64,000 nucleotides of DNA from an uncultured Bdellovibrionales bacterium (GTDB taxonomy: Bacteria > Patescibacteriota > Minisyncoccia > Moranbacterales > DUUL01). Position 1 is the stretch's first letter. The number at the start of each line of letters is the position of its first letter. The position numbers and the translations under genes are program-made. The notes under the pieces are model-generated. The model had not been told where the DNA came from and ran no database searches. It worked only from the letters and a program-made list of their open reading frames with translations. The stretch is taken from positions 10,541 through 74,540 of the forward strand of contig CAZKWX010000002.1 in NCBI GenBank assembly GCA_964556685.1. The letters are read 5' to 3'. Below are positions 1 to 64,000 of this stretch, piece after piece.

Positions 1-170
1 TAGTAGTAAAAGCGAATAAGAAACCTAAATTTTCAACTCGAAAAATAAATCGGTGTTGGAAATGTGGAAGAAAGCGTGGTTACATGCGAGAGTTTGATTT
101 GTGCCGAATTTGTTTTCGAGAACTGGCGACGAAAGGAAAAATCCCTGGAGTGCGTCGGTCAAGTTGGTAG
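1..170 (+). CDS. rpsZ: ribosomal protein S14 type Z, 5'-truncated by window edge
   Basis: Frame 3 reads ...[54 protein letters not shown]. The CxxC...CxxC zinc ribbon and the C-terminal ...SSW are typical of S14 type Z. Stop TAG at 168-170. Confidence 0.75.
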
Positions 171-175
171 TTTAG

Positions 176-276
176 TAGAATTATGAATTAAGAATTATGA
201 ATTAAGAATGGGAATGCGGAATACAGAATCTGGAAATAAATTCCAAATTCAAAATTCCAAATTCGCAATTCAGTAA
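176..276. repeat. AT-rich imperfect palindromic intercistronic repeat, copy A (S14-L6 spacer)
   Basis: A 31-bp block gaattaagaattatgaattaagaatgggaat is identical to the block at 847-877. It is followed by aattccaaattc-type repeats that are roughly the reverse complement of the first half. Confidence 0.7.
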
Positions 277-280
277 AAAT

Positions 281-826
281 ATGTCTCGTATTGGAAAACA
301 ACCTATTGAAATCCCAGACGGAGTGACGGTCAAGCTAGACGGTCAGGATTTGGAAGTGAAAGGACCAAAGGGAAGTTTGAAAATGGAAGTGAGCTTTGAA
401 GTGGAAGTGAAAGTGGGTGAAAAAGAAATCGAAGTGAGCAAAGTCGGCAAGACCAAAAATGCGCCGGCCCTTTGGGGAACCACTCGAGCGCTGATTCAAA
501 ATATGATTGTTGGTGTGACTGATGGTTTTGAAAAAGAACTTGAATTGCACGGAGTGGGCTACAAAATGGCAGTGCAAGGAAAAAAGTTGGCACTCAATTT
601 AGGATTTTCTCATCCAATTGATTTGGACATTCCTGAAGGGCTGGAAGTCAAAATTGAGAAAGAAAAGTTGACTGCTTCTGGAATTGACAAGCAGGCGGTG
701 GGAGAGTTCGCTGCCAAGATCAGAGTTTTGCGACCAGTGGAACCATATAAAGGAAAAGGATTTCGATATGTAGGTGAATATTTTGTTAAGAAAGAAGGAA
801 AACGGGCGGTTGGAGAAGAAGCGTAA
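281..826 (+). CDS. rplF: 50S ribosomal protein L6
   Basis: MSRIGKQPIEIPDGVTVKLDGQDLEVKGPKGSL... is a typical L6 N-terminus. The gene sits in a spc-operon context. Confidence 0.95.
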   Translation: MSRIGKQPIEIPDGVTVKLDGQDLEVKGPKGSLKMEVSFEVEVKVGEKEIEVSKVGKTKNAPALWGTTRALIQNMIVGVTDGFEKELELHGVGYKMAVQGKKLALNLGFSHPIDLDIPEGLEVKIEKEKLTASGIDKQAVGEFAAKIRVLRPVEPYKGKGFRYVGEYFVKKEGKRAVGEEA

Positions 827-829
827 TCA

Positions 830-931
830 AGAGGAATTAGGAATTAAGAATTATGAATTAAGAATGGGAATCTGGAAGAATGAATGAGGAATCTAATTCC
901 AACTTCAAAACTCCAAATTCCAAATTCAATA
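830..931. repeat. AT-rich imperfect palindromic intercistronic repeat, copy B (L6-L18 spacer)
   Basis: Shares the 31-bp block and the aattccaaattc motifs with 176-276. Confidence 0.7.
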
Positions 932-934
932 CCG

Positions 935-1285
935 ATGACGAAAGAGAGTAGAAACAAATTGAGACTGCATCGCAAAAGGCGAGTACGGGCAAAAGTCAGA
1001 GGAACGGCAAAAAAGCCGCGGCTTTGTGTTTTCAAAAGCTCACGATCAGTTTATGCTCAAGTGATTGATGATGAAAAAGGGAAAACGATAGTTGCGGCAG
1101 ATTCGAGAAAAGTTAAAGATGTCAAAGATGGTGTTGATGCAGCGAAGAAAACTGGTGAATTGGTTGCCAAAGAAGCGAGAAAGAAGAAGATCAAAAACAT
1201 GGTTTTTGATCGAGGAGGATATAAGTATCATGGAAAAGTGAAGGCTTTGGCAGAAGGAGCCAGAGAAGGAGGACTCGAATTCTAA
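935..1285 (+). CDS. rplR: 50S ribosomal protein L18
   Basis: MTKESRNKLRLHRKRRVRAKVRGTAKKPRLCVFKSSRSVYAQVIDDEKGKTIVAADS... is an L18 signature. The ATG at 935 is chosen over the ORF-track start at 884, which lies inside the repeat spacer. Confidence 0.9.
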   Translation: MTKESRNKLRLHRKRRVRAKVRGTAKKPRLCVFKSSRSVYAQVIDDEKGKTIVAADSRKVKDVKDGVDAAKKTGELVAKEARKKKIKNMVFDRGGYKYHGKVKALAEGAREGGLEF

Positions 1286-1336
1286 TTATCAATTATCAAT
1301 TTCCAATTATCAATTTGGAATAATGCACACAATACA

Positions 1337-1942
1337 ATGGTTAAGCAGGAAAAAAACAAGAATTTTAAAGGTCGGAGATTCAGGAGAAGGGAAAAGCCTG
1401 AATATGAACAGAAAATGATTGATTTGGCTCGAGTAACTCGAGTGGTTAAGGGTGGGCGAAGATTTTCTTTTCGAGCAGCTGTGGTGATTGGGAACCGGAA
1501 AGGGAAGGTCGGCTTCGGAGTTTCAAAGGGAGCTGATGTTTCTGTGGCCATTGGAAAAGCCTTTGCTAATGCCAAGAAAAATATCATTATGGTCAAAAGA
1601 GCTAATACCACAGTGGCCTATGAAGTGCGTCAGAAATATGGAGCAGCTAGAGTGATGATCAAACCGGCCAAAGAAGGACGAGGAATCGTGGCCGGCGGAG
1701 CCATGCGAGCAGTGGTTGAATTGGCTGGGATCAAGGACATTGTGGCTAAATCATTTGGAACGGCAAACAAGATCAACGTAGCTCGGGCAACGATTGCGGC
1801 ACTCAATGAATTCAATGAGCCGACAACTAAACAAGGGAAAGCGAAGGAAAATAATAATGGAGACAAAGCTGAGAAAACTACGAATAAAGAAACCGTAAAA
1901 AATAAGAAAGCAAGCAATAAAAAGAAAAGCGGTAACAAATAA
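1337..1942 (+). CDS. rpsE: 30S ribosomal protein S5 with Lys-rich C-terminal extension
   Basis: ...RVTRVVKGGRRFSFRAAVVIGNRKGKVGFGVSKGADVSVAIGKAF... is the S5 core. About 40 extra K/N-rich residues lie at the C-terminus. Confidence 0.93.
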   Translation: MVKQEKNKNFKGRRFRRREKPEYEQKMIDLARVTRVVKGGRRFSFRAAVVIGNRKGKVGFGVSKGADVSVAIGKAFANAKKNIIMVKRANTTVAYEVRQKYGAARVMIKPAKEGRGIVAGGAMRAVVELAGIKDIVAKSFGTANKINVARATIAALNEFNEPTTKQGKAKENNNGDKAEKTTNKETVKNKKASNKKKSGNK

Positions 1943-2039
1943 GTCGAAATTATATTATTATTGAAATTAATTTATCTCTACGAAATACGGATGTTTTACG
2001 AATATACGAATAGTTAAAAATTCTAAACCCTAATATCTA

Positions 2040-2160
2040 AATCCTAGACAAATCCAAATTTTCTAAACTCTAAATCTAAAATATTTTGAATTTTGAGCAT
2101 TGAGATTTTGAGATTATTTAGAAATTAGGGATTAGAATTTAGGATTTCTATTAATACATT
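2040..2160. repeat. long imperfect palindrome in the S5-L15 spacer, where rpmD/L30 would normally sit
   Basis: ctaaaccctaatatctaaatcctagacaaatcc ... ggatttctattaat/ttagggattagaatttaggatttc arms are approximate reverse complements around a centre near 2095. Confidence 0.6.
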
Positions 2161-2187
2161 GGTATTCAACGAATAATTAACAAACAA

Positions 2188-2613
2188 ATGCAGATTCATA
2201 GTTTAAAATCCAGAAAACTTAAGTCCAAGAAGAGGGTTGGCCGAGGTGGCAAGAGAGGCACCTATAGTGGCAAGGGAATGAAAGGACAAAAATCTCGCAG
2301 TGGCTATTCCAAGCGAGCGACTTTTGAAGGTGGCCGAACAACTTTGGTGGCGCAAACCAAAAAGGCTCGAGGGTTCACTTCAAAAAAAGATCAGGTTCAG
2401 GTGGTAAATTTGGAAGAAATCCAAAAAAAATATAAGAGTGGGGAAGAGGTTTCGCCCAAGACCTTGGGGGAAAAGAATATCGTCAAGAAAAGTCATCTTC
2501 CGATAAAGATTTTGTCGGTTGGAAAATTGGCAAAAAAGGTTATACTTAAAGACGTGGCCTATTCGAAAGAGGCGAAGAAGAAGGTGGAGAAGGCGGGAGG
2601 AGAAGTTCGCTAA
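2188..2613 (+). CDS. rplO: 50S ribosomal protein L15
   Basis: MQIHSLKSRKLKSKKRVGRGGKRGTYSGKGMKGQKSRSG... is an L15 signature. Confidence 0.93.
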   Translation: MQIHSLKSRKLKSKKRVGRGGKRGTYSGKGMKGQKSRSGYSKRATFEGGRTTLVAQTKKARGFTSKKDQVQVVNLEEIQKKYKSGEEVSPKTLGEKNIVKKSHLPIKILSVGKLAKKVILKDVAYSKEAKKKVEKAGGEVR

Positions 2614-2707
2614 CGCGACAGTATCAGGTATTGTGTATCATGTATTAGGTATAAATTTCCGAATACCTAATGCTGGATACTTGATACATAATACGTATTC
2701 GTACTCT

Positions 2708-3212
2708 AAAATTTAGCAAGTGAGATTTGGGAGAATATAAAAAATATCAATCAATCACTAAGAGGAGGTTTCTCATGGCAGATGAAACACATTCGCTTCA
2801 AGTAATGATCTATGGAGGTGCGCTTGATGGATTTTTTTCCTTGATTGCGAAAACAATGAAAACTCTTGATGATCCACGAGAAAAACACCACAATGATTCT
2901 TTGGGATATATTTCTTCACGAATTGCACAATTTTTGAAAGAAAAATTCGAAAGAGCTCTCATTGAGAACGGTTATTTTGAAAATGAAGTTTCCGGAAAGA
3001 TTGATGAAGTAATGGATTTTTTCAGGAGAATCGAGAATGTGGAAAAGTAACAAAAAAGGAAATTTGAAAGAAGTGAGCAGGTCTCGATGAACGCATCTGA
3101 AAACCTGCTCCCTAAATCTCACTGGCTAAATTGCATGTCATCCTCGCGAATGCGGGGATCCATTAGGTCAGGGAGTATCGAACAAATAGATTCCCGCCTT
3201 CGCGGGAATGAC
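2708..3212 (+). other. repeat-bounded cassette 1: IR-L (2708-2732), small ORF, IR-R (3110-3132), conserved hairpin H1 (3137-3212)
   Basis: aaaatttagcaagtgagatttggga at 2708 is inverted relative to ccctaaatctcactggctaaatt at 3110. H1 arms are gtcatcctcgcgaatgcgggga and ttcccgccttcgcgggaatgac. The whole architecture repeats at 3230-4075. Confidence 0.6.
2775..3050 (+). CDS. hypothetical small protein (91 aa) inside cassette 1
   Basis: AGGAGG Shine-Dalgarno at 2762-2767, 7 nt upstream of ATG 2775. No recognisable family. The longer ORF-track start at 2727 lacks an RBS. Confidence 0.5.
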   Translation: MADETHSLQVMIYGGALDGFFSLIAKTMKTLDDPREKHHNDSLGYISSRIAQFLKEKFERALIENGYFENEVSGKIDEVMDFFRRIENVEK

Positions 3213-3283
3213 AAATGTAATGTTCATTTAAAATTTAGCAAGTGAGATTTGGGAATCTTTGAAAATGGGAAAGGAGTACAAAA

Positions 3284-3574
3284 ATGAAAGAAATTATAGA
3301 ACTTTTATTAAAATGTATGGCTGTTATAGAGTTGTTTTCAACGACCAGATCGATACTTCAAGACAGTCAGAGCAGTCAAATGTTGGATTTTTTCCAGGAA
3401 GACTTGGACCGACTGAACTGGTTGTTCATAGATTTAAGATTGGACTCAGATACCAAACAGACAGAAATTGAAAGATTTAAAAGAACATTAGGAAATGACG
3501 TGGAAGAGCTTGTAAAAATTGTAAACTTCTTAAAGACAGATGGAACTAGGAGACTAATAATTTCCTTGAACTAA
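3284..3574 (+). CDS. hypothetical small helical protein (96 aa), paralog of 3614..3916
   Basis: AAAGGAG RBS 7 nt upstream. The N-terminus EIIELLLKCMAVIELFS resembles EVEILMKCAVAILISYC of the next ORF. Confidence 0.5.
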   Translation: MKEIIELLLKCMAVIELFSTTRSILQDSQSSQMLDFFQEDLDRLNWLFIDLRLDSDTKQTEIERFKRTLGNDVEELVKIVNFLKTDGTRRLIISLN

Positions 3575-3613
3575 GCCAATAGAGGAATTACAGGTTATAG
3601 AGAGGTGTTAGTT

Positions 3614-3916
3614 ATGACAAAAGAGGTTGAAATTCTAATGAAGTGCGCTGTGGCTATTCTAATAAGCTATTGTGGCATAGCTGATTTAAACCTAACAACG
3701 ATAGAGTATTATCAAGCAGTGAATGATATTCTTAAGAAAATTGATTCTGCGTTGATTCGACTCGGTACATCTCTAGATGATGAATTACCGAAAGTAAGAG
3801 AAATAAGTGTTGAAGAATTCTTAAGTGTTGAAGAATATTGTAGATATATAGACGTATTGAATGATCCAGCAATGTTTGAAAAATTCATATCGGTTGTCGC
3901 TGGACCAGTAAATTAA
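3614..3916 (+). CDS. hypothetical small helical protein (100 aa), paralog of 3284..3574
   Basis: AGAGAGG RBS followed by ATG 3614. The ORF track used GTG 3605, which is too close to the RBS. Confidence 0.5.
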   Translation: MTKEVEILMKCAVAILISYCGIADLNLTTIEYYQAVNDILKKIDSALIRLGTSLDDELPKVREISVEEFLSVEEYCRYIDVLNDPAMFEKFISVVAGPVN

Positions 3917-4124
3917 TTTGGGGGATGAAAGGAAATAAAATTTCTAGTCCTCCCCAAATCTCACTGGCTAAATTAAATGTCATTCTTGTGTCGCATCGAG
4001 TGCGGCATAAACTACAGCGGGGATCCATTGGGCTGAGGCATCAAGCTAATAGATTCCCGCCTGCGCGGGAATGACAAACAGGGAAATACAAAATATAAAA
4101 TACTAGCTACTAGCTACTAATCTC

Positions 4125-5396
4125 GTGTGGGATAAATTAACTCAAATATTCAAAGTCAAAGACCTGCGGAACAAGATTTTCTTCATTTTGGGAATCTTGA
4201 TTATTTTTCGTTTGGCGGCTAACATTCCCATTCCTGGAGTAGATGCTTCACAGCTAAAGTCCTTTTTTGAAAACAATCAACTGTTTGGTTTCTTGGATCT
4301 TTTTTCTGGGGGTGGTTTGAAAAATATCTCTATTGTGATGTTGGGAGTGGGACCATATATTACTTCTTCGATCATCATGCAATTGATGACGATGATCTCA
4401 CCTCGCATGGAGCAGCTCTATAAGGAAGAAGGAGAAGCAGGACGACAGAAATTTAACATGTGGACACGGTATCTAACTGTGCCACTGGCCATGATGCAAA
4501 CCTTTGCCATGATCACGCTCTTCAAAAATTCAGGACTTTTGGGAAGTTTGGTGACGTTTGATTATGTGGTCATCATCGGTACAGCTACTGCTGGAACGAT
4601 TTTCCTCATGTGGCTGGGTGAATTGATCACCGAAAAAGGAATCGGCAACGGAGTTTCACTGATCATTTTTGCCGGAATTGTGGCAGCGTTGCCGAGCACA
4701 GTCCAACAGCTGATTGCCACCTGGGATTCATCTCAATTGCTGACCTATCTGGCTTTTGCTGCGCTGGGTTTAATCACAGTTGCGGGAATTGTGGTGGTCA
4801 ACGAAGGACAGAGAAATATCCCCATTTCGTTTGCACGAAGAATTAGAGGAGGGAAGACCAGCGGGGGAAGCAGCTCTCATCTGCCACTGCGGGTGAACCA
4901 AGCCGGAGTGATTCCCATCATCTTTGCCATGTCAATCATGCTTTTCCCAGGAGTGATCGCCAATTTCTTTGCTGGCTCTTCCAACGAAGTAATTGCCGGT
5001 GCCGCTGGTTGGGTAGCTGATGTTTTTGCCAATCAATTATTCTATGGATTGATCTATTTCTTCTTGGTTGTAGCTTTCACCTATTTCTACACCGCGGTGA
5101 CCTTTGATCCCAAAAGTGTGTCAGAAAATCTTCAACGTCAGGGAGGATTCGTCCCTGGCATTCGTCCAGGCATGCCGACCATGGAATACTTGAATTATAT
5201 TGTAAATCGGATTACACTGTCTGGCGCGCTATTTTTGGGTTTGGTAGCCGTTTTGCCTTTTATTGTTCAAGGATTCACTGGAGTGCGAGCGCTCACCATT
5301 GGGGGAACAGGAATTTTGATTGTGGTTTCGGTGGTGATTGAAACGATGAAACAAATCGAAGCACAGTTGGTGATGAGGGATTACGAGGGCTTTTAG
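4125..5396 (+). CDS. secY: preprotein translocase subunit SecY (GTG start)
   Basis: Multi-pass membrane protein with ...GGGLKNISIVMLGVGPYITSSIIMQLMT... SecY motifs. Position after L15 matches the conserved spc order. Confidence 0.95.
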   Translation: MWDKLTQIFKVKDLRNKIFFILGILIIFRLAANIPIPGVDASQLKSFFENNQLFGFLDLFSGGGLKNISIVMLGVGPYITSSIIMQLMTMISPRMEQLYKEEGEAGRQKFNMWTRYLTVPLAMMQTFAMITLFKNSGLLGSLVTFDYVVIIGTATAGTIFLMWLGELITEKGIGNGVSLIIFAGIVAALPSTVQQLIATWDSSQLLTYLAFAALGLITVAGIVVVNEGQRNIPISFARRIRGGKTSGGSSSHLPLRVNQAGVIPIIFAMSIMLFPGVIANFFAGSSNEVIAGAAGWVADVFANQLFYGLIYFFLVVAFTYFYTAVTFDPKSVSENLQRQGGFVPGIRPGMPTMEYLNYIVNRITLSGALFLGLVAVLPFIVQGFTGVRALTIGGTGILIVVSVVIETMKQIEAQLVMRDYEGF

Positions 5397-5551
5397 CCCA
5401 ATTAGTAATTACTAATTATGAATTACTAATTAAATAAGCGAGCGTTGTCCGCCTTCGCTCCGATTGCTCGGAGCTGCGAAGGACAGGTGCCGTGGTTATT
5501 ACCTCAGTCCCGCGGAGCGGGATTTCGTTACGCTCAACCTTCAAAACATAC

Positions 5552-5622
5552 GCGGGATTCGTATAGTGGTAGTACATCAGCCTTCCAAGCTGACGGCGCC
5601 AGTTCGATTCTGGTATCCCGCT
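5552..5622 (+). tRNA. tRNA-Gly (anticodon UCC)
   Basis: Cloverleaf read by hand. The acceptor stem is gcgggat/atcccgc. The T-arm is ccag-ttcgatt-ctgg. The anticodon stem is tcagc/gctga with loop cTTCCaa, giving anticodon UCC. The discriminator is T and CCA is not encoded. Confidence 0.8.
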
Positions 5623-5670
5623 CAGGATTAAGAAGTAATAAATTACTTTTTAATTACTTCTTGTAAAAAC

Positions 5671-5847
5671 ATGGGCAGAAGAAAAATCGAAGAAAAAAAC
5701 ATAAGAAAATTGTCTCAGGTTGGTGAGGGAAGCTTAGCGATTACAATTCCGATTGAATTGATCCGAAAGCTTGGTTGGAGGCGGAAACAAAAGGTGGTTG
5801 TTTCAGAAAAAGGAGGGAAGATTATTATTGAGGACTGGAAGGGGTAG
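5671..5847 (+). CDS. AbrB/MazE/SpoVT-family DNA-binding protein (58 aa), antitoxin-like
   Basis: MGRRKIEEKNIRKLSQVGEGSLAITIPIELIRKLGWRRKQKVVVSEKGGKIIIEDWKG matches the swapped-hairpin AbrB fold pattern. It is below the ORF-track size cutoff. Confidence 0.55.
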   Translation: MGRRKIEEKNIRKLSQVGEGSLAITIPIELIRKLGWRRKQKVVVSEKGGKIIIEDWKG

Positions 5848-5984
5848 AAGTTATCAATGGTCAGTGATCAATGATCAATTATTTTTCAATGACCAGTGAT
5901 CAATTGACTGCTGATTCAAACTGGAAAACTTTTTATGGAGAATCATTTCTGGGAGATGGGCTTAAATCTTATTTAACAGGGTAA

Positions 5985-6248
5985 ATGGATCTATTAATCA
6001 AAATCGAACATCCCAATATCACTTTAGAACTGAACGAAAAAAAAGAAAACATTGACAGGGAAGAGTGGACTGATGAAAATGACATGTCGACAAAGCTCTT
6101 AGCAGCTATTGACAAACTTTGCTCACGGAATAAAATAGAGATACAACAAATTGATAAAGTGAAAGTTGAATCTGATCATGAATCTTTCACATCAACAAGA
6201 ATAGCCAAAGCCGTTTCAAAGACGGTCGGTTGTTGTCTAGATGCTTGA
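5985..6248 (+). CDS. hypothetical protein (87 aa)
   Basis: Open frame only. No motif recognised. Confidence 0.35.
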   Translation: MDLLIKIEHPNITLELNEKKENIDREEWTDENDMSTKLLAAIDKLCSRNKIEIQQIDKVKVESDHESFTSTRIAKAVSKTVGCCLDA

Positions 6249-6278
6249 CATTTTTTTTGATTTGTGTACAATAAACAA
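6245..6278 (+). promoter_or_regulatory. candidate sigma70-like promoter (TTGACA, 16 nt spacer, TACAAT)
   Basis: ttgacattttttttgatttgtgtacaat. It overlaps the stop of the upstream ORF, about 370 nt upstream of rpoB. Confidence 0.3.
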
Positions 6279-6502
6279 CGTTTGATACTGAATTCTTCAA
6301 GATATATACAACTTAGAAGGGGTGCAAAAAAAGGCCAATATTACTTGGTCTCAAATTAATTCGCTATTATTTTTCTTCTCCACATTTCAATGCCAGAGAG
6401 AAGTCAAGAGTAACAAAAAAATATTTTTTGGATCAGCTTCGCTGGTTGTTTTTTGTTTTTTTAGAAGGGAATGAAGTCGCTAAAAAGCGAGGTCTGATAA
6501 TT

Positions 6503-6596
6503 GACGAAAGTAACGCTATTTTTTACGCATAAGTTTGCCTCTGGATAGATTTTTGAAGGTGCAAACTTGGCGAAAAAATAGCATTGCTCCTGTCTC
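6503..6596 (+). promoter_or_regulatory. conserved structured leader element, copy 1 (upstream of rpoB)
   Basis: The core attttttacgcataagtttgcctctggatagatttttgaaggtgcaaacttggcgaaaaaata is near-identical to 10125-10189. It contains the hairpin acgcataagtttgc ... gcaaacttggcg. Confidence 0.65.
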
Positions 6597-6643
6597 GCTT
6601 GCAACGACCGATAAAAAAGCAACGTCTAAAACATACAATTTTC

Positions 6644-9600
6644 ATGAAAACCGCCCAGAAAAACCTAAAAGTTCGATCAGCTTTCAGTTCACAATCGAGC
6701 CTTTCCAAGAGAAAGTTTTTTTCCAAGCAGTCAATGGTTTCTTTGCCGAATTTGATTGAGCCGCAAATGAAATCATATGAGTGGTTCATGGAAGAGGGAT
6801 TGAGAGAAATTCTTGATGAGGTATCACCGATAGAAGACTTCACAGGAAAAGAAATGGAACTTTCGTTCGGCGAGTATTATTTGGATGAACCAAAATATGA
6901 CGAAACCACAGCCAAAGAAAAAAATATTTCCTTTGATGCGCCGCTCCGAGTCAACGCTTCCCTGCTGATCAAGAAAACTGGGGAAGTGCGCGAGCAAGAA
7001 ATCTTCTTGACTGACTTCCCTTTGATGACAGACCGAGGAACTTTTATTATCAACGGCGTTGAACGTGTGGTGGTTTCTCAATTAATTCGCTCTCCGGGCG
7101 TATTTTTTACAGCTGATTATCAAAAAGGGCGAAAGCTGTTTGGAGCGAAGGTGATTCCTAATAGAGGAGCTTGGCTTGAAATTGAGACTGATATGGACGG
7201 TGCTATTTGGGCCAAAATCGATCGCAAAAGAAAAGTGCCAATCACAAGTCTTTTGCGTGTTTTTGGTTTGGAAAAAGACAGCAAAATTCTGAAGACTTTC
7301 AAGAAAGTTGATTCGGGAGAGACGTCTCACATCAGAGAAACGCTAGAAAAAGATCCAGCCAAAACTCAAGGAGAAGCTTATAAAGAAATCTATAAGCGTT
7401 TGCGACCGGGAGATTTGGCCACCGAAGAGAATGCCAAGCAGATGGTTGACTCAGTTTTCTTTAACTATGAACGCTATGACTTTGGAAAAGTGGGGCGCTA
7501 TCGGCTGAACATGCGATTGGGAATGGACAAAGACGAAAAGAAAGAAGAAAACCGATTGTTGGGACAAGATGAGTTGATCAAGATTATTGAAGAAATTGTT
7601 CAACTTAACAATAATCCAATGTCCAAGCCGGATGATATTGACCACTTGGGCAATCGAAGACTGAGAGGCGTGGGAGAATTGGTGCAAGCCAAAGTGCGAG
7701 TGGGATTGGCTCGAATGGTGCGAAACATCAAAGATCGCATGAGCACTTGTGAAGTGGAAACGGTGGTGCATGGTCAATTGATCAATCCCCGACCAGTTTC
7801 AGCTTCAATCAAAGAATTTTTTGCTTCATCTCAGCTTTCTCAGTTCATGGACCAAGTGAATCCTTTGGCTGAGTTGGAGCACAAACGTAGACTTTCTGCC
7901 ATGGGACCAGGTGGATTGACTCGAGAACGAGCCGGATTCGAGGTGCGTGACGTGCACACTTCTCACTATGGAAGAATTTGCCCGGTGCAAACTCCGGAAG
8001 GACCCAACATTGGTCTGGTGGGTCATTTGGCTTGCTATGCCAGTGTCAACGACTATGGTTTTGTGGAGACACCCTATCGAGTAGTTACCAAAGAAATTGA
8101 AAAAACTGAAAAAAATAAAGCCGTAGGAAGAATCATGGCAGAAACTGTCAAAGATAGTTCAGGAAAAATTTTGATAAGCAAAGGAGAAAAAACCACTGAA
8201 AAAACAGCTGGTCGGATTCGAAGATCAGCCAAAAAGAAAATCAAAGTAGTCCCCTTCGTGACCAAAGAAATTCAGTATCTTGATGCCACCGTTGAAGAAA
8301 AGAAAAACATTGCTCACGCTGGAATTGAAATTGACGAAGATGGAAATTTAACTGGGTCAATTGTTGAAGCCAGAGTACATGGTGAAGCTTCTACTATTGA
8401 TGCCAATGATTTGGACCACGTAGATGTATCAGCCAAGCAATGCATTTCAGTGGCCACAGCCCTGATCCCGTTTTTGGAACACGATGACGCCAACCGAGCG
8501 CTGATGGGATCAAACATGCAACGACAAGCTGTTTCTTGTGTGAAACCCCAAGCTCCTTTGGTGGGAACAGGATTGGAAGACAAAGCTGCTTCTGACTCGG
8601 GTCAAGTTGTGTTGGCTAAGGAAGATGGTCAAGTGGTTGAGGTTGATGCTGATCACATTGTCATCAAGGAAGCTGGCGGAAAAGGAAAAAAGGCCAATCG
8701 AAGAACCTATGCCCTTCAATCTTTTGCTAAATCCAATGCTTTCACCAGCATGAATCAAGTGCCCCGAGTGAAAAAGGGGCAAAAGATTAAACAAGGAGGC
8801 CTGCTAGCGGATGGAGCTTCGACTGATCACGGAGAATTGGCGCTGGGGCAAAATGCGTTAGTAGCCTTTATGCCTTGGGGAGGTTATAACTATGAAGACG
8901 CCATTATTATTTCTGAAAAATTACTTCATCAAGACTCCTATAGCTCAATTCACATTGAAGACTTTTCGATTGACGTACGTGACACAAAATTGGGCCCAGA
9001 AGTGGTGACGCGAGACATTCCCAACATTGGTGAAGACCGGCTGAAGAACTTGGACGAAACAGGAATCATTCGGATTGGGGCAGAAGTTTCTTCAGGCGAC
9101 ATTTTGATTGGAAAAGTAACTCTCAAAGGAGAAGGCGATTTGACCGCTGAAGAACGATTGCTCAGAGCGATTTTTGGTGAAAAATCTCGTGATGTGAAGG
9201 ACACTTCTTTATATCTTCCTCATGGAAAGAGCGGGAAAGTGGTTGACATCAAGATCTTTTCTCGAGAGCAAGGCGACAAACTTCCCGCCGGAGTGATTCA
9301 ACAAATTCAGATCTCTGTGGCCCAGCTACGGAAAATTTCAGTCGGTGACAAGTTGGCTGGACGCCATGGAAACAAGGGAGTTATTTCCAAAATTGCTCCA
9401 GTTGAGGATATGCCCTATTTGCCGGATGGAAGTGCGGTGGATGTGATCCTTACGCCGTTGGGTGTGCCCTCGCGTATGAATATTGGACAAATTTTTGAAA
9501 CTCATTTAGGTTGGGCCGCTGCTCAATTGGGATATAAAGCAGCCTCGCCATCACTTAGTGGTGTTTCAGAACAAGAAGTGAAAGATGAACTCAAAAAAGC

Positions 9601-10069
9601 CGGACTTCCTGAACACGGAAAAATTCAGCTGAGAAATGGACAAACCGGCCAACCATTCAGTGAAGAAACCATGGTGGGATATATGTATATTATGAAATTG
9701 AACCACTTGGTGGAAGACAAAATTCACATGCGATCCATTGGTCCATATTCTTTGATTACCCAACAGCCCTTGGGAGGAAAAGCTCAGTTTGGCGGACAGC
9801 GATTTGGAGAAATGGAGGTCTGGGCGCTGGAAGGTCACGGTGCAGCCCACACGCTGCAAGAAATGCTGACCATTAAGTCAGATGATGTTTTAGGTCGATC
9901 GCGGGCCTATGAGTCGATCATCAAGGGTGAGTCAATCAAGCCTCCAACAATTCCAGCGGCTTTCCATGTGCTGGTCAACGAGCTAAAAGCGTTGGCGCTA
10001 GATGTAAAATTGCTCAACGAAAAAGGAGAAGAGGCTCAGCCAGAGGGACCATCAGACGAGAAAAAATAG
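6644..10069 (+). CDS. rpoB: DNA-directed RNA polymerase subunit beta
   Basis: ...RKFFSKQSMVSLPNLIEPQMKSYEWF... N-terminus. Also ...GDKLAGRHGNKGVISKI... and NMQRQAV motifs. A lineage-specific insertion lies around aa 500-600. Confidence 0.95.
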   Translation: MKTAQKNLKVRSAFSSQSSLSKRKFFSKQSMVSLPNLIEPQMKSYEWFMEEGLREILDEVSPIEDFTGKEMELSFGEYYLDEPKYDETTAKEKNISFDAPLRVNASLLIKKTGEVREQEIFLTDFPLMTDRGTFIINGVERVVVSQLIRSPGVFFTADYQKGRKLFGAKVIPNRGAWLEIETDMDGAIWAKIDRKRKVPITSLLRVFGLEKDSKILKTFKKVDSGETSHIRETLEKDPAKTQGEAYKEIYKRLRPGDLATEENAKQMVDSVFFNYERYDFGKVGRYRLNMRLGMDKDEKKEENRLLGQDELIKIIEEIVQLNNNPMSKPDDIDHLGNRRLRGVGELVQAKVRVGLARMVRNIKDRMSTCEVETVVHGQLINPRPVSASIKEFFASSQLSQFMDQVNPLAELEHKRRLSAMGPGGLTRERAGFEVRDVHTSHYGRICPVQTPEGPNIGLVGHLACYASVNDYGFVETPYRVVTKEIEKTEKNKAVGRIMAETVKDSSGKILISKGEKTTEKTAGRIRRSAKKKIKVVPFVTKEIQYLDATVEEKKNIAHAGIEIDEDGNLTGSIVEARVHGEASTIDANDLDHVDVSAKQCISVATALIPFLEHDDANRALMGSNMQRQAVSCVKPQAPLVGTGLEDKAASDSGQVVLAKEDGQVVEVDADHIVIKEAGGKGKKANRRTYALQSFAKSNAFTSMNQVPRVKKGQKIKQGGLLADGASTDHGELALGQNALVAFMPWGGYNYEDAIIISEKLLHQDSYSSIHIEDFSIDVRDTKLGPEVVTRDIPNIGEDRLKNLDETGIIRIGAEVSSGDILIGKVTLKGEGDLTAEERLLRAIFGEKSRDVKDTSLYLPHGKSGKVVDIKIFSREQGDKLPAGVIQQIQISVAQLRKISVGDKLAGRHGNKGVISKIAPVEDMPYLPDGSAVDVILTPLGVPSRMNIGQIFETHLGWAAAQLGYKAASPSLSGVSEQEVKDELKKAGLPEHGKIQLRNGQTGQPFSEETMVGYMYIMKLNHLVEDKIHMRSIGPYSLITQQPLGGKAQFGGQRFGEMEVWALEGHGAAHTLQEMLTIKSDDVLGRSRAYESIIKGESIKPPTIPAAFHVLVNELKALALDVKLLNEKGEEAQPEGPSDEKK

Positions 10070-10112
10070 GATTTAGATTGCTAGAATAATTGTAATCATT
10101 ACGATAAAAATC

Positions 10113-10203
10113 GACAAAGGCAGTATTATTTTCACGCATAAGTTTGCTTCGGGATTGAGTCTTGAAGGTGCAAACTTGGCGAGAAAATAACACCGCCTTT
10201 GTC
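10113..10203 (+). promoter_or_regulatory. conserved structured leader element, copy 2 (upstream of rpoC)
   Basis: Same core as copy 1. In addition it is enclosed by the outer inverted repeat gacaaaggc (10113) / gcctttgtc (10195). Confidence 0.65.
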
Positions 10204-10244
10204 TCCAAGAATGTATTTTATACAAAATACCTAACACTAACCCT

Positions 10245-13200
10245 ATGCAACAAGAAGGTATCACCAAAATTTCTGATTTTAACGCTGTGCAATTGAAAGT
10301 CGCTTCACCCGATACAATTTTAGATTGGTCCAATGGCGAAATTCTGCGACCTGAAACAATCAACTATCGAACTCAACGTTTTGAAAAGGACGGGCTTTTC
10401 TGTGAAAAGATTTTTGGTCCAGCCAAAGACTGGGAATGTTATTGTGGAAAGTATAAAAGGATTCGTTATAAAGGTATTGTTTGTGACAAATGTGGCGTGG
10501 AAGTGACCAAGTCAATTGTGCGAAGAGAACGTATGGGCCATATTGGTTTGGCCGTGCCAGTCTCTCACATCTGGTTTTTGAGAGGCGTGCCCTCAAGAAT
10601 TGGATTGACTTTGGACATGTCGATACAGGAACTGGAAAAAGTGATCTATTTTGCCGGTTATATTATTATTTCTGTCGACGAGGAAGCTCGAAAAGAGTCA
10701 CTCAAGAGTTTGGAGAAAGAAAAAAAAGTCGCACTGAAAGAAGCTGAAAGCACAGCAGAAAAGGAAAGAATCAAAAAAACTTTTCAGGAATCCAAAGACG
10801 GACTTCGCGGTCTGGCCGAAAAGCAAACGCTTTCAGAAGTGGATTATCACAAAGTTTCAATGAAATTTGGTCACGTTTTTGAAGCTTCCATTGGAGCTGA
10901 AGCAATTGAAAAGCTGCTCAAAGAAGTTGATTTGAAAAAAGAAATCAGAAAGATCAAAGATAAAATGGAAAAAGGCAAAGGAGCGGACAAGAAAAGGCTA
11001 GCTAAACGACTCAAGCTGATGTCTGGATTTGTTAAGTCAGGAATTAATCCAAGCTGGCTGATGCTCAGAGTGGTGCCAGTGATTCCTCCTGATTTGCGAC
11101 CAATGGTGCAACTCAATGGAGGTCGTTTTGCTACATCTGACCTCAATGACCTTTATCGAAGAATTATCAATCGAAACAATCGATTGAAAAAACTGATTGA
11201 ATTGGGCGCTCCAGAAGTTATTCAAAGAAATGAGAAAAGAATGCTTCAGGAAGCGGTGGACGCATTGATTGACAACAATGCTCGAAGAAGTCAGGCCCAA
11301 GTGGCGGCTTCCACTGGACAGCGAAGAGCTCTCAAATCTGTCTCTGATATGCTCAAAGGAAAGCAGGGACGTTTTCGACAAAACCTTTTGGGTAAACGCG
11401 TTGACTATTCCGGTCGAAGTGTGATTGTAGTAGGGCCAGAATTGAAACTTCACCAGTGCGGAATTCCTAAGAAAATGGCTTTGGAATTGTTCAAGCCTTT
11501 CATTATCAATAAGTTGATTGAAGGAGAACATGCTCACAATGTTCGAACAGCCGGTCGGATGGTGGATGCGGAAAAGGAAGAGGCCTATGAAATGTTGGAT
11601 GACATCATTGATCATCACTATGTGTTGCTCAATCGTGCCCCGACTCTTCACCGACTCTCTATTCAAGCTTTTCAGCCGGTGCTGATTGAGGGGAAAGCTA
11701 TCCGAATTCATCCTTTAGTATGTTCAGCTTTTAATGCTGACTTCGATGGTGACCAAATGGCGGTTCATGTTCCGCTGACTAGGAAGGCGCGATTGGAAAG
11801 CGCTGAGTTAATGCTTTCTTCTAGGAACTTGCTCAAGCCTGCCAGTGGTGATCCAATCACAGTTCCATCTCAAGACATTGTGTTGGGAGTATACTACATG
11901 ACCAAAGCGATTGATGGTCTCAAAGGAGAAGGAAAAGCCTTCGGAAACATTGATGAAATAATTGGAGCCTATCAAATGGAGCTGATTGATTTGCGTGCCA
12001 AGATCAGGCTATATCGGAACAGCAAGGAAGTTGAAACTACAGCTGGTCGAGCACTTTTGAATGACATTTTGCCTGAAAAAATGCGCTACATCAACGAAGA
12101 GATGACCAAGGGAAGTCTCAAAAAATTGGTAGCGGAATTTTTACAAACAGGTGGAACTGAAAAAGCAGCCATTTTCGTTGATAAACTGAAAGCTCTTGGA
12201 TTCAAATATATTACTCGATCTGGAATCAGTTTGGGTATGGATGATTTCGAAGAGCCTAAAGACAAACATAAGATTTTTGAAGAAGCTGACAAACAAGTGG
12301 AAGAAATTCATAATCAATACGATGCCGGACTTTTGACTGACGAAGAACGAAAAACACGCGTAATTGAAATTTGGAATGAAACTAAGAATAAAGTTACTGA
12401 AGAGGTAAAACGGGCAATTAATCCTGGAGGACCAATTCATGCCATGATCCATTCCAAAGCTCGCGGTTCTGAGGCAGTGGTGGTGCAAATGTCTGGAATG
12501 AAAGGATTGGTGGCGGGTCCAACTGGTGAAACAATTGAACTTCCAATCAAAGGATCTTTGAAAGGTGGCTATAATGTTTTGGAATATTTCAGCTCAACTC
12601 ACGGTGCTCGAAAAGGTATGGCTGACACGGCTTTGAGAACAGCGACTGCTGGATATCTTACTCGAAGGTTGGTGGATGTGAGTCAGGATGTAGTGATTCG
12701 AGAAGAAGATTGCAAAGACAAAGAAGGTGCCTATATTTATCGACAAGACTCAGAGCAAATTGGACAAAGTTTCACTGATCGAATCGAAGGTCGAGTAGTA
12801 GTCGAAGATGTGATGTTGCCTCACGGCAAAAAACCACTGGTTGGAAAAGGAGAGATGATTTCTATTGAGCAAGCTGCAATGATTGAGGAAAAAGAAGTTG
12901 AAAAGATTAAGATCAGAAACTTGGTGACTTGCAAAACCAAACGAGGAATTTGCCAGAAATGCTATGGAAAAGATTTGGGACGCAATGACACAGTGGCCCT
13001 TGGTCAAGCGGTGGGAATTGTGGCCGCTCAAGCGATTGGTGAGCCAGGAACACAGCTGACCATGCGTACCTTCCACATTGGCGGTGTGGCCGGAACTGAC
13101 ATTACTCAGGGTCTTCCTCGAGTAGATGAAATCTTCGAAGCCCGAAGCCCGAAAGGTGAAGCGGTGGTGGCTGAATTTGATGGAAAAGTTGAAGAAGTGG

Positions 13201-13841
13201 AAGAAAATACTAAGCAGAAGATTATCAAAATTTCCAAGCCGCCTCAAGGTCGATCAAAGAAAATTGACATCAAGGAATATACAATTCCAGCTGTGATGAA
13301 TGTTAAAGTTAACAAAGGAGATTTGATTTCTCAAGGAGATGTGCTCTCTGAAGGACATATCGATTTGAAAAAGCTGTTCAAGATTAGTGGTCGGGAAGCT
13401 GTGCAGCGATATATCATTCGTGAAGTTCAAGAAATTTATCAAACTCAGGGAGAGGGGATTGATGATAAACACATTGAAATCATCATTCGACAAATGATTT
13501 CTCGGGTGACCATTTCAGAGCCAGGCGACACGGAGTTCCTTAACGGTGACATTGTAGAATATGAAAAATTCATGGAAGTTAATGAAGAGACCAAGAAAAC
13601 TAATAAGCAAGAAGCAGTGGGTGAACGGATGGTTTTGGGAATTTCAAAAGTGGCTCTTTCGACTGACAGTTTCCTTTCTGCCGCTTCTTTTCAAGAAACC
13701 GCTCGAGTTTTGATTGATGCTTCAACTCAAGGCAAAGTGGATCACCTAAGAGGGTTGAAAGAAAATGTGATTATTGGAAAGCTGATCCCGGCTGGAACTG
13801 GCTATGCAAGATCAACTGTTTTGGAGTCAAAAAAAGAATAG
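10245..13841 (+). CDS. rpoC: DNA-directed RNA polymerase subunit beta'
   Basis: Zinc-binding CxxC...CxxC near the N-terminus (CEKIFGP...CYCGKY...CDKCGVEVT) and the NADFDGDQMAVHVPL catalytic motif. Confidence 0.95.
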   Translation: MQQEGITKISDFNAVQLKVASPDTILDWSNGEILRPETINYRTQRFEKDGLFCEKIFGPAKDWECYCGKYKRIRYKGIVCDKCGVEVTKSIVRRERMGHIGLAVPVSHIWFLRGVPSRIGLTLDMSIQELEKVIYFAGYIIISVDEEARKESLKSLEKEKKVALKEAESTAEKERIKKTFQESKDGLRGLAEKQTLSEVDYHKVSMKFGHVFEASIGAEAIEKLLKEVDLKKEIRKIKDKMEKGKGADKKRLAKRLKLMSGFVKSGINPSWLMLRVVPVIPPDLRPMVQLNGGRFATSDLNDLYRRIINRNNRLKKLIELGAPEVIQRNEKRMLQEAVDALIDNNARRSQAQVAASTGQRRALKSVSDMLKGKQGRFRQNLLGKRVDYSGRSVIVVGPELKLHQCGIPKKMALELFKPFIINKLIEGEHAHNVRTAGRMVDAEKEEAYEMLDDIIDHHYVLLNRAPTLHRLSIQAFQPVLIEGKAIRIHPLVCSAFNADFDGDQMAVHVPLTRKARLESAELMLSSRNLLKPASGDPITVPSQDIVLGVYYMTKAIDGLKGEGKAFGNIDEIIGAYQMELIDLRAKIRLYRNSKEVETTAGRALLNDILPEKMRYINEEMTKGSLKKLVAEFLQTGGTEKAAIFVDKLKALGFKYITRSGISLGMDDFEEPKDKHKIFEEADKQVEEIHNQYDAGLLTDEERKTRVIEIWNETKNKVTEEVKRAINPGGPIHAMIHSKARGSEAVVVQMSGMKGLVAGPTGETIELPIKGSLKGGYNVLEYFSSTHGARKGMADTALRTATAGYLTRRLVDVSQDVVIREEDCKDKEGAYIYRQDSEQIGQSFTDRIEGRVVVEDVMLPHGKKPLVGKGEMISIEQAAMIEEKEVEKIKIRNLVTCKTKRGICQKCYGKDLGRNDTVALGQAVGIVAAQAIGEPGTQLTMRTFHIGGVAGTDITQGLPRVDEIFEARSPKGEAVVAEFDGKVEEVEENTKQKIIKISKPPQGRSKKIDIKEYTIPAVMNVKVNKGDLISQGDVLSEGHIDLKKLFKISGREAVQRYIIREVQEIYQTQGEGIDDKHIEIIIRQMISRVTISEPGDTEFLNGDIVEYEKFMEVNEETKKTNKQEAVGERMVLGISKVALSTDSFLSAASFQETARVLIDASTQGKVDHLRGLKENVIIGKLIPAGTGYARSTVLESKKE

Positions 13842-13857
13842 AAAATTTCTTATAACA

Positions 13858-13953
13858 AAAAATCCCGCATCGGCGGGGTTTTTTGTTGTAGTCAACCACC
13901 CCTGCGATCCCGCTTGGCGGGATCTTTCCCCTCCTTTCCAAGGAGGGGATTAA
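13858..13953. terminator. bidirectional terminator cluster between convergent rpoC and rpsT
   Basis: aaaaaatcccgcatcggcggggttttttg is a hairpin plus T-run for the + strand. Further hairpins are gatcccgcttggcgggatc and cccctcctttccaaggagggg. Confidence 0.6.
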
Positions 13954-13962
13954 GGGGAGGTC

Positions 13963-14238
13963 CTATTTCTTTTTTGTGTCCATTTTCTTAATCTTGTTAA
14001 CTAGACGGGATTTTTTTCGAGCGGCAGCGTTCTTTTTGATTACTTTAGCCTTAGCAGCCTTATCGAGAGCTTTTTGTGCTTCCTTGAAAGTTTCCTGGGC
14101 TTCTTTTTTCTTTCCTGCTTTGGTCAAATCTTCAACTTTTCGAACAGCAGCGCGAAACGCTTTTTTATAGGCGTTGTTTCGCGAAGTGTTCTTGGCAGTC
14201 ACTTTGATGTATTTCTTGGCTGATTTGGTGTTTGGCAT
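13963..14238 (-). CDS. rpsT: 30S ribosomal protein S20
   Basis: MPNTKSAKKYIKVTAKNTSRNNAYKKAFRAAVRKVEDLTKAGKKKEA... is a typical S20. Confidence 0.92.
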   Translation of the reverse strand: MPNTKSAKKYIKVTAKNTSRNNAYKKAFRAAVRKVEDLTKAGKKKEAQETFKEAQKALDKAAKAKVIKKNAAARKKSRLVNKIKKMDTKKK

Positions 14239-14605
14239 TTCTCTACTAATTATGAATTTCGTACGAATATACGAATGTACGAATATCGCATAAAATATAG
14301 AATAAGTTATAGAATCTATTTAAAACTATCAATCAATCTAGCATGGACTAGCGAATTTGTAAAGCGCATAGCGCTGGTATTACGTATAAAGTATTAGGTA
14401 TTATGTATACAATGAATTAGCGAGATTTAATATTTTCCTTTATACTTAATGTGTGTTTGGACTGATGAAATAATCATTTTTTTGCTGAATTTCGAAACCT
14501 TATTATTCTTCAAGCTGGTTTCTCAATTGTTGCTCAAAAATAATTATTCCATCAGCGTTGAGTTTTTATACTTAATACATGATACGTTATACATAATACA
14601 TAGCA

Positions 14606-15175
14606 ATGATTGGCAAACTGAAAGGGAAAATTGATTTAATTTATGATGGATACGTCATTATAGACGTAAGCGGTGTTGGCTATCGAGTTTTTATGACGGA
14701 TGTTTCGTTGGGGAAAATTGCTAAGAAAGACGAAATAAAGTTATTCATACATACTAACGTGCGAGAAGATCACATCACGCTTTATGGTTTTGAAAAAGCC
14801 GATGAATTGGAAATATTTGAACTATTGCTTTCCATTTCAGGTGTGGGACCCAAAGCCGGCTTAGGAATTCTTTCCATTGCCACTCCGGCTACAATCAAAA
14901 ATGCTATTTTGAAAGAAGATTCAACGATATTAACCAAAGTTTCTGGGATTGGGAAGAAAACCGCCGAAAGAGTTATTCTGGAACTGAGAAATAAAATTGA
15001 AGATCTTCCCATCAAGGATAAAAAAGAGGCTCAAACGGGCCAAGATGTGGTCGAAGCACTAATGGGCATGGGCTATTCTGCTGCTGAAGCCCGAGAAGCG
15101 CTCAGAGCAGTTCCCAAGGATGTGGACGATGAATCAGAAAAAATTAAATTTGCCTTGAAGGCCATGAAGAAGTAA
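14606..15175 (+). CDS. ruvA: Holliday junction branch migration protein RuvA
   Basis: MIGKLKGKIDLIYDGYVIIDVSGVGYRVFMT... OB-fold N-terminus. HhH motifs GVGPKAGLGIL and SGIGKKTAERVI. Confidence 0.9.
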   Translation: MIGKLKGKIDLIYDGYVIIDVSGVGYRVFMTDVSLGKIAKKDEIKLFIHTNVREDHITLYGFEKADELEIFELLLSISGVGPKAGLGILSIATPATIKNAILKEDSTILTKVSGIGKKTAERVILELRNKIEDLPIKDKKEAQTGQDVVEALMGMGYSAAEAREALRAVPKDVDDESEKIKFALKAMKK

Positions 15176-15231
15176 AATAGTATCTAGTATCCTGTATTAT
15201 GTATGAATTCGTCTAAGGGCGATTTTTTTGT

Positions 15232-15273
15232 TTGAAAAATAATAGGCGACTTTCATGATAGGAGAGTCGCCTG
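15232..15273 (-). terminator. rho-independent terminator for the minus-strand ORF ending at 15253
   Basis: ggcgact (15245-15251) pairs with agtcgcc (15266-15272). On the minus strand the hairpin is followed by tattattttt. Confidence 0.45.
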
Positions 15274-15477
15274 AAGGTTGGTTAGTTGAAGTTTTTCAAA
15301 CCTATTCCTCATCCTGAGAACACTTGCGAAATGATGCCCTGTCATTCGACGGATTTCCTTTACAATTTCGGCATGGCGAATTCCCGCCTTGATAAGATCG
15401 GGATGCATAGCTGCACCAGGAACAAGTCTGTGTTTTGATTGGTTTTTTTTCTGAATTTTGAAACATTTTTCCTCCAA
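15253..15477 (-). CDS. hypothetical small protein; possibly the C-terminal remnant of a frameshifted gene (overlapping ORFs to 15666)
   Basis: The open frame has its own terminator. Three overlapping minus-strand ORFs (15253-15477, 15360-15593, 15481-15666) in different frames suggest a degraded locus. Confidence 0.3.
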   Translation of the reverse strand: MEEKCFKIQKKNQSKHRLVPGAAMHPDLIKAGIRHAEIVKEIRRMTGHHFASVLRMRNRFEKLQLTNLQATLLS

Positions 15478-15789
15478 GTGTTACCGACTATAGTACTCCA
15501 ATCTGTGATTAAGTTTTTCTTTCCAAGAAAGAGATTCCCACCAATGCCTACTAATCTCCCAGGGCTTAATGAGGTTAACATAACCATCACCAAGTTTACA
15601 CAGAAATATCAAAACCTGAAGACCAATGAAAAACCAACATGTTCCAAGAAAAAATTTTTCAAACATTTAATCTTCCTCCTTTATTGGTTAATTATTGTTC
15701 AAATCTGATTTTAAAAGACCTATGAATCTTATTTACTATTTGAAAATATTTAAATTCTTTTTATTTTTTTACGCAACGTTAATTAAGAT

Positions 15790-16239
15790 TCAAGAATTTT
15801 CTGGTGGCTTATTGCCATGCCTATCTCGATATTTTAATAAGTTTGACTGGCTAACTAAGCTGATAGAGTCTAAGTCAATATCTTGCAAGTTGACCCACTT
15901 AATTTCATCAATTTTATGTGGTTCCATTACTTTCGGTTCGCCAGATACATATTTAGCCACATATGATGGCGCTACCCAATGTTGTTTCTCGTCTGGTATG
16001 AGATGATCAGCCACCTCGATGAGTTCAAGCACCTCAATGTCAATATCAAACTCTTCTTTAATCTCACGCTTAAGTCCATCTTCACATTTTTCATTAAAAT
16101 TCAACGAACCACCAGGGAATTCCCATTTGCCTTTTTCATTTCTTGCATCGCGACCTCTTTTAGCAAGTAGAATCTTACCTTCATTATTAAAGACAATGGC
16201 TCCAACTCCGACACCAATGTAATCTACTCCTTTTAGCAT
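15790..16239 (-). CDS. NUDIX hydrolase (MutT-like)
   Basis: Nudix box GGSLNFNEKCEDGLKREIKEEFDI (Gx5Ex7REUxEExGU pattern). Confidence 0.85.
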   Translation of the reverse strand: MLKGVDYIGVGVGAIVFNNEGKILLAKRGRDARNEKGKWEFPGGSLNFNEKCEDGLKREIKEEFDIDIEVLELIEVADHLIPDEKQHWVAPSYVAKYVSGEPKVMEPHKIDEIKWVNLQDIDLDSISLVSQSNLLKYRDRHGNKPPENS

Positions 16240-16370
16240 AAATGTAGTTTAGCGTATAAAAAATTTATAAATTTTAGCTAGCATTTTAAAATGTCTGAAA
16301 ATATGCTAATTTTATTTAAGAAGCGGTATTTTCATTATAGCAGTGCAAAAGTGGTTTAAGCAACAATTTT

Positions 16371-17483
16371 ATGAATGATCTGGAGAAATTTTTAGCAGAA
16401 AATACAGTTGATGGAGGTTTTTTGCAATCGGAACACTGGGCCAAGTTTAAAAAAGAAACGGGTGCAGGGGTTTTTGAGTTTGGAGATAATAAAAGTTTCC
16501 GAGCGCTGGTGATTGAGCACAAGCTTCCATTAGTGGGGAAGTATTGGTTTGTGCCACGCGGCCCCATAGTCTCGGCTAAAGCCGAGAAAATCCGAAATTC
16601 GAAATTCGAAGCTCCAAATAAATCCGAAATTTTAAATTCCAAATTGGAAAAAGAATTACATAATGTATTAAGTAAAGTATTATATAAGGCAAAAGAGAAT
16701 AAGATTGGGTGGATTAGAGTTGAAACGCAGAGGGGAAAGGATCTAAGAAAAATAAAAAATACAATCGAGAAGGTTAAAACTGAAAATCCCCCTCAGTCCC
16801 CCTTTTCCAAAGGGGGAGGAAAAATAGTGAAGGCGAAGAAGAATCATCAGCCGGCGCAAGTGATTATAATGGACTTAGCTGGAAGCGAGGAAGAAATTTT
16901 GAAAGACATGAAGTCGAAGACTCGCTATAACATCAGACTGAGCCAGAAAAAGGGCGTGGAAGTTTTTGAGACTAGAAAAAAAGAAGACATTGAAGTTTTC
17001 TGCGATTTGTTGGAAGAAACGGCCAAACGAGAAAAGATCACCAATCATCCCCGAAGACACTACCATGACTTGTTAAATAAAATAGACAAAAATTTTACAA
17101 AATTATACATAGCAAAATATGAAGAAAAAATTCTCTCTGGCGCAATAGTCAGTTATTATGGAAACGTAGCCGCCTATCTTCACGGAGCATCAAGTGATGA
17201 GCATCGGAACGTTATGTCGCCGTTTGATTTGCATTGGAAGATTATTCAAGATTCTAAGGCCAGAGGTTTTGAAAAATACGATCTCGGCGGAGTAAAACTA
17301 ATAGAAAAAGAAGACAAGTGGACACCAAAGGAAGGATCCTGGCAAGGCATCAGCCGGTTTAAGCTGGGATTTTGTCCCAAGTGCCAGCCAGTCGAATTTC
17401 CAGGCTGTTGGGATGTTATTTTGAATCTAGCTAAATATAGGCTGTATAAAATTCTGCAAGCGATCAAAGATTTGAGAAAGTAA
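16371..17483 (+). CDS. FemAB-family peptidoglycan interpeptide-bridge aminoacyltransferase (FemX/MurM-like) with a low-complexity insertion
   Basis: ...KTRYNIRLSQKKGVEVFET... and ...YYGNVAAYLHGASSDEHRNVMSPFDLHWKIIQDSKARGFEKYDLGG... are FemAB family motifs. Residues about 70-160 are a low-complexity insertion. Confidence 0.75.
   Translation: MNDLEKFLAENTVDGGFLQSEHWAKFKKETGAGVFEFGDNKSFRALVIEHKLPLVGKYWFVPRGPIVSAKAEKIRNSKFEAPNKSEILNSKLEKELHNVLSKVLYKAKENKIGWIRVETQRGKDLRKIKNTIEKVKTENPPQSPFSKGGGKIVKAKKNHQPAQVIIMDLAGSEEEILKDMKSKTRYNIRLSQKKGVEVFETRKKEDIEVFCDLLEETAKREKITNHPRRHYHDLLNKIDKNFTKLYIAKYEEKILSGAIVSYYGNVAAYLHGASSDEHRNVMSPFDLHWKIIQDSKARGFEKYDLGGVKLIEKEDKWTPKEGSWQGISRFKLGFCPKCQPVEFPGCWDVILNLAKYRLYKILQAIKDLRK
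16588..16650. repeat. in-frame simple repeat (gaaattc / aaattcc units) inside the FemAB CDS
   Basis: tccgaaattcgaaattcgaagctccaaataaatccgaaattttaaattccaaattgg encodes IRNSKFEAPNKSEILNSKLE. Confidence 0.8.
16786..16812. repeat. poly-C/poly-G hairpin palindrome inside the FemAB CDS
   Basis: ccccctcagtcccccttttccaaagggggagg forms ccccc-ttt/aaa-ggggg and encodes PPQSPFSKGGG in frame. Confidence 0.7.
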
Positions 17484-17637
17484 GATATCTTCCAACTGTT
17501 ATTTCGACCAAAGTGAATCCAAAGAATAAGCGTAGTGGAGAAATCTCATGAATGTCGACAAGATCCCTCCACTTCGCTGTGCTTCGGTCGGGATGACAGA
17601 AAGAAGCAGGATGATATTTAAGAGTAAGGTAAAAAAT

Positions 17638-19074
17638 ATGAAAGATCTGATCCCGCAAAAATTGAAGAATGTTTATCATCTTTTCCGCTCAATGCTAGCA
17701 GTGGTTTGGTTTCGGTTTCCGGCTAGGAAGATCAAGGTAATTGGAGTGACGGGAACTAATGGAAAAACTACAGTGGTGCAGATGGCGGCCGGAATTTTGG
17801 AGGAAGCTGGTTACAAGGTAGCTGTTTCTTCAACTATTAATTTCAAGATCGGGAAGGAAGAATGGGTGAATAGAACAAAATTCACTACACTTTCCGGTTG
17901 GCACACTCAAAGGTTCATTCGAAAAGCGGTTAATGCCGGATGTGATTATTTGGTTTTGGAAGTGGCTTCGCATGCATTGGACCAAAACAGGTTGTGGGGA
18001 ATAGACTTCGATGTAGCGGTGATCACTAATGTGACTCGGGAACATTTAGACTATCACAAGACGATGGAAGAGTATCGAGAGGCGAAGAAAAAAATATTTA
18101 AGATGCTGAAACCAAAAGGCGTGGCGGTGGTTAATTTGGATATGAGTAAACCGGAAGAATTTATTGAGGTAAGTGAAGGGGCTAAAGTCTATGGGTACAG
18201 CCTGAAGAAAGCGATAGGTAAAAAAATAACAAGCAACAAATTACAAGTTCCAAATAAATTACAAATGATAAAAGCTGAAAATATTAAATTAAATTTAAAT
18301 GAAACCGGTTTTCGGGTTGATGATATTGATTTTAATTTGAATCTTTCTGGTGACTTCAATATCGAGAACGCATTGGCGGCGGTTTGTGTTGGGCTATCGC
18401 AAGGAATAAATTTGGAAACTGCTAGTGCGGCGCTGAGCAAAATAGAAAAGATTCCCGGTCGAATGGATTATGTGGAAAATGATCGAGGGTTGAAGATAAT
18501 TATTGATTATGCACTGACACCGGACTCGATGGAGAAGCTAGGAAAGTTGATTTCCGATTTGCTATTGTCAATTTCCAATTTAAATAGAGGCAAAAGTAAA
18601 AGTTTATACAATCGTAAATCGCAGATAATAAATCGTAAATTGATCTGGGTTTTTGGAGCTTGTGGAGAAAGAGACAGAGGGAAGAGGCCGATTATGGGAG
18701 AAATTGTTTCAAGATATGCTGACTATGTGATTGTTACAAATGAAGATCCCTATGGAGAAGAGCCAGAGAGGATTATCAATGAAGTGTTTTCCGGTGTAGT
18801 TAATAAAAAAGTAAGTGGCAGTTTACCCAATTATCAATTATCAATGATCAATGATCAATCAGCAGATGAAAATAAATCGAAAGTGATGGTGGAAGGAAAA
18901 AATGCTTTTAGGATAATGGATCGGGAAGAGGCAATAAAAAAAGCGCTCGAATTGGCGCAAGAGGGTGATATCATTTTGATAACTGGCAAAGGAGCAGAGG
19001 AAATTATGGCAGTGGGCAAAAAAAGAATCAGATGGAACGACCGAAGAGTGGTAGAAGAATTATTGAAGGTCTAG
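17638..19074 (+). CDS. murE: Mur ligase, probably UDP-MurNAc-tripeptide ligase (MurE-type), with three low-complexity insertions
   Basis: IKVIGVTGTNGKTTV is the P-loop. ...LVLEVASHALDQNRL... and ...DYALTPDSMEKL... fit the Mur ligase family. The ATG at 17638 is preferred over 17548. The choice of MurE over other Mur ligases is tentative. Confidence 0.8.
   Translation: MKDLIPQKLKNVYHLFRSMLAVVWFRFPARKIKVIGVTGTNGKTTVVQMAAGILEEAGYKVAVSSTINFKIGKEEWVNRTKFTTLSGWHTQRFIRKAVNAGCDYLVLEVASHALDQNRLWGIDFDVAVITNVTREHLDYHKTMEEYREAKKKIFKMLKPKGVAVVNLDMSKPEEFIEVSEGAKVYGYSLKKAIGKKITSNKLQVPNKLQMIKAENIKLNLNETGFRVDDIDFNLNLSGDFNIENALAAVCVGLSQGINLETASAALSKIEKIPGRMDYVENDRGLKIIIDYALTPDSMEKLGKLISDLLLSISNLNRGKSKSLYNRKSQIINRKLIWVFGACGERDRGKRPIMGEIVSRYADYVIVTNEDPYGEEPERIINEVFSGVVNKKVSGSLPNYQLSMINDQSADENKSKVMVEGKNAFRIMDREEAIKKALELAQEGDIILITGKGAEEIMAVGKKRIRWNDRRVVEELLKV
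18233..18268. repeat. in-frame simple repeat in the Mur ligase; shares the 17-mer caaattacaagttccaaa with lepA 38493-38509
   Basis: caacaaattacaagttccaaataaattacaaatg encodes SNKLQVPNKLQM. The same 17-mer occurs inside lepA. Confidence 0.8.
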
Positions 19075-19288
19075 CAAGAAAATTTAACCCGTATTACTAC
19101 AGTATACTAGTAAACTGTAGTAATATAGGAAAAACAGGTTTAAGTTACAAACTCAAACCTACGAAGTCTAGTACGAGTTATTTCTCCAGTATTCCAGTAT
19201 ACTGGAGAGTACAAAAAAACAGACTCAACTGTAAGAGATTGAATCTGCTGTAAGACTCATACATAATGACTATGAGAAAATAACTGAT

Positions 19289-19741
19289 TTACAAACGTCC
19301 TGACAAAACGTCACTGAAAAGATAGATAAAAAACACAGTTAGAACTGCTCCGTAAAAAATGCCAACAATAACTTCACTCCATCGATGGCCAACGCGCTCT
19401 TTGAGTCGAGGATATTTCTCAGTGTCAATCTTCAAAGTTTGAATTAACATATTCAAATATCTTCCTTGATCTCCAAGGTGCATTCTGATTCGGAGGGCAT
19501 CATCAAGGATGACCAGAGCAAAAACTAGTGCGAAAGCAAATATGGCCGAATTAATTCCTTTCATGTAACCGACGACGATAGCCAGAGAAATTACCAGAGC
19601 GCTGTGCATCGAGGGCATGTGTCCGTGAGTGAAAAAGTAGCTCCAATCTAATCCATGCTTGATTGAAAAAATCACAAATTTGGTTATTTGTGTGATGATT
19701 CCAACAAGAAGGGGGATAAAAACAATGGCTAAATGTTCCAT
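19289..19741 (-). CDS. divergent PAP2 / DUF212 (acid phosphatase-vanadium haloperoxidase related) membrane protein
   Basis: GHMPSMHSA motif and four predicted TM helices. Confidence 0.75.
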   Translation of the reverse strand: MEHLAIVFIPLLVGIITQITKFVIFSIKHGLDWSYFFTHGHMPSMHSALVISLAIVVGYMKGINSAIFAFALVFALVILDDALRIRMHLGDQGRYLNMLIQTLKIDTEKYPRLKERVGHRWSEVIVGIFYGAVLTVFFIYLFSDVLSGRL

Positions 19742-20162
19742 TTTTTGTTTTATCCTACTTCGTCTCGAAAATTCGGGACTACGAAGGACAGGCTAATCAA
19801 TCTAGTATTCTACAGCTTGCTGTGGAATGAGAAACTAGGGCCTGTTAAGGATTAACGCCTACTTACTTATGGTCTAATTATAAAACAAAATTAGGCATTC
19901 ATCAACTTGAATTATCTAAAATTGCGTGATAGCATAAGTTACTGTAAGAGCTTTAAGTAAAAGAATAAATAATTAAATAAAATAAATTCAAATGAAAGTT
20001 CCAATCGGGAATAGTCCGCAAGGATCACCAGCAAGAAGTCCACAGGGCCAACCAAAAGGAAGTGGAATTTCAAGTTTTAGAAAACCTGTGCAAGAAGCGG
20101 GAACCGGTGCTGCGCCCACTCCAATGGCACCTCCAAAAAAGAGAAAAGAAAACACCAGAGCG

Positions 20163-22637
20163 ATGAAGATCATTGATTTGATTACCAAGGTCTCCATCTA
20201 TCTGACAGTGTTTTTGCTACCCTTATTTTTCTTGCCTAACGTGCCTAGCGTTTTGGATCTCAACAAACAAGCTTTGTTGGTGATTGTCGTGGGTATTGGT
20301 TTTCTGGCTTGGGTGGGGAAAATGGCCTGGAGAAACGAAATCAGGTTTCGTAGCAATTTTATCCTCATTCCAGTAGTGGTATTGTTGTTCATATTTGGTT
20401 TAAGCGCCGTTTTTTCAAATTATCGAGAACAGAGTTTTTGGGGATATTTCGGGGGAGAGAGCGAAGCTTTCATCACTCTGCTATTCATGGTCGCGCTTTT
20501 TGTCCTAATTTTCAATAACATCAAAAACAAAAAAGACGCGGTGAAGTTGATTCTGACATTTTTGGTCAGTGGTTTCCTCGTGTCTTTATATGGACTGCTG
20601 CAACTCTATCAAGTCTATGCTGTGCCAAATGATGCTTTCAAAAATCCATTTTTCAACAGCGTTGGATCGGTCTATATCTTCAGTGTCTATGTGGGAGCAT
20701 TGTTCCTGCTCACGGTTTCAATGTTTTTGAGCGACATTTCAAAGATACTCAAGATTGCTTTAATTGTGCTTTCAATCTTTTTCTTCTTTGTCTTGATGCT
20801 GATTAATTTTAAGATTGTTTGGTGGATTATCCTCTTTATGTTGGCCCTGCTTTTGGGAATCACAATCATTCGAGGCAAGAAATCTGAGAGCCAAGCAAGG
20901 GTTTTGCCAATGGTCTATTTGGTTCTAGCACTGCTCATGGTGCTGCGCAGCCAGCCGATTATTCGAATGGATTTGCCGGTGGAAGTGCTGCTTAATCACA
21001 AAACTTCAGCCTCAATTGCCTTTAGTTCGCTCAAAGAGAACCCGCTTTTGGGAAGCGGACCAACTACTTTTGTGTCTGTTTATAAGGCTTTTCGACCCGA
21101 TAATCTAGGTGATTTCTGGTCAGTTAATTTTAACGGAGCCAGCAGCTATTTCTTCACGCTGATGTCCACCACGGGAGTTTTGGGAACCCTGGCATTCTTG
21201 TTCTTGGTGGGAATTGGAATTATCTATTTTGTTAGGAACTTACTCAAAGCTGTTGCAGCTAAGGGAGAAGAAACTGAGGGGGACTATATCGCCATTGGAG
21301 CAGGATTGGTTTGGTTATTTACCACTATTATCCTGTTCACCTATATGGCCAATATGACCATTTTGATGCTCTGGTGGTTTAGCTTTGCACTGTTCTTGTC
21401 ATTCTCATTCTTCGATCCGAGAATGAGAGACAAGGAATTTGTCACCACCTCAGCTACTCCTCGATCATCACTGCTTTTGTCATTTGTGTTCGTGTTGATT
21501 ATCATTGGATTTGTAGCAGCGATCTATCTTCAAAGTCAAAAATACATTGCCGCCGCTCACTTCAACAAAGCCCTAGTGCTTGATGCCCAAGGAGAAGAAA
21601 TTCAAAGAGTAACTGATAGAGTGAACAAAGCCCTGGAACTTGATCCCAATCGGGATGTCTATTTTCGAAATATGTCAGTGGCACTGTTTGCTTTGGCTAA
21701 CCAGCGGGTAGCCGAAAAAGGTCAAGATCTGACTGCCGAAGATTCAAACTATGTTAGTAGTATGATCAGTGGATCACTTCAGTCAGCTGATCGATCAAGG
21801 CTTTTGGATGACAGCAATTCAGATAATCACTTGGCCGTAGCTCAGATTTATGAAGGAGTCTTGATTACCATGGAAGGAGCGGATGAAAATGCAATCAAGA
21901 ACTATGAAGAAGCCGTTAAATATGATCCAAATAATCCGGCTCTTTATCAACGATTAGCTAACATTTATATAACCTTAGCAGATGTGGCGGCTGCTCAAGC
22001 TCAGGCTCAAAGCCAAGATCAAAGCACTGAATTGCCAGAGGAGAGCAAACAATATTTAGCGCTAGCTCGAGAAAACATCAACAAAGCCCTGGAAATTAAA
22101 CCAGACTTCATATCAGCTCACTTAGCGCTAGTGGGAGTGCATGAAAGAGAGGGAAACATGGATAAAGCCATTGAAAAAGAACTGGAAAACAAAGCTATGT
22201 TCCCGCGAGATCCAGGCATGGCCTTCCGAGTGGGCTTGCTCTATTACAAGGACGAACAATTTAGCAAGGCGCAAGAGGAATTTGAGTATGCGCTTTCATT
22301 GGATGAAAACTTTGCTAATGCGCTCTATTTCCTTGGTCTTTCCTTAGATCAGCAAGGAGACAAGCAAGCAGCGTTGGTAAGGTTTGAAAAAGTGGCCGAG
22401 CTTAATCCGGACAATGAAGAGGTAAAAAAAGTAATTGACAACCTGAAAAATGGACGAGATGCACTCGATGGAATAGGACCAGAAACTCAACAAGGGCAAA
22501 GCGCTCAAGGCGAGGCAACCGAAGAACAGCCTAGCATTAATCCTGATGTGGAACAGCAAGAGATTCCTGAAGAGGCAACACCAAGCCCAGAGGAAGTGAA
22601 TCCGCCAGAAGAGCAGCAACCTGCCGAGGAGCAATAA
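20163..22637 (+). CDS. O-antigen ligase (Wzy_C)-like polytopic membrane protein with C-terminal TPR repeats
   Basis: About 12 TM segments, with ...LGSGPTTFVSVYKAF... and a Wzy_C-like loop. The C-terminal 300 aa contain TPR-like repeats (YEEAVKYDPNNPALYQRLANIY..., ALSLDENFANALYFLGLSL...). An alternative upstream start is at 19992. Confidence 0.75.
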   Translation: MKIIDLITKVSIYLTVFLLPLFFLPNVPSVLDLNKQALLVIVVGIGFLAWVGKMAWRNEIRFRSNFILIPVVVLLFIFGLSAVFSNYREQSFWGYFGGESEAFITLLFMVALFVLIFNNIKNKKDAVKLILTFLVSGFLVSLYGLLQLYQVYAVPNDAFKNPFFNSVGSVYIFSVYVGALFLLTVSMFLSDISKILKIALIVLSIFFFFVLMLINFKIVWWIILFMLALLLGITIIRGKKSESQARVLPMVYLVLALLMVLRSQPIIRMDLPVEVLLNHKTSASIAFSSLKENPLLGSGPTTFVSVYKAFRPDNLGDFWSVNFNGASSYFFTLMSTTGVLGTLAFLFLVGIGIIYFVRNLLKAVAAKGEETEGDYIAIGAGLVWLFTTIILFTYMANMTILMLWWFSFALFLSFSFFDPRMRDKEFVTTSATPRSSLLLSFVFVLIIIGFVAAIYLQSQKYIAAAHFNKALVLDAQGEEIQRVTDRVNKALELDPNRDVYFRNMSVALFALANQRVAEKGQDLTAEDSNYVSSMISGSLQSADRSRLLDDSNSDNHLAVAQIYEGVLITMEGADENAIKNYEEAVKYDPNNPALYQRLANIYITLADVAAAQAQAQSQDQSTELPEESKQYLALARENINKALEIKPDFISAHLALVGVHEREGNMDKAIEKELENKAMFPRDPGMAFRVGLLYYKDEQFSKAQEEFEYALSLDENFANALYFLGLSLDQQGDKQAALVRFEKVAELNPDNEEVKKVIDNLKNGRDALDGIGPETQQGQSAQGEATEEQPSINPDVEQQEIPEEATPSPEEVNPPEEQQPAEEQ

Positions 22638-22660
22638 TAATCAAATAGGTTCTTCAAATA

Positions 22661-22692
22661 AAAAGGCGTCCCAAGTGGGGCGTCTTTTGTTG
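22661..22692 (+). terminator. rho-independent terminator
   Basis: aaaaaggcgtcccaagtggggcgtcttttg. Confidence 0.6.
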
Positions 22693-22696
22693 TATA

Positions 22697-22734
22697 AAAA
22701 CTACCATTAAAACTACCATTTAAATGGTAGTTTT
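22697..22734. repeat. direct repeat aaaactaccatt x2, merging into the 26-bp perfect palindrome aaaactaccatttaaatggtagtttt
   Basis: Read directly from the sequence. Lies between convergent genes. Confidence 0.85.
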
Positions 22735-22903
22735 TAAAAGTGATAATGAGATTAGTGATTTGCTTGCCACTGAAAATCTCCCTGAAAAATATGACTCATA
22801 AATTCGTCTATATTCTTGAACAAAGCTTATCCGCTTCGCTCCACTTTATAAAGGGGGAAAGAGGGAGTTTTGTAGATTGGATAAACCTAGGTCAAAATAT
22901 GGG

Positions 22904-24046
22904 CTATAGCAAATTTCGTAATATTTTCTCTCTTCTCTTCTTTTCTTCCCAAGAAATCGGATCACCCAGTTTTTCGGCCGCTGTCTCTGGTCGGGGAGAG
23001 TATTTATTAATATAAGCGTCAGCGAATTTGACTTTCTTGAAAACCTTCACAGTTTCTTGGAATTCTTTTTCGGTTTCAGTAGGGAAGCCGACGATGACAT
23101 CGGTGGTAATTTTTACGTTAGGGATTCGAGTGCGGATTTTTTTAATTAAACTCAGATAATGTTTTTGAGTATATGGACGATTCATGTTTTTAAGAACTTT
23201 ATTAGAACCTGATTGAATGGGTAGATGAATTTTGTTGGGAGTGTTGTCATGCTTAATAATGACTTCAATTAGTTCATCAGAAAAATCTTTGGGATGGGAG
23301 GTGAGGAAATGGAATTTGATAGACGGGAAAGCTGTGGCAAGGTGGTCTAGTAAAATGGGGAAGGTGATAGTCTTTTGAGAATTTTGAATTTTGAATTTTG
23401 AATTTTGACTTTCAATTCCCAATTCCAAATTCCCAATTCTAAATTCATAACTATTCACATTTTGCCCCAAAAGCAGAACTACTTTACAGCCATTTTTCAC
23501 AGCTTTTTCTAGCTCATGAAATACTTCATGAGGAGGACGGGATTTTTCTCGGCCACGGACATAGGGAACCACGCAATAGGAACAGAAATTGTTGCAGCCG
23601 ATCATTATGGGAACTAATACTTTTCTCTTGCTTTTGTATTTGGGCATTATTTTCAGATAGTCACAATTATTACCTTTCAACTTTTTTGTATTATGTATTG
23701 AGTATTTTGTATTATGTATGGTTTTAAAATTCAGATTAAATAATTTATTTATTGATATGAATAGGTCTGCTTTATTTTTTAATTTTCTCTGCACATCTTT
23801 GCGATGGGCGACGCAGCCGGTGACGATGATGAATGTATCCTGATTCTTTTTTCGAAGATTGTGAATCTGACCATAGACTCGATCTTCGGCTGTTTGACGC
23901 ACTCCGCAAGTGTTAAAAATTACCAAATCAGATTGATTGATGTTTTTTGTAAGTTTTAGATTATTATTCTCTATGAAAGCAGCCACTCGCTCACTATCCG
24001 AAAAATTCATCTGACAGCCAAAAGTTTTTATGTAATATGTTTTCAT
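22904..24046 (-). CDS. MiaB/RimO-family radical SAM methylthiotransferase with low-complexity insertions
   Basis: The MTTase N-terminus is MKTYYIKTFGCQMNFSDSE...NTCGVR. The radical SAM motif is IGCNNFCSYCVVPY. There are two insertions, at 23378-23452 and 23683-23722. Confidence 0.85.
   Translation of the reverse strand: MKTYYIKTFGCQMNFSDSERVAAFIENNNLKLTKNINQSDLVIFNTCGVRQTAEDRVYGQIHNLRKKNQDTFIIVTGCVAHRKDVQRKLKNKADLFISINKLFNLNFKTIHNTKYSIHNTKKLKGNNCDYLKIMPKYKSKRKVLVPIMIGCNNFCSYCVVPYVRGREKSRPPHEVFHELEKAVKNGCKVVLLLGQNVNSYEFRIGNLELGIESQNSKFKIQNSQKTITFPILLDHLATAFPSIKFHFLTSHPKDFSDELIEVIIKHDNTPNKIHLPIQSGSNKVLKNMNRPYTQKHYLSLIKKIRTRIPNVKITTDVIVGFPTETEKEFQETVKVFKKVKFADAYINKYSPRPETAAEKLGDPISWEEKKRREKILRNLL
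23378..23452. repeat. in-frame simple repeat (aattttg / aattccc units) in the MiaB-like CDS
   Basis: gaattttgaattttgaattttgactttcaattcccaattccaaattcccaattctaaattc encodes ...LGIESQNSKFKIQNSQ... on the minus strand. Confidence 0.8.
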
Positions 24047-24286
24047 AAGAAAAGTTCACTTACCCCGCCCAGATTTGCGTAGCAAATCATGTGCGGGGTC
24101 TGACAACCGAAAGTTTTGATATAATAGGTTTTTGGTAACATAGGGCGTTGGCAGTAAGTTAGGTCTTATGCTGTATGCGTTTAGGCAAATTTTTTCCAAA
24201 TCTGTTTTAATCTTAATAATAATTTCTTTCAAAATCTTACTAAATAGCATAGAATAAGATTATCGGATTATTAACACTAAGTCAAA

Positions 24287-25072
24287 ATGAAACATATACT
24301 CAAAGAAGAAGAAATTATCGATATAGTAGAGGAAGAAAACAACGGATCATTGCCAGTTTTTTATTCAAAAGGTTGGGGAGAGTCATCGAAAACTACTAGG
24401 CCATTGTTTGAAAAACTTTCACAACATCGAAGAATTTTATCCTTTCTTCATCCACGAGAAATTAGAAAAACTGATTTTTCTGAAGATTTGGTAAGAAAAT
24501 TTTCGAAGGTTGTTCTGCAGAAAGCTTTTTGCATTTTAGAAGTCTTGGAAAGGAAAGGAACAGATAAAGTTGATGCGATTGGGTATTCTGAAGGTGGATT
24601 GATCTTGGCTGTGGCGGTTTATCTTCAACCAGAAAGGTTTAATCGAATAATCATGATTACTCCTATTGGGATTTTGGGAAGGACTCCATATCACAAGTTC
24701 GCTTGGGGTTTTTATAAAAATATAAAGCAAAATCAGGTTGATTTAAAGATGCAAAATGGAAGAGAAGAGTTGATTAAAATAACCAGTAAAGAATTTATTA
24801 AATATGTGAAAAAGAATCTTTCACTTTCATTTCGTGAAGCTCGGGCAATGGCTAGAGCAGATCTTCTGGAAATCATTAAAGGGTGGAATAAAGACCACTC
24901 GGAAGTGGTCTTTATAGCTAGCAAACAAGATAAGCTGTTTGATGTAGAGAAAATTAGAAGTCGACTGAAAAAGGAGAGCCTTGGTCCACTTTCCGAACTT
25001 GAGGGCATCCACACTGAATTGAAGCTCAATGATGGATATCAAAGGAAGGTGGTTGATATATTGAATCAGTGA
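24287..25072 (+). CDS. hypothetical alpha/beta-hydrolase-fold protein
   Basis: GYSEGG nucleophile-elbow (GxSxG) motif. Otherwise unassigned. Confidence 0.45.
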   Translation: MKHILKEEEIIDIVEEENNGSLPVFYSKGWGESSKTTRPLFEKLSQHRRILSFLHPREIRKTDFSEDLVRKFSKVVLQKAFCILEVLERKGTDKVDAIGYSEGGLILAVAVYLQPERFNRIIMITPIGILGRTPYHKFAWGFYKNIKQNQVDLKMQNGREELIKITSKEFIKYVKKNLSLSFREARAMARADLLEIIKGWNKDHSEVVFIASKQDKLFDVEKIRSRLKKESLGPLSELEGIHTELKLNDGYQRKVVDILNQ

Positions 25073-25158
25073 AGGCGATATATCGAAGTAACATTCTAAT
25101 ATTCTCAAGAACGTTAGAATGTTACTAGCTTATTAGGGATTGCATGAGCTACTCAAAA

Positions 25159-26988
25159 CTAAGCTTTTTCTTCGATTTCTTTTTTCACTCTTTCAATAAA
25201 GTTGGCTACTTTCATTACATTTTGCTTCTTGCCTTCCCTTTCCCGCACAGCAACCGCATCATCTTTTTCTTCTTTTTCTCCCACCACTAAAATGTAGGGA
25301 GTTTTTTGTTTGGTAGCGTTGGCAATGCGTTTGCCCAGTGACTCATCGGCATCATCCAGTTCTACTCGAATATCATTCTCTTTGAGTTGATCATGAACTG
25401 ATCTGGCATACTTAGCATATTTTTTTGAAATCGGTAAAATAACTGCTTGGACAGGAGAAAGCCAGACGGGGAATGCTCCGGCATAATGCTCGATCAAAAT
25501 TCCAACAAAGCGTTGAATTGACCCCATGATTGTTCGGTGGATCATAGCTGGTCGTTTAGCCTCTCCGCCCTTGTCAATATATTCCAAATTATATCTTTCA
25601 GGCATTGAAAAATCTAATTGAACAGTGCCGCACTGCCAAGAACGACCAAGAGAATCTTTGATGTGAAAATCAATTTTTGGTCCGTAGAAGGCGCCGTCAC
25701 CTTCATTGATTTTATATTCTAGTTTCAGATTTTTTAATGCTCGCTCTAGAGCTTTTTCTGACTTATCCCACATTTTACTTGAGCCAAGAAATTTCTCCGG
25801 CCTGGTAGAAAGTTCAATATGCACATCGGAGAAATTGAAGAATTTGTAAAATTCCAGTATTAGAGTGATAACATCTTTAATTTCTTTCTCTATCTGGTCA
25901 TCACGAGCGAAAATATGAGCATCGTCTTGACGAAAAGCTCTTACTCGAAATAAACCGCTCAAAGTGCCAGAAGGCTCGTGTCGATGTACTTCACCCTTTT
26001 CGGCATATTTCAAAGGGAATTCTCGATAAGAATGAAGATGGGTGTTGTAGATAATAATAGTGCCTGGGCAATTCATCGGTTTGATTGCATAAACCTCATC
26101 ATCTATCTTGGTGAAATACATATTGTCCTTGTAATGATCCCAATGGCCTGATTTGTGCCACATTTCTTCGGATAGCATGATGGGAGTAGACAGGGTTTGA
26201 TAGCCGGCTTTATTGAGCAACTTATCATAAGGTTTCATCAGTGCATCTCGCAGATCCATTCCTTTCGGATGCCAGAAAGCAAAACCACGACCCTCGTTAT
26301 GAAAACTGAACAAATCCAGCTCCTTGCCAATCTTTCGATGATCACGCTTTTGAGCCTCTTCCAACATGAACAAATATTGCTTTAATTCTTTCTTAGTCTT
26401 AAAAGCTGTGCCATAAATTCTTTGAAGCTGTTCACGCTTTTCATCGCCTCTCCAATAGGCACCGGAAATTTTGGTTAGTTTCATTGCATCGGGTTTGATT
26501 TCACCAGTTGATTCCAAGTGAGGGCCAGAGCAGAGATCAACAAAAGGTCCGCTCTTATAAACCATCACCCGTCCTTCGTTCCGCTTCGCGGAACTACGGA
26601 GGGCAGGCTTCTTTTTCTTCTGTTCCTTAGCGATATCATTTATAAGTTCAACCTTGTATGGCTGCTTGGCTTTCTCGAAGTGTTTGATGGCATCTTCAAA
26701 AGACATCATCTTTTTTTCAAAAGGATGATTGGCGGCGATGATAGCCTTCATTTTTTCTTCCAAAAGGGGAAGATCCTCAGGAATGAGAGTGCGGGGAAGC
26801 TCGAAATCATAATAGAATCCATCATCAATTGCCGGACCAATGGCAAATTTGGCTTCAGGAAACATTTCCAAAACCGCCGCGGCCAGCACATGAGAGGTAC
26901 TATGGCGCAAGACGTCTAGTTTGCTAGTTTTCTTGTTTTCTGCCTGCTCCGAGGGAGCAAGGCGACTTTTCGGGGGTTGTTTTGACAT
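25159..26988 (-). CDS. thrS: threonyl-tRNA synthetase lacking the N-terminal TGS domain
   Basis: N2 editing-domain motifs LRHSTSHVLAAAV...GPAIDDGFYYDF, class II core motifs (FRVRAFRQDDAHIF), and a C-terminal anticodon-binding domain. Only about 27 aa precede the N2 domain. Confidence 0.9.
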   Translation of the reverse strand: MSKQPPKSRLAPSEQAENKKTSKLDVLRHSTSHVLAAAVLEMFPEAKFAIGPAIDDGFYYDFELPRTLIPEDLPLLEEKMKAIIAANHPFEKKMMSFEDAIKHFEKAKQPYKVELINDIAKEQKKKKPALRSSAKRNEGRVMVYKSGPFVDLCSGPHLESTGEIKPDAMKLTKISGAYWRGDEKREQLQRIYGTAFKTKKELKQYLFMLEEAQKRDHRKIGKELDLFSFHNEGRGFAFWHPKGMDLRDALMKPYDKLLNKAGYQTLSTPIMLSEEMWHKSGHWDHYKDNMYFTKIDDEVYAIKPMNCPGTIIIYNTHLHSYREFPLKYAEKGEVHRHEPSGTLSGLFRVRAFRQDDAHIFARDDQIEKEIKDVITLILEFYKFFNFSDVHIELSTRPEKFLGSSKMWDKSEKALERALKNLKLEYKINEGDGAFYGPKIDFHIKDSLGRSWQCGTVQLDFSMPERYNLEYIDKGGEAKRPAMIHRTIMGSIQRFVGILIEHYAGAFPVWLSPVQAVILPISKKYAKYARSVHDQLKENDIRVELDDADESLGKRIANATKQKTPYILVVGEKEEKDDAVAVREREGKKQNVMKVANFIERVKKEIEEKA

Positions 26989-27133
26989 AGTTGTGAATAA
27001 GTTAGTATTAAATGAGTTAAATTAAGGTTCTTTTGACATTTGAATACGAATGTGATTAGATTGATGATCAAAGAGTTCTTAAAGGCTAGAGTGGATTATC
27101 TTCCCATGTATCTAAGAGAATAGGAGGTAGGTC

Positions 27134-27565
27134 ATGCAAGAGGTAACAGTTATAATTCCTCATGGTTGTTGTCCGGGAATGCCAGGCAAATTTGTATTAA
27201 AACAAGATAGCAGGGGAAACGTTATTCTTCCTCCGAAAACAACGGGTACTTGCACCGGATGTCGCAAGGAAGATATAGGGACTGCCTTTGGAATTGAGTC
27301 CAAGGATGGCGAGATGGCCTCAATCCTCAATATGTTTGGCTGTCCCTTTTGTGGCAAAGGTAGAATGACAATGAGACTACTCATTAAGCATCCTAGGGCC
27401 ATGGAAGGCAAAGATAATTCTTCTGCGGCTGACGTTAAAATCGAATTCCTTGTTCAGGGCGAAGGGGGCAATGACGACCGAATCTCTTGTGACAACTGCA
27501 ATATGGAGTTAGTTGTTTCTGAGACGGGCTCTGTCCTTTTAAGTTGCCCTTGGCAAGAAGACTAA
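27134..27565 (+). CDS. hypothetical Cys-rich small protein (143 aa; CCPG, CTGC, CPFC, CDNC pairs)
   Basis: Strong RBS taggagg upstream. Four CxxC-like pairs suggest Zn-ribbon(s). Local GC is somewhat higher than in the flanks. Confidence 0.55.
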   Translation: MQEVTVIIPHGCCPGMPGKFVLKQDSRGNVILPPKTTGTCTGCRKEDIGTAFGIESKDGEMASILNMFGCPFCGKGRMTMRLLIKHPRAMEGKDNSSAADVKIEFLVQGEGGNDDRISCDNCNMELVVSETGSVLLSCPWQED

Positions 27566-27622
27566 GTGAGGAATGTAAGGGCAATATTCACTTACTCAAA
27601 AACCTCATCTCATAACCTATTC

Positions 27623-27652
27623 GCAGGCGCCCAACTGGGCGTCTTTGCATTT
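27623..27652 (+). terminator. rho-independent terminator
   Basis: aggcgcccaactgggcgtctttgcattt. Confidence 0.55.
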
Positions 27653-28174
27653 ACTAGATGCAGGAATAGATTCTGAGACGAGGCTTCTTTTGAACGTTAG
27701 TACGGACGTTATAACGTACGTACTAACGAAGCTCGCGGTTCCACTCAGGTTTTTCGCCCCTCCCTTTACAAAGGGAGGTTGGGAGGGTTTTTCATTAAAA
27801 GTATAGACCGAAAACTCCCTCATTCCCCCTTTAAAAAGGGGGAGGCAAAACACTCTCTGATTGTTTTTGGCTTAGTCCCTTGTTTTTGACTGTAGCGACG
27901 TATATAAGCGTCGCCTACATTGCGTGTACACATTGTGCGCGCATATATCGAGTACATTTGCAAGCTAGGGAAGTGAACGTGGCAGTGCCACGTTCCTACG
28001 TATTTGGTAGACACATCAATCACCAAGAGAACTAAAGTTTATTATATTAGTTTGTAGAAAAATGTCAAATCCTATTAAGTCTGAATGACAAAGCTCAAAT
28101 GCCAAATCAAATCCAAAATCCAAATAGAAATTACTTAATTTAGCATTGATTTGTTATTTTTGATTTAAAATTTG

Positions 28175-31100
28175 TCATTCTATGGATACATTTTCTTTCC
28201 CGACTATATTTCTGATTTTGTCGACTACTACTTCGTCATAGTCAATCTGATGAGGTGTTTCTAACTTTGAACCATTATCTTCGGTGGTCAAATAGACTCG
28301 GCATTTGCCTTTTTCAGCGCTGCAGACCACTTGAGATATTTTTTCTAAAACATCATTGCCGCATTGGTCACCAATGCAAACGGTAATGTTTTTTTTGATC
28401 GGTTGATTGATATTATTACTAATAGACGTGTTAAAATTATTTGTATTATTCATACCAAACCCCCCCTTAGTCCCCCCCTTGGTAAGGGGGGGAGAATTAC
28501 GAGTGAGTAATTCTCGGGGGGATCTGTCTGATTCAGAATTTTTATATTTTTGTAATTCTTCCTTATCAACAATAAAACCATCCTCGCAAAGCAGTTTCCA
28601 TTCGCCCTCTTTTTCAGAAAGTCTTCCTTTGGCCAAAATGACTTTTTCTTCTTGCCAAACATCTGGATCTTTTTCAAGAGTCTTGGGGAAGACTAGGCCT
28701 TCTATTTTTCCAACTCCATCTTCAATGACAGCAAAATACATCAGCTGATTGTTTCGAGTGTAGACTTTTTGAATTTTTGTAATGATTCCACCGATGGTCA
28801 CTGTTTGATTGGTGTGATCGCGAGTGATGCTTCGGATGGGCAGAGCTTTAGCTGAAAAATAATCCTGATAGCCGCGCAGTGGATGGTCAGAGACATAAAG
28901 CCCTAAAAGCTCTTTTTCCCAGGAAAGCCTTTGATTTTTTGAAGCTGGGGGAACATCCTTGAGGGTGATTTCAGGAGATTGAATAGTCTGTTCTCCGCCC
29001 ATGGCGAAAATGGAAGACTGGCCGTTGGACGAATTTTTCTGAAAATCTTTAGAGTGAGCTAGTAGTGTTTCTATATTTTGAATCACTTTGTTTCGATTGC
29101 CATCAACAATGCTGTCCAGCGCGCCTGATTTGGCTAAAGACTCAATAGATTTTTTGTTAAGATCTTTGTCTTGAATTCGTTCAATCAGGTTAATAATGTC
29201 TTTGTAGGGACCATCTTTCTTGCGCTGCTCAATGATTTCTTCAGCAATGTGAGCGCCTACACCCTTGATGGCTTCGAGGCCAAAACGAATTTTTGGCTGA
29301 TCAGTTTGAGCCGTTTCAGCAATTACTGCGAAATCTCGAAAACTTTCGTTCACGTCGGGAGCGAGAACTTCAATGCCTATACCGCGAACTTCTTCAATTT
29401 CAATGGCAATCCGATCAATGTCGTCTTTGTCAGAGTTGAGCAAAGCAGCCATGAATTGAGCCGGATAGTGAGCTTTAAGATAGGCGGTTTGATAGCCGAT
29501 CAGGGCATAGCAAGCAGCGTGAGAACGATTAAAACCATAACCGGCAAAAGGTTCGACAAAAGAAAAAACTTTTTCAGCCAGTTTTCGATCCACTCCATTT
29601 TTCACACAGCCATCAATAAATTTGGCTTTCTCCTCCTGAATCAATTCATGAATCTTCTTTCCCATAGCTTTTCGCAGCACGTCTGCTTCTCCGGGAGAAA
29701 ATCCAGCCAATTCTCGAGCAATCTGCATCACCTGCTCTTGATAGACTGCCACGCCATAGGTCTTTTCCAAGATGGGTTTGAGTTTGGGGTGAAGATAGGT
29801 GGCTTTCTTGCGACCATGTTTTCCAGCAATGAAATCAGGAATCCACTCCATCGGTCCGGGTCGATAGAGAGCTACCATAGCAATGACGTCTTCAAAAGTG
29901 GTGGGTTTGAGTTGGCGCAGATTTCTTTTCATGCCGCCAGATTCCAGCTGGAACACGCCAGTGGTGTCTCCTCGTTGCAGCAACTGATAGGTGTCTAAAT
30001 CATCCAGAGGGATAGTTTCAATGTTAATCTTTTTACCAGTAGTTTTTTCGACAATTTTCAGAGTGTTTTCAATAATAGTAAGATTTTTTAATCCCAAAAA
30101 GTCCATTTTCAAAAGTCCAATTTTCTCCACATAGGAAGTCTTGGAGGAGGCACTATATTGCGTGACAATAATTTGTTCTTCTGAGCCTTTGCGTCCAGCC
30201 ATATATTGAAGGGGAGTGTAGCTGACAACTGGCTCTTTGGTGATCACCACTCCACAGGCATGCACTGAAGCATGACGCGCTACTCCTTCAAGTCGCAACG
30301 CAGCGTCGATAACATTTTTAGCATCTTCATTAGTATTATATTCATTAATTAACTCCTTAGAGCTTTCCAATGCATCCTTGAGCTTGGTGAACATGGGAAC
30401 CGTTTTGGCTAATTTGTCGCAATAGGAATATTCCACTCCTAAAACCCTTCCAGCATCACGAATGGCAGCTCGAGCGGCCATGGTTCCAAAGGTAATGATC
30501 TGGGCCACGTGGTCATTGCCATATTTTTTTCGCACATAGTCTAAAACTTCATCTCTTCGATGATCAGCAAAGTCAATGTCAACATCCGGCATGGAGATTC
30601 GATCGGGATTCAAAAATCGCTCAAAAAGCAGTTCGTATTTAATGGGATCGATATCAGTGGTGTTGGTCAAATATGAAACAAAACTGCCAGCGGCGCTTCC
30701 TCGGCCAGGACCCACAATGATGCCAGAATCTTTGGCCCAGTTGATGAAATCTTGAACGATCAGGAAATAGGAAGAGAAGCCCATTTTCTCAAGCACGCCT
30801 AGCTCATATTCAAGTCTTTCCTGGTGTTCTTTGGTGTAACCTTCTTTGTCCGGGTATCTTTTTTCAATGCCTTCCTGGCAGAGTTTTCTCAAATATGAAT
30901 CAGGGGTGAAGCCGTCAGGAACACTGAAATGGGGGAGCAGAATTTCTCCAAATTTTATTTTCACGTCACATTGCTTGGCGATCTTTTGAGTGTTTTCAAT
31001 AGCTTCGGGAGTCTCCTTGAAAAACTCGATCATCTCCTCGGGGCTTTTCAAATAGAGGGCTGAATCAGCCATGGACAATCGATTAGTGTCGGCCACTTTT

Positions 31101-31852
31101 TTGTTGGTTTGAATGCAAACTAAAATGTCCTGAACAGAATTGTCGTCAGGATTGACATAATGAATGTCAGCGGTAGCGACCAAAGGAATACCAGTTTCTT
31201 TCGAAATTTGTTTCAATCCCTCATTAGCAATTTTTTGTTTTTCTAGGTTGGGCTGATGGTGCAATTCAAGATAGTAGTTTCCTTTGCCAAAAATTTCCTG
31301 ATAGTCTAGCGCCTTTTCCTTGGCCGCATCCAGCTTTTTGGAAATAATCAGTTGAGCTGGCTCTCCTTGAATGCAACCACTCATGCCAATGAGGCCCTCA
31401 GAATATTTTTTAAGCAATTCCATGTCCACTCGAGGCTTGTAATAATAACCCTGAAGGTGAGCCTCAGTCACCAATTTCATGAGATTCTTGTAGCCCTGAT
31501 TGTTTTTAGCTATCAGGGTCAGGTGATAGCGCTCGTCATCAATGTTAGGCCGCTTGTTGTGCATCCCGTTGGGAGCAACATACATTTCACAGCCAATGAT
31601 TGGTTTAATGCCGCGTTTGGTGGCTTTTTCATAAAACTCAATCACGCCATACATGGTGCCATGGTCAGTGATGGCGATGGAATCCATGCCTAACTCCTCG
31701 ACCTTGTCGAGAATATCATCAATTTTTCCCAGACCATCTAGGAGGCTATAGTGAGTGTGAACATGAAGATGAGTAAACCGAGCTGGTTTACTTGTTTCTT
31801 GCCCTGCGGAAGCAGGGCTTCTTTGCAGGGTTTGATTTTCTGATTTTGGCAT
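28175..31852 (-). CDS. dnaE: DNA polymerase III alpha subunit (DnaE-type) with a Cys-containing C-terminal extension
   Basis: PHP domain HLHVHTHYSLLDG..., polymerase core motifs, and an OB fold. The last ~120 aa are unusual: they include the NSPPLTKGGTKGGFG hairpin-derived segment and a CIGDQCGN...CSAEKGKC cluster. Confidence 0.93.
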   Translation of the reverse strand: MPKSENQTLQRSPASAGQETSKPARFTHLHVHTHYSLLDGLGKIDDILDKVEELGMDSIAITDHGTMYGVIEFYEKATKRGIKPIIGCEMYVAPNGMHNKRPNIDDERYHLTLIAKNNQGYKNLMKLVTEAHLQGYYYKPRVDMELLKKYSEGLIGMSGCIQGEPAQLIISKKLDAAKEKALDYQEIFGKGNYYLELHHQPNLEKQKIANEGLKQISKETGIPLVATADIHYVNPDDNSVQDILVCIQTNKKVADTNRLSMADSALYLKSPEEMIEFFKETPEAIENTQKIAKQCDVKIKFGEILLPHFSVPDGFTPDSYLRKLCQEGIEKRYPDKEGYTKEHQERLEYELGVLEKMGFSSYFLIVQDFINWAKDSGIIVGPGRGSAAGSFVSYLTNTTDIDPIKYELLFERFLNPDRISMPDVDIDFADHRRDEVLDYVRKKYGNDHVAQIITFGTMAARAAIRDAGRVLGVEYSYCDKLAKTVPMFTKLKDALESSKELINEYNTNEDAKNVIDAALRLEGVARHASVHACGVVITKEPVVSYTPLQYMAGRKGSEEQIIVTQYSASSKTSYVEKIGLLKMDFLGLKNLTIIENTLKIVEKTTGKKINIETIPLDDLDTYQLLQRGDTTGVFQLESGGMKRNLRQLKPTTFEDVIAMVALYRPGPMEWIPDFIAGKHGRKKATYLHPKLKPILEKTYGVAVYQEQVMQIARELAGFSPGEADVLRKAMGKKIHELIQEEKAKFIDGCVKNGVDRKLAEKVFSFVEPFAGYGFNRSHAACYALIGYQTAYLKAHYPAQFMAALLNSDKDDIDRIAIEIEEVRGIGIEVLAPDVNESFRDFAVIAETAQTDQPKIRFGLEAIKGVGAHIAEEIIEQRKKDGPYKDIINLIERIQDKDLNKKSIESLAKSGALDSIVDGNRNKVIQNIETLLAHSKDFQKNSSNGQSSIFAMGGEQTIQSPEITLKDVPPASKNQRLSWEKELLGLYVSDHPLRGYQDYFSAKALPIRSITRDHTNQTVTIGGIITKIQKVYTRNNQLMYFAVIEDGVGKIEGLVFPKTLEKDPDVWQEEKVILAKGRLSEKEGEWKLLCEDGFIVDKEELQKYKNSESDRSPRELLTRNSPPLTKGGTKGGFGMNNTNNFNTSISNNINQPIKKNITVCIGDQCGNDVLEKISQVVCSAEKGKCRVYLTTEDNGSKLETPHQIDYDEVVVDKIRNIVGKENVSIE
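28459..28524. repeat. two adjacent palindromic hairpins inside the dnaE CDS
   Basis: ccccccttagtccccccttggtaagggggggag, then gagaattac-gagtga-gtaattctc with a perfect 9-bp stem. Confidence 0.75.
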
Positions 31853-32063
31853 TGTGGTGAAAATGGGAAACGCGAAGTTTATTTACTTGGGTATTATACA
31901 GGTTAAAAGGATAAATTTCAATTTGACTTGGGTCAAAAAATTTGGGAGAGATATAACACGTATTATTTAGTAATTGATTTTAGTACCTAAAGATGTTAGG
32001 TTAGATGGGTAGGTAAAAAGTGCAAAGTTTAAAATTACAGATTAAAATTTAACACTTGATAAA

Positions 32064-32324
32064 ATGAGCGGAAAAGACAAAGAAATTACACTCGAGAGCA
32101 ACATTATGGAGGTGGTGCAGACGAATCCAAAAACAGCTGAAGTTTTTATGAAACACGGGCTTCCTTGTGTGGGCTGTGCTGCATCTCGATTTGAAAAAAT
32201 ATCTGATGTTGTCGCAGAGTTCGGAGTGGATGAAGAAGAATTAGTGAAAGAGCTGAACGAAGCTGTGGATCCCACTTCGTCCCGTCAAGGCGGAACTACG
32301 AAGGACAATGCAAAGAAAGCATGA
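32064..32324 (+). CDS. DUF1858 (hybrid-cluster-protein-associated redox disulfide domain) small protein
   Basis: ITLESNIMEVVQTNPKTAEVFMKHGLPCVGCAASRFEKISDVVAEFGVDEEELVKELN matches the DUF1858 pattern, including the CxxC. Confidence 0.65.
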   Translation: MSGKDKEITLESNIMEVVQTNPKTAEVFMKHGLPCVGCAASRFEKISDVVAEFGVDEEELVKELNEAVDPTSSRQGGTTKDNAKKA

Positions 32325-32398
32325 TTCGAGAAAATGTGATATAATCATTTTAAGGGGAAAATCCCTGCAGGCGCGGGGATTGTATTTTGGTTAACCAT

Positions 32399-34018
32399 AT
32401 GATTAGACGTCTCACCAACCATTTCGTCAATGGCGAAAAAGTTTCTGAATCGATCACTCGATCAGCAGCTTTGATTGCGGTGATGGGAATTGCCAGCCGA
32501 TTTTTGGGTTTGATTCGGGATAGAATTTTAGCATCAAAGTTTGGTGCTGGTGATGTGCTGGACGCCTATTATGCTGCTTTCAAAACTCCTGATTTGATCT
32601 ATGGACTTTTGGTTCTGGGAGCAATTTCAGCTGCCTTTGTCCCGATTTTCACTTCACTGATTTCTAAAAACGATGAAAAAACAGCTTGGCGATTGGTCAA
32701 TATTTTGATTTCAGTGGGAGTGATTGTTTTGGGAGCAGTCTCAGTGATTCTGTTTATTCTTGCTCCGCAAGTGATTGACGTTTTGACTTTTGGATATAGC
32801 GATGAGAAGAAAGAGCTGGTGACTCAATTGACTCGAGTGATGCTGCTTTCTCCAATCATCTTGGGAATTTCAGGAGTGATGGGAGGAGTACTCAATTCTT
32901 TTAAAAAATTCTTCTTCTATTCATTAGCGCCAATTATGTATAACGTGGGAATCATATTTGGTGCTTTATTTTTGATTAAACCGTTTGGGCCAATGGGATT
33001 GGCCCTGGGTGTCGTTTTAGGTGCGTTGCTTCATTTGGCGATTCAAGTGCCAGAAGTGGTGCGCTCCGGCTTCAGTTTCCAATGGATTGCTGATTTCAAG
33101 GATAAATATCTCAAAAAAGTTATTTTACTGATGATTCCACGAGCGCTCGGAATTGCAGTGGCGCAAATCAACTTGATCGTTGTCACGGTGCTGGCCTCAA
33201 CATTGGCGGCAGGAAGTTTGGCTGTTTTCACCTTTGCTGACAATCTTCAAAGCGTGCCGCTGGGAATTTTTGGAATTTCTTTTGCTATAGCCGCTTTTCC
33301 CACACTGTCATCTCTTTGGGCCAAAGGAGAAAAAGAACAGTTCATCACTCGTTTCACCAACACTTTGAGAAAGGTGATGTTTTTCATCATTCCGGCCTCA
33401 GCGCTCATTTTTGTTCTACGTGCACAGATTGTGCGTGTGGTGCTGGGAACCGGTCAATTTGACTGGGAAGACACGTTGCTCACTCTTTCGGCTCTTGGAG
33501 TGTTCACTTTTTCTCTTTGGGCTCAAGGTGCCATTCCGCTGCTGGCCCGCGCTTTCTATTCGATGCAAAACACTCTCATTCCATTTTTAATAGGTCTTTT
33601 TTCCAGTGCGGTTAATGTCACTTTGGCGCTACTGCTGATCGACGAGCACGGCATCATTGGTTTGGTTTGGGCCTTTAGTATTGCCGCCATAGTCAATGCC
33701 ACGTTGCTCTTCGTGGTGTTGCGAACAAAAGTAGGTGAAATGAAAGGACGAGGATTTTTGAAAATGATTGGTAAAGTGTTAGTGGCCACAGTGATCATGA
33801 TTACAGTGACGCAGGTCATCAAAAACACAATTAGTGCCGATCCTTTTGGAGAAGACAGAACATTCTTGGGAGTTTTCACTCAGATGATGGTGGCTTTAGT
33901 AGGTGGGTTATTCACCTATATCGTTATGGGCAAGATTCTTAACATTGAAGAAATGCATCACTTTGTAGCCGTGGCGAAAAGGAAAATGTCGAATAGGAGT
34001 AAGCTTCCTAAGAGCTAA
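32399..34018 (+). CDS. murJ: lipid II flippase MurJ/MviN
   Basis: ...RFLGLIRDRILASKFGAGDVLDAYYAAFKTPDLIYGL... MurJ N-terminus, with about 14 TM helices. Confidence 0.9.
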   Translation: MIRRLTNHFVNGEKVSESITRSAALIAVMGIASRFLGLIRDRILASKFGAGDVLDAYYAAFKTPDLIYGLLVLGAISAAFVPIFTSLISKNDEKTAWRLVNILISVGVIVLGAVSVILFILAPQVIDVLTFGYSDEKKELVTQLTRVMLLSPIILGISGVMGGVLNSFKKFFFYSLAPIMYNVGIIFGALFLIKPFGPMGLALGVVLGALLHLAIQVPEVVRSGFSFQWIADFKDKYLKKVILLMIPRALGIAVAQINLIVVTVLASTLAAGSLAVFTFADNLQSVPLGIFGISFAIAAFPTLSSLWAKGEKEQFITRFTNTLRKVMFFIIPASALIFVLRAQIVRVVLGTGQFDWEDTLLTLSALGVFTFSLWAQGAIPLLARAFYSMQNTLIPFLIGLFSSAVNVTLALLLIDEHGIIGLVWAFSIAAIVNATLLFVVLRTKVGEMKGRGFLKMIGKVLVATVIMITVTQVIKNTISADPFGEDRTFLGVFTQMMVALVGGLFTYIVMGKILNIEEMHHFVAVAKRKMSNRSKLPKS

Positions 34019-34044
34019 TTAAGTTTCTTATAGATTAGGATGAT

Positions 34045-34075
34045 AAAAAACCGGCACTTGGCCGGGTTTTTATTT
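34045..34075 (+). terminator. rho-independent terminator
   Basis: aaaaaaccggcacttggccgggtttttattt. Confidence 0.65.
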
Positions 34076-34150
34076 AAAGTCATATTTAAAGTCATCCATA
34101 GAGTATTCTATGGTATATACTAACGTATATACGTTTTTTGACTAGTACAA

Positions 34151-34188
34151 ACAAAAAACTCAGCTCTTCTGACCGGAGCTGAGTTTTA
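34151..34188. terminator. bidirectional hairpin terminator flanked by an A-run and a T-run
   Basis: aaaaaactcagctcttctgaccggagctgagtttt. Confidence 0.55.
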
Positions 34189-34209
34189 AGTTATCTAATT
34201 CAAAATTTT

Positions 34210-35757
34210 CTACGGTCCTCTTTCGTGCCAGCCTGGACTGCAAGCCGTCATGTTACACTCATAGGGATTATCTTCAATCCTCACGCAGTATTCATTCTGA
34301 TAGAGACCGAATTGTTGTCCGCCGTCACAAATTGCATTGCAGGCTGATAAATCGACATTTCCTCTATCTTTGCTATAAACTTTGCAAAAAGCTTGTACTT
34401 GAGCTGATTCAATAACGCTATCACTTTTTGAATTTTGACAGGTAATGCTATAGGTATAGATGTTGGGAATATCGATGTTAATAACATCTGTTCTATCACC
34501 GTTGCTGCTATTGTCAACGATGAAATCGTTGGGATTATATCCGCTCCAATTAGCTCCAACTGAACAGCTATCCACATTCTCAGCATTCCAGACGAGAGTG
34601 GTGCTGACGGGAAAACTGGCAATGCTTTCTTCTTCAAAGTTAGCTGGGATTGCCAACAGGCTCAAATTGATTTCAGCAAAGTCGGCTGAACAAGACGTAT
34701 CGGTTCCACCCCCATCTCCCAAACAATCCCAAGTCCAGCCAGTTGGATTATCAACCAGATTAGCCAACGTTCCGGCAGAACATAGAAGGGAAGTGTCGCC
34801 TGGTAGGGTATATATTTCTTGTCCGTCATAGGCAACATTACATTCACCATCAGTCACTGGATCAGCTACTTCAACAATCCAAGTCACTGAAGTAGAACCA
34901 AGCTTCATGGTGTTTCCCCAAGTGCCATTGACTCTTGGATCATAGCCCTTATTCATGTTGCCACAATCACCGCCACCACCGGGATTCATGCTTTCTTCAC
35001 TGGGTGACCAAAAAACCCAGGTCAGAGCATGGCTATGGATGTTCCAATTATTATTACATCGATCAACACCGAGAATTTCTGTCCGAGCAACACTGCTATC
35101 TCGGCACCCGCCGCAATATTCATTGCCAGGATCATAGCCATCGCACATTTTGCATTCAAACCTTCGATAGGGCCAACCATCAGCATGACCTCTTCTGACA
35201 GATGCCACTGACCAGATGCGCGAGTTTGTTTTACTAATATCAGCGGTCAGAGTTACTGTGCCGGGATTGTTAGCAGTGCAACTCATTCCCGAGCAGCTGA
35301 CAACTCCGCTGTCGCTGGAACTTAGAGAAACTGATGGTTTGACAGCAGTCCAATAGACATAACCGCGGAGATTTCCATCGATATATAATTCTTGTCCATC
35401 TTTAATGTCGCTAAAACACTGGTTGTTGATTGAACTGCACCATTTTCCATAGGGCGTGTCGAAGCTTGCCCCAGTGCCATTATAAAAAGGCTTCTCTGGG
35501 TCATAGGAGAAATTGATCACTTCTCCTGGAGCAATTGATGTTCCACCCGACGTCATTTCAACACTATGCATGACTGACAAATTTCCGTTGGCAACGGTTG
35601 TCGATGCCCCGCCATCAGAGAAATCATGAGTATAGTTTTTACTGACAGTTGAAGTTCTGGCCTCAAATGCATAAACAGCAGAGCATGAAAAGAAAAGCCC
35701 AACCATTAAGGACAACAGTATCCAGCTTTTGTTCTTTTTTAAAATACCTGCATCCAT
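34210..35757 (-). CDS. secreted Cys/Gly-rich protein of unknown function (signal peptide)
   Basis: N-terminal KKNKSWILLSLMVGLFFSCSAVYAFE signal. About 30 Cys, and many G/N/D/S/T residues. No family recognised. Confidence 0.6.
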   Translation of the reverse strand: MDAGILKKNKSWILLSLMVGLFFSCSAVYAFEARTSTVSKNYTHDFSDGGASTTVANGNLSVMHSVEMTSGGTSIAPGEVINFSYDPEKPFYNGTGASFDTPYGKWCSSINNQCFSDIKDGQELYIDGNLRGYVYWTAVKPSVSLSSSDSGVVSCSGMSCTANNPGTVTLTADISKTNSRIWSVASVRRGHADGWPYRRFECKMCDGYDPGNEYCGGCRDSSVARTEILGVDRCNNNWNIHSHALTWVFWSPSEESMNPGGGGDCGNMNKGYDPRVNGTWGNTMKLGSTSVTWIVEVADPVTDGECNVAYDGQEIYTLPGDTSLLCSAGTLANLVDNPTGWTWDCLGDGGGTDTSCSADFAEINLSLLAIPANFEEESIASFPVSTTLVWNAENVDSCSVGANWSGYNPNDFIVDNSSNGDRTDVINIDIPNIYTYSITCQNSKSDSVIESAQVQAFCKVYSKDRGNVDLSACNAICDGGQQFGLYQNEYCVRIEDNPYECNMTACSPGWHERGP

Positions 35758-35773
35758 TAATTTGTTTGAATAT

Positions 35774-37132
35774 TTAGAACTGTTCTGATTTAGGTTTTCT
35801 CAACAATATCCAGACGATAAATATAAGAATTAAAGCGAAAGAAGCAATCAAAATCAATGTTATCGAGGAAGAACTAGCTAAAGAGCTAACTAAAGCTTTT
35901 TCAGATTGACAGCTTTCTAGTTGTTTGCAGTCATAGGTCACTTCGTATTCATCAACCCTCTTTCCGTTTTTGTCATACAGCTGCGTTTTGAGCTTGAGGT
36001 AGTCCAAATTTTCTTTGGCTTGGAGATCTTTTTTTGCAGCCATCATGGAACTAGTAATTTTTCCCTCGTAGGATAAATCGTCAATTTTGTTGCCTCCTCT
36101 TCCAAAAAGCGAAACCTCGATCTTACCCAAAGTGTCCAACGCGGAAGTGTTGTGAAAGCAAGAAAAGAGAGTGAAGACCTCATCTTTTTTAAGAGGAAAA
36201 CTAGTTATGGCCGGATAGTTCATTCGAGGTCTCTCTTGATCGCTGGCCATCCGAATGTTCACAATCGATTTTTGATTTTCTGATGCGGCAGTAATTTTCA
36301 AATAATAGACTGATTCATTCATGTCGGGAATGACATAGGCCAGTTTCTCAGTTGAGTTAGCTGGAATGACAATCGTTTCAGTTCTTTGATCCGCCAGATC
36401 GGTCTGATCTAAACTGTCCCAATAATATAATTGATAGGTCACTAACACTCCCTTGTCCACATCAGCCGTATTTTCAATTGGTTGAATGACAGAAACTTCT
36501 TTATGCGGTTTCATCAAAGGCCAATTGCCAATGTGCTTGTAGGATTTTCCATTAATCTGAGTTTCATCTCGCTTAAAAGAAACATAAGAAACGTTATCGC
36601 TGATTATTTCGAAATCATCGCCTCCGACAATTATTTCATTAGTGAAGGGAAGTCCACCCAGATTAAATTTCTTGCCGACTGAGAAAAAGAAATCGGCCTT
36701 GTATGTTCCGGCAGAAAGGCCCTCTGGTACTGACCAGTCAAATTGAACCTCTCTCTCTTCATTGGCGTCCAAAGCAACTTTGTTTTTGGCAAAAAATTCA
36801 TCAACCACATAATGGCCCTCTTTCAGATAATTGTCATTATAGCGGGAAACTCTGACGAAGATATAGCCATCGATAACGGGATAATCATTTTGATTGATCA
36901 ATGATCCATTGAATTTGACCACTTCGCCTGCCCCGTAAGAATCTTTTTCTGTTCCAGCGCTGACTTGGACGCTTTGAAATTTGTAGTAATCAAAACAGTC
37001 AGTCACCGATCCATTGGTACTGACTTTCTTTACACTAGGAGAAGATGTATTTTGGCTGATTTGTTTAACCAGAACTATTAGCAACACAAAAAATAACGCG
37101 AAAACAGCGGTGCTGATAAGGATTCTTTTCAT
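35774..37132 (-). CDS. surface protein of unknown function: N-terminal signal/TM plus C-terminal TM anchor
   Basis: MKRILISTAVFALFFVLLIVLV at the N-terminus. SSSITLILIASFALILIFIVWILLRKPK at the C-terminus. Co-oriented with 34210..35757 and 17 nt upstream of it. Confidence 0.6.
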   Translation of the reverse strand: MKRILISTAVFALFFVLLIVLVKQISQNTSSPSVKKVSTNGSVTDCFDYYKFQSVQVSAGTEKDSYGAGEVVKFNGSLINQNDYPVIDGYIFVRVSRYNDNYLKEGHYVVDEFFAKNKVALDANEEREVQFDWSVPEGLSAGTYKADFFFSVGKKFNLGGLPFTNEIIVGGDDFEIISDNVSYVSFKRDETQINGKSYKHIGNWPLMKPHKEVSVIQPIENTADVDKGVLVTYQLYYWDSLDQTDLADQRTETIVIPANSTEKLAYVIPDMNESVYYLKITAASENQKSIVNIRMASDQERPRMNYPAITSFPLKKDEVFTLFSCFHNTSALDTLGKIEVSLFGRGGNKIDDLSYEGKITSSMMAAKKDLQAKENLDYLKLKTQLYDKNGKRVDEYEVTYDCKQLESCQSEKALVSSLASSSSITLILIASFALILIFIVWILLRKPKSEQF

Positions 37133-37432
37133 TTTTGTTTTTATCGGTTATTTATATAATTATAAATAAATTTTAAAAAGTACGCAAGGAATATTTTTTT
37201 ATAACGAAATGTGTTGAATACTTGAATTATATGGGATATGACCTAAACTAAATAAATGGGATGATTGGGGATTATAAGCTATGAATTAAGATTTAAGAAT
37301 AAGTTTTTAAGAATGGAGAATATACGTAACTTTTGCCCCGTAAAATTTCGCTTAAGCGAAATCACGGGGTAAATATTATTGCTCACTCTGAAAAATCGCT
37401 TCGCTCATTCGGGGCAGGCATTGATCACTACT

Positions 37433-39811
37433 ATGAATAATATTAGAAACTTTTGTATTATTGCACATATTGATCATGGGAAGTCGACACTAGCCGATCG
37501 GCTTTTGGAGTTAACTGGGACGATGGAAAAACGGCAGATGAAGGAACAGGTTTTGGATACGATGGACTTGGAACAGGAGAGAGGCATCACTATCAAGCTC
37601 CAGCCTGTTACTATGACCTATCGGCCATCGCAGATCAATGCAGATGTAACGCGGATAAGTGCGGATAAAGAAAAAAGCAAAGTGGAGGGTGGCTTATTAT
37701 ATAAGGAGTTAACTTACAAAGTAAGAGGACTATTCTTTGACGTTTATAATAATCTGGGACCAGGGCACAAGGAAAGTGTTTACGGCAATGCTCTCGAAGA
37801 GGAATTTTTGAAAGCTAATCTTAGTTTTGATAAAGAAAAGATAATAGACATTTTATATGGGGACAAAAAGGTTGGCACCTATCGTCCAGACTTTGTTGTT
37901 AATGAAAAGATAATTATTGAATTGAAGGCTTTGCCTTTCATTGGCAAAGCAGAAAAAAAACAGACCTGGCATTATTTGAAGGGGTCTCAATATAGACTGG
38001 CACTTCTGGTCAATTTCGGCAAAACAGAATTACAAGTTGAAAGAATAATCTATGATGAAGCTCGTGATAAAAAAATCATCCGCAAAAATCAGCGTTCAAA
38101 TCTGCAAAAATACGCATATCAGCTCAATTTGATAGATACTCCAGGACATGTTGATTTTAGTTATGAAGTTTCACGATCACTAGCAGCAGTGGAAGGGGCG
38201 ATTCTTTTGGTTGATGCGACGCAGGGTGTGCAAGCTCAAACATTGGCTAATTTGTATCAGGCGATAGATCAGGGACTGACAATTATTTCAGTGGTGAACA
38301 AAATTGATCTTCCCAATGCAAATGTGGAAAAGACCAAGAAGGAAATAGTTAATATTCTGGATTACAAAGAAGAAGATGTCATCTGCGCATCTGGAAAAAC
38401 GGGTGAGGGAGCAGAGGAAATTTTGCAGGCGATTGTAGAAAGGATCCCATGCCCGCAATCGCCTTTGGCGAATGCGGGAATTTCCAAGTTACAAATTACA
38501 AGTTCCAAACAAAAACCAAATTCGAAGTCTGAAATTCAGAATTCTGAAAAAATGCCACTTCGTGCTTTGATTTTCGACAGTAAATATGATTCATACAAAG
38601 GCGTTTTAGCATATGTGCGAATTGTTGACGGGCAAGTGCAAGCAGAAGATGACATTTATTTGATGGCCGGCCAAAAAGATGCTCATGTAATCGAAGTGGG
38701 GAAGTTTTCACCAGAGCTGATAAAAAAAGACAAATTAAAAGCTGGTGATATTGGCTATATCGCCACTGGGCTCAAGTCAGTGGAACAGTGTAAAGTTGGA
38801 GACACCGTGACAATGATCAATGATCAATATTCAATATCCAATGAAAAAATAAAAGATAATAAGATCAAGCCGCTTCCGGGTTACAAGGAGGTTCGGCCGA
38901 TGGTCTATGCCAGTTTCTATCCCACTGAGGGAGAAGACTATAATCAATTTCGTGATGCGCTGAACAAATTGAAGCTCAATGATGCAGCGTTGGCTTTTGA
39001 AGGAGAAAGTTCGGTGGCTTTGGGAAGAGGATTTCGCATTGGATTTTTGGGACTGCTTCATTTAGAAATTATCAGGGAACGGCTATCGCGAGAGTTTGGT
39101 TTCGAGCCAGTGATCACAACTCCATCAGTGGTTTATGAAATAGAAAAATCAGATAAATCAACCGAGAAAATATTCTCCGCAGTGGAAATGCCGGATGCCA
39201 ATCACATCAAAAAAATCAAAGAGCCTTTTGTCAAATTGGACATCATCACTCCATCAGAATATATGGGCAAAGTGATGGAGCTGATTCAGGATACCACGCG
39301 GGCAAAATACATTGCCACGGAATACATCGACGATGATCGAGTCATGCTTTCCTATGATGCACCGCTCAGCGAAGTGATCATCAATCTTCACGATGGCATC
39401 AAATCGGCTTCTAGCGGGTTCGCTTCCTTTTCATATGAGTCGACTAAATATCGAGCTTCAGATCTAGTGCGGATGGATGTCTATGTGGCGGAAGAAAAAG
39501 TGGAAGCTTTTTCTCAGATTGTGCCCAAAGAAAATGTTACCAAGGAGGGAGCTCGAGTGGTCAGGAAACTCAAAGACGTGATTCCGCGGCAAAACTTTTT
39601 GGTCAAACTTCAAGCAGCGGTGGGTGGCAAGTTTGTGGCTCGGGAAAATATTTCGGCCTATCGAAAAGATGTGACGGCCAAACTCTATGGCGGCGATGTC
39701 ACTCGCAAGCGCAAGCTGTTGAAAAAACAAAAGAAAGGGAAGAAAAGGATGAAGGGGGCAGGAAAAGTGGATATTCCCCAAAAAGCATTTTTGGAGGTGC
39801 TGAAGAGATAG
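37433..39811 (+). CDS. lepA: elongation factor 4 (LepA) carrying a nested GxxExxY PD-(D/E)xK domain and a low-complexity insertion
   Basis: G1 is [11 protein letters not shown]3 is [10 protein letters not shown]. The C-terminus [23 protein letters not shown] is typical of LepA. The length is 792 aa versus about 600 for typical LepA. Confidence 0.93.
37622..38113 (+). other. in-frame GxxExxY-family (PD-(D/E)xK nuclease fold) domain nested between the G2 and G3 motifs of LepA
   Basis: [45 protein letters not shown]...[19 protein letters not shown]...[18 protein letters not shown]. It contains GxxExxY, PD and ExK motifs in the family-typical order. Confidence 0.8.
38481..38545. repeat. in-frame simple repeat (acaaattacaag / aaattc units) in lepA
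   Basis: tttccaagttacaaattacaagttccaaacaaaaaccaaattcgaagtctgaaattcagaattctg encodes [23 protein letters not shown]. Confidence 0.8.
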
Positions 39812-40577
39812 CGCGCTAGTATCAGGTATTTTGTATTAAGTATTGTGTATGACGTATATACGTCCGTATATACGTTGGTATGTACTACGAAATGGCTCCT
39901 CATGGCGCTGTTTTTATTTTGAAAAACAAAAACCTAGACCTCACTACCATATAACCTTATATGGTAAAATTGGTTTTTTGGACTAAAAAAGGGAGATCCA
40001 ACGTTTCTGATAGTTAGATTCTCCCATTATTGGCCGTCCACTGTCGGTCAAGAACAAAAATTCAAGCTATGAATGAAAAGGGCGGGTCTTAAAGCTTATA
40101 TACTGGCAGGGACAACCCTTTCTGTTCATAAGCGAGGTTCCCGTAGGCGAGCCCCACCTCCGAAATTGCTGAAAGCAGATTTCCCTTACTCGATTTTTTG
40201 TAAAATCACGACAGTTTCTGGGAAGATAGTCGCCTAGGAGTATTATCACATTATTACTCCCTTACTTGTAAGCTCAGGACGTTGACTTTCAGTGATATAG
40301 TCCTTTCCCACAGATCGGTCGATCTATCTTCGTTGGTGCTGATCTTCCATGGACGTAATAGGTAATCGATTTTACACATGTTCCTACTACTGAAGCAATA
40401 ATTTAACAGCCTGGACATACTGTTAAAATGCCTCTATTACCAGCACCGAAAGCTTATATTCAATTAAGTACTACCTGTATTTAAGCACTTTTAGGATGTC
40501 TTGTCAATGTTTATGAAAATTGGCCTAAAAACTGCAAGTTTGGCTATTTTTTGCTATAATTACATCGAATAGACTTA

Positions 40578-42074
40578 ATGATACAAAAAGACATGGGAAC
40601 AGCAGAAACATTTCCTTCCTTTGTGATGAGATCGGAAAAAAAACCGAAAAAGGAACAAAGAAAAAAGAAAAATGAAGGTATAACTCGGAGAGATTTTGTT
40701 AAACAGGCTACTGCAGGAACTGTGGTGTTAGGCTCGGGAGTAATAGGCGGAGTAATGATAAAAAAAAGCAATGAATCAATACGGAATGCAGCAGAATCAG
40801 TTGTTGAAGAACCAACTTCTCAGCAGGTACAGATCGAAGAACAGAATAAACAAGTGGTTGAGCAGACTGTTGGGAAAACGATAGAAGAACAAATAGCGAC
40901 TGGTGAAGAAGTCGTTCTCAATCGAGCAACGAAGCAGGCAATTTATGAAAAATGGTTGGAAAGTCACAGTGAAGGCGGGGACAATCGCTGGGGGATGGAA
41001 CAAGCCTTGAAAAACATGCAGCCGTGGATTGCCGAAATGAAAATGGCTTTCAAAAAAGTTGCTCGAGACACGGGGGTTGCAATTCCAGAGGAGTATGTCT
41101 ATCTGACAATTCCTGAATCATATTTCAAAATGGATGCTCGATCGACGGCTCAAGCGGTGGGACCCTATCAATTCACTGAAGGGACAGCCACAAAGAAAAA
41201 GATTGGTTTGAAAATACATGAAGGGGTCTATGACGAAAAGAGAGATCCAGTTTTGAGTGCGGTGGCTTGTGCCAAACATCTGGCCGCTAGCTTCAAAGAT
41301 TTTAATGAAGATTGGGAGTTGGCTCTGGCAGATTACAATGGCAGCTATACCAATCAGTATACGAAAGAGATTGAGAAGAAAAAGCGGAATTATGACCACT
41401 ATCTTGCTTGGCGAGAAAAGAGGCTGAATGATTTTCTAGAAAAAAAAGAATACACCCACAAAGTTGCTTCCGGAGAGCTTCTTTCAAAAATAGCTAAGCA
41501 CTATGGAATAAGTATAGACGAAATCGAGGCGGTCAACTTGGGGCTTGTTCGAGACAAGATCAAAGAGGGCCAAGTTTTGAAATTGCCCAATGTTTTGTCA
41601 GTGAAAATGAAAAAGTTACAAGATTCTTTGGAAAATTTGAACTATCCGGAAAAATTTTTAGCGATTTTAGAAGTGATGAAAAAGGACAAGATGGCAGAGA
41701 AGTATCCGCCTAGGAAAATGAAATATCAGGTAATTGAAGTGCCAATGTCAAATACTACTCGATTCGTTCATGTTGTTAGAAAAGGAGAAACATTGTCAGG
41801 CATGGTTCGTAATATAAAAAAGACCTATCCTGGCATAAAAAAATCAAACAGTGCACTGTTGAAATCGATTCAACAGCAGAATGATATAAAAAATCCCAGA
41901 CTAATCAAACCAGGAGACAAGTTGCAGATCGATCTTCCTGTCAAAAGCGGCATGTCATTAGCCCAGATAGCAGAGAAAAGAAAAATTGACCTTGCGAAAT
42001 TGAAAGCAATGAATCCAGCTGTGGTGAATGGACGTGCTTCGCTTCCAAAAGTCGAAGTCAGGATTTCAGCGTAA
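40578..42074 (+). CDS. lytic transglycosylase (SLT domain) with two C-terminal LysM domains and a Tat-like signal
   Basis: The twin-arginine motif is TRRDFVKQATAGTVVLG. The SLT catalytic region is ESYFKMDARSTAQAVGPYQFTEGTA...ALADYNGS. There are two LysM-like segments (VASGELLSKIAKHYGISIDEI...; VVRKGETLSGMVRNI...). Confidence 0.75.
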   Translation: MIQKDMGTAETFPSFVMRSEKKPKKEQRKKKNEGITRRDFVKQATAGTVVLGSGVIGGVMIKKSNESIRNAAESVVEEPTSQQVQIEEQNKQVVEQTVGKTIEEQIATGEEVVLNRATKQAIYEKWLESHSEGGDNRWGMEQALKNMQPWIAEMKMAFKKVARDTGVAIPEEYVYLTIPESYFKMDARSTAQAVGPYQFTEGTATKKKIGLKIHEGVYDEKRDPVLSAVACAKHLAASFKDFNEDWELALADYNGSYTNQYTKEIEKKKRNYDHYLAWREKRLNDFLEKKEYTHKVASGELLSKIAKHYGISIDEIEAVNLGLVRDKIKEGQVLKLPNVLSVKMKKLQDSLENLNYPEKFLAILEVMKKDKMAEKYPPRKMKYQVIEVPMSNTTRFVHVVRKGETLSGMVRNIKKTYPGIKKSNSALLKSIQQQNDIKNPRLIKPGDKLQIDLPVKSGMSLAQIAEKRKIDLAKLKAMNPAVVNGRASLPKVEVRISA

Positions 42075-42223
42075 GCATTCTTTATTATTTAGAAATCAAT
42101 TAGCACTACAATACACTGATATATCAATATATTGAAGTGAAGTGAAGGGAGTGGTAGTAGGTATGAATAGTCAACCAAAATTAAAAAACGACAGAACCTG
42201 TTGATTATTGGTAGTGTCGTTTT

Positions 42224-43573
42224 TCAGAAATCTCCTTCCTCGAGCTTTTTAGAGAGCAACTCGATTTGCTCTTTTTTTGATGGATCTGTTCTTATTGCTT
42301 TCTTAACTGAGTTGATGGCATAAAGAGCGGTAGCATGGTAGCGGTTAAAATGCTTAGCAATCACTGTTAATGGAGCATCAGTGAACTCGCGAGCCAGATA
42401 CATTGCAATTTGACGAGGCCAAACAATACCTTGCTTTCTAGTTCTAGCCTCAATTTCGCTTACACTGATCCCGAAAGCCTTACAAACCACTTTCTTGATA
42501 ACATTGATGGTAATTTTCTTTCGACGGGTGCCTATAATTTTTACGACTTCAGATGCCAGGGCCAGGTTAATATCGCAACCTAATAGCGAACTGTGCGCAA
42601 TAACACTAATCAAACTACCCTTTAGTTCGCGCATATCCATGGGAAAGGAATCGGCCAATAATTCTAAAACTTCCTCGGGTATTCTTTGTCCGTCAAGGTT
42701 TTTTCTAAGAATTCGGACTCTGGAGTTAAAACGCGGAGGTTCCATGTTCGAAATCATGGTTTGCGAAAACCTAGATCGCAGTTCATCGCTGAGTTTGGGT
42801 ATGTCCTGAGGAGCGAAGCGACTTGAAAGGATGATCTTTCTCTTATTTTCGGTTAAAAAGTCGAGAACCCTAGCGATTTCTATTTGAGTTCTTTCTTTCC
42901 CACCGAGGAAATGGACATCTTCCATGAGTAAAATATCGCATCTCTCGAGATAGCCCTTTTTGAATTGCTCCAGTGAGTCGGAACGAATTGCACGAACTAA
43001 CTCCTCGCTGAATTCACTGGCAGTGATCAGGCGTATCCGCGCTCCTGGATTATTGGTTGAGATACTATGGCCTGCTGCATATGTCAAATGAGATTTTCCT
43101 AGGCCGGTTTTTGATAGCAGAAAAACAGGCGCCTTGATGATTGATTTTTTGGAAGCCACTGAACGAGCAGCTTGAGATGCAAGCCTATTACGATCATCCT
43201 CAACAAAACCGTCGAATGTCATATTTGTTTTGACCAATCTTGCAGTAACATGACTAGCGAAACTTGGTAATTGTTTTTGGATTCCTGGTCGATGTTCACA
43301 ACTTTTACCCTTAGGTTTTTCACTTTCGGTTACCGGAACCACACTCATCGTATATTTTAAAAATCGCGATGAATTATTCGATGCTTCGTTTACTGCTCCT
43401 TTAATTGCTTCTGAGTGTTGACTAAGTAATTGGCGACATACTTCATTACGGCATGAAAGGTGCATAGTGTCACCATCAATTAATTCCACCTTGATTGAAT
43501 TCAACCATCTTTCTGGTAGGCGCTCTTGAAGCGCCCGATCTAACCTTTTCTGGACGCTTTCTAAGTCGTTCAT
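42224..43573 (-). CDS. dnaA: chromosomal replication initiator DnaA
   Basis: Walker A is SKTGLGKSHL. DILLMEDVHFLGGKERTQIEIARVLDF is a DnaA-specific sensor/box segment. The domain IV HTH is RQIAMYLAREFTDAPLTVIAKHFN. The ATG at 43573 is preceded by AAAGGAGG, and upstream ORF-track codons lack an RBS. Confidence 0.88.
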   Translation of the reverse strand: MNDLESVQKRLDRALQERLPERWLNSIKVELIDGDTMHLSCRNEVCRQLLSQHSEAIKGAVNEASNNSSRFLKYTMSVVPVTESEKPKGKSCEHRPGIQKQLPSFASHVTARLVKTNMTFDGFVEDDRNRLASQAARSVASKKSIIKAPVFLLSKTGLGKSHLTYAAGHSISTNNPGARIRLITASEFSEELVRAIRSDSLEQFKKGYLERCDILLMEDVHFLGGKERTQIEIARVLDFLTENKRKIILSSRFAPQDIPKLSDELRSRFSQTMISNMEPPRFNSRVRILRKNLDGQRIPEEVLELLADSFPMDMRELKGSLISVIAHSSLLGCDINLALASEVVKIIGTRRKKITINVIKKVVCKAFGISVSEIEARTRKQGIVWPRQIAMYLAREFTDAPLTVIAKHFNRYHATALYAINSVKKAIRTDPSKKEQIELLSKKLEEGDF

Positions 43574-43755
43574 GAGTGCCTCCTTTTCAGAGATTTCTTT
43601 TTTATTTTGATTTAAGGTACTGAAAAAATACAATAAGGCCAGAATTGACCTTTTAATAAGGTAGCGTAAAAACAACAAAAAATCAACTAAAATTGTTGAT
43701 TTTTTGTCTATAAAAATTTTTAGGCCGCACACGGAATTGTTTCTCCATGGCGAGC

Positions 43756-44298
43756 CTAAGTGATAATCTTTTTTTTGCGAAAATACATTCGAATCACTAA
43801 ATGAATGTTTTCAAATGTCGCATTCCGAATGCAAACCCGAGGGGGATCTTTCGCGGTTGGTTCAGCTCCGCTGATGCATTTGCTTAGCAATAGAGCATCA
43901 GCAGGACTGGGAGTGTAGGCTACCAGTCCAAAGAATGTCATTCCTTTCTCTTTACTTCGGCTCGAAAAGCTTCTGATAGCCAAGGGGAAGCCTATGTCCA
44001 TTGCATTAAGGGCCTCCTCTTTTTCCCTGATCTTAACGACAGTTATTTCTTTAAGGCCATGCATGGCAAGCTCGATAGCTGCCGGGAAGCTAGCTAAAAA
44101 ATATCCTTTTCTCTCTTCAAAATTACCTCGGATGTGCTCAATTTTTTTAGGTTTTTTCAGTTTGCTCATGTCTGTCATCACATCTGCGATGACCTTTTTC
44201 AGCGCCACAACCCTCTCTTGCCTGGTCGGTAGCTTACTAATCTCTTTCAACCCTCTTGTTTTGGAAGAGGGTTTGTGAGTAGATTGTCTTTTTTTCAT
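43756..44298 (-). CDS. hypothetical protein (180 aa), same strand as and upstream of dnaA
   Basis: Open frame with a basic N-terminus. No motif recognised. Confidence 0.45.
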   Translation of the reverse strand: MKKRQSTHKPSSKTRGLKEISKLPTRQERVVALKKVIADVMTDMSKLKKPKKIEHIRGNFEERKGYFLASFPAAIELAMHGLKEITVVKIREKEEALNAMDIGFPLAIRSFSSRSKEKGMTFFGLVAYTPSPADALLLSKCISGAEPTAKDPPRVCIRNATFENIHLVIRMYFRKKKIIT

Positions 44299-44435
44299 AA
44301 CCCCCTCCTTTGGTCTTTATTACATAAAAAACAGGAAAATACCCTCTTGTTTTTTAGTACAATTCGGGGGTAAAAAAATTTAATTAGAAGAAACAAGGCC
44401 GGCAATTACGCGTTTATGCATATACCGGCCTAGTG

Positions 44436-45425
44436 CTAACTGGTCCCCCAACGTTCTGGATATTTTTGGGTGTAAGGTTTATAATTTGGTTCTTCTGCGC
44501 TTACCACCCTCTTTTTCTTTTTTTGCCTCATTTTCTCTTTATTTATCCTCGCTTTCTCTCTATTCAGTATGTCGAGAAGGAACCAAAGATCATCTTTTAA
44601 GTGATCTTCTATTGCCATAGGTTCAGCCTCGACTCTTAGGTCAATAATTTCAAATCTATCCTTGAGTTTTAAAGCTTTTTCAAGCAAAGTGTTAATCGGA
44701 AAATTAATTTGAAGGTGATCATGGGTTGTTATTTTAATCAACAAAGGATCGAAAGGGAAGAAAAAATCATATACTCCGTTAGCTTTTTTGTCGAGAACGC
44801 TAATTGGAATCCAGACGTCACAGTCACTCCCTGATCCGAAAACAACAACGCCAGATATCGCTTTAAAACAACGCGTCATCATTTCCTGTCCTAAGGGGAT
44901 GTTGATAAAAGCTATTTTGACGGGGCCACTAGGTTCTTCTACGGCTGTTAAAGTATCCTCAGCGTCTTCCATTGGTGGCAATGCAGCAAAAACCTTCTCT
45001 GACCACTTATTTTCTTCAACTAAATTGGTATCAAGAAGTTTTTCAGCCACTTTATCGATCTTAGCGTGATCAAGGTGCTGAATTAGAGAATAGCGAGCAT
45101 CTTCGAGGTTTAGTAGGGTATGTGAACAATCAAACACTTTACGAATGAACTCCAAAAAAGAGGAAAATTCCTCGAGAACATACAGCTCATTGGGAACATA
45201 CACATCACACCCCCATGAAAAGCAGGCGATTATCACTTCACGTCTTTTCATGTGAAACTCAACCTTTGTCTTTGCATATTTCTCCCAATCCTTTTTACAC
45301 GTTAGCTTTTTATCAAGTCCTATATTCTTGTTTTCATCGAGAAACTTCTTTTCGAACCTCGCCAAAGCAAAAGTATAAACGAAGCCCACGATTACCAAGT
45401 TGAACTTTTCAAGGTGCTTTGCCAT
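44436..45425 (-). CDS. hypothetical protein (~329 aa)
   Basis: Open frame. The start at M17 (MAKHLEK...) is preferred over 45473. No confident family. Confidence 0.45.
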   Translation of the reverse strand: MAKHLEKFNLVIVGFVYTFALARFEKKFLDENKNIGLDKKLTCKKDWEKYAKTKVEFHMKRREVIIACFSWGCDVYVPNELYVLEEFSSFLEFIRKVFDCSHTLLNLEDARYSLIQHLDHAKIDKVAEKLLDTNLVEENKWSEKVFAALPPMEDAEDTLTAVEEPSGPVKIAFINIPLGQEMMTRCFKAISGVVVFGSGSDCDVWIPISVLDKKANGVYDFFFPFDPLLIKITTHDHLQINFPINTLLEKALKLKDRFEIIDLRVEAEPMAIEDHLKDDLWFLLDILNREKARINKEKMRQKKKKRVVSAEEPNYKPYTQKYPERWGTS

Positions 45426-45566
45426 CACAGGCCTCCTTTTTTGCGGATTTAAAATTATGTAATTATACATCAAACTATATTTTTGTCAATGGTGTAAATA
45501 ATCTTGCTTTAAACTACAATGAAATAAGTATCTTCTGACTATTTACTACGTTTGAAGAAACAATTT

Positions 45567-46790
45567 ATGAAAATTTTAACCATTGCTGCAACACCGTTTT
45601 TTTCAAGCCGAGGCAGTCACATTCGGATATATAACGAAGCGAAATATCTCCAAAAAATGGGAGCGGAGGTTTTGATTTGTGCCTATCACAATGGAGAAGA
45701 CGTTGAAAGCCTGAATATTTCAAGAATTTCTGATGTAAGTTGGTATAAAAAAACCTCGCCAGGATTTTCCTGGGGAAAGATTTGGTGCGATCTAAAGCTG
45801 ATAACGTTGGTCAGAAAGGAAATAAAAAAGTTTCAACCTGATGTGATCCATGCGCATTTATTTGAGAGTTTAGGGACAGGATGGGTGGCTGGACTGGCGA
45901 TCGGTTTCCGAAACCGGGTACTCGGTTTTGGAAACCAAAGGAAGATTCCAATTGTTTTGGACTTGCAAGGGGATTTGAAAAAAGAGTTTGAGAGTTACAA
46001 CAAGAAAAACAGCTTGGCTAAAATTTTTTTTGTGGCGATGTCGAAGTGGCTGATCAATAAAGCTGATGCCATGGTGGTCAGCAGCGAGAACGCACTAGAA
46101 TCGGCCAAAGAAAATTACAAAAATCCGGACGAAATAATGGTGATTAAAGATGGGATCGATTTGGAAATGTTTAGAGACACAAAAGAGACTGAAGAAAATT
46201 CAGAAGTTAATAAAATAAAAACTTGGCAGGGAAGTGATAAGTTATTGGTTTATACTGGAGGTTTGGAAAATAGCAAGGGTGTCGGTGAATTACTTAATAC
46301 TTTTAATACTGGGGATACAAACGGATGGAAGTTGTTGCTGTTTGGCCAAGGAGCGGATCGACGTAAGTACGTACGTATGTACGTACCTGGGAACGTACAT
46401 GATGTTAAAGAAAATTATCCATACAACAATGAAAGAATCTGGTTTAGTAGTGAAAGTGGATATTTTTCTTTACCAAATTATTTGCGATTGACTGATGCGG
46501 CTATCGATCCTAAAAGAGATTCAACAGAGAGCAGCGGAAAACTGGTTAACTACATGGCAGCGGGATTGCCAATAATTTGTTTTGATAATGATTTCAATCG
46601 AAGTGTGTTGAGGGACCAGGGAATTTATATAAACGAAATGGGTCAGCTGAGTGACGCTTTGAAAAAAGCCGAAGCTAGTGATAGAATAAATTATGATCTG
46701 GAAAAGAATAGCGAAGAGAAAGAAGCAGAAAAACTCTTTGAGATTATAGGAAGGATAACCAGCGCCAACAACCAACCCGTGGCCAATTAA
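45567..46790 (+). CDS. glycosyltransferase family 4
   Basis: GT-B fold, with GT4 C-terminal motifs (...KLVNYMAAGLPIICFDN...). Contains the in-frame gtacgtacgtatgtacgtac repeat at 46358-46392. Confidence 0.8.
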   Translation: MKILTIAATPFFSSRGSHIRIYNEAKYLQKMGAEVLICAYHNGEDVESLNISRISDVSWYKKTSPGFSWGKIWCDLKLITLVRKEIKKFQPDVIHAHLFESLGTGWVAGLAIGFRNRVLGFGNQRKIPIVLDLQGDLKKEFESYNKKNSLAKIFFVAMSKWLINKADAMVVSSENALESAKENYKNPDEIMVIKDGIDLEMFRDTKETEENSEVNKIKTWQGSDKLLVYTGGLENSKGVGELLNTFNTGDTNGWKLLLFGQGADRRKYVRMYVPGNVHDVKENYPYNNERIWFSSESGYFSLPNYLRLTDAAIDPKRDSTESSGKLVNYMAAGLPIICFDNDFNRSVLRDQGIYINEMGQLSDALKKAEASDRINYDLEKNSEEKEAEKLFEIIGRITSANNQPVAN

Positions 46791-46980
46791 TGAGTTAACG
46801 TTGTAAAGTATGAAACATCCTTTTTTCCTTAGTGTAAGATGGAGATTAAGAAAGATTAATTCAGAATAGTAGTAGAGACCGGCCAATCCATTTAACTCTC
46901 CGAGCAAAGCTCATTCGCTTTGTTCCACTCTTACCAAAAGAGGGGGAAGCGAATCTTCTAGACAATAAAAATAGCAAAAA

Positions 46981-48174
46981 ATGAAATTGATTCTAGCCAG
47001 AATTGGAAAATCATGGAATGCCATCAAAAGAGAGGGCATTTTTCGGGGCGGTAAGAGAATATCAGTCTCTTTTTTTAGGTTATTCAAAAGAGTTGGCTCA
47101 GGCGATATTCTTTTTATCACCGGAGGTGTGGGAGACAGTGCTCGCTATCGAACCCACAATGTGGCAGAGGAATTGAGCTTGAAAGGTTTTCAATGCTCAA
47201 CCACAGTTCAAGACAATCCATTCTTGATAAAGTATGTCGATAAATTTAAGATTTTTGTTTTTCATCGAACTATTTATACAGAAAGAATAGGAAAATTTAT
47301 TAAAGAATTAAAACATCTAGAAAGAGAAATAATTTTTGACACAGATGATCTGGTTTTTGATGCCAAGTATTTTAAACAGATGGACTATCAGGAAAATATT
47401 AATCAGTTAGAGAAGAAAGTGTATGAAGGCGGGGGGATTGGCAAAGAAATAATCGAAGATCCTTATGTGAAAGTTTGTACAACTACTACGGCATATCTGG
47501 CTGAGGAACTAAAAAAATACAACAAGCAAGTTTTTATTGTTCCTAATCGGTTAGATCAAAAAGAAGTCGAATGGGCTGACAAGATATTACAGAAAAAAGA
47601 AGAGAAGAAGGATGACAAAATTCGATTAGGTTATTTTTCGGGAACAATTAGCCATAACAAAGATTTTGCTACGATTACTAAAGCTTTGATGCAAGTGATG
47701 GAAAAACATGGGAATGTGGAACTGTTTTTGGTGGGTCCCTTGGATTTAGAAAATAAACTAATAGCCAAGTATCAAGATCGAATAGTCCAACTACCATTCG
47801 TGCCGAGAAAGGAACACTATGAAAATATTTCCAAAGTAGATATCAATTTATCTCCTTTAGAAAAAGATAATCCATTTTGTATCGCCAAGAGTGAATTAAA
47901 ATTCTTTGAAGCAGGCATTTTGAAAGTTCCGACTATGGCGGTGGACAATCAAACATTGCGGGGAGCGGTTGATGATGGAGTAGACGGATTTTTGGCAGCT
48001 AGCACGGAAGAGTGGGTGGAAAAACTAGAAAGGTTAATTAATGATGGGGAGTTGCGAAAAAGCATGGGAGAAAAAGCTCGAGAAAAAACACTGCAGAAAT
48101 ACGCCACTCAAAATGCCAACAATGAAGAATATTACAATTATTTACGTGATCGGATAAAACAAATTAGTGATTGA
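46981..48174 (+). CDS. glycosyltransferase (GT-B, group 1-like C-terminal domain)
   Basis: ...FFEAGILKVPTMAVDNQTLRGAVDDGVDGFLAASTEEWVEKLERLINDGELRKSMGEKAREK... is a typical GT1/GT4 C-terminal region. Confidence 0.7.
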   Translation: MKLILARIGKSWNAIKREGIFRGGKRISVSFFRLFKRVGSGDILFITGGVGDSARYRTHNVAEELSLKGFQCSTTVQDNPFLIKYVDKFKIFVFHRTIYTERIGKFIKELKHLEREIIFDTDDLVFDAKYFKQMDYQENINQLEKKVYEGGGIGKEIIEDPYVKVCTTTTAYLAEELKKYNKQVFIVPNRLDQKEVEWADKILQKKEEKKDDKIRLGYFSGTISHNKDFATITKALMQVMEKHGNVELFLVGPLDLENKLIAKYQDRIVQLPFVPRKEHYENISKVDINLSPLEKDNPFCIAKSELKFFEAGILKVPTMAVDNQTLRGAVDDGVDGFLAASTEEWVEKLERLINDGELRKSMGEKAREKTLQKYATQNANNEEYYNYLRDRIKQISD

Positions 48175-49438
48175 AATCATCAAGAAAAATGCTTTTGCAA
48201 GAAATAGCTTGATTTTATTCATTGGCACCATGATTGCCAATGTTTTGAATTATATTTTCCACTTGGTGGTAGGGCGAATGGTGAGTGTACCAATGTATGG
48301 AGAAATTGAATCGTTGCTTTCTTTGGTGCACATTGTTTCAGTTCCTGGACTAACCTTGACCTTAGTAGCAACAAAATATGCCGCTGGAACAAAAGCAGAC
48401 GATGATCCAGCTGGAAGTCGAGCGATTCTAAAATATATGAGCAAAAAACTGCTGCTCTACGGAACGCCTATTTTTGTCTTAGCCCTGTTTCTCGTTCCTT
48501 TTGTGGGAGATTTTCTTAAAATTGAAAGCAGCTTACCGTTGTTGCTCATTTGGGTATCCATGTTCATTTTGTTTTTCTCTTCAATTAATGTTGGAATCAT
48601 CAATGGTTGGCAAAAGTTTTTTGGTGGTAGTGCGGTTAATATAGCGGGTACATTAGTGAAGCTTGTTGCGGCGGTGGTCTTGATTAAAATTGGTTTCGGA
48701 GTAAATGGTGCAATCGGAGGATACACTCTGAGTGCATTGGCAGTCTATATTGGAACTCTCTTTGTGCTAAAGTTTATTTTCGTTGGAGATAGCAGTAAAA
48801 AGAATGAAAAAAACTTTGTCGATTTTGGATCATTGAAAAAATATATCTTGCCGGCCTTTATTGCTACCTTAGCTGTTGCCATGTTAGGAAACGTAGACAT
48901 GGTGATGGCCAAGCATCAACTTGACCTCCAACAAGCCGGGTATTATGGAGCGCTAACGATTATGTCAAAAGCTATTTTCTTTGCCACCGGTGCGATAGCC
49001 ACGGTATTATTTGCGATGTCCTCAGAAGAAAGCTATAAGAAAGCTGATACGCTGAAAATTTTTCGGTATTCCATTATTCTAACCTTTTTAGTAACTTTCT
49101 TTTCAGCTATTTTTTATGGTCTTTTCCCAGAGTTTGTGATTAATATTTTTTTTGGAGAAAAATATCTTTTGACGGCAGATCTATTAATCTGGTTTGCTAT
49201 CATGGCATCACTCTATGCTTTCGCTAATCTTTTCATTCAATATCTGCTGTCAATTCACAAAACCGAAACGGTTTGGACCTTTTTAATTTTGTCAATTCTT
49301 GGGGCAACAGCACTCTTCTTTTGGGGAAAAAGCATTCGTGATATAATTCTGATAGTTTCGATTACTCAAATCGTGGTAATATTAGTTGGGTTGATGTATA
49401 TTTTTGGTAAGAAAAACACGAGAACTACTTTTAATTGA
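48167..49438 (+). CDS. Wzx-like oligosaccharide flippase (MOP superfamily); GTG start overlapping the upstream stop
   Basis: About 12 TM helices. The N-terminal ...NSLILFIGTMIANVLNYIFHLVVGRM... fits the polysaccharide biosynthesis protein family. Confidence 0.75.
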   Translation: MIEIIKKNAFARNSLILFIGTMIANVLNYIFHLVVGRMVSVPMYGEIESLLSLVHIVSVPGLTLTLVATKYAAGTKADDDPAGSRAILKYMSKKLLLYGTPIFVLALFLVPFVGDFLKIESSLPLLLIWVSMFILFFSSINVGIINGWQKFFGGSAVNIAGTLVKLVAAVVLIKIGFGVNGAIGGYTLSALAVYIGTLFVLKFIFVGDSSKKNEKNFVDFGSLKKYILPAFIATLAVAMLGNVDMVMAKHQLDLQQAGYYGALTIMSKAIFFATGAIATVLFAMSSEESYKKADTLKIFRYSIILTFLVTFFSAIFYGLFPEFVINIFFGEKYLLTADLLIWFAIMASLYAFANLFIQYLLSIHKTETVWTFLILSILGATALFFWGKSIRDIILIVSITQIVVILVGLMYIFGKKNTRTTFN

Positions 49439-49557
49439 TGTACTGCAGATTATTCAGCAAAAGTAGTATCATTTTTATGCATATGTTGCTCAAGATCGTA
49501 TTTAAAAGGTGCAACATGCGCAAAAAATAATACTACTTTCGCTTCATTATTTATCCT

Positions 49558-50508
49558 ATGAAGAAAATATCCATTATTATCCCGGTCTATAACGAGGAAA
49601 AAAATATTCCCTTGATTATTCAAGAAATCAGGAAGGTTTTTGACGGATTGAGTTATAACTTCGAAATTATTTTTATCAACGATGGTTCCCGAGATGGAAG
49701 TATTTTGGAAATTAAAAAGGCAGCCGAAAAAGACAGGAGAATAAGGGGACTTGATTTTTCTAAAAATTTTGGCAAAGAAGTAGCTACTTCTGCTGGCTGT
49801 CATTATGCCAGAGGTGATGCAGCGATCATCATGGATGGCGATCTTCAGCATCCTCCAGAATTAATTCCAGAATTGCTCACCAAGTGGGAAGAAGGATACG
49901 AAGTGATCTATACCGTTAGAAAGGAAAATCGGGGAGCTGGCTTTTTTAAAAAGTTTACCTCGACGTGCTATTGGTGGCTGTTGGGTAAAATTTCATCGGT
50001 TAAAACCGAACCGCACTCAACTGACTACCGCTTGCTGGATAGAAAAGTTCTAAAGGAATTCAAACAATTTTCTGAGCGAGGAAGAATCTTTCGGGGGATT
50101 GTTGATTGGATGGGCTTCAAGCGAATAAAGGTGGAATTTGTGGCACTCGAACGTCAGAGCGGACAGGCTGGCTATGATTATAGAAAGTTATTTAATTTGG
50201 CAATTAACAGCTTGACTGCTTTCTCTCTTTTGCCTCTTAAAGTTATGGGTTTCACTGGTGTCATCATTTCATTTTTTAGTGGAATAATGTTAATTATTAT
50301 GTTTATCACTCGCTGGTTTATTGATGAGACTATCTTTTCTTCACAAGCTTTTATTGTAGTGATCAACACAGCGTTAATTGGTCTAGTAATGGTTGGTCAA
50401 GGCTTCATTGCTCTCTACATTGCGCGTATTCATAATGAAGTGGTCAATCGTCCGCTCTACATAATTAGAAATAAAATTAATATTTCAGAGGAAGAACAAA
50501 ATGTCTAG
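49558..50508 (+). CDS. GT2 polyprenyl-phosphate glycosyltransferase (GtrB/DPM1-like) with C-terminal TM helices
   Basis: ISIIIPVYNEEKNI...FINDGSRDGS...IMDGDLQHPPE motifs. Confidence 0.88.
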   Translation: MKKISIIIPVYNEEKNIPLIIQEIRKVFDGLSYNFEIIFINDGSRDGSILEIKKAAEKDRRIRGLDFSKNFGKEVATSAGCHYARGDAAIIMDGDLQHPPELIPELLTKWEEGYEVIYTVRKENRGAGFFKKFTSTCYWWLLGKISSVKTEPHSTDYRLLDRKVLKEFKQFSERGRIFRGIVDWMGFKRIKVEFVALERQSGQAGYDYRKLFNLAINSLTAFSLLPLKVMGFTGVIISFFSGIMLIIMFITRWFIDETIFSSQAFIVVINTALIGLVMVGQGFIALYIARIHNEVVNRPLYIIRNKINISEEEQNV

Positions 50509-51517
50509 TTCGGGAAACAAGATTATGTTTTCAATCGTTATCCCCATCATGGAAGTTAACGATTATTTGATTGAGACATGCAAAAAATTTCGTGGGCTCC
50601 ACAATCAAAACTTTGAAGTGATTGTGGTGGCGAATAAAATTAATGAGGTTGAAAAATGGGAGAGAGAACTACAGGTTAGAATTATTCCTCTCGGTGATGT
50701 CAGCCCGGCAATTAAGCGAGACAAGGGTGTCGAAGAAGCTCGAGGCGGTTATATTGCTTTTGTTGATGACGATGCCTATCCTGATTCAGATTGGCTAGAT
50801 GTGGCTGAAAAATATCTTGAACAAGAAAATATATCAATTATCGGTGGACCGCAATTAACTCCCTCAAGCGATGGGTTTTGGCAAAAAGCATCAGGAGCAA
50901 TGTTTCTTTCGCCGCTTTCTGGGGCAGCAGTTATTCGTTTTTGGCCAGGGAAAAAAGTCAAAAAAATCTGTGATTGGCCGACAGTTAATTTTTTTATTAA
51001 AAGAGAAGATTTTCAGGCAGTAGGAGGATTCGATAATGAGTATTGGCCAGGAGAAGATACTAAGCTCTGTTTGGACGTGATTAAAAAATTGAAAAAGAAA
51101 CTACTCTATATTCCTGAATTAGTTGTCTATCATCATCGGCGAGCAAGCCTGAAAAAACACTTGAAGCAAACCGGCAACTATGGTTTGCACCGTGGTTATT
51201 TTGCCAAAAGATTTCCTGAGACTTCTGCTCGATTAGTTGATTTATATTTTGTACCCTCGCTTTTCATTTTATTTTTAGTTCTTGGTTTCTTTGGATCATT
51301 CTTTTCGGAAGTTATTAAAAGTCTTTATATTTTTGGGCTGATAGTTTATGCCATAGTCGTGCTGTTATCAACTTTAGTTGTTTGGCAAAGAACAAAAAAT
51401 TTTTTGATCAGCTTGGCATCTGTTCCATATCTAGTACTTTTTCACATTTGGTATGGGATCAGGTTTATTCAGGGCTATGTTTTTACGAGGGATTTAAAGA
51501 GTCGACTCGGACGATAA
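50501..51517 (+). CDS. glycosyltransferase family 2 with C-terminal membrane segments
   Basis: FSIVIPIME... and FVDDDAYP (DxD) motifs. Confidence 0.8.
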   Translation: MSSSGNKIMFSIVIPIMEVNDYLIETCKKFRGLHNQNFEVIVVANKINEVEKWERELQVRIIPLGDVSPAIKRDKGVEEARGGYIAFVDDDAYPDSDWLDVAEKYLEQENISIIGGPQLTPSSDGFWQKASGAMFLSPLSGAAVIRFWPGKKVKKICDWPTVNFFIKREDFQAVGGFDNEYWPGEDTKLCLDVIKKLKKKLLYIPELVVYHHRRASLKKHLKQTGNYGLHRGYFAKRFPETSARLVDLYFVPSLFILFLVLGFFGSFFSEVIKSLYIFGLIVYAIVVLLSTLVVWQRTKNFLISLASVPYLVLFHIWYGIRFIQGYVFTRDLKSRLGR

Positions 51518-51690
51518 AAAGGTATTAAAACAAAAATTTGAAATGAAAATTAACTCGGATGTATTTTTTCATAAAAAAATATTTTTAAAGTCATAAAGGA
51601 TAAAATATTTTTTGAAAAAATTACATCCTCAAACAGTAATTTTCATTTAAATTCTTGTTTTATAACGCCATCTAAATCTAAGAAAAAGAA

Positions 51691-53190
51691 TTGAAAATCG
51701 CCATATCATATCCACCATTGAAATCTGAAAAAGGAACAGCCTGCTTGAGTCAGAATCGACAGTTTCAATGGTTTAACACACCCACTTACATCTATCCGGT
51801 TATTCCGGCTTATGCTGCGTCGCTTTTGAGGGATAAAGGTCATGAGGTGTTGTGGGACGATGCAATCACTCAGAAACTTTCATATGAGCAGTGGCTAGAG
51901 CGGATAAAAAAAGAACAACCAGACATCATTGCTATTGAAACAAAAACTCCAGTTGTCGAAGAGCACTGGAAAATTATAGACGATTTAAAAAATTCGAAAT
52001 TCGAAATTCGAAATTCGAAATTCATCTTAATGGGCGATCATGTGACGGCTCTCTCAAAAGAATCTATGGAGAAATCGAAAGTAGATTTTGTGTTAGCGAG
52101 TGGAGATTATGATTTTATGCTGCTAAATCTGGTTAATTATTTAGAAGGTAGGGCTGAGTTGGAAGGTGGTTGGTGGCTGAAAGATAAAGCGGGGAATATT
52201 ATCAACTCAGGACTATCTGATTTATCTCGACACAACCTCGATGCTCTTCCTTTGATTGACCGGGAATTAACTCGGTGGAAAGATTATGCTTTTGACAATG
52301 GCAATTTCAAATATACACCCGGAGCCTATTTGATGAGCGGACGGGATTGTTGGTGGGGAAGATGCACCTTTTGTTCTTGGACAACTTTCTTCCCGGGCAA
52401 TCAATTTCGCACCATGAGTGCCAGCAAAGCGCTCGAGGAAGTGGATAATCTCATTCGACTGGGTGTCAAGGAAATCATGGAAGACTCAGGGAGTTTGCCG
52501 ATTGGAAAGTGGCTAGATGAATTTTGCAGAGGAATGATTGATCGAGGTTATAATAAAAAGGTGACTATCAGCTGTAACATGAGAATCAATGGCATCAGGA
52601 AGAAAGAAACCTGGGAGCTAATGAAGGAAGCCGGTTTTCGGTTTATTCTTTTTGGTCTGGAGTCGGCTAACCAAAAAACTTTAGACAAAATAGACAAAAA
52701 TCTTAAAGTCGAAGAAATTAAACCAAACTTGAGAATCTGCAAGGAGGCAGGACTGGAACCTCACATCACAGCCATGGTGGGTTATCCATGGGAAACTAAA
52801 GAAGATGCCCAAAGAACAATTGATTTGGCTAAAGGTTTATTCAAGAAGGGATACGTTGACACTTTGCAGGCGACGATCCTTATCCCCTATCCCGGAACAC
52901 CGCTTCATGCTTATTGTAAAGATAATAATTTGCTACGTTTCAATGACTATGCTCGTTTTGATCAAAGGGAACAGGTGATGAAATCTCCCTTGACCACCAC
53001 TGATGTTCAAAAAATGGCTCAAGGTTTATACGCATCGTTTGCCAGCCCTCAGTTTATTTGGCGAAAAATTTCTTCCATTCGGAATTTCGATGATGTAAAA
53101 TTTATTTGGATGGCTGGGTGGAAATGGCTGGGGAAGATGATAGATTTTTCGAGTAAAAAAAAGGTACCTTCCCCGCCAAAGGCGGACTAA
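51691..53190 (+). CDS. B12-binding domain / radical SAM protein (class B-like); TTG start
   Basis: N-terminal B12-binding-like domain (...PDIIAIETKT...ILMGDHVTA...). The Cys cluster is CWWGRCTFC. A simple-repeat insertion lies at 51988-52027. Confidence 0.7.
   Translation: MKIAISYPPLKSEKGTACLSQNRQFQWFNTPTYIYPVIPAYAASLLRDKGHEVLWDDAITQKLSYEQWLERIKKEQPDIIAIETKTPVVEEHWKIIDDLKNSKFEIRNSKFILMGDHVTALSKESMEKSKVDFVLASGDYDFMLLNLVNYLEGRAELEGGWWLKDKAGNIINSGLSDLSRHNLDALPLIDRELTRWKDYAFDNGNFKYTPGAYLMSGRDCWWGRCTFCSWTTFFPGNQFRTMSASKALEEVDNLIRLGVKEIMEDSGSLPIGKWLDEFCRGMIDRGYNKKVTISCNMRINGIRKKETWELMKEAGFRFILFGLESANQKTLDKIDKNLKVEEIKPNLRICKEAGLEPHITAMVGYPWETKEDAQRTIDLAKGLFKKGYVDTLQATILIPYPGTPLHAYCKDNNLLRFNDYARFDQREQVMKSPLTTTDVQKMAQGLYASFASPQFIWRKISSIRNFDDVKFIWMAGWKWLGKMIDFSSKKKVPSPPKAD
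51988..52027. repeat. in-frame tandem heptamer (gaaattc x4.5) in the rSAM CDS
   Basis: aaaaattcgaaattcgaaattcgaaattcgaaattcatc encodes KNSKFEIRNSKFI. Confidence 0.85.
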
Positions 53191-53269
53191 AGTAAGATAC
53201 TCATCAGAATAGTTATCTGATAAACAAAAAAGCGCTTGCAAGCGCTTTTTAAGTTGCTTGATATAAATT

Positions 53270-55006
53270 TTATTTGTTGGTCTCAGACATTATTAATTGT
53301 TCAATTTCACGAAGCCTCTGATCCGCTGGGTTTATCTTGATTGCTTCTCTGATCGATTCCAAGGCCTTTTCTACATTACCAGTTTCGAGGTATATGGCAG
53401 TTAAATTTTGATATGTTTGCCAAAGACTTGGATCAATCTCGACAGCTTTTTCATAGCTTTTAACGGCTTCTTCGTACTGCTTATTTTTTTGATAGGTATT
53501 CCCGATGTTATGGTAGGCAGCAGCGTAACCGGGATTTATTTCAATAGCTTTTTGAAACTCCTCGATTCCTTTTTCTAAATTACCCTGTCGAACATGCATG
53601 TCACCCAAATTATTATGAATAACAAAGCCGGAAGGGGATGTCTCAGCAGTAGCGATCCAAAGAGTATCTTGATTTTGCCAGTTCTGATTACGTATAATGG
53701 TGCGAACCGAAAGAGCAACAATGGCAATTGCTAGAATAATATATAAACCTTGCATGTAAGCCTTGTTAGTTCGCTCGCTTTTTTCAAGAAGCCAGTTGAA
53801 ACCTATCGCGACTACAGCGAAAATTCCAATTGATCCTAAGTAGACATAACGTTCGGCAATAATCCAAGACACCCCAAAGGGCATAAGGGTGGGAAGCAGG
53901 GTAACAAGGAAAAACAATAGCCAAAAAAAGATCCACTTGCTCTTTTTCCAAGCATAGACAATTCCGGCAACAAAAATCAGGAAAGCAAACAATATGATCG
54001 CGAACTGACCTTTTGAAAATACCAGCTCGGTGTGATAGAAAGAAAGATTTTGCGGCCAGACCATCAGTTTCAGATAGTTTGTGATTGCAATGGGGACTTG
54101 AATGAAAGGATTCACCGGATCGATCTTTTCATAATTAGTTGTCTCCAGGCCACTTGATCTTTGTCCGATTTTGCTCAGGAAAAAAATAACAGAAAGGACT
54201 CCGATAATGGCATAGGGTGACCATTTTTTCCAAGTTTGCTTGAGAGTGCCCTGAGAGAATTCATAAAGAGGAAAGATCAGGAAAACTACCGCTGCGTTAG
54301 TTGAAGATAGTAAGGCTAGTCCGAAGAAAATAAGCGACCAGCTATAATACTTTCTGTTGTCCTTAGCCAAAAGGTAGGTGAGAAAAGAAAGCAGAAAGAA
54401 GAAACTGTAATGACTATAGGGACCACCCGAGATCCAGGTAACCGCTTCAGTCAAAATAGGATGAACGGCAAAGATCGCAGCTGCGAAGATTGCAATTCTT
54501 TTGTTGAAAAGATAGCCAAGAAGAGTGAAGAGAGCCAAGGTGCTTCCCAAGTGGAAAAGAACATTTGGTAGTCTGAAAAATGCGGGATTTAGACCTCCTA
54601 TTTTAAAGGCCGAATATCTCAAAAAGGATCCAAAATAGCCGCTGAAAGATCCTTCAAAAATAGCGCTGAAACTGCCAATCCTTTCGTTTTGGCTGATGCC
54701 AAAAATATCATCGGAAACAAATTCATTGTTCAATGAATTAAAATAACAAAAAACAACTAGACCAAAAAGTAAAAGAAAATAGTATTTGTTTTGTACAATA
54801 AATTTTTTTAAAAGAAAAGGCTTTTTTCTAGATGTGTTGAGATTACGCTTGACGTATCTTTCATATTTTTCTTTTCGCCAACGCTTTTTCAAATATTTAA
54901 GAACATCATCCTCGGAGACATTCAGGTGACGAGCAATTTCTTCCAATGGTTGCTGTCTTATTTTTTTTCTAATATAATTTTTATCCGAAGTAGAGAAAGT
55001 GTTCAT
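53270..55006 (-). CDS. polytopic membrane protein (GT-C / PMT-ArnT-like) with C-terminal TPR repeats
   Basis: About 11 TM helices after a basic N-terminal segment. A first-loop acidic motif is NEFVSDD. The C-terminal ~180 aa contain TPR repeats (...GNLEKGIEEFQKAIEINPGYAAAYHNIGNTYQ...). Confidence 0.65.
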   Translation of the reverse strand: MNTFSTSDKNYIRKKIRQQPLEEIARHLNVSEDDVLKYLKKRWRKEKYERYVKRNLNTSRKKPFLLKKFIVQNKYYFLLLFGLVVFCYFNSLNNEFVSDDIFGISQNERIGSFSAIFEGSFSGYFGSFLRYSAFKIGGLNPAFFRLPNVLFHLGSTLALFTLLGYLFNKRIAIFAAAIFAVHPILTEAVTWISGGPYSHYSFFFLLSFLTYLLAKDNRKYYSWSLIFFGLALLSSTNAAVVFLIFPLYEFSQGTLKQTWKKWSPYAIIGVLSVIFFLSKIGQRSSGLETTNYEKIDPVNPFIQVPIAITNYLKLMVWPQNLSFYHTELVFSKGQFAIILFAFLIFVAGIVYAWKKSKWIFFWLLFFLVTLLPTLMPFGVSWIIAERYVYLGSIGIFAVVAIGFNWLLEKSERTNKAYMQGLYIILAIAIVALSVRTIIRNQNWQNQDTLWIATAETSPSGFVIHNNLGDMHVRQGNLEKGIEEFQKAIEINPGYAAAYHNIGNTYQKNKQYEEAVKSYEKAVEIDPSLWQTYQNLTAIYLETGNVEKALESIREAIKINPADQRLREIEQLIMSETNK

Positions 55007-55089
55007 TTGATTTTTCTTATGCCAGTTTTGATTTTTTCATTTTTAGTTCTATAATTAAATAATACTATTTCATTATTAATCTAGCAAAT

Positions 55090-56286
55090 ATGGAAGAAAA
55101 TAGTGTTGGAGAATACAAAAAAAACAAAATCGTTATGGTGAGCAGTTTGCTTCCGGCCACTCACTATTCCCAATATCTATGTTCTTGGCTGAACAGAATT
55201 ATAGGCGAAGACTTAGTTACTTATAGCGACACCAACGAGAAAAATCGGCAAATAGAACATTGCGGTAAAATTAAAACCGTCTGGCGCAAGAATGGATTTT
55301 TTGTTTTTGATATTTTAAGAGAAATCAGAAAAGACAGACCTCAGATTATTCATCTTCAGCACGAACTTAATATGTATGGAGGGACTTTAACGGCACTGGC
55401 ATTTCCTTTTTTAGTTTTGTTATTGAGGATTTTTTCAGGCGCTAAGATCGTGGTGACTATTCACGCCGTAGTCAGAAAAAACTTGATTGATCAAAAATTT
55501 GTCAAACTTTTCAAAAAGCGGAGCACTTTGGTCAACTCCTTTACTTTGAAATCATTTTTTATTTTTCTCAATCGATTGATCGGCTTGGCCGCAAACAAAA
55601 TGATTGTTCACAGCGAATATCTCAAATCGATTTTAGTTGATGACTATGGACTGGCCGGAAAAAAGATTGAAGTTATTCCCTGCGGAGTGGCAGTTGTTCC
55701 CAAGCAAAACAGCCAATTGGAACACCGGCAAAAGTTTTTTCTTTGCTTCGGCTACATGACCCGAAGGAAAGGGATTGATCAAGTGCTGAAAGGTTTTGCT
55801 GAGTTTGTTGAAAAAAATCCTGAGGCTAGTTTTTCTTTGGTTTTGGCGGGTGGAACAATAGAAGGCCAAGAGTTTGCTCGAAAAGAGATAATCGACTATG
55901 CCAACAACTTGAATCTTCAAGATTCTTTTGAATTTAAGGGATTTGTCGACATTGATGAAATAGATCGACTTTTTCAAAATGCCTATGCTATTATTATCCC
56001 AGCAGCAATTTCTATTTCCGCCAGCGGTCCGTTAGCTCATGCGATTGGTTATGGAAAATGTGTTTTGGCTTCCAAAGTGGGCAATTTGAGTGAAGAAATC
56101 ACTGACCGAACGGATGGTTATTTAGTAGAAAAAAAAGGATGGGCCCAAGCCTTTCGGGAAATTGCTGGTGATCGTGATTTGGTGGACAGGATCGAATCAG
56201 GAGCGAGAAAGAAATCCCAAGAACAAAGCTGGGAGAGGGTCAGCCAGCAGCACGTAGCTATCTATGAATCACTGAAAGGAAAGTAG
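55090..56286 (+). CDS. glycosyltransferase family 4
   Basis: ...FLCFGYMTRRKGIDQVLKGF...IIIPAAISISASGPLAHAIGYGKCVLASKVGNLSEEI... GT4 motifs. Confidence 0.85.
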   Translation: MEENSVGEYKKNKIVMVSSLLPATHYSQYLCSWLNRIIGEDLVTYSDTNEKNRQIEHCGKIKTVWRKNGFFVFDILREIRKDRPQIIHLQHELNMYGGTLTALAFPFLVLLLRIFSGAKIVVTIHAVVRKNLIDQKFVKLFKKRSTLVNSFTLKSFFIFLNRLIGLAANKMIVHSEYLKSILVDDYGLAGKKIEVIPCGVAVVPKQNSQLEHRQKFFLCFGYMTRRKGIDQVLKGFAEFVEKNPEASFSLVLAGGTIEGQEFARKEIIDYANNLNLQDSFEFKGFVDIDEIDRLFQNAYAIIIPAAISISASGPLAHAIGYGKCVLASKVGNLSEEITDRTDGYLVEKKGWAQAFREIAGDRDLVDRIESGARKKSQEQSWERVSQQHVAIYESLKGK

Positions 56287-56318
56287 TCCATAACAGAAGT
56301 TACGCAGTCTATGTTTGA

Positions 56319-56396
56319 TTTTCCGCAAGCAAGGTATTTTTGCCAAATGTTCACTCCGTTTCCTAAGGTGTCAAAAATACCTTGCTTGCGGGAAAT
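56319..56396 (+). repeat. long-stem hairpin element, copy 1 (22-bp stem, ~29-nt loop)
   Basis: ttttccgcaagcaaggtatttttg (56319-56342) is the perfect reverse complement of caaaaataccttgcttgcgggaaa (56372-56395). The loop ccaaatgttcactccgtttcctaaggtgt is conserved in copy 2. Confidence 0.85.
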
Positions 56397-56460
56397 TTCT
56401 GTTAAGTGAAATAGGAAAGTGCGCAATCTTTATCTGTAAGATCTGTAAGTTATAATCTCA

Positions 56461-57519
56461 ATGAATAATTTGGAATTATCTGTAATTATAGTTAATTATA
56501 ACGGCAGAGACTATGTCGAGAGGTGTGTTGATTCCATCCTTAGAAGTAATGCAAATAATTTTGAGATCATAGTGGTGGATAACGGTTCTAGCGATGGGAG
56601 TGTCGAATCTCTTAAAAGCAAGTATGCTCGAAGTTCAGACAAGATAGTTTTTCTTGAACTTGAGAAGAATTATGGACCGGCTCGGGCAAGAAATGAAGGC
56701 ACAAAACTGGCCAAGGGAGAGTTTTTGTGTTTCTTGGACAACGATACTGAAGTTGAAAAAAATTGGTCGCAAGCAGCGATTAGCGAATTCAAAAAAGAAG
56801 AAGGGCTAGGAATTATTCAGTGCAAATTGCTTTTAGCCAAAGAAAGAAATAGAATAGATTATGTGGGAGAATATCTTGGACAAAATGGTTTTTTAGTGCA
56901 AAGGGCGATGGCCGGCAAAATTGACCAGGGGCAATATGATCAAGAAGCCCAGATTTTAGCAGCTAAGTCAGCGGGGATGTTTATTCGCAAAAAAGCTTTT
57001 AATGAAGCAGGAGGCTTTGATGAGGATTATTTTATCTACTTGGAAGAGACTGATTTAGGCTGGAGGACTTGGCTGGCCGGATATACTGTCAAGTTTGTCT
57101 TTCAATCAAGGGTCTATCATGAATTCGGAACCAGCACGGTTATTTTGGGTAAAAGCCAGAGCAGTCACAACGCTAAATTTCATGGGTGCAAAAATTACGT
57201 TGCCACCTTAATTAAAAATTTGGGCTTCTGGAACCTTATTAAGATTTTGCCATTGCATGTTCTTTTATGGCTGGGATTAGCCTGGTTCTCCTTACTCAAA
57301 GGCAGACCGAAAGTGTTTCTTTGGATTCACAAAGCCATCGGTTGGAATATTTTAAACTTAACTCGAACATTGGCAAAAAGAAGAGTAATTCAGAATAGGC
57401 GCACATTAACTGACAGAGAATTATTTAAAATTATTTTGCGAAAGAAACCCTTGAGTTATTTTTTTAAGAAAGCTGTCGTTAAACAAAAAATCGGTCAAGC
57501 TAGAAGTTTTAATGATTGA
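56461..57519 (+). CDS. glycosyltransferase family 2
   Basis: LSVIIVNYNGRDYV...VVDNGSSDGS...FLDNDTEV motifs. Confidence 0.85.
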   Translation: MNNLELSVIIVNYNGRDYVERCVDSILRSNANNFEIIVVDNGSSDGSVESLKSKYARSSDKIVFLELEKNYGPARARNEGTKLAKGEFLCFLDNDTEVEKNWSQAAISEFKKEEGLGIIQCKLLLAKERNRIDYVGEYLGQNGFLVQRAMAGKIDQGQYDQEAQILAAKSAGMFIRKKAFNEAGGFDEDYFIYLEETDLGWRTWLAGYTVKFVFQSRVYHEFGTSTVILGKSQSSHNAKFHGCKNYVATLIKNLGFWNLIKILPLHVLLWLGLAWFSLLKGRPKVFLWIHKAIGWNILNLTRTLAKRRVIQNRRTLTDRELFKIILRKKPLSYFFKKAVVKQKIGQARSFND

Positions 57520-57822
57520 TGGGTTATCAGCTTAAAATCCTATCTTAGGTTGAATTCTCCCGCCTTTTAACTAAGTAAAGACCTTAATATCTTTTTCTTT
57601 ATTCCAACACGGTTCAATCACTATCGCTTCGTAAAAATTCTCAGGAACCGCTATCTACTACAGATAACAGTAATTTGTCCGCCAGAATCGCCCTAAAAAT
57701 TTTTACTCACCGACAGTAATTAAACCTTAAATTATTCCAAATCATGCTCAATTTTCAATCGAAAGTAACTCTTCTGGCTCGAAATCGATGGATAATTTAA
57801 ATATCAAACCTCGCAAAATAAA

Positions 57823-58815
57823 ATGAAAGCAGACATTTTTATTCCTACCAGTAATCGTGTCAATGCGTTAAGACAATGCTTGGCAAGCCTGAGTTGTCAA
57901 ACTAATCAGAACTTTCGTTTAATTATTGGAGGACTTGAGAAGAGTGAAAAAACAGAAGAAGTCTTAGCTAATTTTTCCCAACTGGAAATTTGTTATTTTA
58001 TCCAAAAGAAAAAAGGGCTGGTTGAGGCGGCCAATGAAGCTTTGGCTAGAACAGAAAACGAAATATTTATTCGAACCGATGACGATGTTTTTTTTGATCG
58101 AGAATGGCTAGCAAATGTTTTGAAAACGTTTAATGATCATCCCGAAGTTGGCGGAGTGACTGGCCCTACCATTATGAGCCAAGAAGGCTTAAAGTCTAGA
58201 GACTTGACTGCTTATCTAGAGAAGTTTAAAGATAGCAAAAATTTACTTTTAAAATTAATTCGCTATCTTTATTACGATTACTTGTATGAAGGAAAAATTA
58301 ATCAAGTGAGTCGATTCCTTGACAGCGGAGTTTTTACTCTAGGTTCAAATTATAAAAACTGTTTGTCATTAAAAGGATTGGCGGAAGTCAATAATCTGGA
58401 AGCCTGTAATTGGTCAGCTAGAACCGGTATAATAAAAAAAATAGGCGGCTTCGACAAAACTTTCCGAAGAGGTTTGGGCGAATATCACGAAGCTGATGCG
58501 GCGCTCCGAATCAAACAATTGGGTTACCGATTGGTCTTTAATCCGCGAGCAAAGGTCTATCATCGAGTGGAGACTGGCAAAATTAAGAAAGCTCGCCCCG
58601 AGTCGTTTTGGAGAATCCAGAATTTTATCATTTTCTATTTTAGATATTTCAGAATAAAAAGTTCTAAACAGCTTTTAAAGTTTTTAACAAATATCGCCCT
58701 TCAAAACGGGTATTATTTTTTCAGATTTCTAACCACTTTCAGTTTTGATCAGTTGAGTGCGATGCCGGGGACGATAGTCGGATTTGTAAGAGTCTTTTTT
58801 AGAATTAAAATATGA
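57823..58815 (+). CDS. GT2-like glycosyltransferase
   Basis: DIFIPTSNR... and IRTDDDVFF (DxD) motifs. Confidence 0.65.
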   Translation: MKADIFIPTSNRVNALRQCLASLSCQTNQNFRLIIGGLEKSEKTEEVLANFSQLEICYFIQKKKGLVEAANEALARTENEIFIRTDDDVFFDREWLANVLKTFNDHPEVGGVTGPTIMSQEGLKSRDLTAYLEKFKDSKNLLLKLIRYLYYDYLYEGKINQVSRFLDSGVFTLGSNYKNCLSLKGLAEVNNLEACNWSARTGIIKKIGGFDKTFRRGLGEYHEADAALRIKQLGYRLVFNPRAKVYHRVETGKIKKARPESFWRIQNFIIFYFRYFRIKSSKQLLKFLTNIALQNGYYFFRFLTTFSFDQLSAMPGTIVGFVRVFFRIKI

Positions 58816-59612
58816 AGACCAAGAAAACATCATTAACTAGTTTAAAAAAATGTTACTCGCACCCTTCAATAGCACTTTTCAGAGCTATTGAGTTATGGAC
58901 AATCCATGAAAATCTAAAGAATCTTGAATTAAACCAACCTTCATTAGATTTGGGATGTGGAGACGGCAAAATAGCCAAGTTGCTTTTCGATAAAAACTTC
59001 ACCTATGGGGTTGATAATGGGGAAGCGAGAGACGTAGAGGAAGTAATCAAAAAAGGGATTTATCAAAAAGTTTTCTTGGAGAGCGCGGAAAAGATGTCGC
59101 TGTCAAACAATTCGGTGGAATTTGTTTTTAGCAATTGTGTGATTGAGCACATTCCCAATGCTAATGCCGTTCTGACTGAAGTGGCAAGAATCTTGAAGCC
59201 GGGTGGCAAATTTGTATTTACTGTTCCAAGCCATCGCTTTTCCGATTTTCTATATCTAACCGAAAAGTTTGCTTCTTGGGGTCTGGGATTTCTTTCTCAA
59301 TTCTATAAATACAGAAGAAACAAGATGCTCCATCAATTTCACTGCTATAGCGCGCAGGATTGGAAAAGAAAACTGGGCCAGCATGGTTTGAAGATGATAA
59401 AATTTCAATACTATATGCCGCGGGAGGCCTTAATGCTGTGGGATAAAATGGCGCTGGAGATTTTTTTCAGGAAGATTTTGGATAGCGAGGCAGAAAGAAG
59501 GGTGGCAGAAAAATATGAACACGAGATGAAAAAAATCTATGCTGGCTGTGAAACGAACGTTGAAGACGGAGCGGGGCTTTCCATCTATTGTGAAAAACAA
59601 GAATTATCATGA
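58812..59612 (+). CDS. class I SAM-dependent methyltransferase
   Basis: LDLGCGDGKIAKLL (motif I) and ...ARILKPGGKFVFTVP (post II/III) motifs. Confidence 0.85.
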   Translation: MKTKKTSLTSLKKCYSHPSIALFRAIELWTIHENLKNLELNQPSLDLGCGDGKIAKLLFDKNFTYGVDNGEARDVEEVIKKGIYQKVFLESAEKMSLSNNSVEFVFSNCVIEHIPNANAVLTEVARILKPGGKFVFTVPSHRFSDFLYLTEKFASWGLGFLSQFYKYRRNKMLHQFHCYSAQDWKRKLGQHGLKMIKFQYYMPREALMLWDKMALEIFFRKILDSEAERRVAEKYEHEMKKIYAGCETNVEDGAGLSIYCEKQELS

Positions 59613-60577
59613 CAACACATTCACCAAAAATATCAATAGGTATTCCCAATTATAATCGACCTAACCTTTTGATGGCGACCTTAAATTCTGCTGCCAACCA
59701 AACCAAAAGACCTTTCGAAATAGTTGTGGTTGATAACGCTTCAACAAAAGATCTATCTGCAGCGAGAAAGTTAGTAGAAAAAAGAGGTTGGAGTTGGTTT
59801 GATAACCAGCAAAATCTGGGGATGATGGCTAATTTTAACCAAGTTATTCGCAGGGCCAAGGGAGATTATCTCGCTTTAGTTCACAGCGATGACCTAATTT
59901 CGAAATATTTCATTGAAAAAGCCCAACGCTTCATCCTTCAATATCCCGGTTTTAAGATTTACACTACTAATTGTGCCGGTATTAATCATCGAGATCAAGT
60001 GGTTGCTGAATATCGGCTTTTTAACCAAGATAAAATTGTTTCCCGAGTGAAGGGCGCCAGAGATCTTTGGAATCGTGATTATTTCAGTCTTTTTTCAATT
60101 TTGGGTTGTACGATTTATGAAAGGAAGTTTATTCAAGAACATCTCTTCCAGGAAAGTTGGGAGAATGAGGCCGACTTAGACCAAGCGTTGAGAATTCTTG
60201 CGCAAGAGGATGTGATGTATGTCAACGAGGCGATATATTATACTCGAATTCATGCGGGACAAGCTTCTGCCCAAAACAAATTCGACCAAGAACAGCTGGA
60301 AAAATACATTTGTAACAGGCTGCTAATCCATCAGGAATATCAGTCAGCTTTTGCTATCGTTCCGAAATTTGTAGAAAAAATTAAAGCGATTCACTTAGCT
60401 CAACTACTGGGCAAATATAAGTATCGGCTAGCGGCAGCGCGATCTTTATTGGGAATCAAATCACAGAGGGAATTATTTGGTTTATTTTTACTTTGGCCGG
60501 GTATGGCGGCAAGAGCTTTGATTAGGAAATTCAACTTCCGAAGACGCAGAAGAGAGGTTGAAAGAAATTTAAACTAA
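59609..60577 (+). CDS. glycosyltransferase family 2
   Basis: ISIGIPNYNRPNLL...VVVDNASTKD...VHSDDLI motifs. Confidence 0.85.
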   Translation: MTTHSPKISIGIPNYNRPNLLMATLNSAANQTKRPFEIVVVDNASTKDLSAARKLVEKRGWSWFDNQQNLGMMANFNQVIRRAKGDYLALVHSDDLISKYFIEKAQRFILQYPGFKIYTTNCAGINHRDQVVAEYRLFNQDKIVSRVKGARDLWNRDYFSLFSILGCTIYERKFIQEHLFQESWENEADLDQALRILAQEDVMYVNEAIYYTRIHAGQASAQNKFDQEQLEKYICNRLLIHQEYQSAFAIVPKFVEKIKAIHLAQLLGKYKYRLAAARSLLGIKSQRELFGLFLLWPGMAARALIRKFNFRRRRREVERNLN

Positions 60578-60698
60578 GACTATTATAAGAAGGCGATTAG
60601 AAAAGTATAAAAACGTTAATCTGGTGATCATCAAATACATTTCAAAAACAGCTTCGTAGCACTTTGAATTATCTTTGAATTAAAACCAAGCCATAAAA

Positions 60699-61196
60699 AT
60701 GCTACTACTCAGTGAAATAATTCATTTTTCAACCGCTCTCCTGATAGGTTTTCTCATTTCTCGCAGATGGGGCAAGCCCAAATTAGTCTATCCGGCAGCT
60801 ATTTTTGGAGCTTTCTTGGTGGACATCGATCATCTGGTTGATTATTTTTTAGCTTTTGGTTTTGATTTCAATTTAATTCAGTTTCTGTCTGGTTATCATT
60901 TTTTAATCAGTGACAAGCTTTACATCCCGCTTCATGGATGGGAAGTAGTTTTATTATTCTTGCTCTTCTTTTGGTGGTTCACTAAAAAGAAAAGCAACAC
61001 GGCTAAAATAATTTTTCTCATTCTTAGCATCAGTCTCTTCACTCATTTAGTGGAGGACGTATTCACTAATCGAGGGTTGACGGCTAAAACTTATTCTCTG
61101 GTTTATCGGGCGAGTAATAACTTCGAGATAGAAGAAATAGTAACATCGGAACACTGGGAAAAACATTTAAAAATGAAAGAAGAACTCGCAAAATAA
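60699..61196 (+). CDS. hypothetical integral membrane protein, possibly a DUF457/YdjM-like metal-dependent hydrolase
   Basis: Four TM segments. A conserved-looking LVDIDHLVD motif. Confidence 0.45.
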   Translation: MLLLSEIIHFSTALLIGFLISRRWGKPKLVYPAAIFGAFLVDIDHLVDYFLAFGFDFNLIQFLSGYHFLISDKLYIPLHGWEVVLLFLLFFWWFTKKKSNTAKIIFLILSISLFTHLVEDVFTNRGLTAKTYSLVYRASNNFEIEEIVTSEHWEKHLKMKEELAK

Positions 61197-61239
61197 AAAA
61201 TTACAAGGGTTGCGCACCTCCCCGCTTAACTTAACGGAA

Positions 61240-61318
61240 ATTTCCCGCAAGCAAAGCATTTTTGCCAAACGTTCACTTCGTTTCCTAAGGTGTCAAAAAT
61301 ACCTTACTTGCGGGAAAT
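61240..61318 (+). repeat. long-stem hairpin element, copy 2
   Basis: atttcccgcaagcaaagcatttttg ... caaaaataccttacttgcgggaaat. Same loop as copy 1. The stem has 3 mismatches. Confidence 0.85.
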
Positions 61319-61354
61319 TAGATACGGATTGGATAATTTCTAAACGTTACAAAA

Positions 61355-62395
61355 TTGGAAAAGAAAAATTTGCCCACTATTAGTGTTTGCATGGCTACGC
61401 TCAACGCGGAGCGGGTTTTGGGCGAGTGCCTGAAACGGCTGTTTGATCAAGATTATCCACAAGAAAAAATTGAACTTATAGTGGGTGATGGTGGATCAAC
61501 TGATAGAACCAAAAAAATTGTGGAGAACTGTGGCGGTCGAGTTTTTCACAATTCACTCAAAACCGCTGAATCGGGAAAGGCAGTGGCAGTTAAACAGGCT
61601 AGCAATGAATTGGTTTTAATTCTTGATTCTGATAATTATCTTCCTGATCGGAGCTGGCTATGGAAAATGGTTGAGCCTTTTGAAGATCCTGAGATAAAAC
61701 TAACCGAGCCAATCAAATATACTTGGAGGAAGGAGGGCGGTTACATCGAACGCTATAGTGCTCTGATCGGCATGAATGATCCGATCTGTCTTTTTCTGGG
61801 AAATTATGATCGGTGGAATTATCTAACTCGAAAATGGACGGAAGTTCCTCACCGATCTGAAGAAAAAGATGGCTATCTGAAAATAATTCTAACGGAAAAA
61901 GGGATTCCAACCGTGGGGGCTAACGGTACAATCTTTCGTCATTCATTGTTGCAAAGCCTGGAGATAGGTAAATATCTTTTTGATGTCGATATGATTGTCA
62001 AAGAAATTACTGATAGGGGCGAAATCAAGATCGCTAAAGTTAAAGTCGGCATCATTCACACTTTTTGTGAAAGCGATTGGCGAAAGTTTGTTCGTAAGCA
62101 ACAGCGAAGAATTAAAGACTATATTTTTCACAAAAAAAACAAATCGCGGGCTTTTGATTGGGATAAATTTGAATTAGGCGGAGAATCTTCGTTAGGACTA
62201 GTAAAATTTGTATTATCAACAGTTTTAATCTTTCCTCTTTTATTTCAAATCCTTGTAGGCTATGTCCGCAAACCCGATCAAGCCTGGTTATTTCATTTGC
62301 CAGCTTGCTGGATTACTCTAATAGTTTATAGTTGGGGGAAGGCAGTTGGTATTTTTAGTCAAGAAGAAATGAATCGAGATAACTGGAAACAATAA
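61355..62395 (+). CDS. glycosyltransferase family 2; TTG start
   Basis: ISVCMATLNAERVL...VGDGGSTDRT...ILDSDNYL motifs. Confidence 0.75.
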   Translation: MEKKNLPTISVCMATLNAERVLGECLKRLFDQDYPQEKIELIVGDGGSTDRTKKIVENCGGRVFHNSLKTAESGKAVAVKQASNELVLILDSDNYLPDRSWLWKMVEPFEDPEIKLTEPIKYTWRKEGGYIERYSALIGMNDPICLFLGNYDRWNYLTRKWTEVPHRSEEKDGYLKIILTEKGIPTVGANGTIFRHSLLQSLEIGKYLFDVDMIVKEITDRGEIKIAKVKVGIIHTFCESDWRKFVRKQQRRIKDYIFHKKNKSRAFDWDKFELGGESSLGLVKFVLSTVLIFPLLFQILVGYVRKPDQAWLFHLPACWITLIVYSWGKAVGIFSQEEMNRDNWKQ

Positions 62396-62412
62396 AAAAT
62401 AATTTTAAAAAA

Positions 62413-63411
62413 ATGAAGAAAAAAACGGCTTTAATCACCGGAATTATCGGTCAAGACGGACCCTATTTGGCTAAATTGCTTTTAAAGAAAAACTATGAGG
62501 TCTATGGTTTAATCCGGCGTTACACCAATCCCAATTTTTCCAATCTTGATTATTTGGGAATTACCAATGACGTTGAATATGTCAATGGCGATATGACCGA
62601 TGAGGGATCATTGATGAATATTGTTAAAACGATTCAGCCTGACGAAGTCTATAATTTGGCTGCTCAATCATTTGTAGGAACCTCTTGGGACCAGGCTAAG
62701 GTGACTACTGAAATCAATTCGATGGGCGTTTTGTATTTGCTTAACGCAATTAAGGACCATTGCCCAAGGGCCAAATTTTATCAAGCTTCCACCAGTGAGA
62801 TGTTTGGCAACAGTTCAAACAAGAACGGCATTCAAACTGAAGAAACTCCTTTCCATCCACGCAGCCCTTATGCCATTTCCAAACTCTATGCTCACTGGAT
62901 GACAGTCAATTTCAAAGAAAGCTATGGCATGTTTTGCGCCAGTGGAATTCTTTTTAATCACGAATCACCTATTCGGGGGAAAGAATTTGTTACTCGAAAG
63001 ATTACCGACGGGGTAGCGCGGATAAAGCTAGGGTTAGAAAACAAAATAAAGCTAGGCAATCTGGACAGCAAACGAGACTGGGGTTTTGCTGGTGACTATG
63101 TGGATGCTATGTGGTTGATGCTTCAGCAAAAAGAACCTGATAACTATATTATTTCAACTGGCAAAACCCATTCTATTCGAGACTTTCTTGATGAAGCTTT
63201 TGGATATATTGGAATAAAAAGTTGGAAAAAACATGTCAGCATCGATCCTCGTTTCAAACGACCAGCCGAACTTTTTGTGCTCAAAGGCAGGTCCACTAAA
63301 GCTCGAAGGAAATTAGGTTGGAGACCTAAAACCACCTTTAAGCAATTGGTGGCGATGATGATGGAAGCGGATCTGAAACGAGTGGAGGAGGAAATCAAGA
63401 AAGAAAAATGA
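62413..63411 (+). CDS. gmd: GDP-mannose 4,6-dehydratase
   Basis: ALITGIIGQDGPYLAKLLL...YNLAAQSFVG...ASTSEMFG...YAISKLYAHWMTVNFKESYGMFCASGILFNHESPIRG are Gmd/SDR-extended signatures. Confidence 0.95.
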   Translation: MKKKTALITGIIGQDGPYLAKLLLKKNYEVYGLIRRYTNPNFSNLDYLGITNDVEYVNGDMTDEGSLMNIVKTIQPDEVYNLAAQSFVGTSWDQAKVTTEINSMGVLYLLNAIKDHCPRAKFYQASTSEMFGNSSNKNGIQTEETPFHPRSPYAISKLYAHWMTVNFKESYGMFCASGILFNHESPIRGKEFVTRKITDGVARIKLGLENKIKLGNLDSKRDWGFAGDYVDAMWLMLQQKEPDNYIISTGKTHSIRDFLDEAFGYIGIKSWKKHVSIDPRFKRPAELFVLKGRSTKARRKLGWRPKTTFKQLVAMMMEADLKRVEEEIKKEK

Positions 63412-64000
63412 GCAATAAAGCAGACCAAAAAGATATAATAATTTTTCTCAATGCGTTTTGGAACAATGGCCAAGGAATGAGCGGGGGCGATCAAATGCTG
63501 ATTCAAATTTTTAAAAGAATTCGGGGACATTTTGGTTCGGTGAAATGTTATACAAGTATTGATGGCAGGGAAGTGATCGAGGCTGAAGTCGATAATGTGG
63601 GTTTTAGTGTCTCGCCGAAAATATTTGATCAATTTCCTCTGATAATAAACTACCTATTGAGGACATTTCGAGCGCTGGGTGTTGTTTTTAAAAAGGGCAC
63701 AGATAGCATCTATGGCGGATCAGATTTTTTCCCGGACGCAGCGCCCGCTTTTTTGTATAAATTATTTCATCCTCAAGTTAGGTGGGTTCAGTGTATTTTC
63801 CACATATACCCCAATTGGAAGACCCGGCCGGGCAGTAAAACAAAAAATTTTATTGCTCAATATCTTCAGAAATTTTCTTTGCTGATGATCAAAAAAGCAG
63901 ATATTATTATTAATATCAATTACCAAGTTCGAGAAGATTTAATCAAGCGAGGCTTTGACGGTGATAAAATTGTAGTTAACCCACCGGGCATAAAGTTTGA
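63408..64000 (+). CDS. probable glycosyltransferase (GT4-like N-terminal domain), 3'-truncated by window edge
   Basis: The ATG at 63408 overlaps the gmd stop. The frame is open to the end of the window (MSNKADQKDIIIFLNAFWNNGQGMSGGDQML...). The assignment is tentative. Confidence 0.45.
   Translation, partial: MSNKADQKDIIIFLNAFWNNGQGMSGGDQMLIQIFKRIRGHFGSVKCYTSIDGREVIEAEVDNVGFSVSPKIFDQFPLIINYLLRTFRALGVVFKKGTDSIYGGSDFFPDAAPAFLYKLFHPQVRWVQCIFHIYPNWKTRPGSKTKNFIAQYLQKFSLLMIKKADIIININYQVREDLIKRGFDGDKIVVNPPGIKF

Follow-up and report, generated by a model that had tools for sequence, protein, structure and literature searches.

An in-frame GxxExxY nuclease cassette with phased inverted arms in the G domain of a patescibacterial LepA: a probable selfish element kept in the mature protein

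The window, which is the whole 64,000-nucleotide (64-kb) stretch of DNA analysed here, comes from a bacterium of the candidate phyla radiation (CPR, Patescibacteria) and contains a lepA (EF4) gene that houses a nuclease domain within its G domain. All features of the locus lie on the forward strand and are listed below in order of position.

37433..39811, + strand: lepA (EF4), 792 codons plus stop, housing the insertion; matches TIGR01393
37433..37621, + strand: N-terminal piece of the LepA G domain, with P-loop AHIDHGKST, switch I RGITIK, and strand beta2 QPVTMTY (from the sequence)
37622..38110, + strand: whole in-frame insertion, 163 codons, aa 64-226, 489 bp (from alignment against insert-less LepAs and Pfam/NCBIfam), comprising left arm/linker, GxxExxY core, and right arm/linker in this order
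37622..37693, + strand: left arm, translated as a linker; residues 67-86 have pLDDT < 50
37630..37666, + strand: left motif array, GCAGAT at 37630, GCAGAT at 37640, GCGGAT at 37651, GCGGAT at 37661
37694..38050, + strand: nuclease core of the GxxExxY / PDDEXK_3 family, aa 88-206, lacking start and stop codons of its own
37772..37774, + strand: E114 codon, for the glutamate in GxxExxY; no variation across 30 LepA-nested copies and 56 family members
37889..37891, + strand: D153 codon, the D of the PD motif (YRPDF); invariant in the alignments
37919..37927, + strand: E163-L-K165 codons, the ExK motif (IIELKA); E and K invariant
38051..38110, + strand: right arm, translated as a linker; residues 210-226 have pLDDT < 50
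38078..38105, + strand: right motif array, inverse of the left, ATCCGC at 38078, degenerate ATCAGC at 38089, ATCTGC at 38100
38111..39811, + strand: remainder of LepA, from strand beta3 (G3 motif) to the C-terminus (from the model strand and family matches)

The ORF ends at position 39811 and has candidate starts at 37379 (TTG) and 37433 (ATG, MNNIRNF), the latter being common to the window LepA and the insert-less homologue P0011. The protein scores 807.9 bits against TIGR01393 (cut-off 533.9). All LepA domains are found (GTP_EFTU, GTP_EFTU_D2, EFG_C, and LepA_C, the last with an E value of 2.9e-42), as are the G motifs, including NKID. Judged by its sequence, the ORF is a bona fide lepA. The same 792-residue protein is encoded on at least six contigs that were assembled independently and stem from different sequencing runs.

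From ITIK to TPGH the window LepA spans 188 residues, compared with 25–32 residues in insert-less homologues, so that the extra piece amounts to about 163 residues. It sits between strands beta2 and beta3 of the G domain; in the AF2 model of LepA, strands at residues 57–63 and 229–235 lie on either side of it. A preliminary description of this DNA had proposed a GxxExxY (PD-(D/E)xK) domain nested seamlessly in frame in LepA at 37622–38113. Alignment to insert-less homologues gives 37622–38110, in agreement with that extent; the insert is in frame throughout, and the nested domain is full-length, matching its family profiles from end to end. At the junctions the window LepA reads RPSQ on the left and NLQK, followed by YAY of the host, on the right; the junction sequences are of low complexity and their residues vary among homologues. 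No recognisable target-site duplication is seen in the comparison of the window with P0011 or of P0008 with P0114. Because the host loop itself varies, exact insertion boundaries are not definable from such filled and empty pairs.

Residues 91–204 of LepA match Pfam PDDEXK_3 (PF13366) over positions 1–116 of the 117-position profile (E 4.5e-31, 108.1 bits, cut-off 22) and NCBIfam TIGR04256 'GxxExxY' over positions 1–116 of 116 (E 1.3e-32, 112.6 bits, cut-off 35). The motifs quoted in the preliminary description, G-H-K-E-S-V-Y, YRPDFVV, IIELKA, and LLVNFG, are present in that order. No variation is seen at the catalytic E, D, and ExK residues, either in 30 LepA-nested copies or in 49 nested representatives from other hosts, and the E, D, E, and K are likewise invariant in 56 members of the GxxExxY family. 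Residues of this kind belong to the metal-dependent DNA-nuclease type, unlike the Y/H/K triad of splicing endonuclease. The core has the restriction-endonuclease-like (PD-(D/E)xK) fold, with Cas4, Dna2, and RecB-type nucleases as its closest folds; the catalytic domain of I-Bth0305I is also among the fold matches, the likeness being at superfamily level only. Structure prediction for the full protein yields a confident core between two linkers with pLDDT < 50, and both linkers are predicted to be disordered. A search for solved structures matching the insert by sequence found none, the PADLOC defence-system models gave no match, and PHROGs gave only a weak 'endonuclease' match. The function of the GxxExxY family is listed as 'Unknown' in a survey of the superfamily (PMC3424549).

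The core is flanked by inverted arrays of GCRGAY, with the complement on the right, at a period of about 10.5 bp. These arrays, like the second LepA site and the multiplicity of hosts described below, go beyond the preliminary description. The left array, whose units are spaced by 10, 11, and 10 bp, is the sole phased motif cluster of its kind in the 64-kb window. Left and right arms together form an inverted repeat (I1), and the closing stem of the insert's minimum-free-energy fold is made by the arms. Complementarity between the two arms is present in all 16 nested loci, that is, the window and 15 others, with z values from -1.7 to -7.3. An arm alignment reveals tandem units of ACGCRGAY type, and arm autocorrelation peaks at lags 10, 21, and 31, peaks that are missing from control coding sequence. 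The arms match each other within a locus and differ in sequence from locus to locus. At the protein level, the pattern (Q/T)xNAD..RxxAD of the left linker and the peptides ..NPR/NQR..xSA of the right linker recur in homologues. Comparable inverted arrays flank 46 of 62 free-standing GxxExxY members from many phyla, and solo palindromes that lack an ORF and carry the same arm peptides occur in loci L003 and L013.

Such an insert is carried by 41 of the 120 closest LepA homologues (Patescibacteria), patchily, and 38 of the 39 inserts that could be located by alignment occupy the same site. The remaining one lies in domain II, in P0008; the corresponding site of its sister P0114 (82% nucleotide identity) is empty. 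The closest relatives of the window LepA are free of the insert, including its sister P0011 (77% identical). Host and insert identities are uncorrelated across LepAs (Mantel rho 0.11): hosts P0028 and P0050 are 89% identical and their inserts 53%, whereas hosts P0050 and P0090 are 57% identical and their inserts 84%. Several insert subtypes are found at the same LepA site. As with homing endonuclease genes, occurrence is sporadic at one conserved site and the phylogenies of element and host are incongruent, in trees that are simple neighbour-joining trees on short domains; unlike such genes, the nested copy lies outside any splicing intron or intein and not between genes. Gene conversion between copies could account for part of the incongruence, and selection for permissive sites, as opposed to target recognition, might explain why the same loops recur. 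A scan of JGI metagenomes gave no match to an empty allele of the window species. Two truncated lepA::GxxExxY products, P0121 and P0122, were set aside as uninformative candidates for an insert out of frame: one of their contigs is interrupted by an N gap, and the other seems to be a chimera or a rearrangement. Breaks or chimeric joins at these repeats affect some short related contigs from metagenomes: L001, and L002, which contains an N gap. In L001, a 23S_rRNA_IVP gene adjoins a lepA::GxxExxY fragment.

The nearest relatives of the insert are in frame, with similar flanks, in RecG, LeuRS, GatB, glycosyltransferases, transketolase, pilins, and other proteins; DHFR-like and RtcB-like proteins and pilin leaders likewise house it. 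A host census spans 44 families, among them glycosyltransferase group 1 (9), RecG (8), LepA (6), transketolase (3), GatB (2), GT2 (2), Wzy (2), and pilins (2). Inserts nested in LepA, RecG, LeuRS, and glycosyltransferases are mixed together within a single clade, and those of RecG share one common site. In a search of 185,579 genomes, the best 16 DNA-level matches (L003–L018) all lie in uninterrupted long ORFs and are in frame and stop-free across both junctions. Within the 64-kb window, tblastn of the insert gave no second copy, and no free-standing GxxExxY paralogue was found there. A search of phages in IMG/VR returned only 4 distant matches of about 30% identity.

We consider the lepA insert to be, quite probably, a selfish nuclease-encoding palindromic element that is kept in mature LepA; it is best read as neither a LepA-specific adaptation, nor an intein, nor an intron. 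The preliminary description had offered two possibilities, a selfish module that inserts in frame and a domesticated ribosome-associated nuclease. The many unrelated hosts, the patchy distribution in LepA, and the tree incongruence favour the former. The 489-bp segment would be one copy of a mobile cassette, in which the GxxExxY coding sequence lies between inverted arrays. Being in frame in the loop at the tip of the beta2–beta3 hairpin, it is read straight through by the ribosome. On the sequence, the homologues, and the structure model taken together, mature LepA should thus bear an independently folded nuclease domain on two flexible tethers, the tethers being the translated arms. The loop to which the insert is tethered varies in length among LepA homologues, which makes it probable that LepA still functions. 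Different Patescibacteria appear to have received the cassette on separate occasions in the same LepA loop, and it appears also to have entered permissive loops near conserved motifs of many other housekeeping proteins; from these sequence comparisons we infer that it is mobile. More speculatively, the nuclease may bind the helically phased arm motifs and make a DNA break by which the cassette is copied into an empty site, either through homing-like repair or through transposition. The arms would then be doubly used, as protein-binding DNA ends and as harmless hydrophilic protein linkers.

In its widest form, the proposal is of an unrecognised class of autonomous mobile element in Patescibacteria and possibly DPANN archaea: a PD-(D/E)xK cassette resident in essential genes, in frame, unspliced at the RNA and protein levels, and produced solely as a domain within the host protein, with phased arms that serve as nuclease-binding DNA ends and as disordered linkers. 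LepA, RecG, LeuRS, GatB, and others would then be chimeras with an active selfish nuclease. To this wider proposal we give a little less than an even chance.

Among the alternatives, an old and vertically inherited fossil that has often been lost, whose nuclease is kept since frame-disrupting decay would destroy LepA, is unlikely. It would be in keeping with the single copy in the window, the empty allele missing from the metagenome scan, the stability of the identical protein across six assemblies, and the want of start and stop codons in the nested copies. Against it, nearly identical hosts have very different inserts and distant hosts near-identical ones, several subtypes share one site, and the active site is more invariant than frame maintenance alone would need. 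We regard as distinctly improbable a LepA-specific domain, gained once as a ribosome-associated nuclease and kept for translation quality control. An RNase would find substrates on ribosomes, the site of LepA action, and the strict conservation of catalytic residues in all LepA-nested copies, with the frame kept, agrees with such a role; yet the same cassette with its flanks is found in RecG, LeuRS, GatB, DHFR-like and RtcB-like proteins, glycosyltransferases, transketolase, and pilin leaders, it is patchy in LepA with the closest relatives empty, insert and host trees are uncorrelated, and a second LepA site is used.

Two further alternatives have the insert removed, one from the RNA and one from the protein. 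In the first, the arms would pair in the mRNA, the segment would be excised and the exons rejoined, and mature LepA would be insert-free; the encoded PD-(D/E)xK domain could, for example, play the part of a tRNA-splicing endonuclease, with RtcB as its partner. We give this reading slightly less credence than domestication. Splicing would make it needless for the best 16 DNA-level matches to be in frame and stop-free at their junctions, and the catalytic residues are not those of a splicing endonuclease. Mismatches in the arms comprise 22 G.U on the sense strand versus 34 A.C; with no G.U excess, this test for selection on a stem in the sense RNA was negative. The 10.5-bp phasing points to duplex DNA, and an Rfam search over 37300–38400 on both strands gave no match at E <= 1 to introns or any other RNA family. 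It is very improbable that the insert is an intein of a new kind, taken out of the protein by splicing or by proteolytic cleavage at the linkers. Like an intein, the insert encodes a nuclease and lies in frame in conserved housekeeping proteins beside conserved motifs, but LepA has no Pfam match to the Hint/intein families at E <= 0.01, the junctions are low-complexity and variable among homologues, and neither a conserved junction Cys/Ser/Thr nor a terminal His-Asn is present, in line with the preliminary description, which had seen no intein hallmarks. An artefact of assembly or annotation, through a chimeric contig or a frameshift, can practically be dismissed. The related contigs broken at repeats (L001 and L002) show that such faults occur; the identical 792-residue product on at least six independent contigs and the dozens of homologues with the same architecture contradict it for the window, where neither chimera nor frameshift is found.

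No description of an in-frame GxxExxY cassette, in LepA or in other hosts, was found in the searchable literature, consistent with the preliminary description; fused proteins are nonetheless already in public databases, where some LepA are misnamed 'GxxExxY protein'. It is commonly assumed that a selfish element in an essential gene has to be removed from the product, through the splicing of an intron or an intein. To our knowledge, one exception alone is accepted, that of the palindromic elements of Rickettsia, which are tiny and encode no enzyme. The cassette would represent a third solution, in which a full nuclease gene resides in a surface loop on flexible tethers, sparing the host and relying on its translation signals. 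If so, some of the 'extra' sequence that makes CPR proteins puzzling would be accounted for, the large GxxExxY/PDDEXK_3 family would gain a testable role and candidate DNA sites (the GCRGAY arrays), annotation errors such as the misnamed LepA would be flagged, and LepA, RecG, LeuRS, and GatB would supply natural examples of permissive domain-insertion sites. It would also raise the question of whether a translation GTPase with an active nuclease has consequences for the ribosome.

The cassette has likenesses to several known systems. In CPR bacteria, stem-flanked rRNA inserts, some with small ORFs (23S_rRNA_IVP), are thought to have spread horizontally, and PDDEXK_3 is not reported among their ORFs (PMC11270868). 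These 23S rRNA intervening or insertion sequences are, like the cassette, stem-flanked inserts in essential genes of the same bacteria, but they are located in rRNA and removed from the RNA. Membership of GxxExxY in this group was dropped, none of 19 free-standing loci tested being in rRNA.

Inteins with a homing endonuclease resemble the cassette in being sporadic, in-frame, nuclease-encoding inserts that use the same site near conserved motifs and have a phylogeny incongruent with that of the host. Unlike them, the cassette has no Hint domain or junction nucleophiles and should stay in the mature protein; its nuclease is PD-(D/E)xK, not LAGLIDADG or HNH, and it has inverted arms at the DNA level. 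PD-(D/E)xK homing endonucleases exist, I-Ssp6803I of a group I intron being one, but they are encoded inside self-splicing introns, and no intron RNA was detected at the cassette. REP/RAYT systems likewise place a single enzyme gene between inverted copies of a short motif, with ORF-less palindromic doublets also elsewhere. The RAYT enzymes, however, are transposases of the HUH Y1 type, and REPs lie outside genes (REPtrons/REPINs); the cassette encodes a PD-(D/E)xK enzyme and is translated from within a gene.

RPEs are palindromic, lie in frame in unrelated genes, and are translated, apparently at structurally tolerant positions (PMC10969869). The cassette shares with RPEs and intragenic MITEs the terminal inverted repeats, the in-frame residence in unrelated ORFs, and the translation of an inverted-repeat element within the host protein. 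It differs from RPEs in being found in Patescibacteria, not in Rickettsia, and in having arms that are phased arrays of a 6–8-nt motif. Moreover, an RPE of about 150 bp adds a short peptide and no enzyme, whereas the cassette, in contrast to non-autonomous elements of the MITE/RPE kind, encodes a complete conserved nuclease domain.

The lepA gene lies in a + strand ORF that ends at 39811 and encodes 792 aa from the conserved ATG at 37433. Its product exceeds the cut-off of the NCBIfam equivalog TIGR01393 (807.9 bits; cut-off 533.9) and matches the Pfam domains GTP_EFTU, GTP_EFTU_D2, EFG_C, and LepA_C. The G domain also contains the GxxExxY domain of the PD-(D/E)xK fold claimed in the preliminary description, whose quoted motifs are found in the sequence: residues 91–204 match Pfam PDDEXK_3 (profile positions 1–116 of 117, E 4.5e-31) and TIGR04256 "GxxExxY" (positions 1–116 of 116, E 1.3e-32) at near full length. 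The stretch from ITIK to TPGH spans 188 residues in the window LepA and 25–32 in insert-less homologues. Therefore, the insertion comprises ~163 codons (37622–38110), as reported. At least six contigs, assembled independently from different runs, encode the identical 792-aa protein, which excludes an assembly chimera or frameshift.

Features of the insertion
Starts at 37630, 37640, 37651, and 37661: left array, GCAGAT, GCAGAT, GCGGAT, and GCGGAT
37694–38050, + strand: nuclease core, without a start or stop codon of its own
Starts at 38078, 38089, and 38100: right array, complementary to the left, ATCCGC, ATCAGC (degenerate), and ATCTGC
E114 (GxxE), D153 (PD), and E163/K165 (ExK): putative catalytic residues of the core

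The putative catalytic residues are invariant in 30 LepA-nested copies, 56 family members, and 49 nested copies of other hosts. In a structure model of the whole LepA (pLDDT 81.2), the core is predicted with confidence (84–92), segments 67–86 and 210–226 fall below 50, and the host strands bordering the insert (57–63 and 229–235) are β2 and β3 of the G domain. The model pictures the insert as a separate domain that two flexible tethers connect to the tip of a β-hairpin.

Both tethers are encoded by inverted repeats, which the first reading had missed. Besides the insert flanks, no further motif cluster of the arm type was found across the 64-kb window. In 16 nested loci (the window and 15 fetched loci), the left flank complements the right one more strongly than in shuffled controls (z −1.7 to −7.3), and the arms are built of tandem ACGCRGAY-like units. 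Autocorrelation of the arms has maxima at lags 10, 21, and 31; control coding sequence lacks this 10.5-bp period. Because a lag of 10 is not divisible by three, the periodicity is a property of the DNA and not of a peptide repeat. The period equals the helical repeat of B-DNA (10.5 bp), which suggests that the arms are candidate phased protein-binding sites. The motif varies by locus (GCGGAT, GCAGAA, GCAGAC, ACGGAT) and agrees inside each locus. The arms are able to close the RNA fold predicted for the insert; their mismatches show no excess of sense-strand G.U (22) over A.C (34), and hence nothing that points to selection for an mRNA stem.

The arm-derived peptides, ..(Q/T)xNAD..RxxAD.. and ..NPR/NQR..xSA.., border every nested copy and also occur at the ends of some free-standing proteins, such as P0123 (MNADKK...NQRESAK) and the ORF of locus L020. 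Significant inverted arrays of related motifs, spaced 10–11 bp (CACGAAT, CACGGAT, GCGGAT, and others), flank 46 of 62 free-standing GxxExxY genes (loci L019–L082) in many phyla, including Bacteroidota, Chloroflexota, Omnitrophota, and Planctomycetota. Therefore, the unit is apparently arm-ORF-arm. The arrays look like a general property of the GxxExxY family, of which we found no earlier report.

ORF-less "solo" palindromes, consisting of arm-type sequence only and translated in frame, are present in two other LepAs, in the domain II loop at locus L003 (ALNADLRGFSTRMGADDSIRDNQRMDQRASAF) and at the junction of the G domain and domain II at locus L013 (ARTYADGTPTNADQRLLRDSASSQRESAQ). Such palindromes may have derived from the cassette in the manner of MITEs, or may be its landing pads. 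The window lepA itself has another in-frame insert of low complexity (38470–38555, +), which is shorter and separates the G domain from domain II; its DNA is an imperfect palindrome (38478–38497 versus 38518–38537, 70% complementary). Similar inserts of the IQNSKFKIENS type occur in three loops of insert-less CPR LepAs (after reference positions 63, 180, and 276), and may represent a second family of in-frame palindromic mini-elements.

A DNA-level scan of 185,579 species (one genome each) with the LepA-insert profile returned 80 loci. The best 16 of these are 51–58% identical to the window insert and all lie within uninterrupted long ORFs. Their hosts, borne out by Pfam search, are LepA (same site), RecG (between helicase motif II, DEQHRFGV, and motif III, SATPIPR), LeuRS (directly N-terminal of the editing domain), and a membrane glycosyltransferase-like protein. 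The ORF of this last protein (L005 2909–5494) carries PDDEXK_3 nested twice, as separate modules that each have arm-derived linkers of their own. Lower in the 80-locus list, a glycosyltransferase with a nested GxxExxY (L021 63–806; arm variants TDNHG and PRKSV, ACGGAT-type) is on a contig binned as Pacearchaeota (DPANN); if the binning is right, the phenomenon reaches archaea. When 1.84 billion cluster representatives were searched exhaustively with phmmer, nearly all matches below E 1e-30 were long proteins. A Pfam census of 49 of these gave 44 families, including glycosyltransferase group 1 (9), RecG (8), LepA (6), transketolase C-terminal (3), GatB (2), GT2 (2), Wzy (2), and type IV pilin N-methyl motifs (2). 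A neighbour-joining tree places the nested copies in one clade, in which all hosts intermix and which is separate from most free-standing proteins.

Several further arrangements were observed. In the proteins P0252, P0254, and P0263, an N-terminal GxxExxY directly precedes the type IV pilin N-methylation motif (G|FTLxE); the domain is within the leader cut by prepilin peptidase, so the nuclease could be freed from the mature protein. Tandem double GxxExxY proteins of 250–280 aa also occur (P0223, P0237, P0247, and others; loci L051 and L075). One LeuRS with a nested GxxExxY (L010 1785–4019) contains a NUDIX domain inside the synthetase (residues 588–686), a further case of an unusual domain nested in a housekeeping enzyme of CPR bacteria. 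At locus L001 (1297–2601), the 5′ part of lepA with a nested GxxExxY is followed by a 23S_rRNA_IVP gene (four-helix bundle, PF05635) instead of the rest of lepA, and this gene is surrounded by AATTTAGAATTT-type repeats. The arrangement is either an assembly chimera at the repeats or a rearrangement, and gives a hint that IVP genes travel in repeat-flanked elements of a related kind.

The 120 best LepA homologues are without exception of Patescibacteria type. Among them the insert is patchy (PF13366 in 41); of the 39 inserts located by alignment, 38 occupy the same β2–β3 loop. The exception, P0008, has it in a domain II loop, a site that is empty in its sister P0114 (82% nucleotide identity outside the insert). 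P0011, the closest relative of the window LepA (77% identity), is also without the insert. From the comparisons of the window with P0011 and of P0008 with P0114, no exact boundaries or target-site duplication could be defined, and no empty allele of the window species was found in JGI metagenomes. In public databases, the full-length fusions P0008 and P0013 (HPN54949.1) are named merely "GxxExxY protein", which hides a translation factor from annotation-based surveys.

A single old acquisition followed by vertical descent does not fit these LepAs. A LepA tree that leaves out the insert mixes filled with empty genes, and sister hosts in it differ in the subtype of insert that they carry. Host and insert identities are nearly uncorrelated (Mantel rho 0.11, 666 pairs) and discordant in individual pairs of LepAs: for P0028 and P0050, identity is 89% between hosts and 53% between inserts, and for P0050 and P0090 it is 57% and 84%, respectively. 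The identities fit repeated invasion or replacement. The breadth of hosts is a strong argument against a domesticated function specific to LepA, such as the ribosome-associated nuclease offered previously as one of two alternatives. The other is favoured, and we infer that the cassette is a selfish mobile element. Excision at the RNA level is unlikely, because the reading frame consistently runs on across both junctions in several host sites that are independent of each other; the cassette would be translated within LepA and stay there.

Other identities were rejected. In accordance with the absence of intein hallmarks noted earlier, there is no Hint/intein domain and no conserved junction nucleophile. 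No known intron or other RNA element was matched in Rfam, the 19 free-standing loci checked for an IVS-like position are all outside rRNA, and PADLOC gave no match to a defence system. As far as the data go, a phage origin is also rejected, with no close relatives in IMG/VR.

The insertion points are variable loops a few codons from highly conserved motifs (LepA G2/G3; RecG motifs II/III; LeuRS TTRPDT; GatB and GT2 motifs). This is a known pattern of inteins and homing endonuclease genes, and would equally be expected from survival at permissive sites alone. Speculatively, the nuclease would recognise the phased arm motifs, its break would lead to copying of the cassette into empty sites, and the arms would double as hydrophilic, disordered linkers.

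The function of PDDEXK_3 is listed as unknown (PMC3424549), and a survey of CPR rRNA insertions mentions neither PDDEXK_3 nor insertions into protein genes (PMC11270868). Targeted literature searches found no description of the LepA insertion, in agreement with the preliminary description, or of nested GxxExxY domains. Nested proteins are already in public databases, some annotated only "GxxExxY protein".

Inteins are in frame and carry a nuclease like the cassette, but are spliced out, whereas the cassette has no Hint domain. PD-(D/E)xK homing endonucleases are intron-borne, whereas the cassette has no Rfam intron match. REP/RAYT units, like the cassette, place an enzyme gene (a transposase) between inverted short repeats, but outside genes, whereas the cassette is intragenic. 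Rickettsia palindromic elements are in-frame palindromes, as in the cassette, but without an enzyme (PMC10969869). The cassette joins features of all four of these nearest precedents and fails a defining feature of each, and it stands a substantial chance of meriting a separate class among selfish elements.
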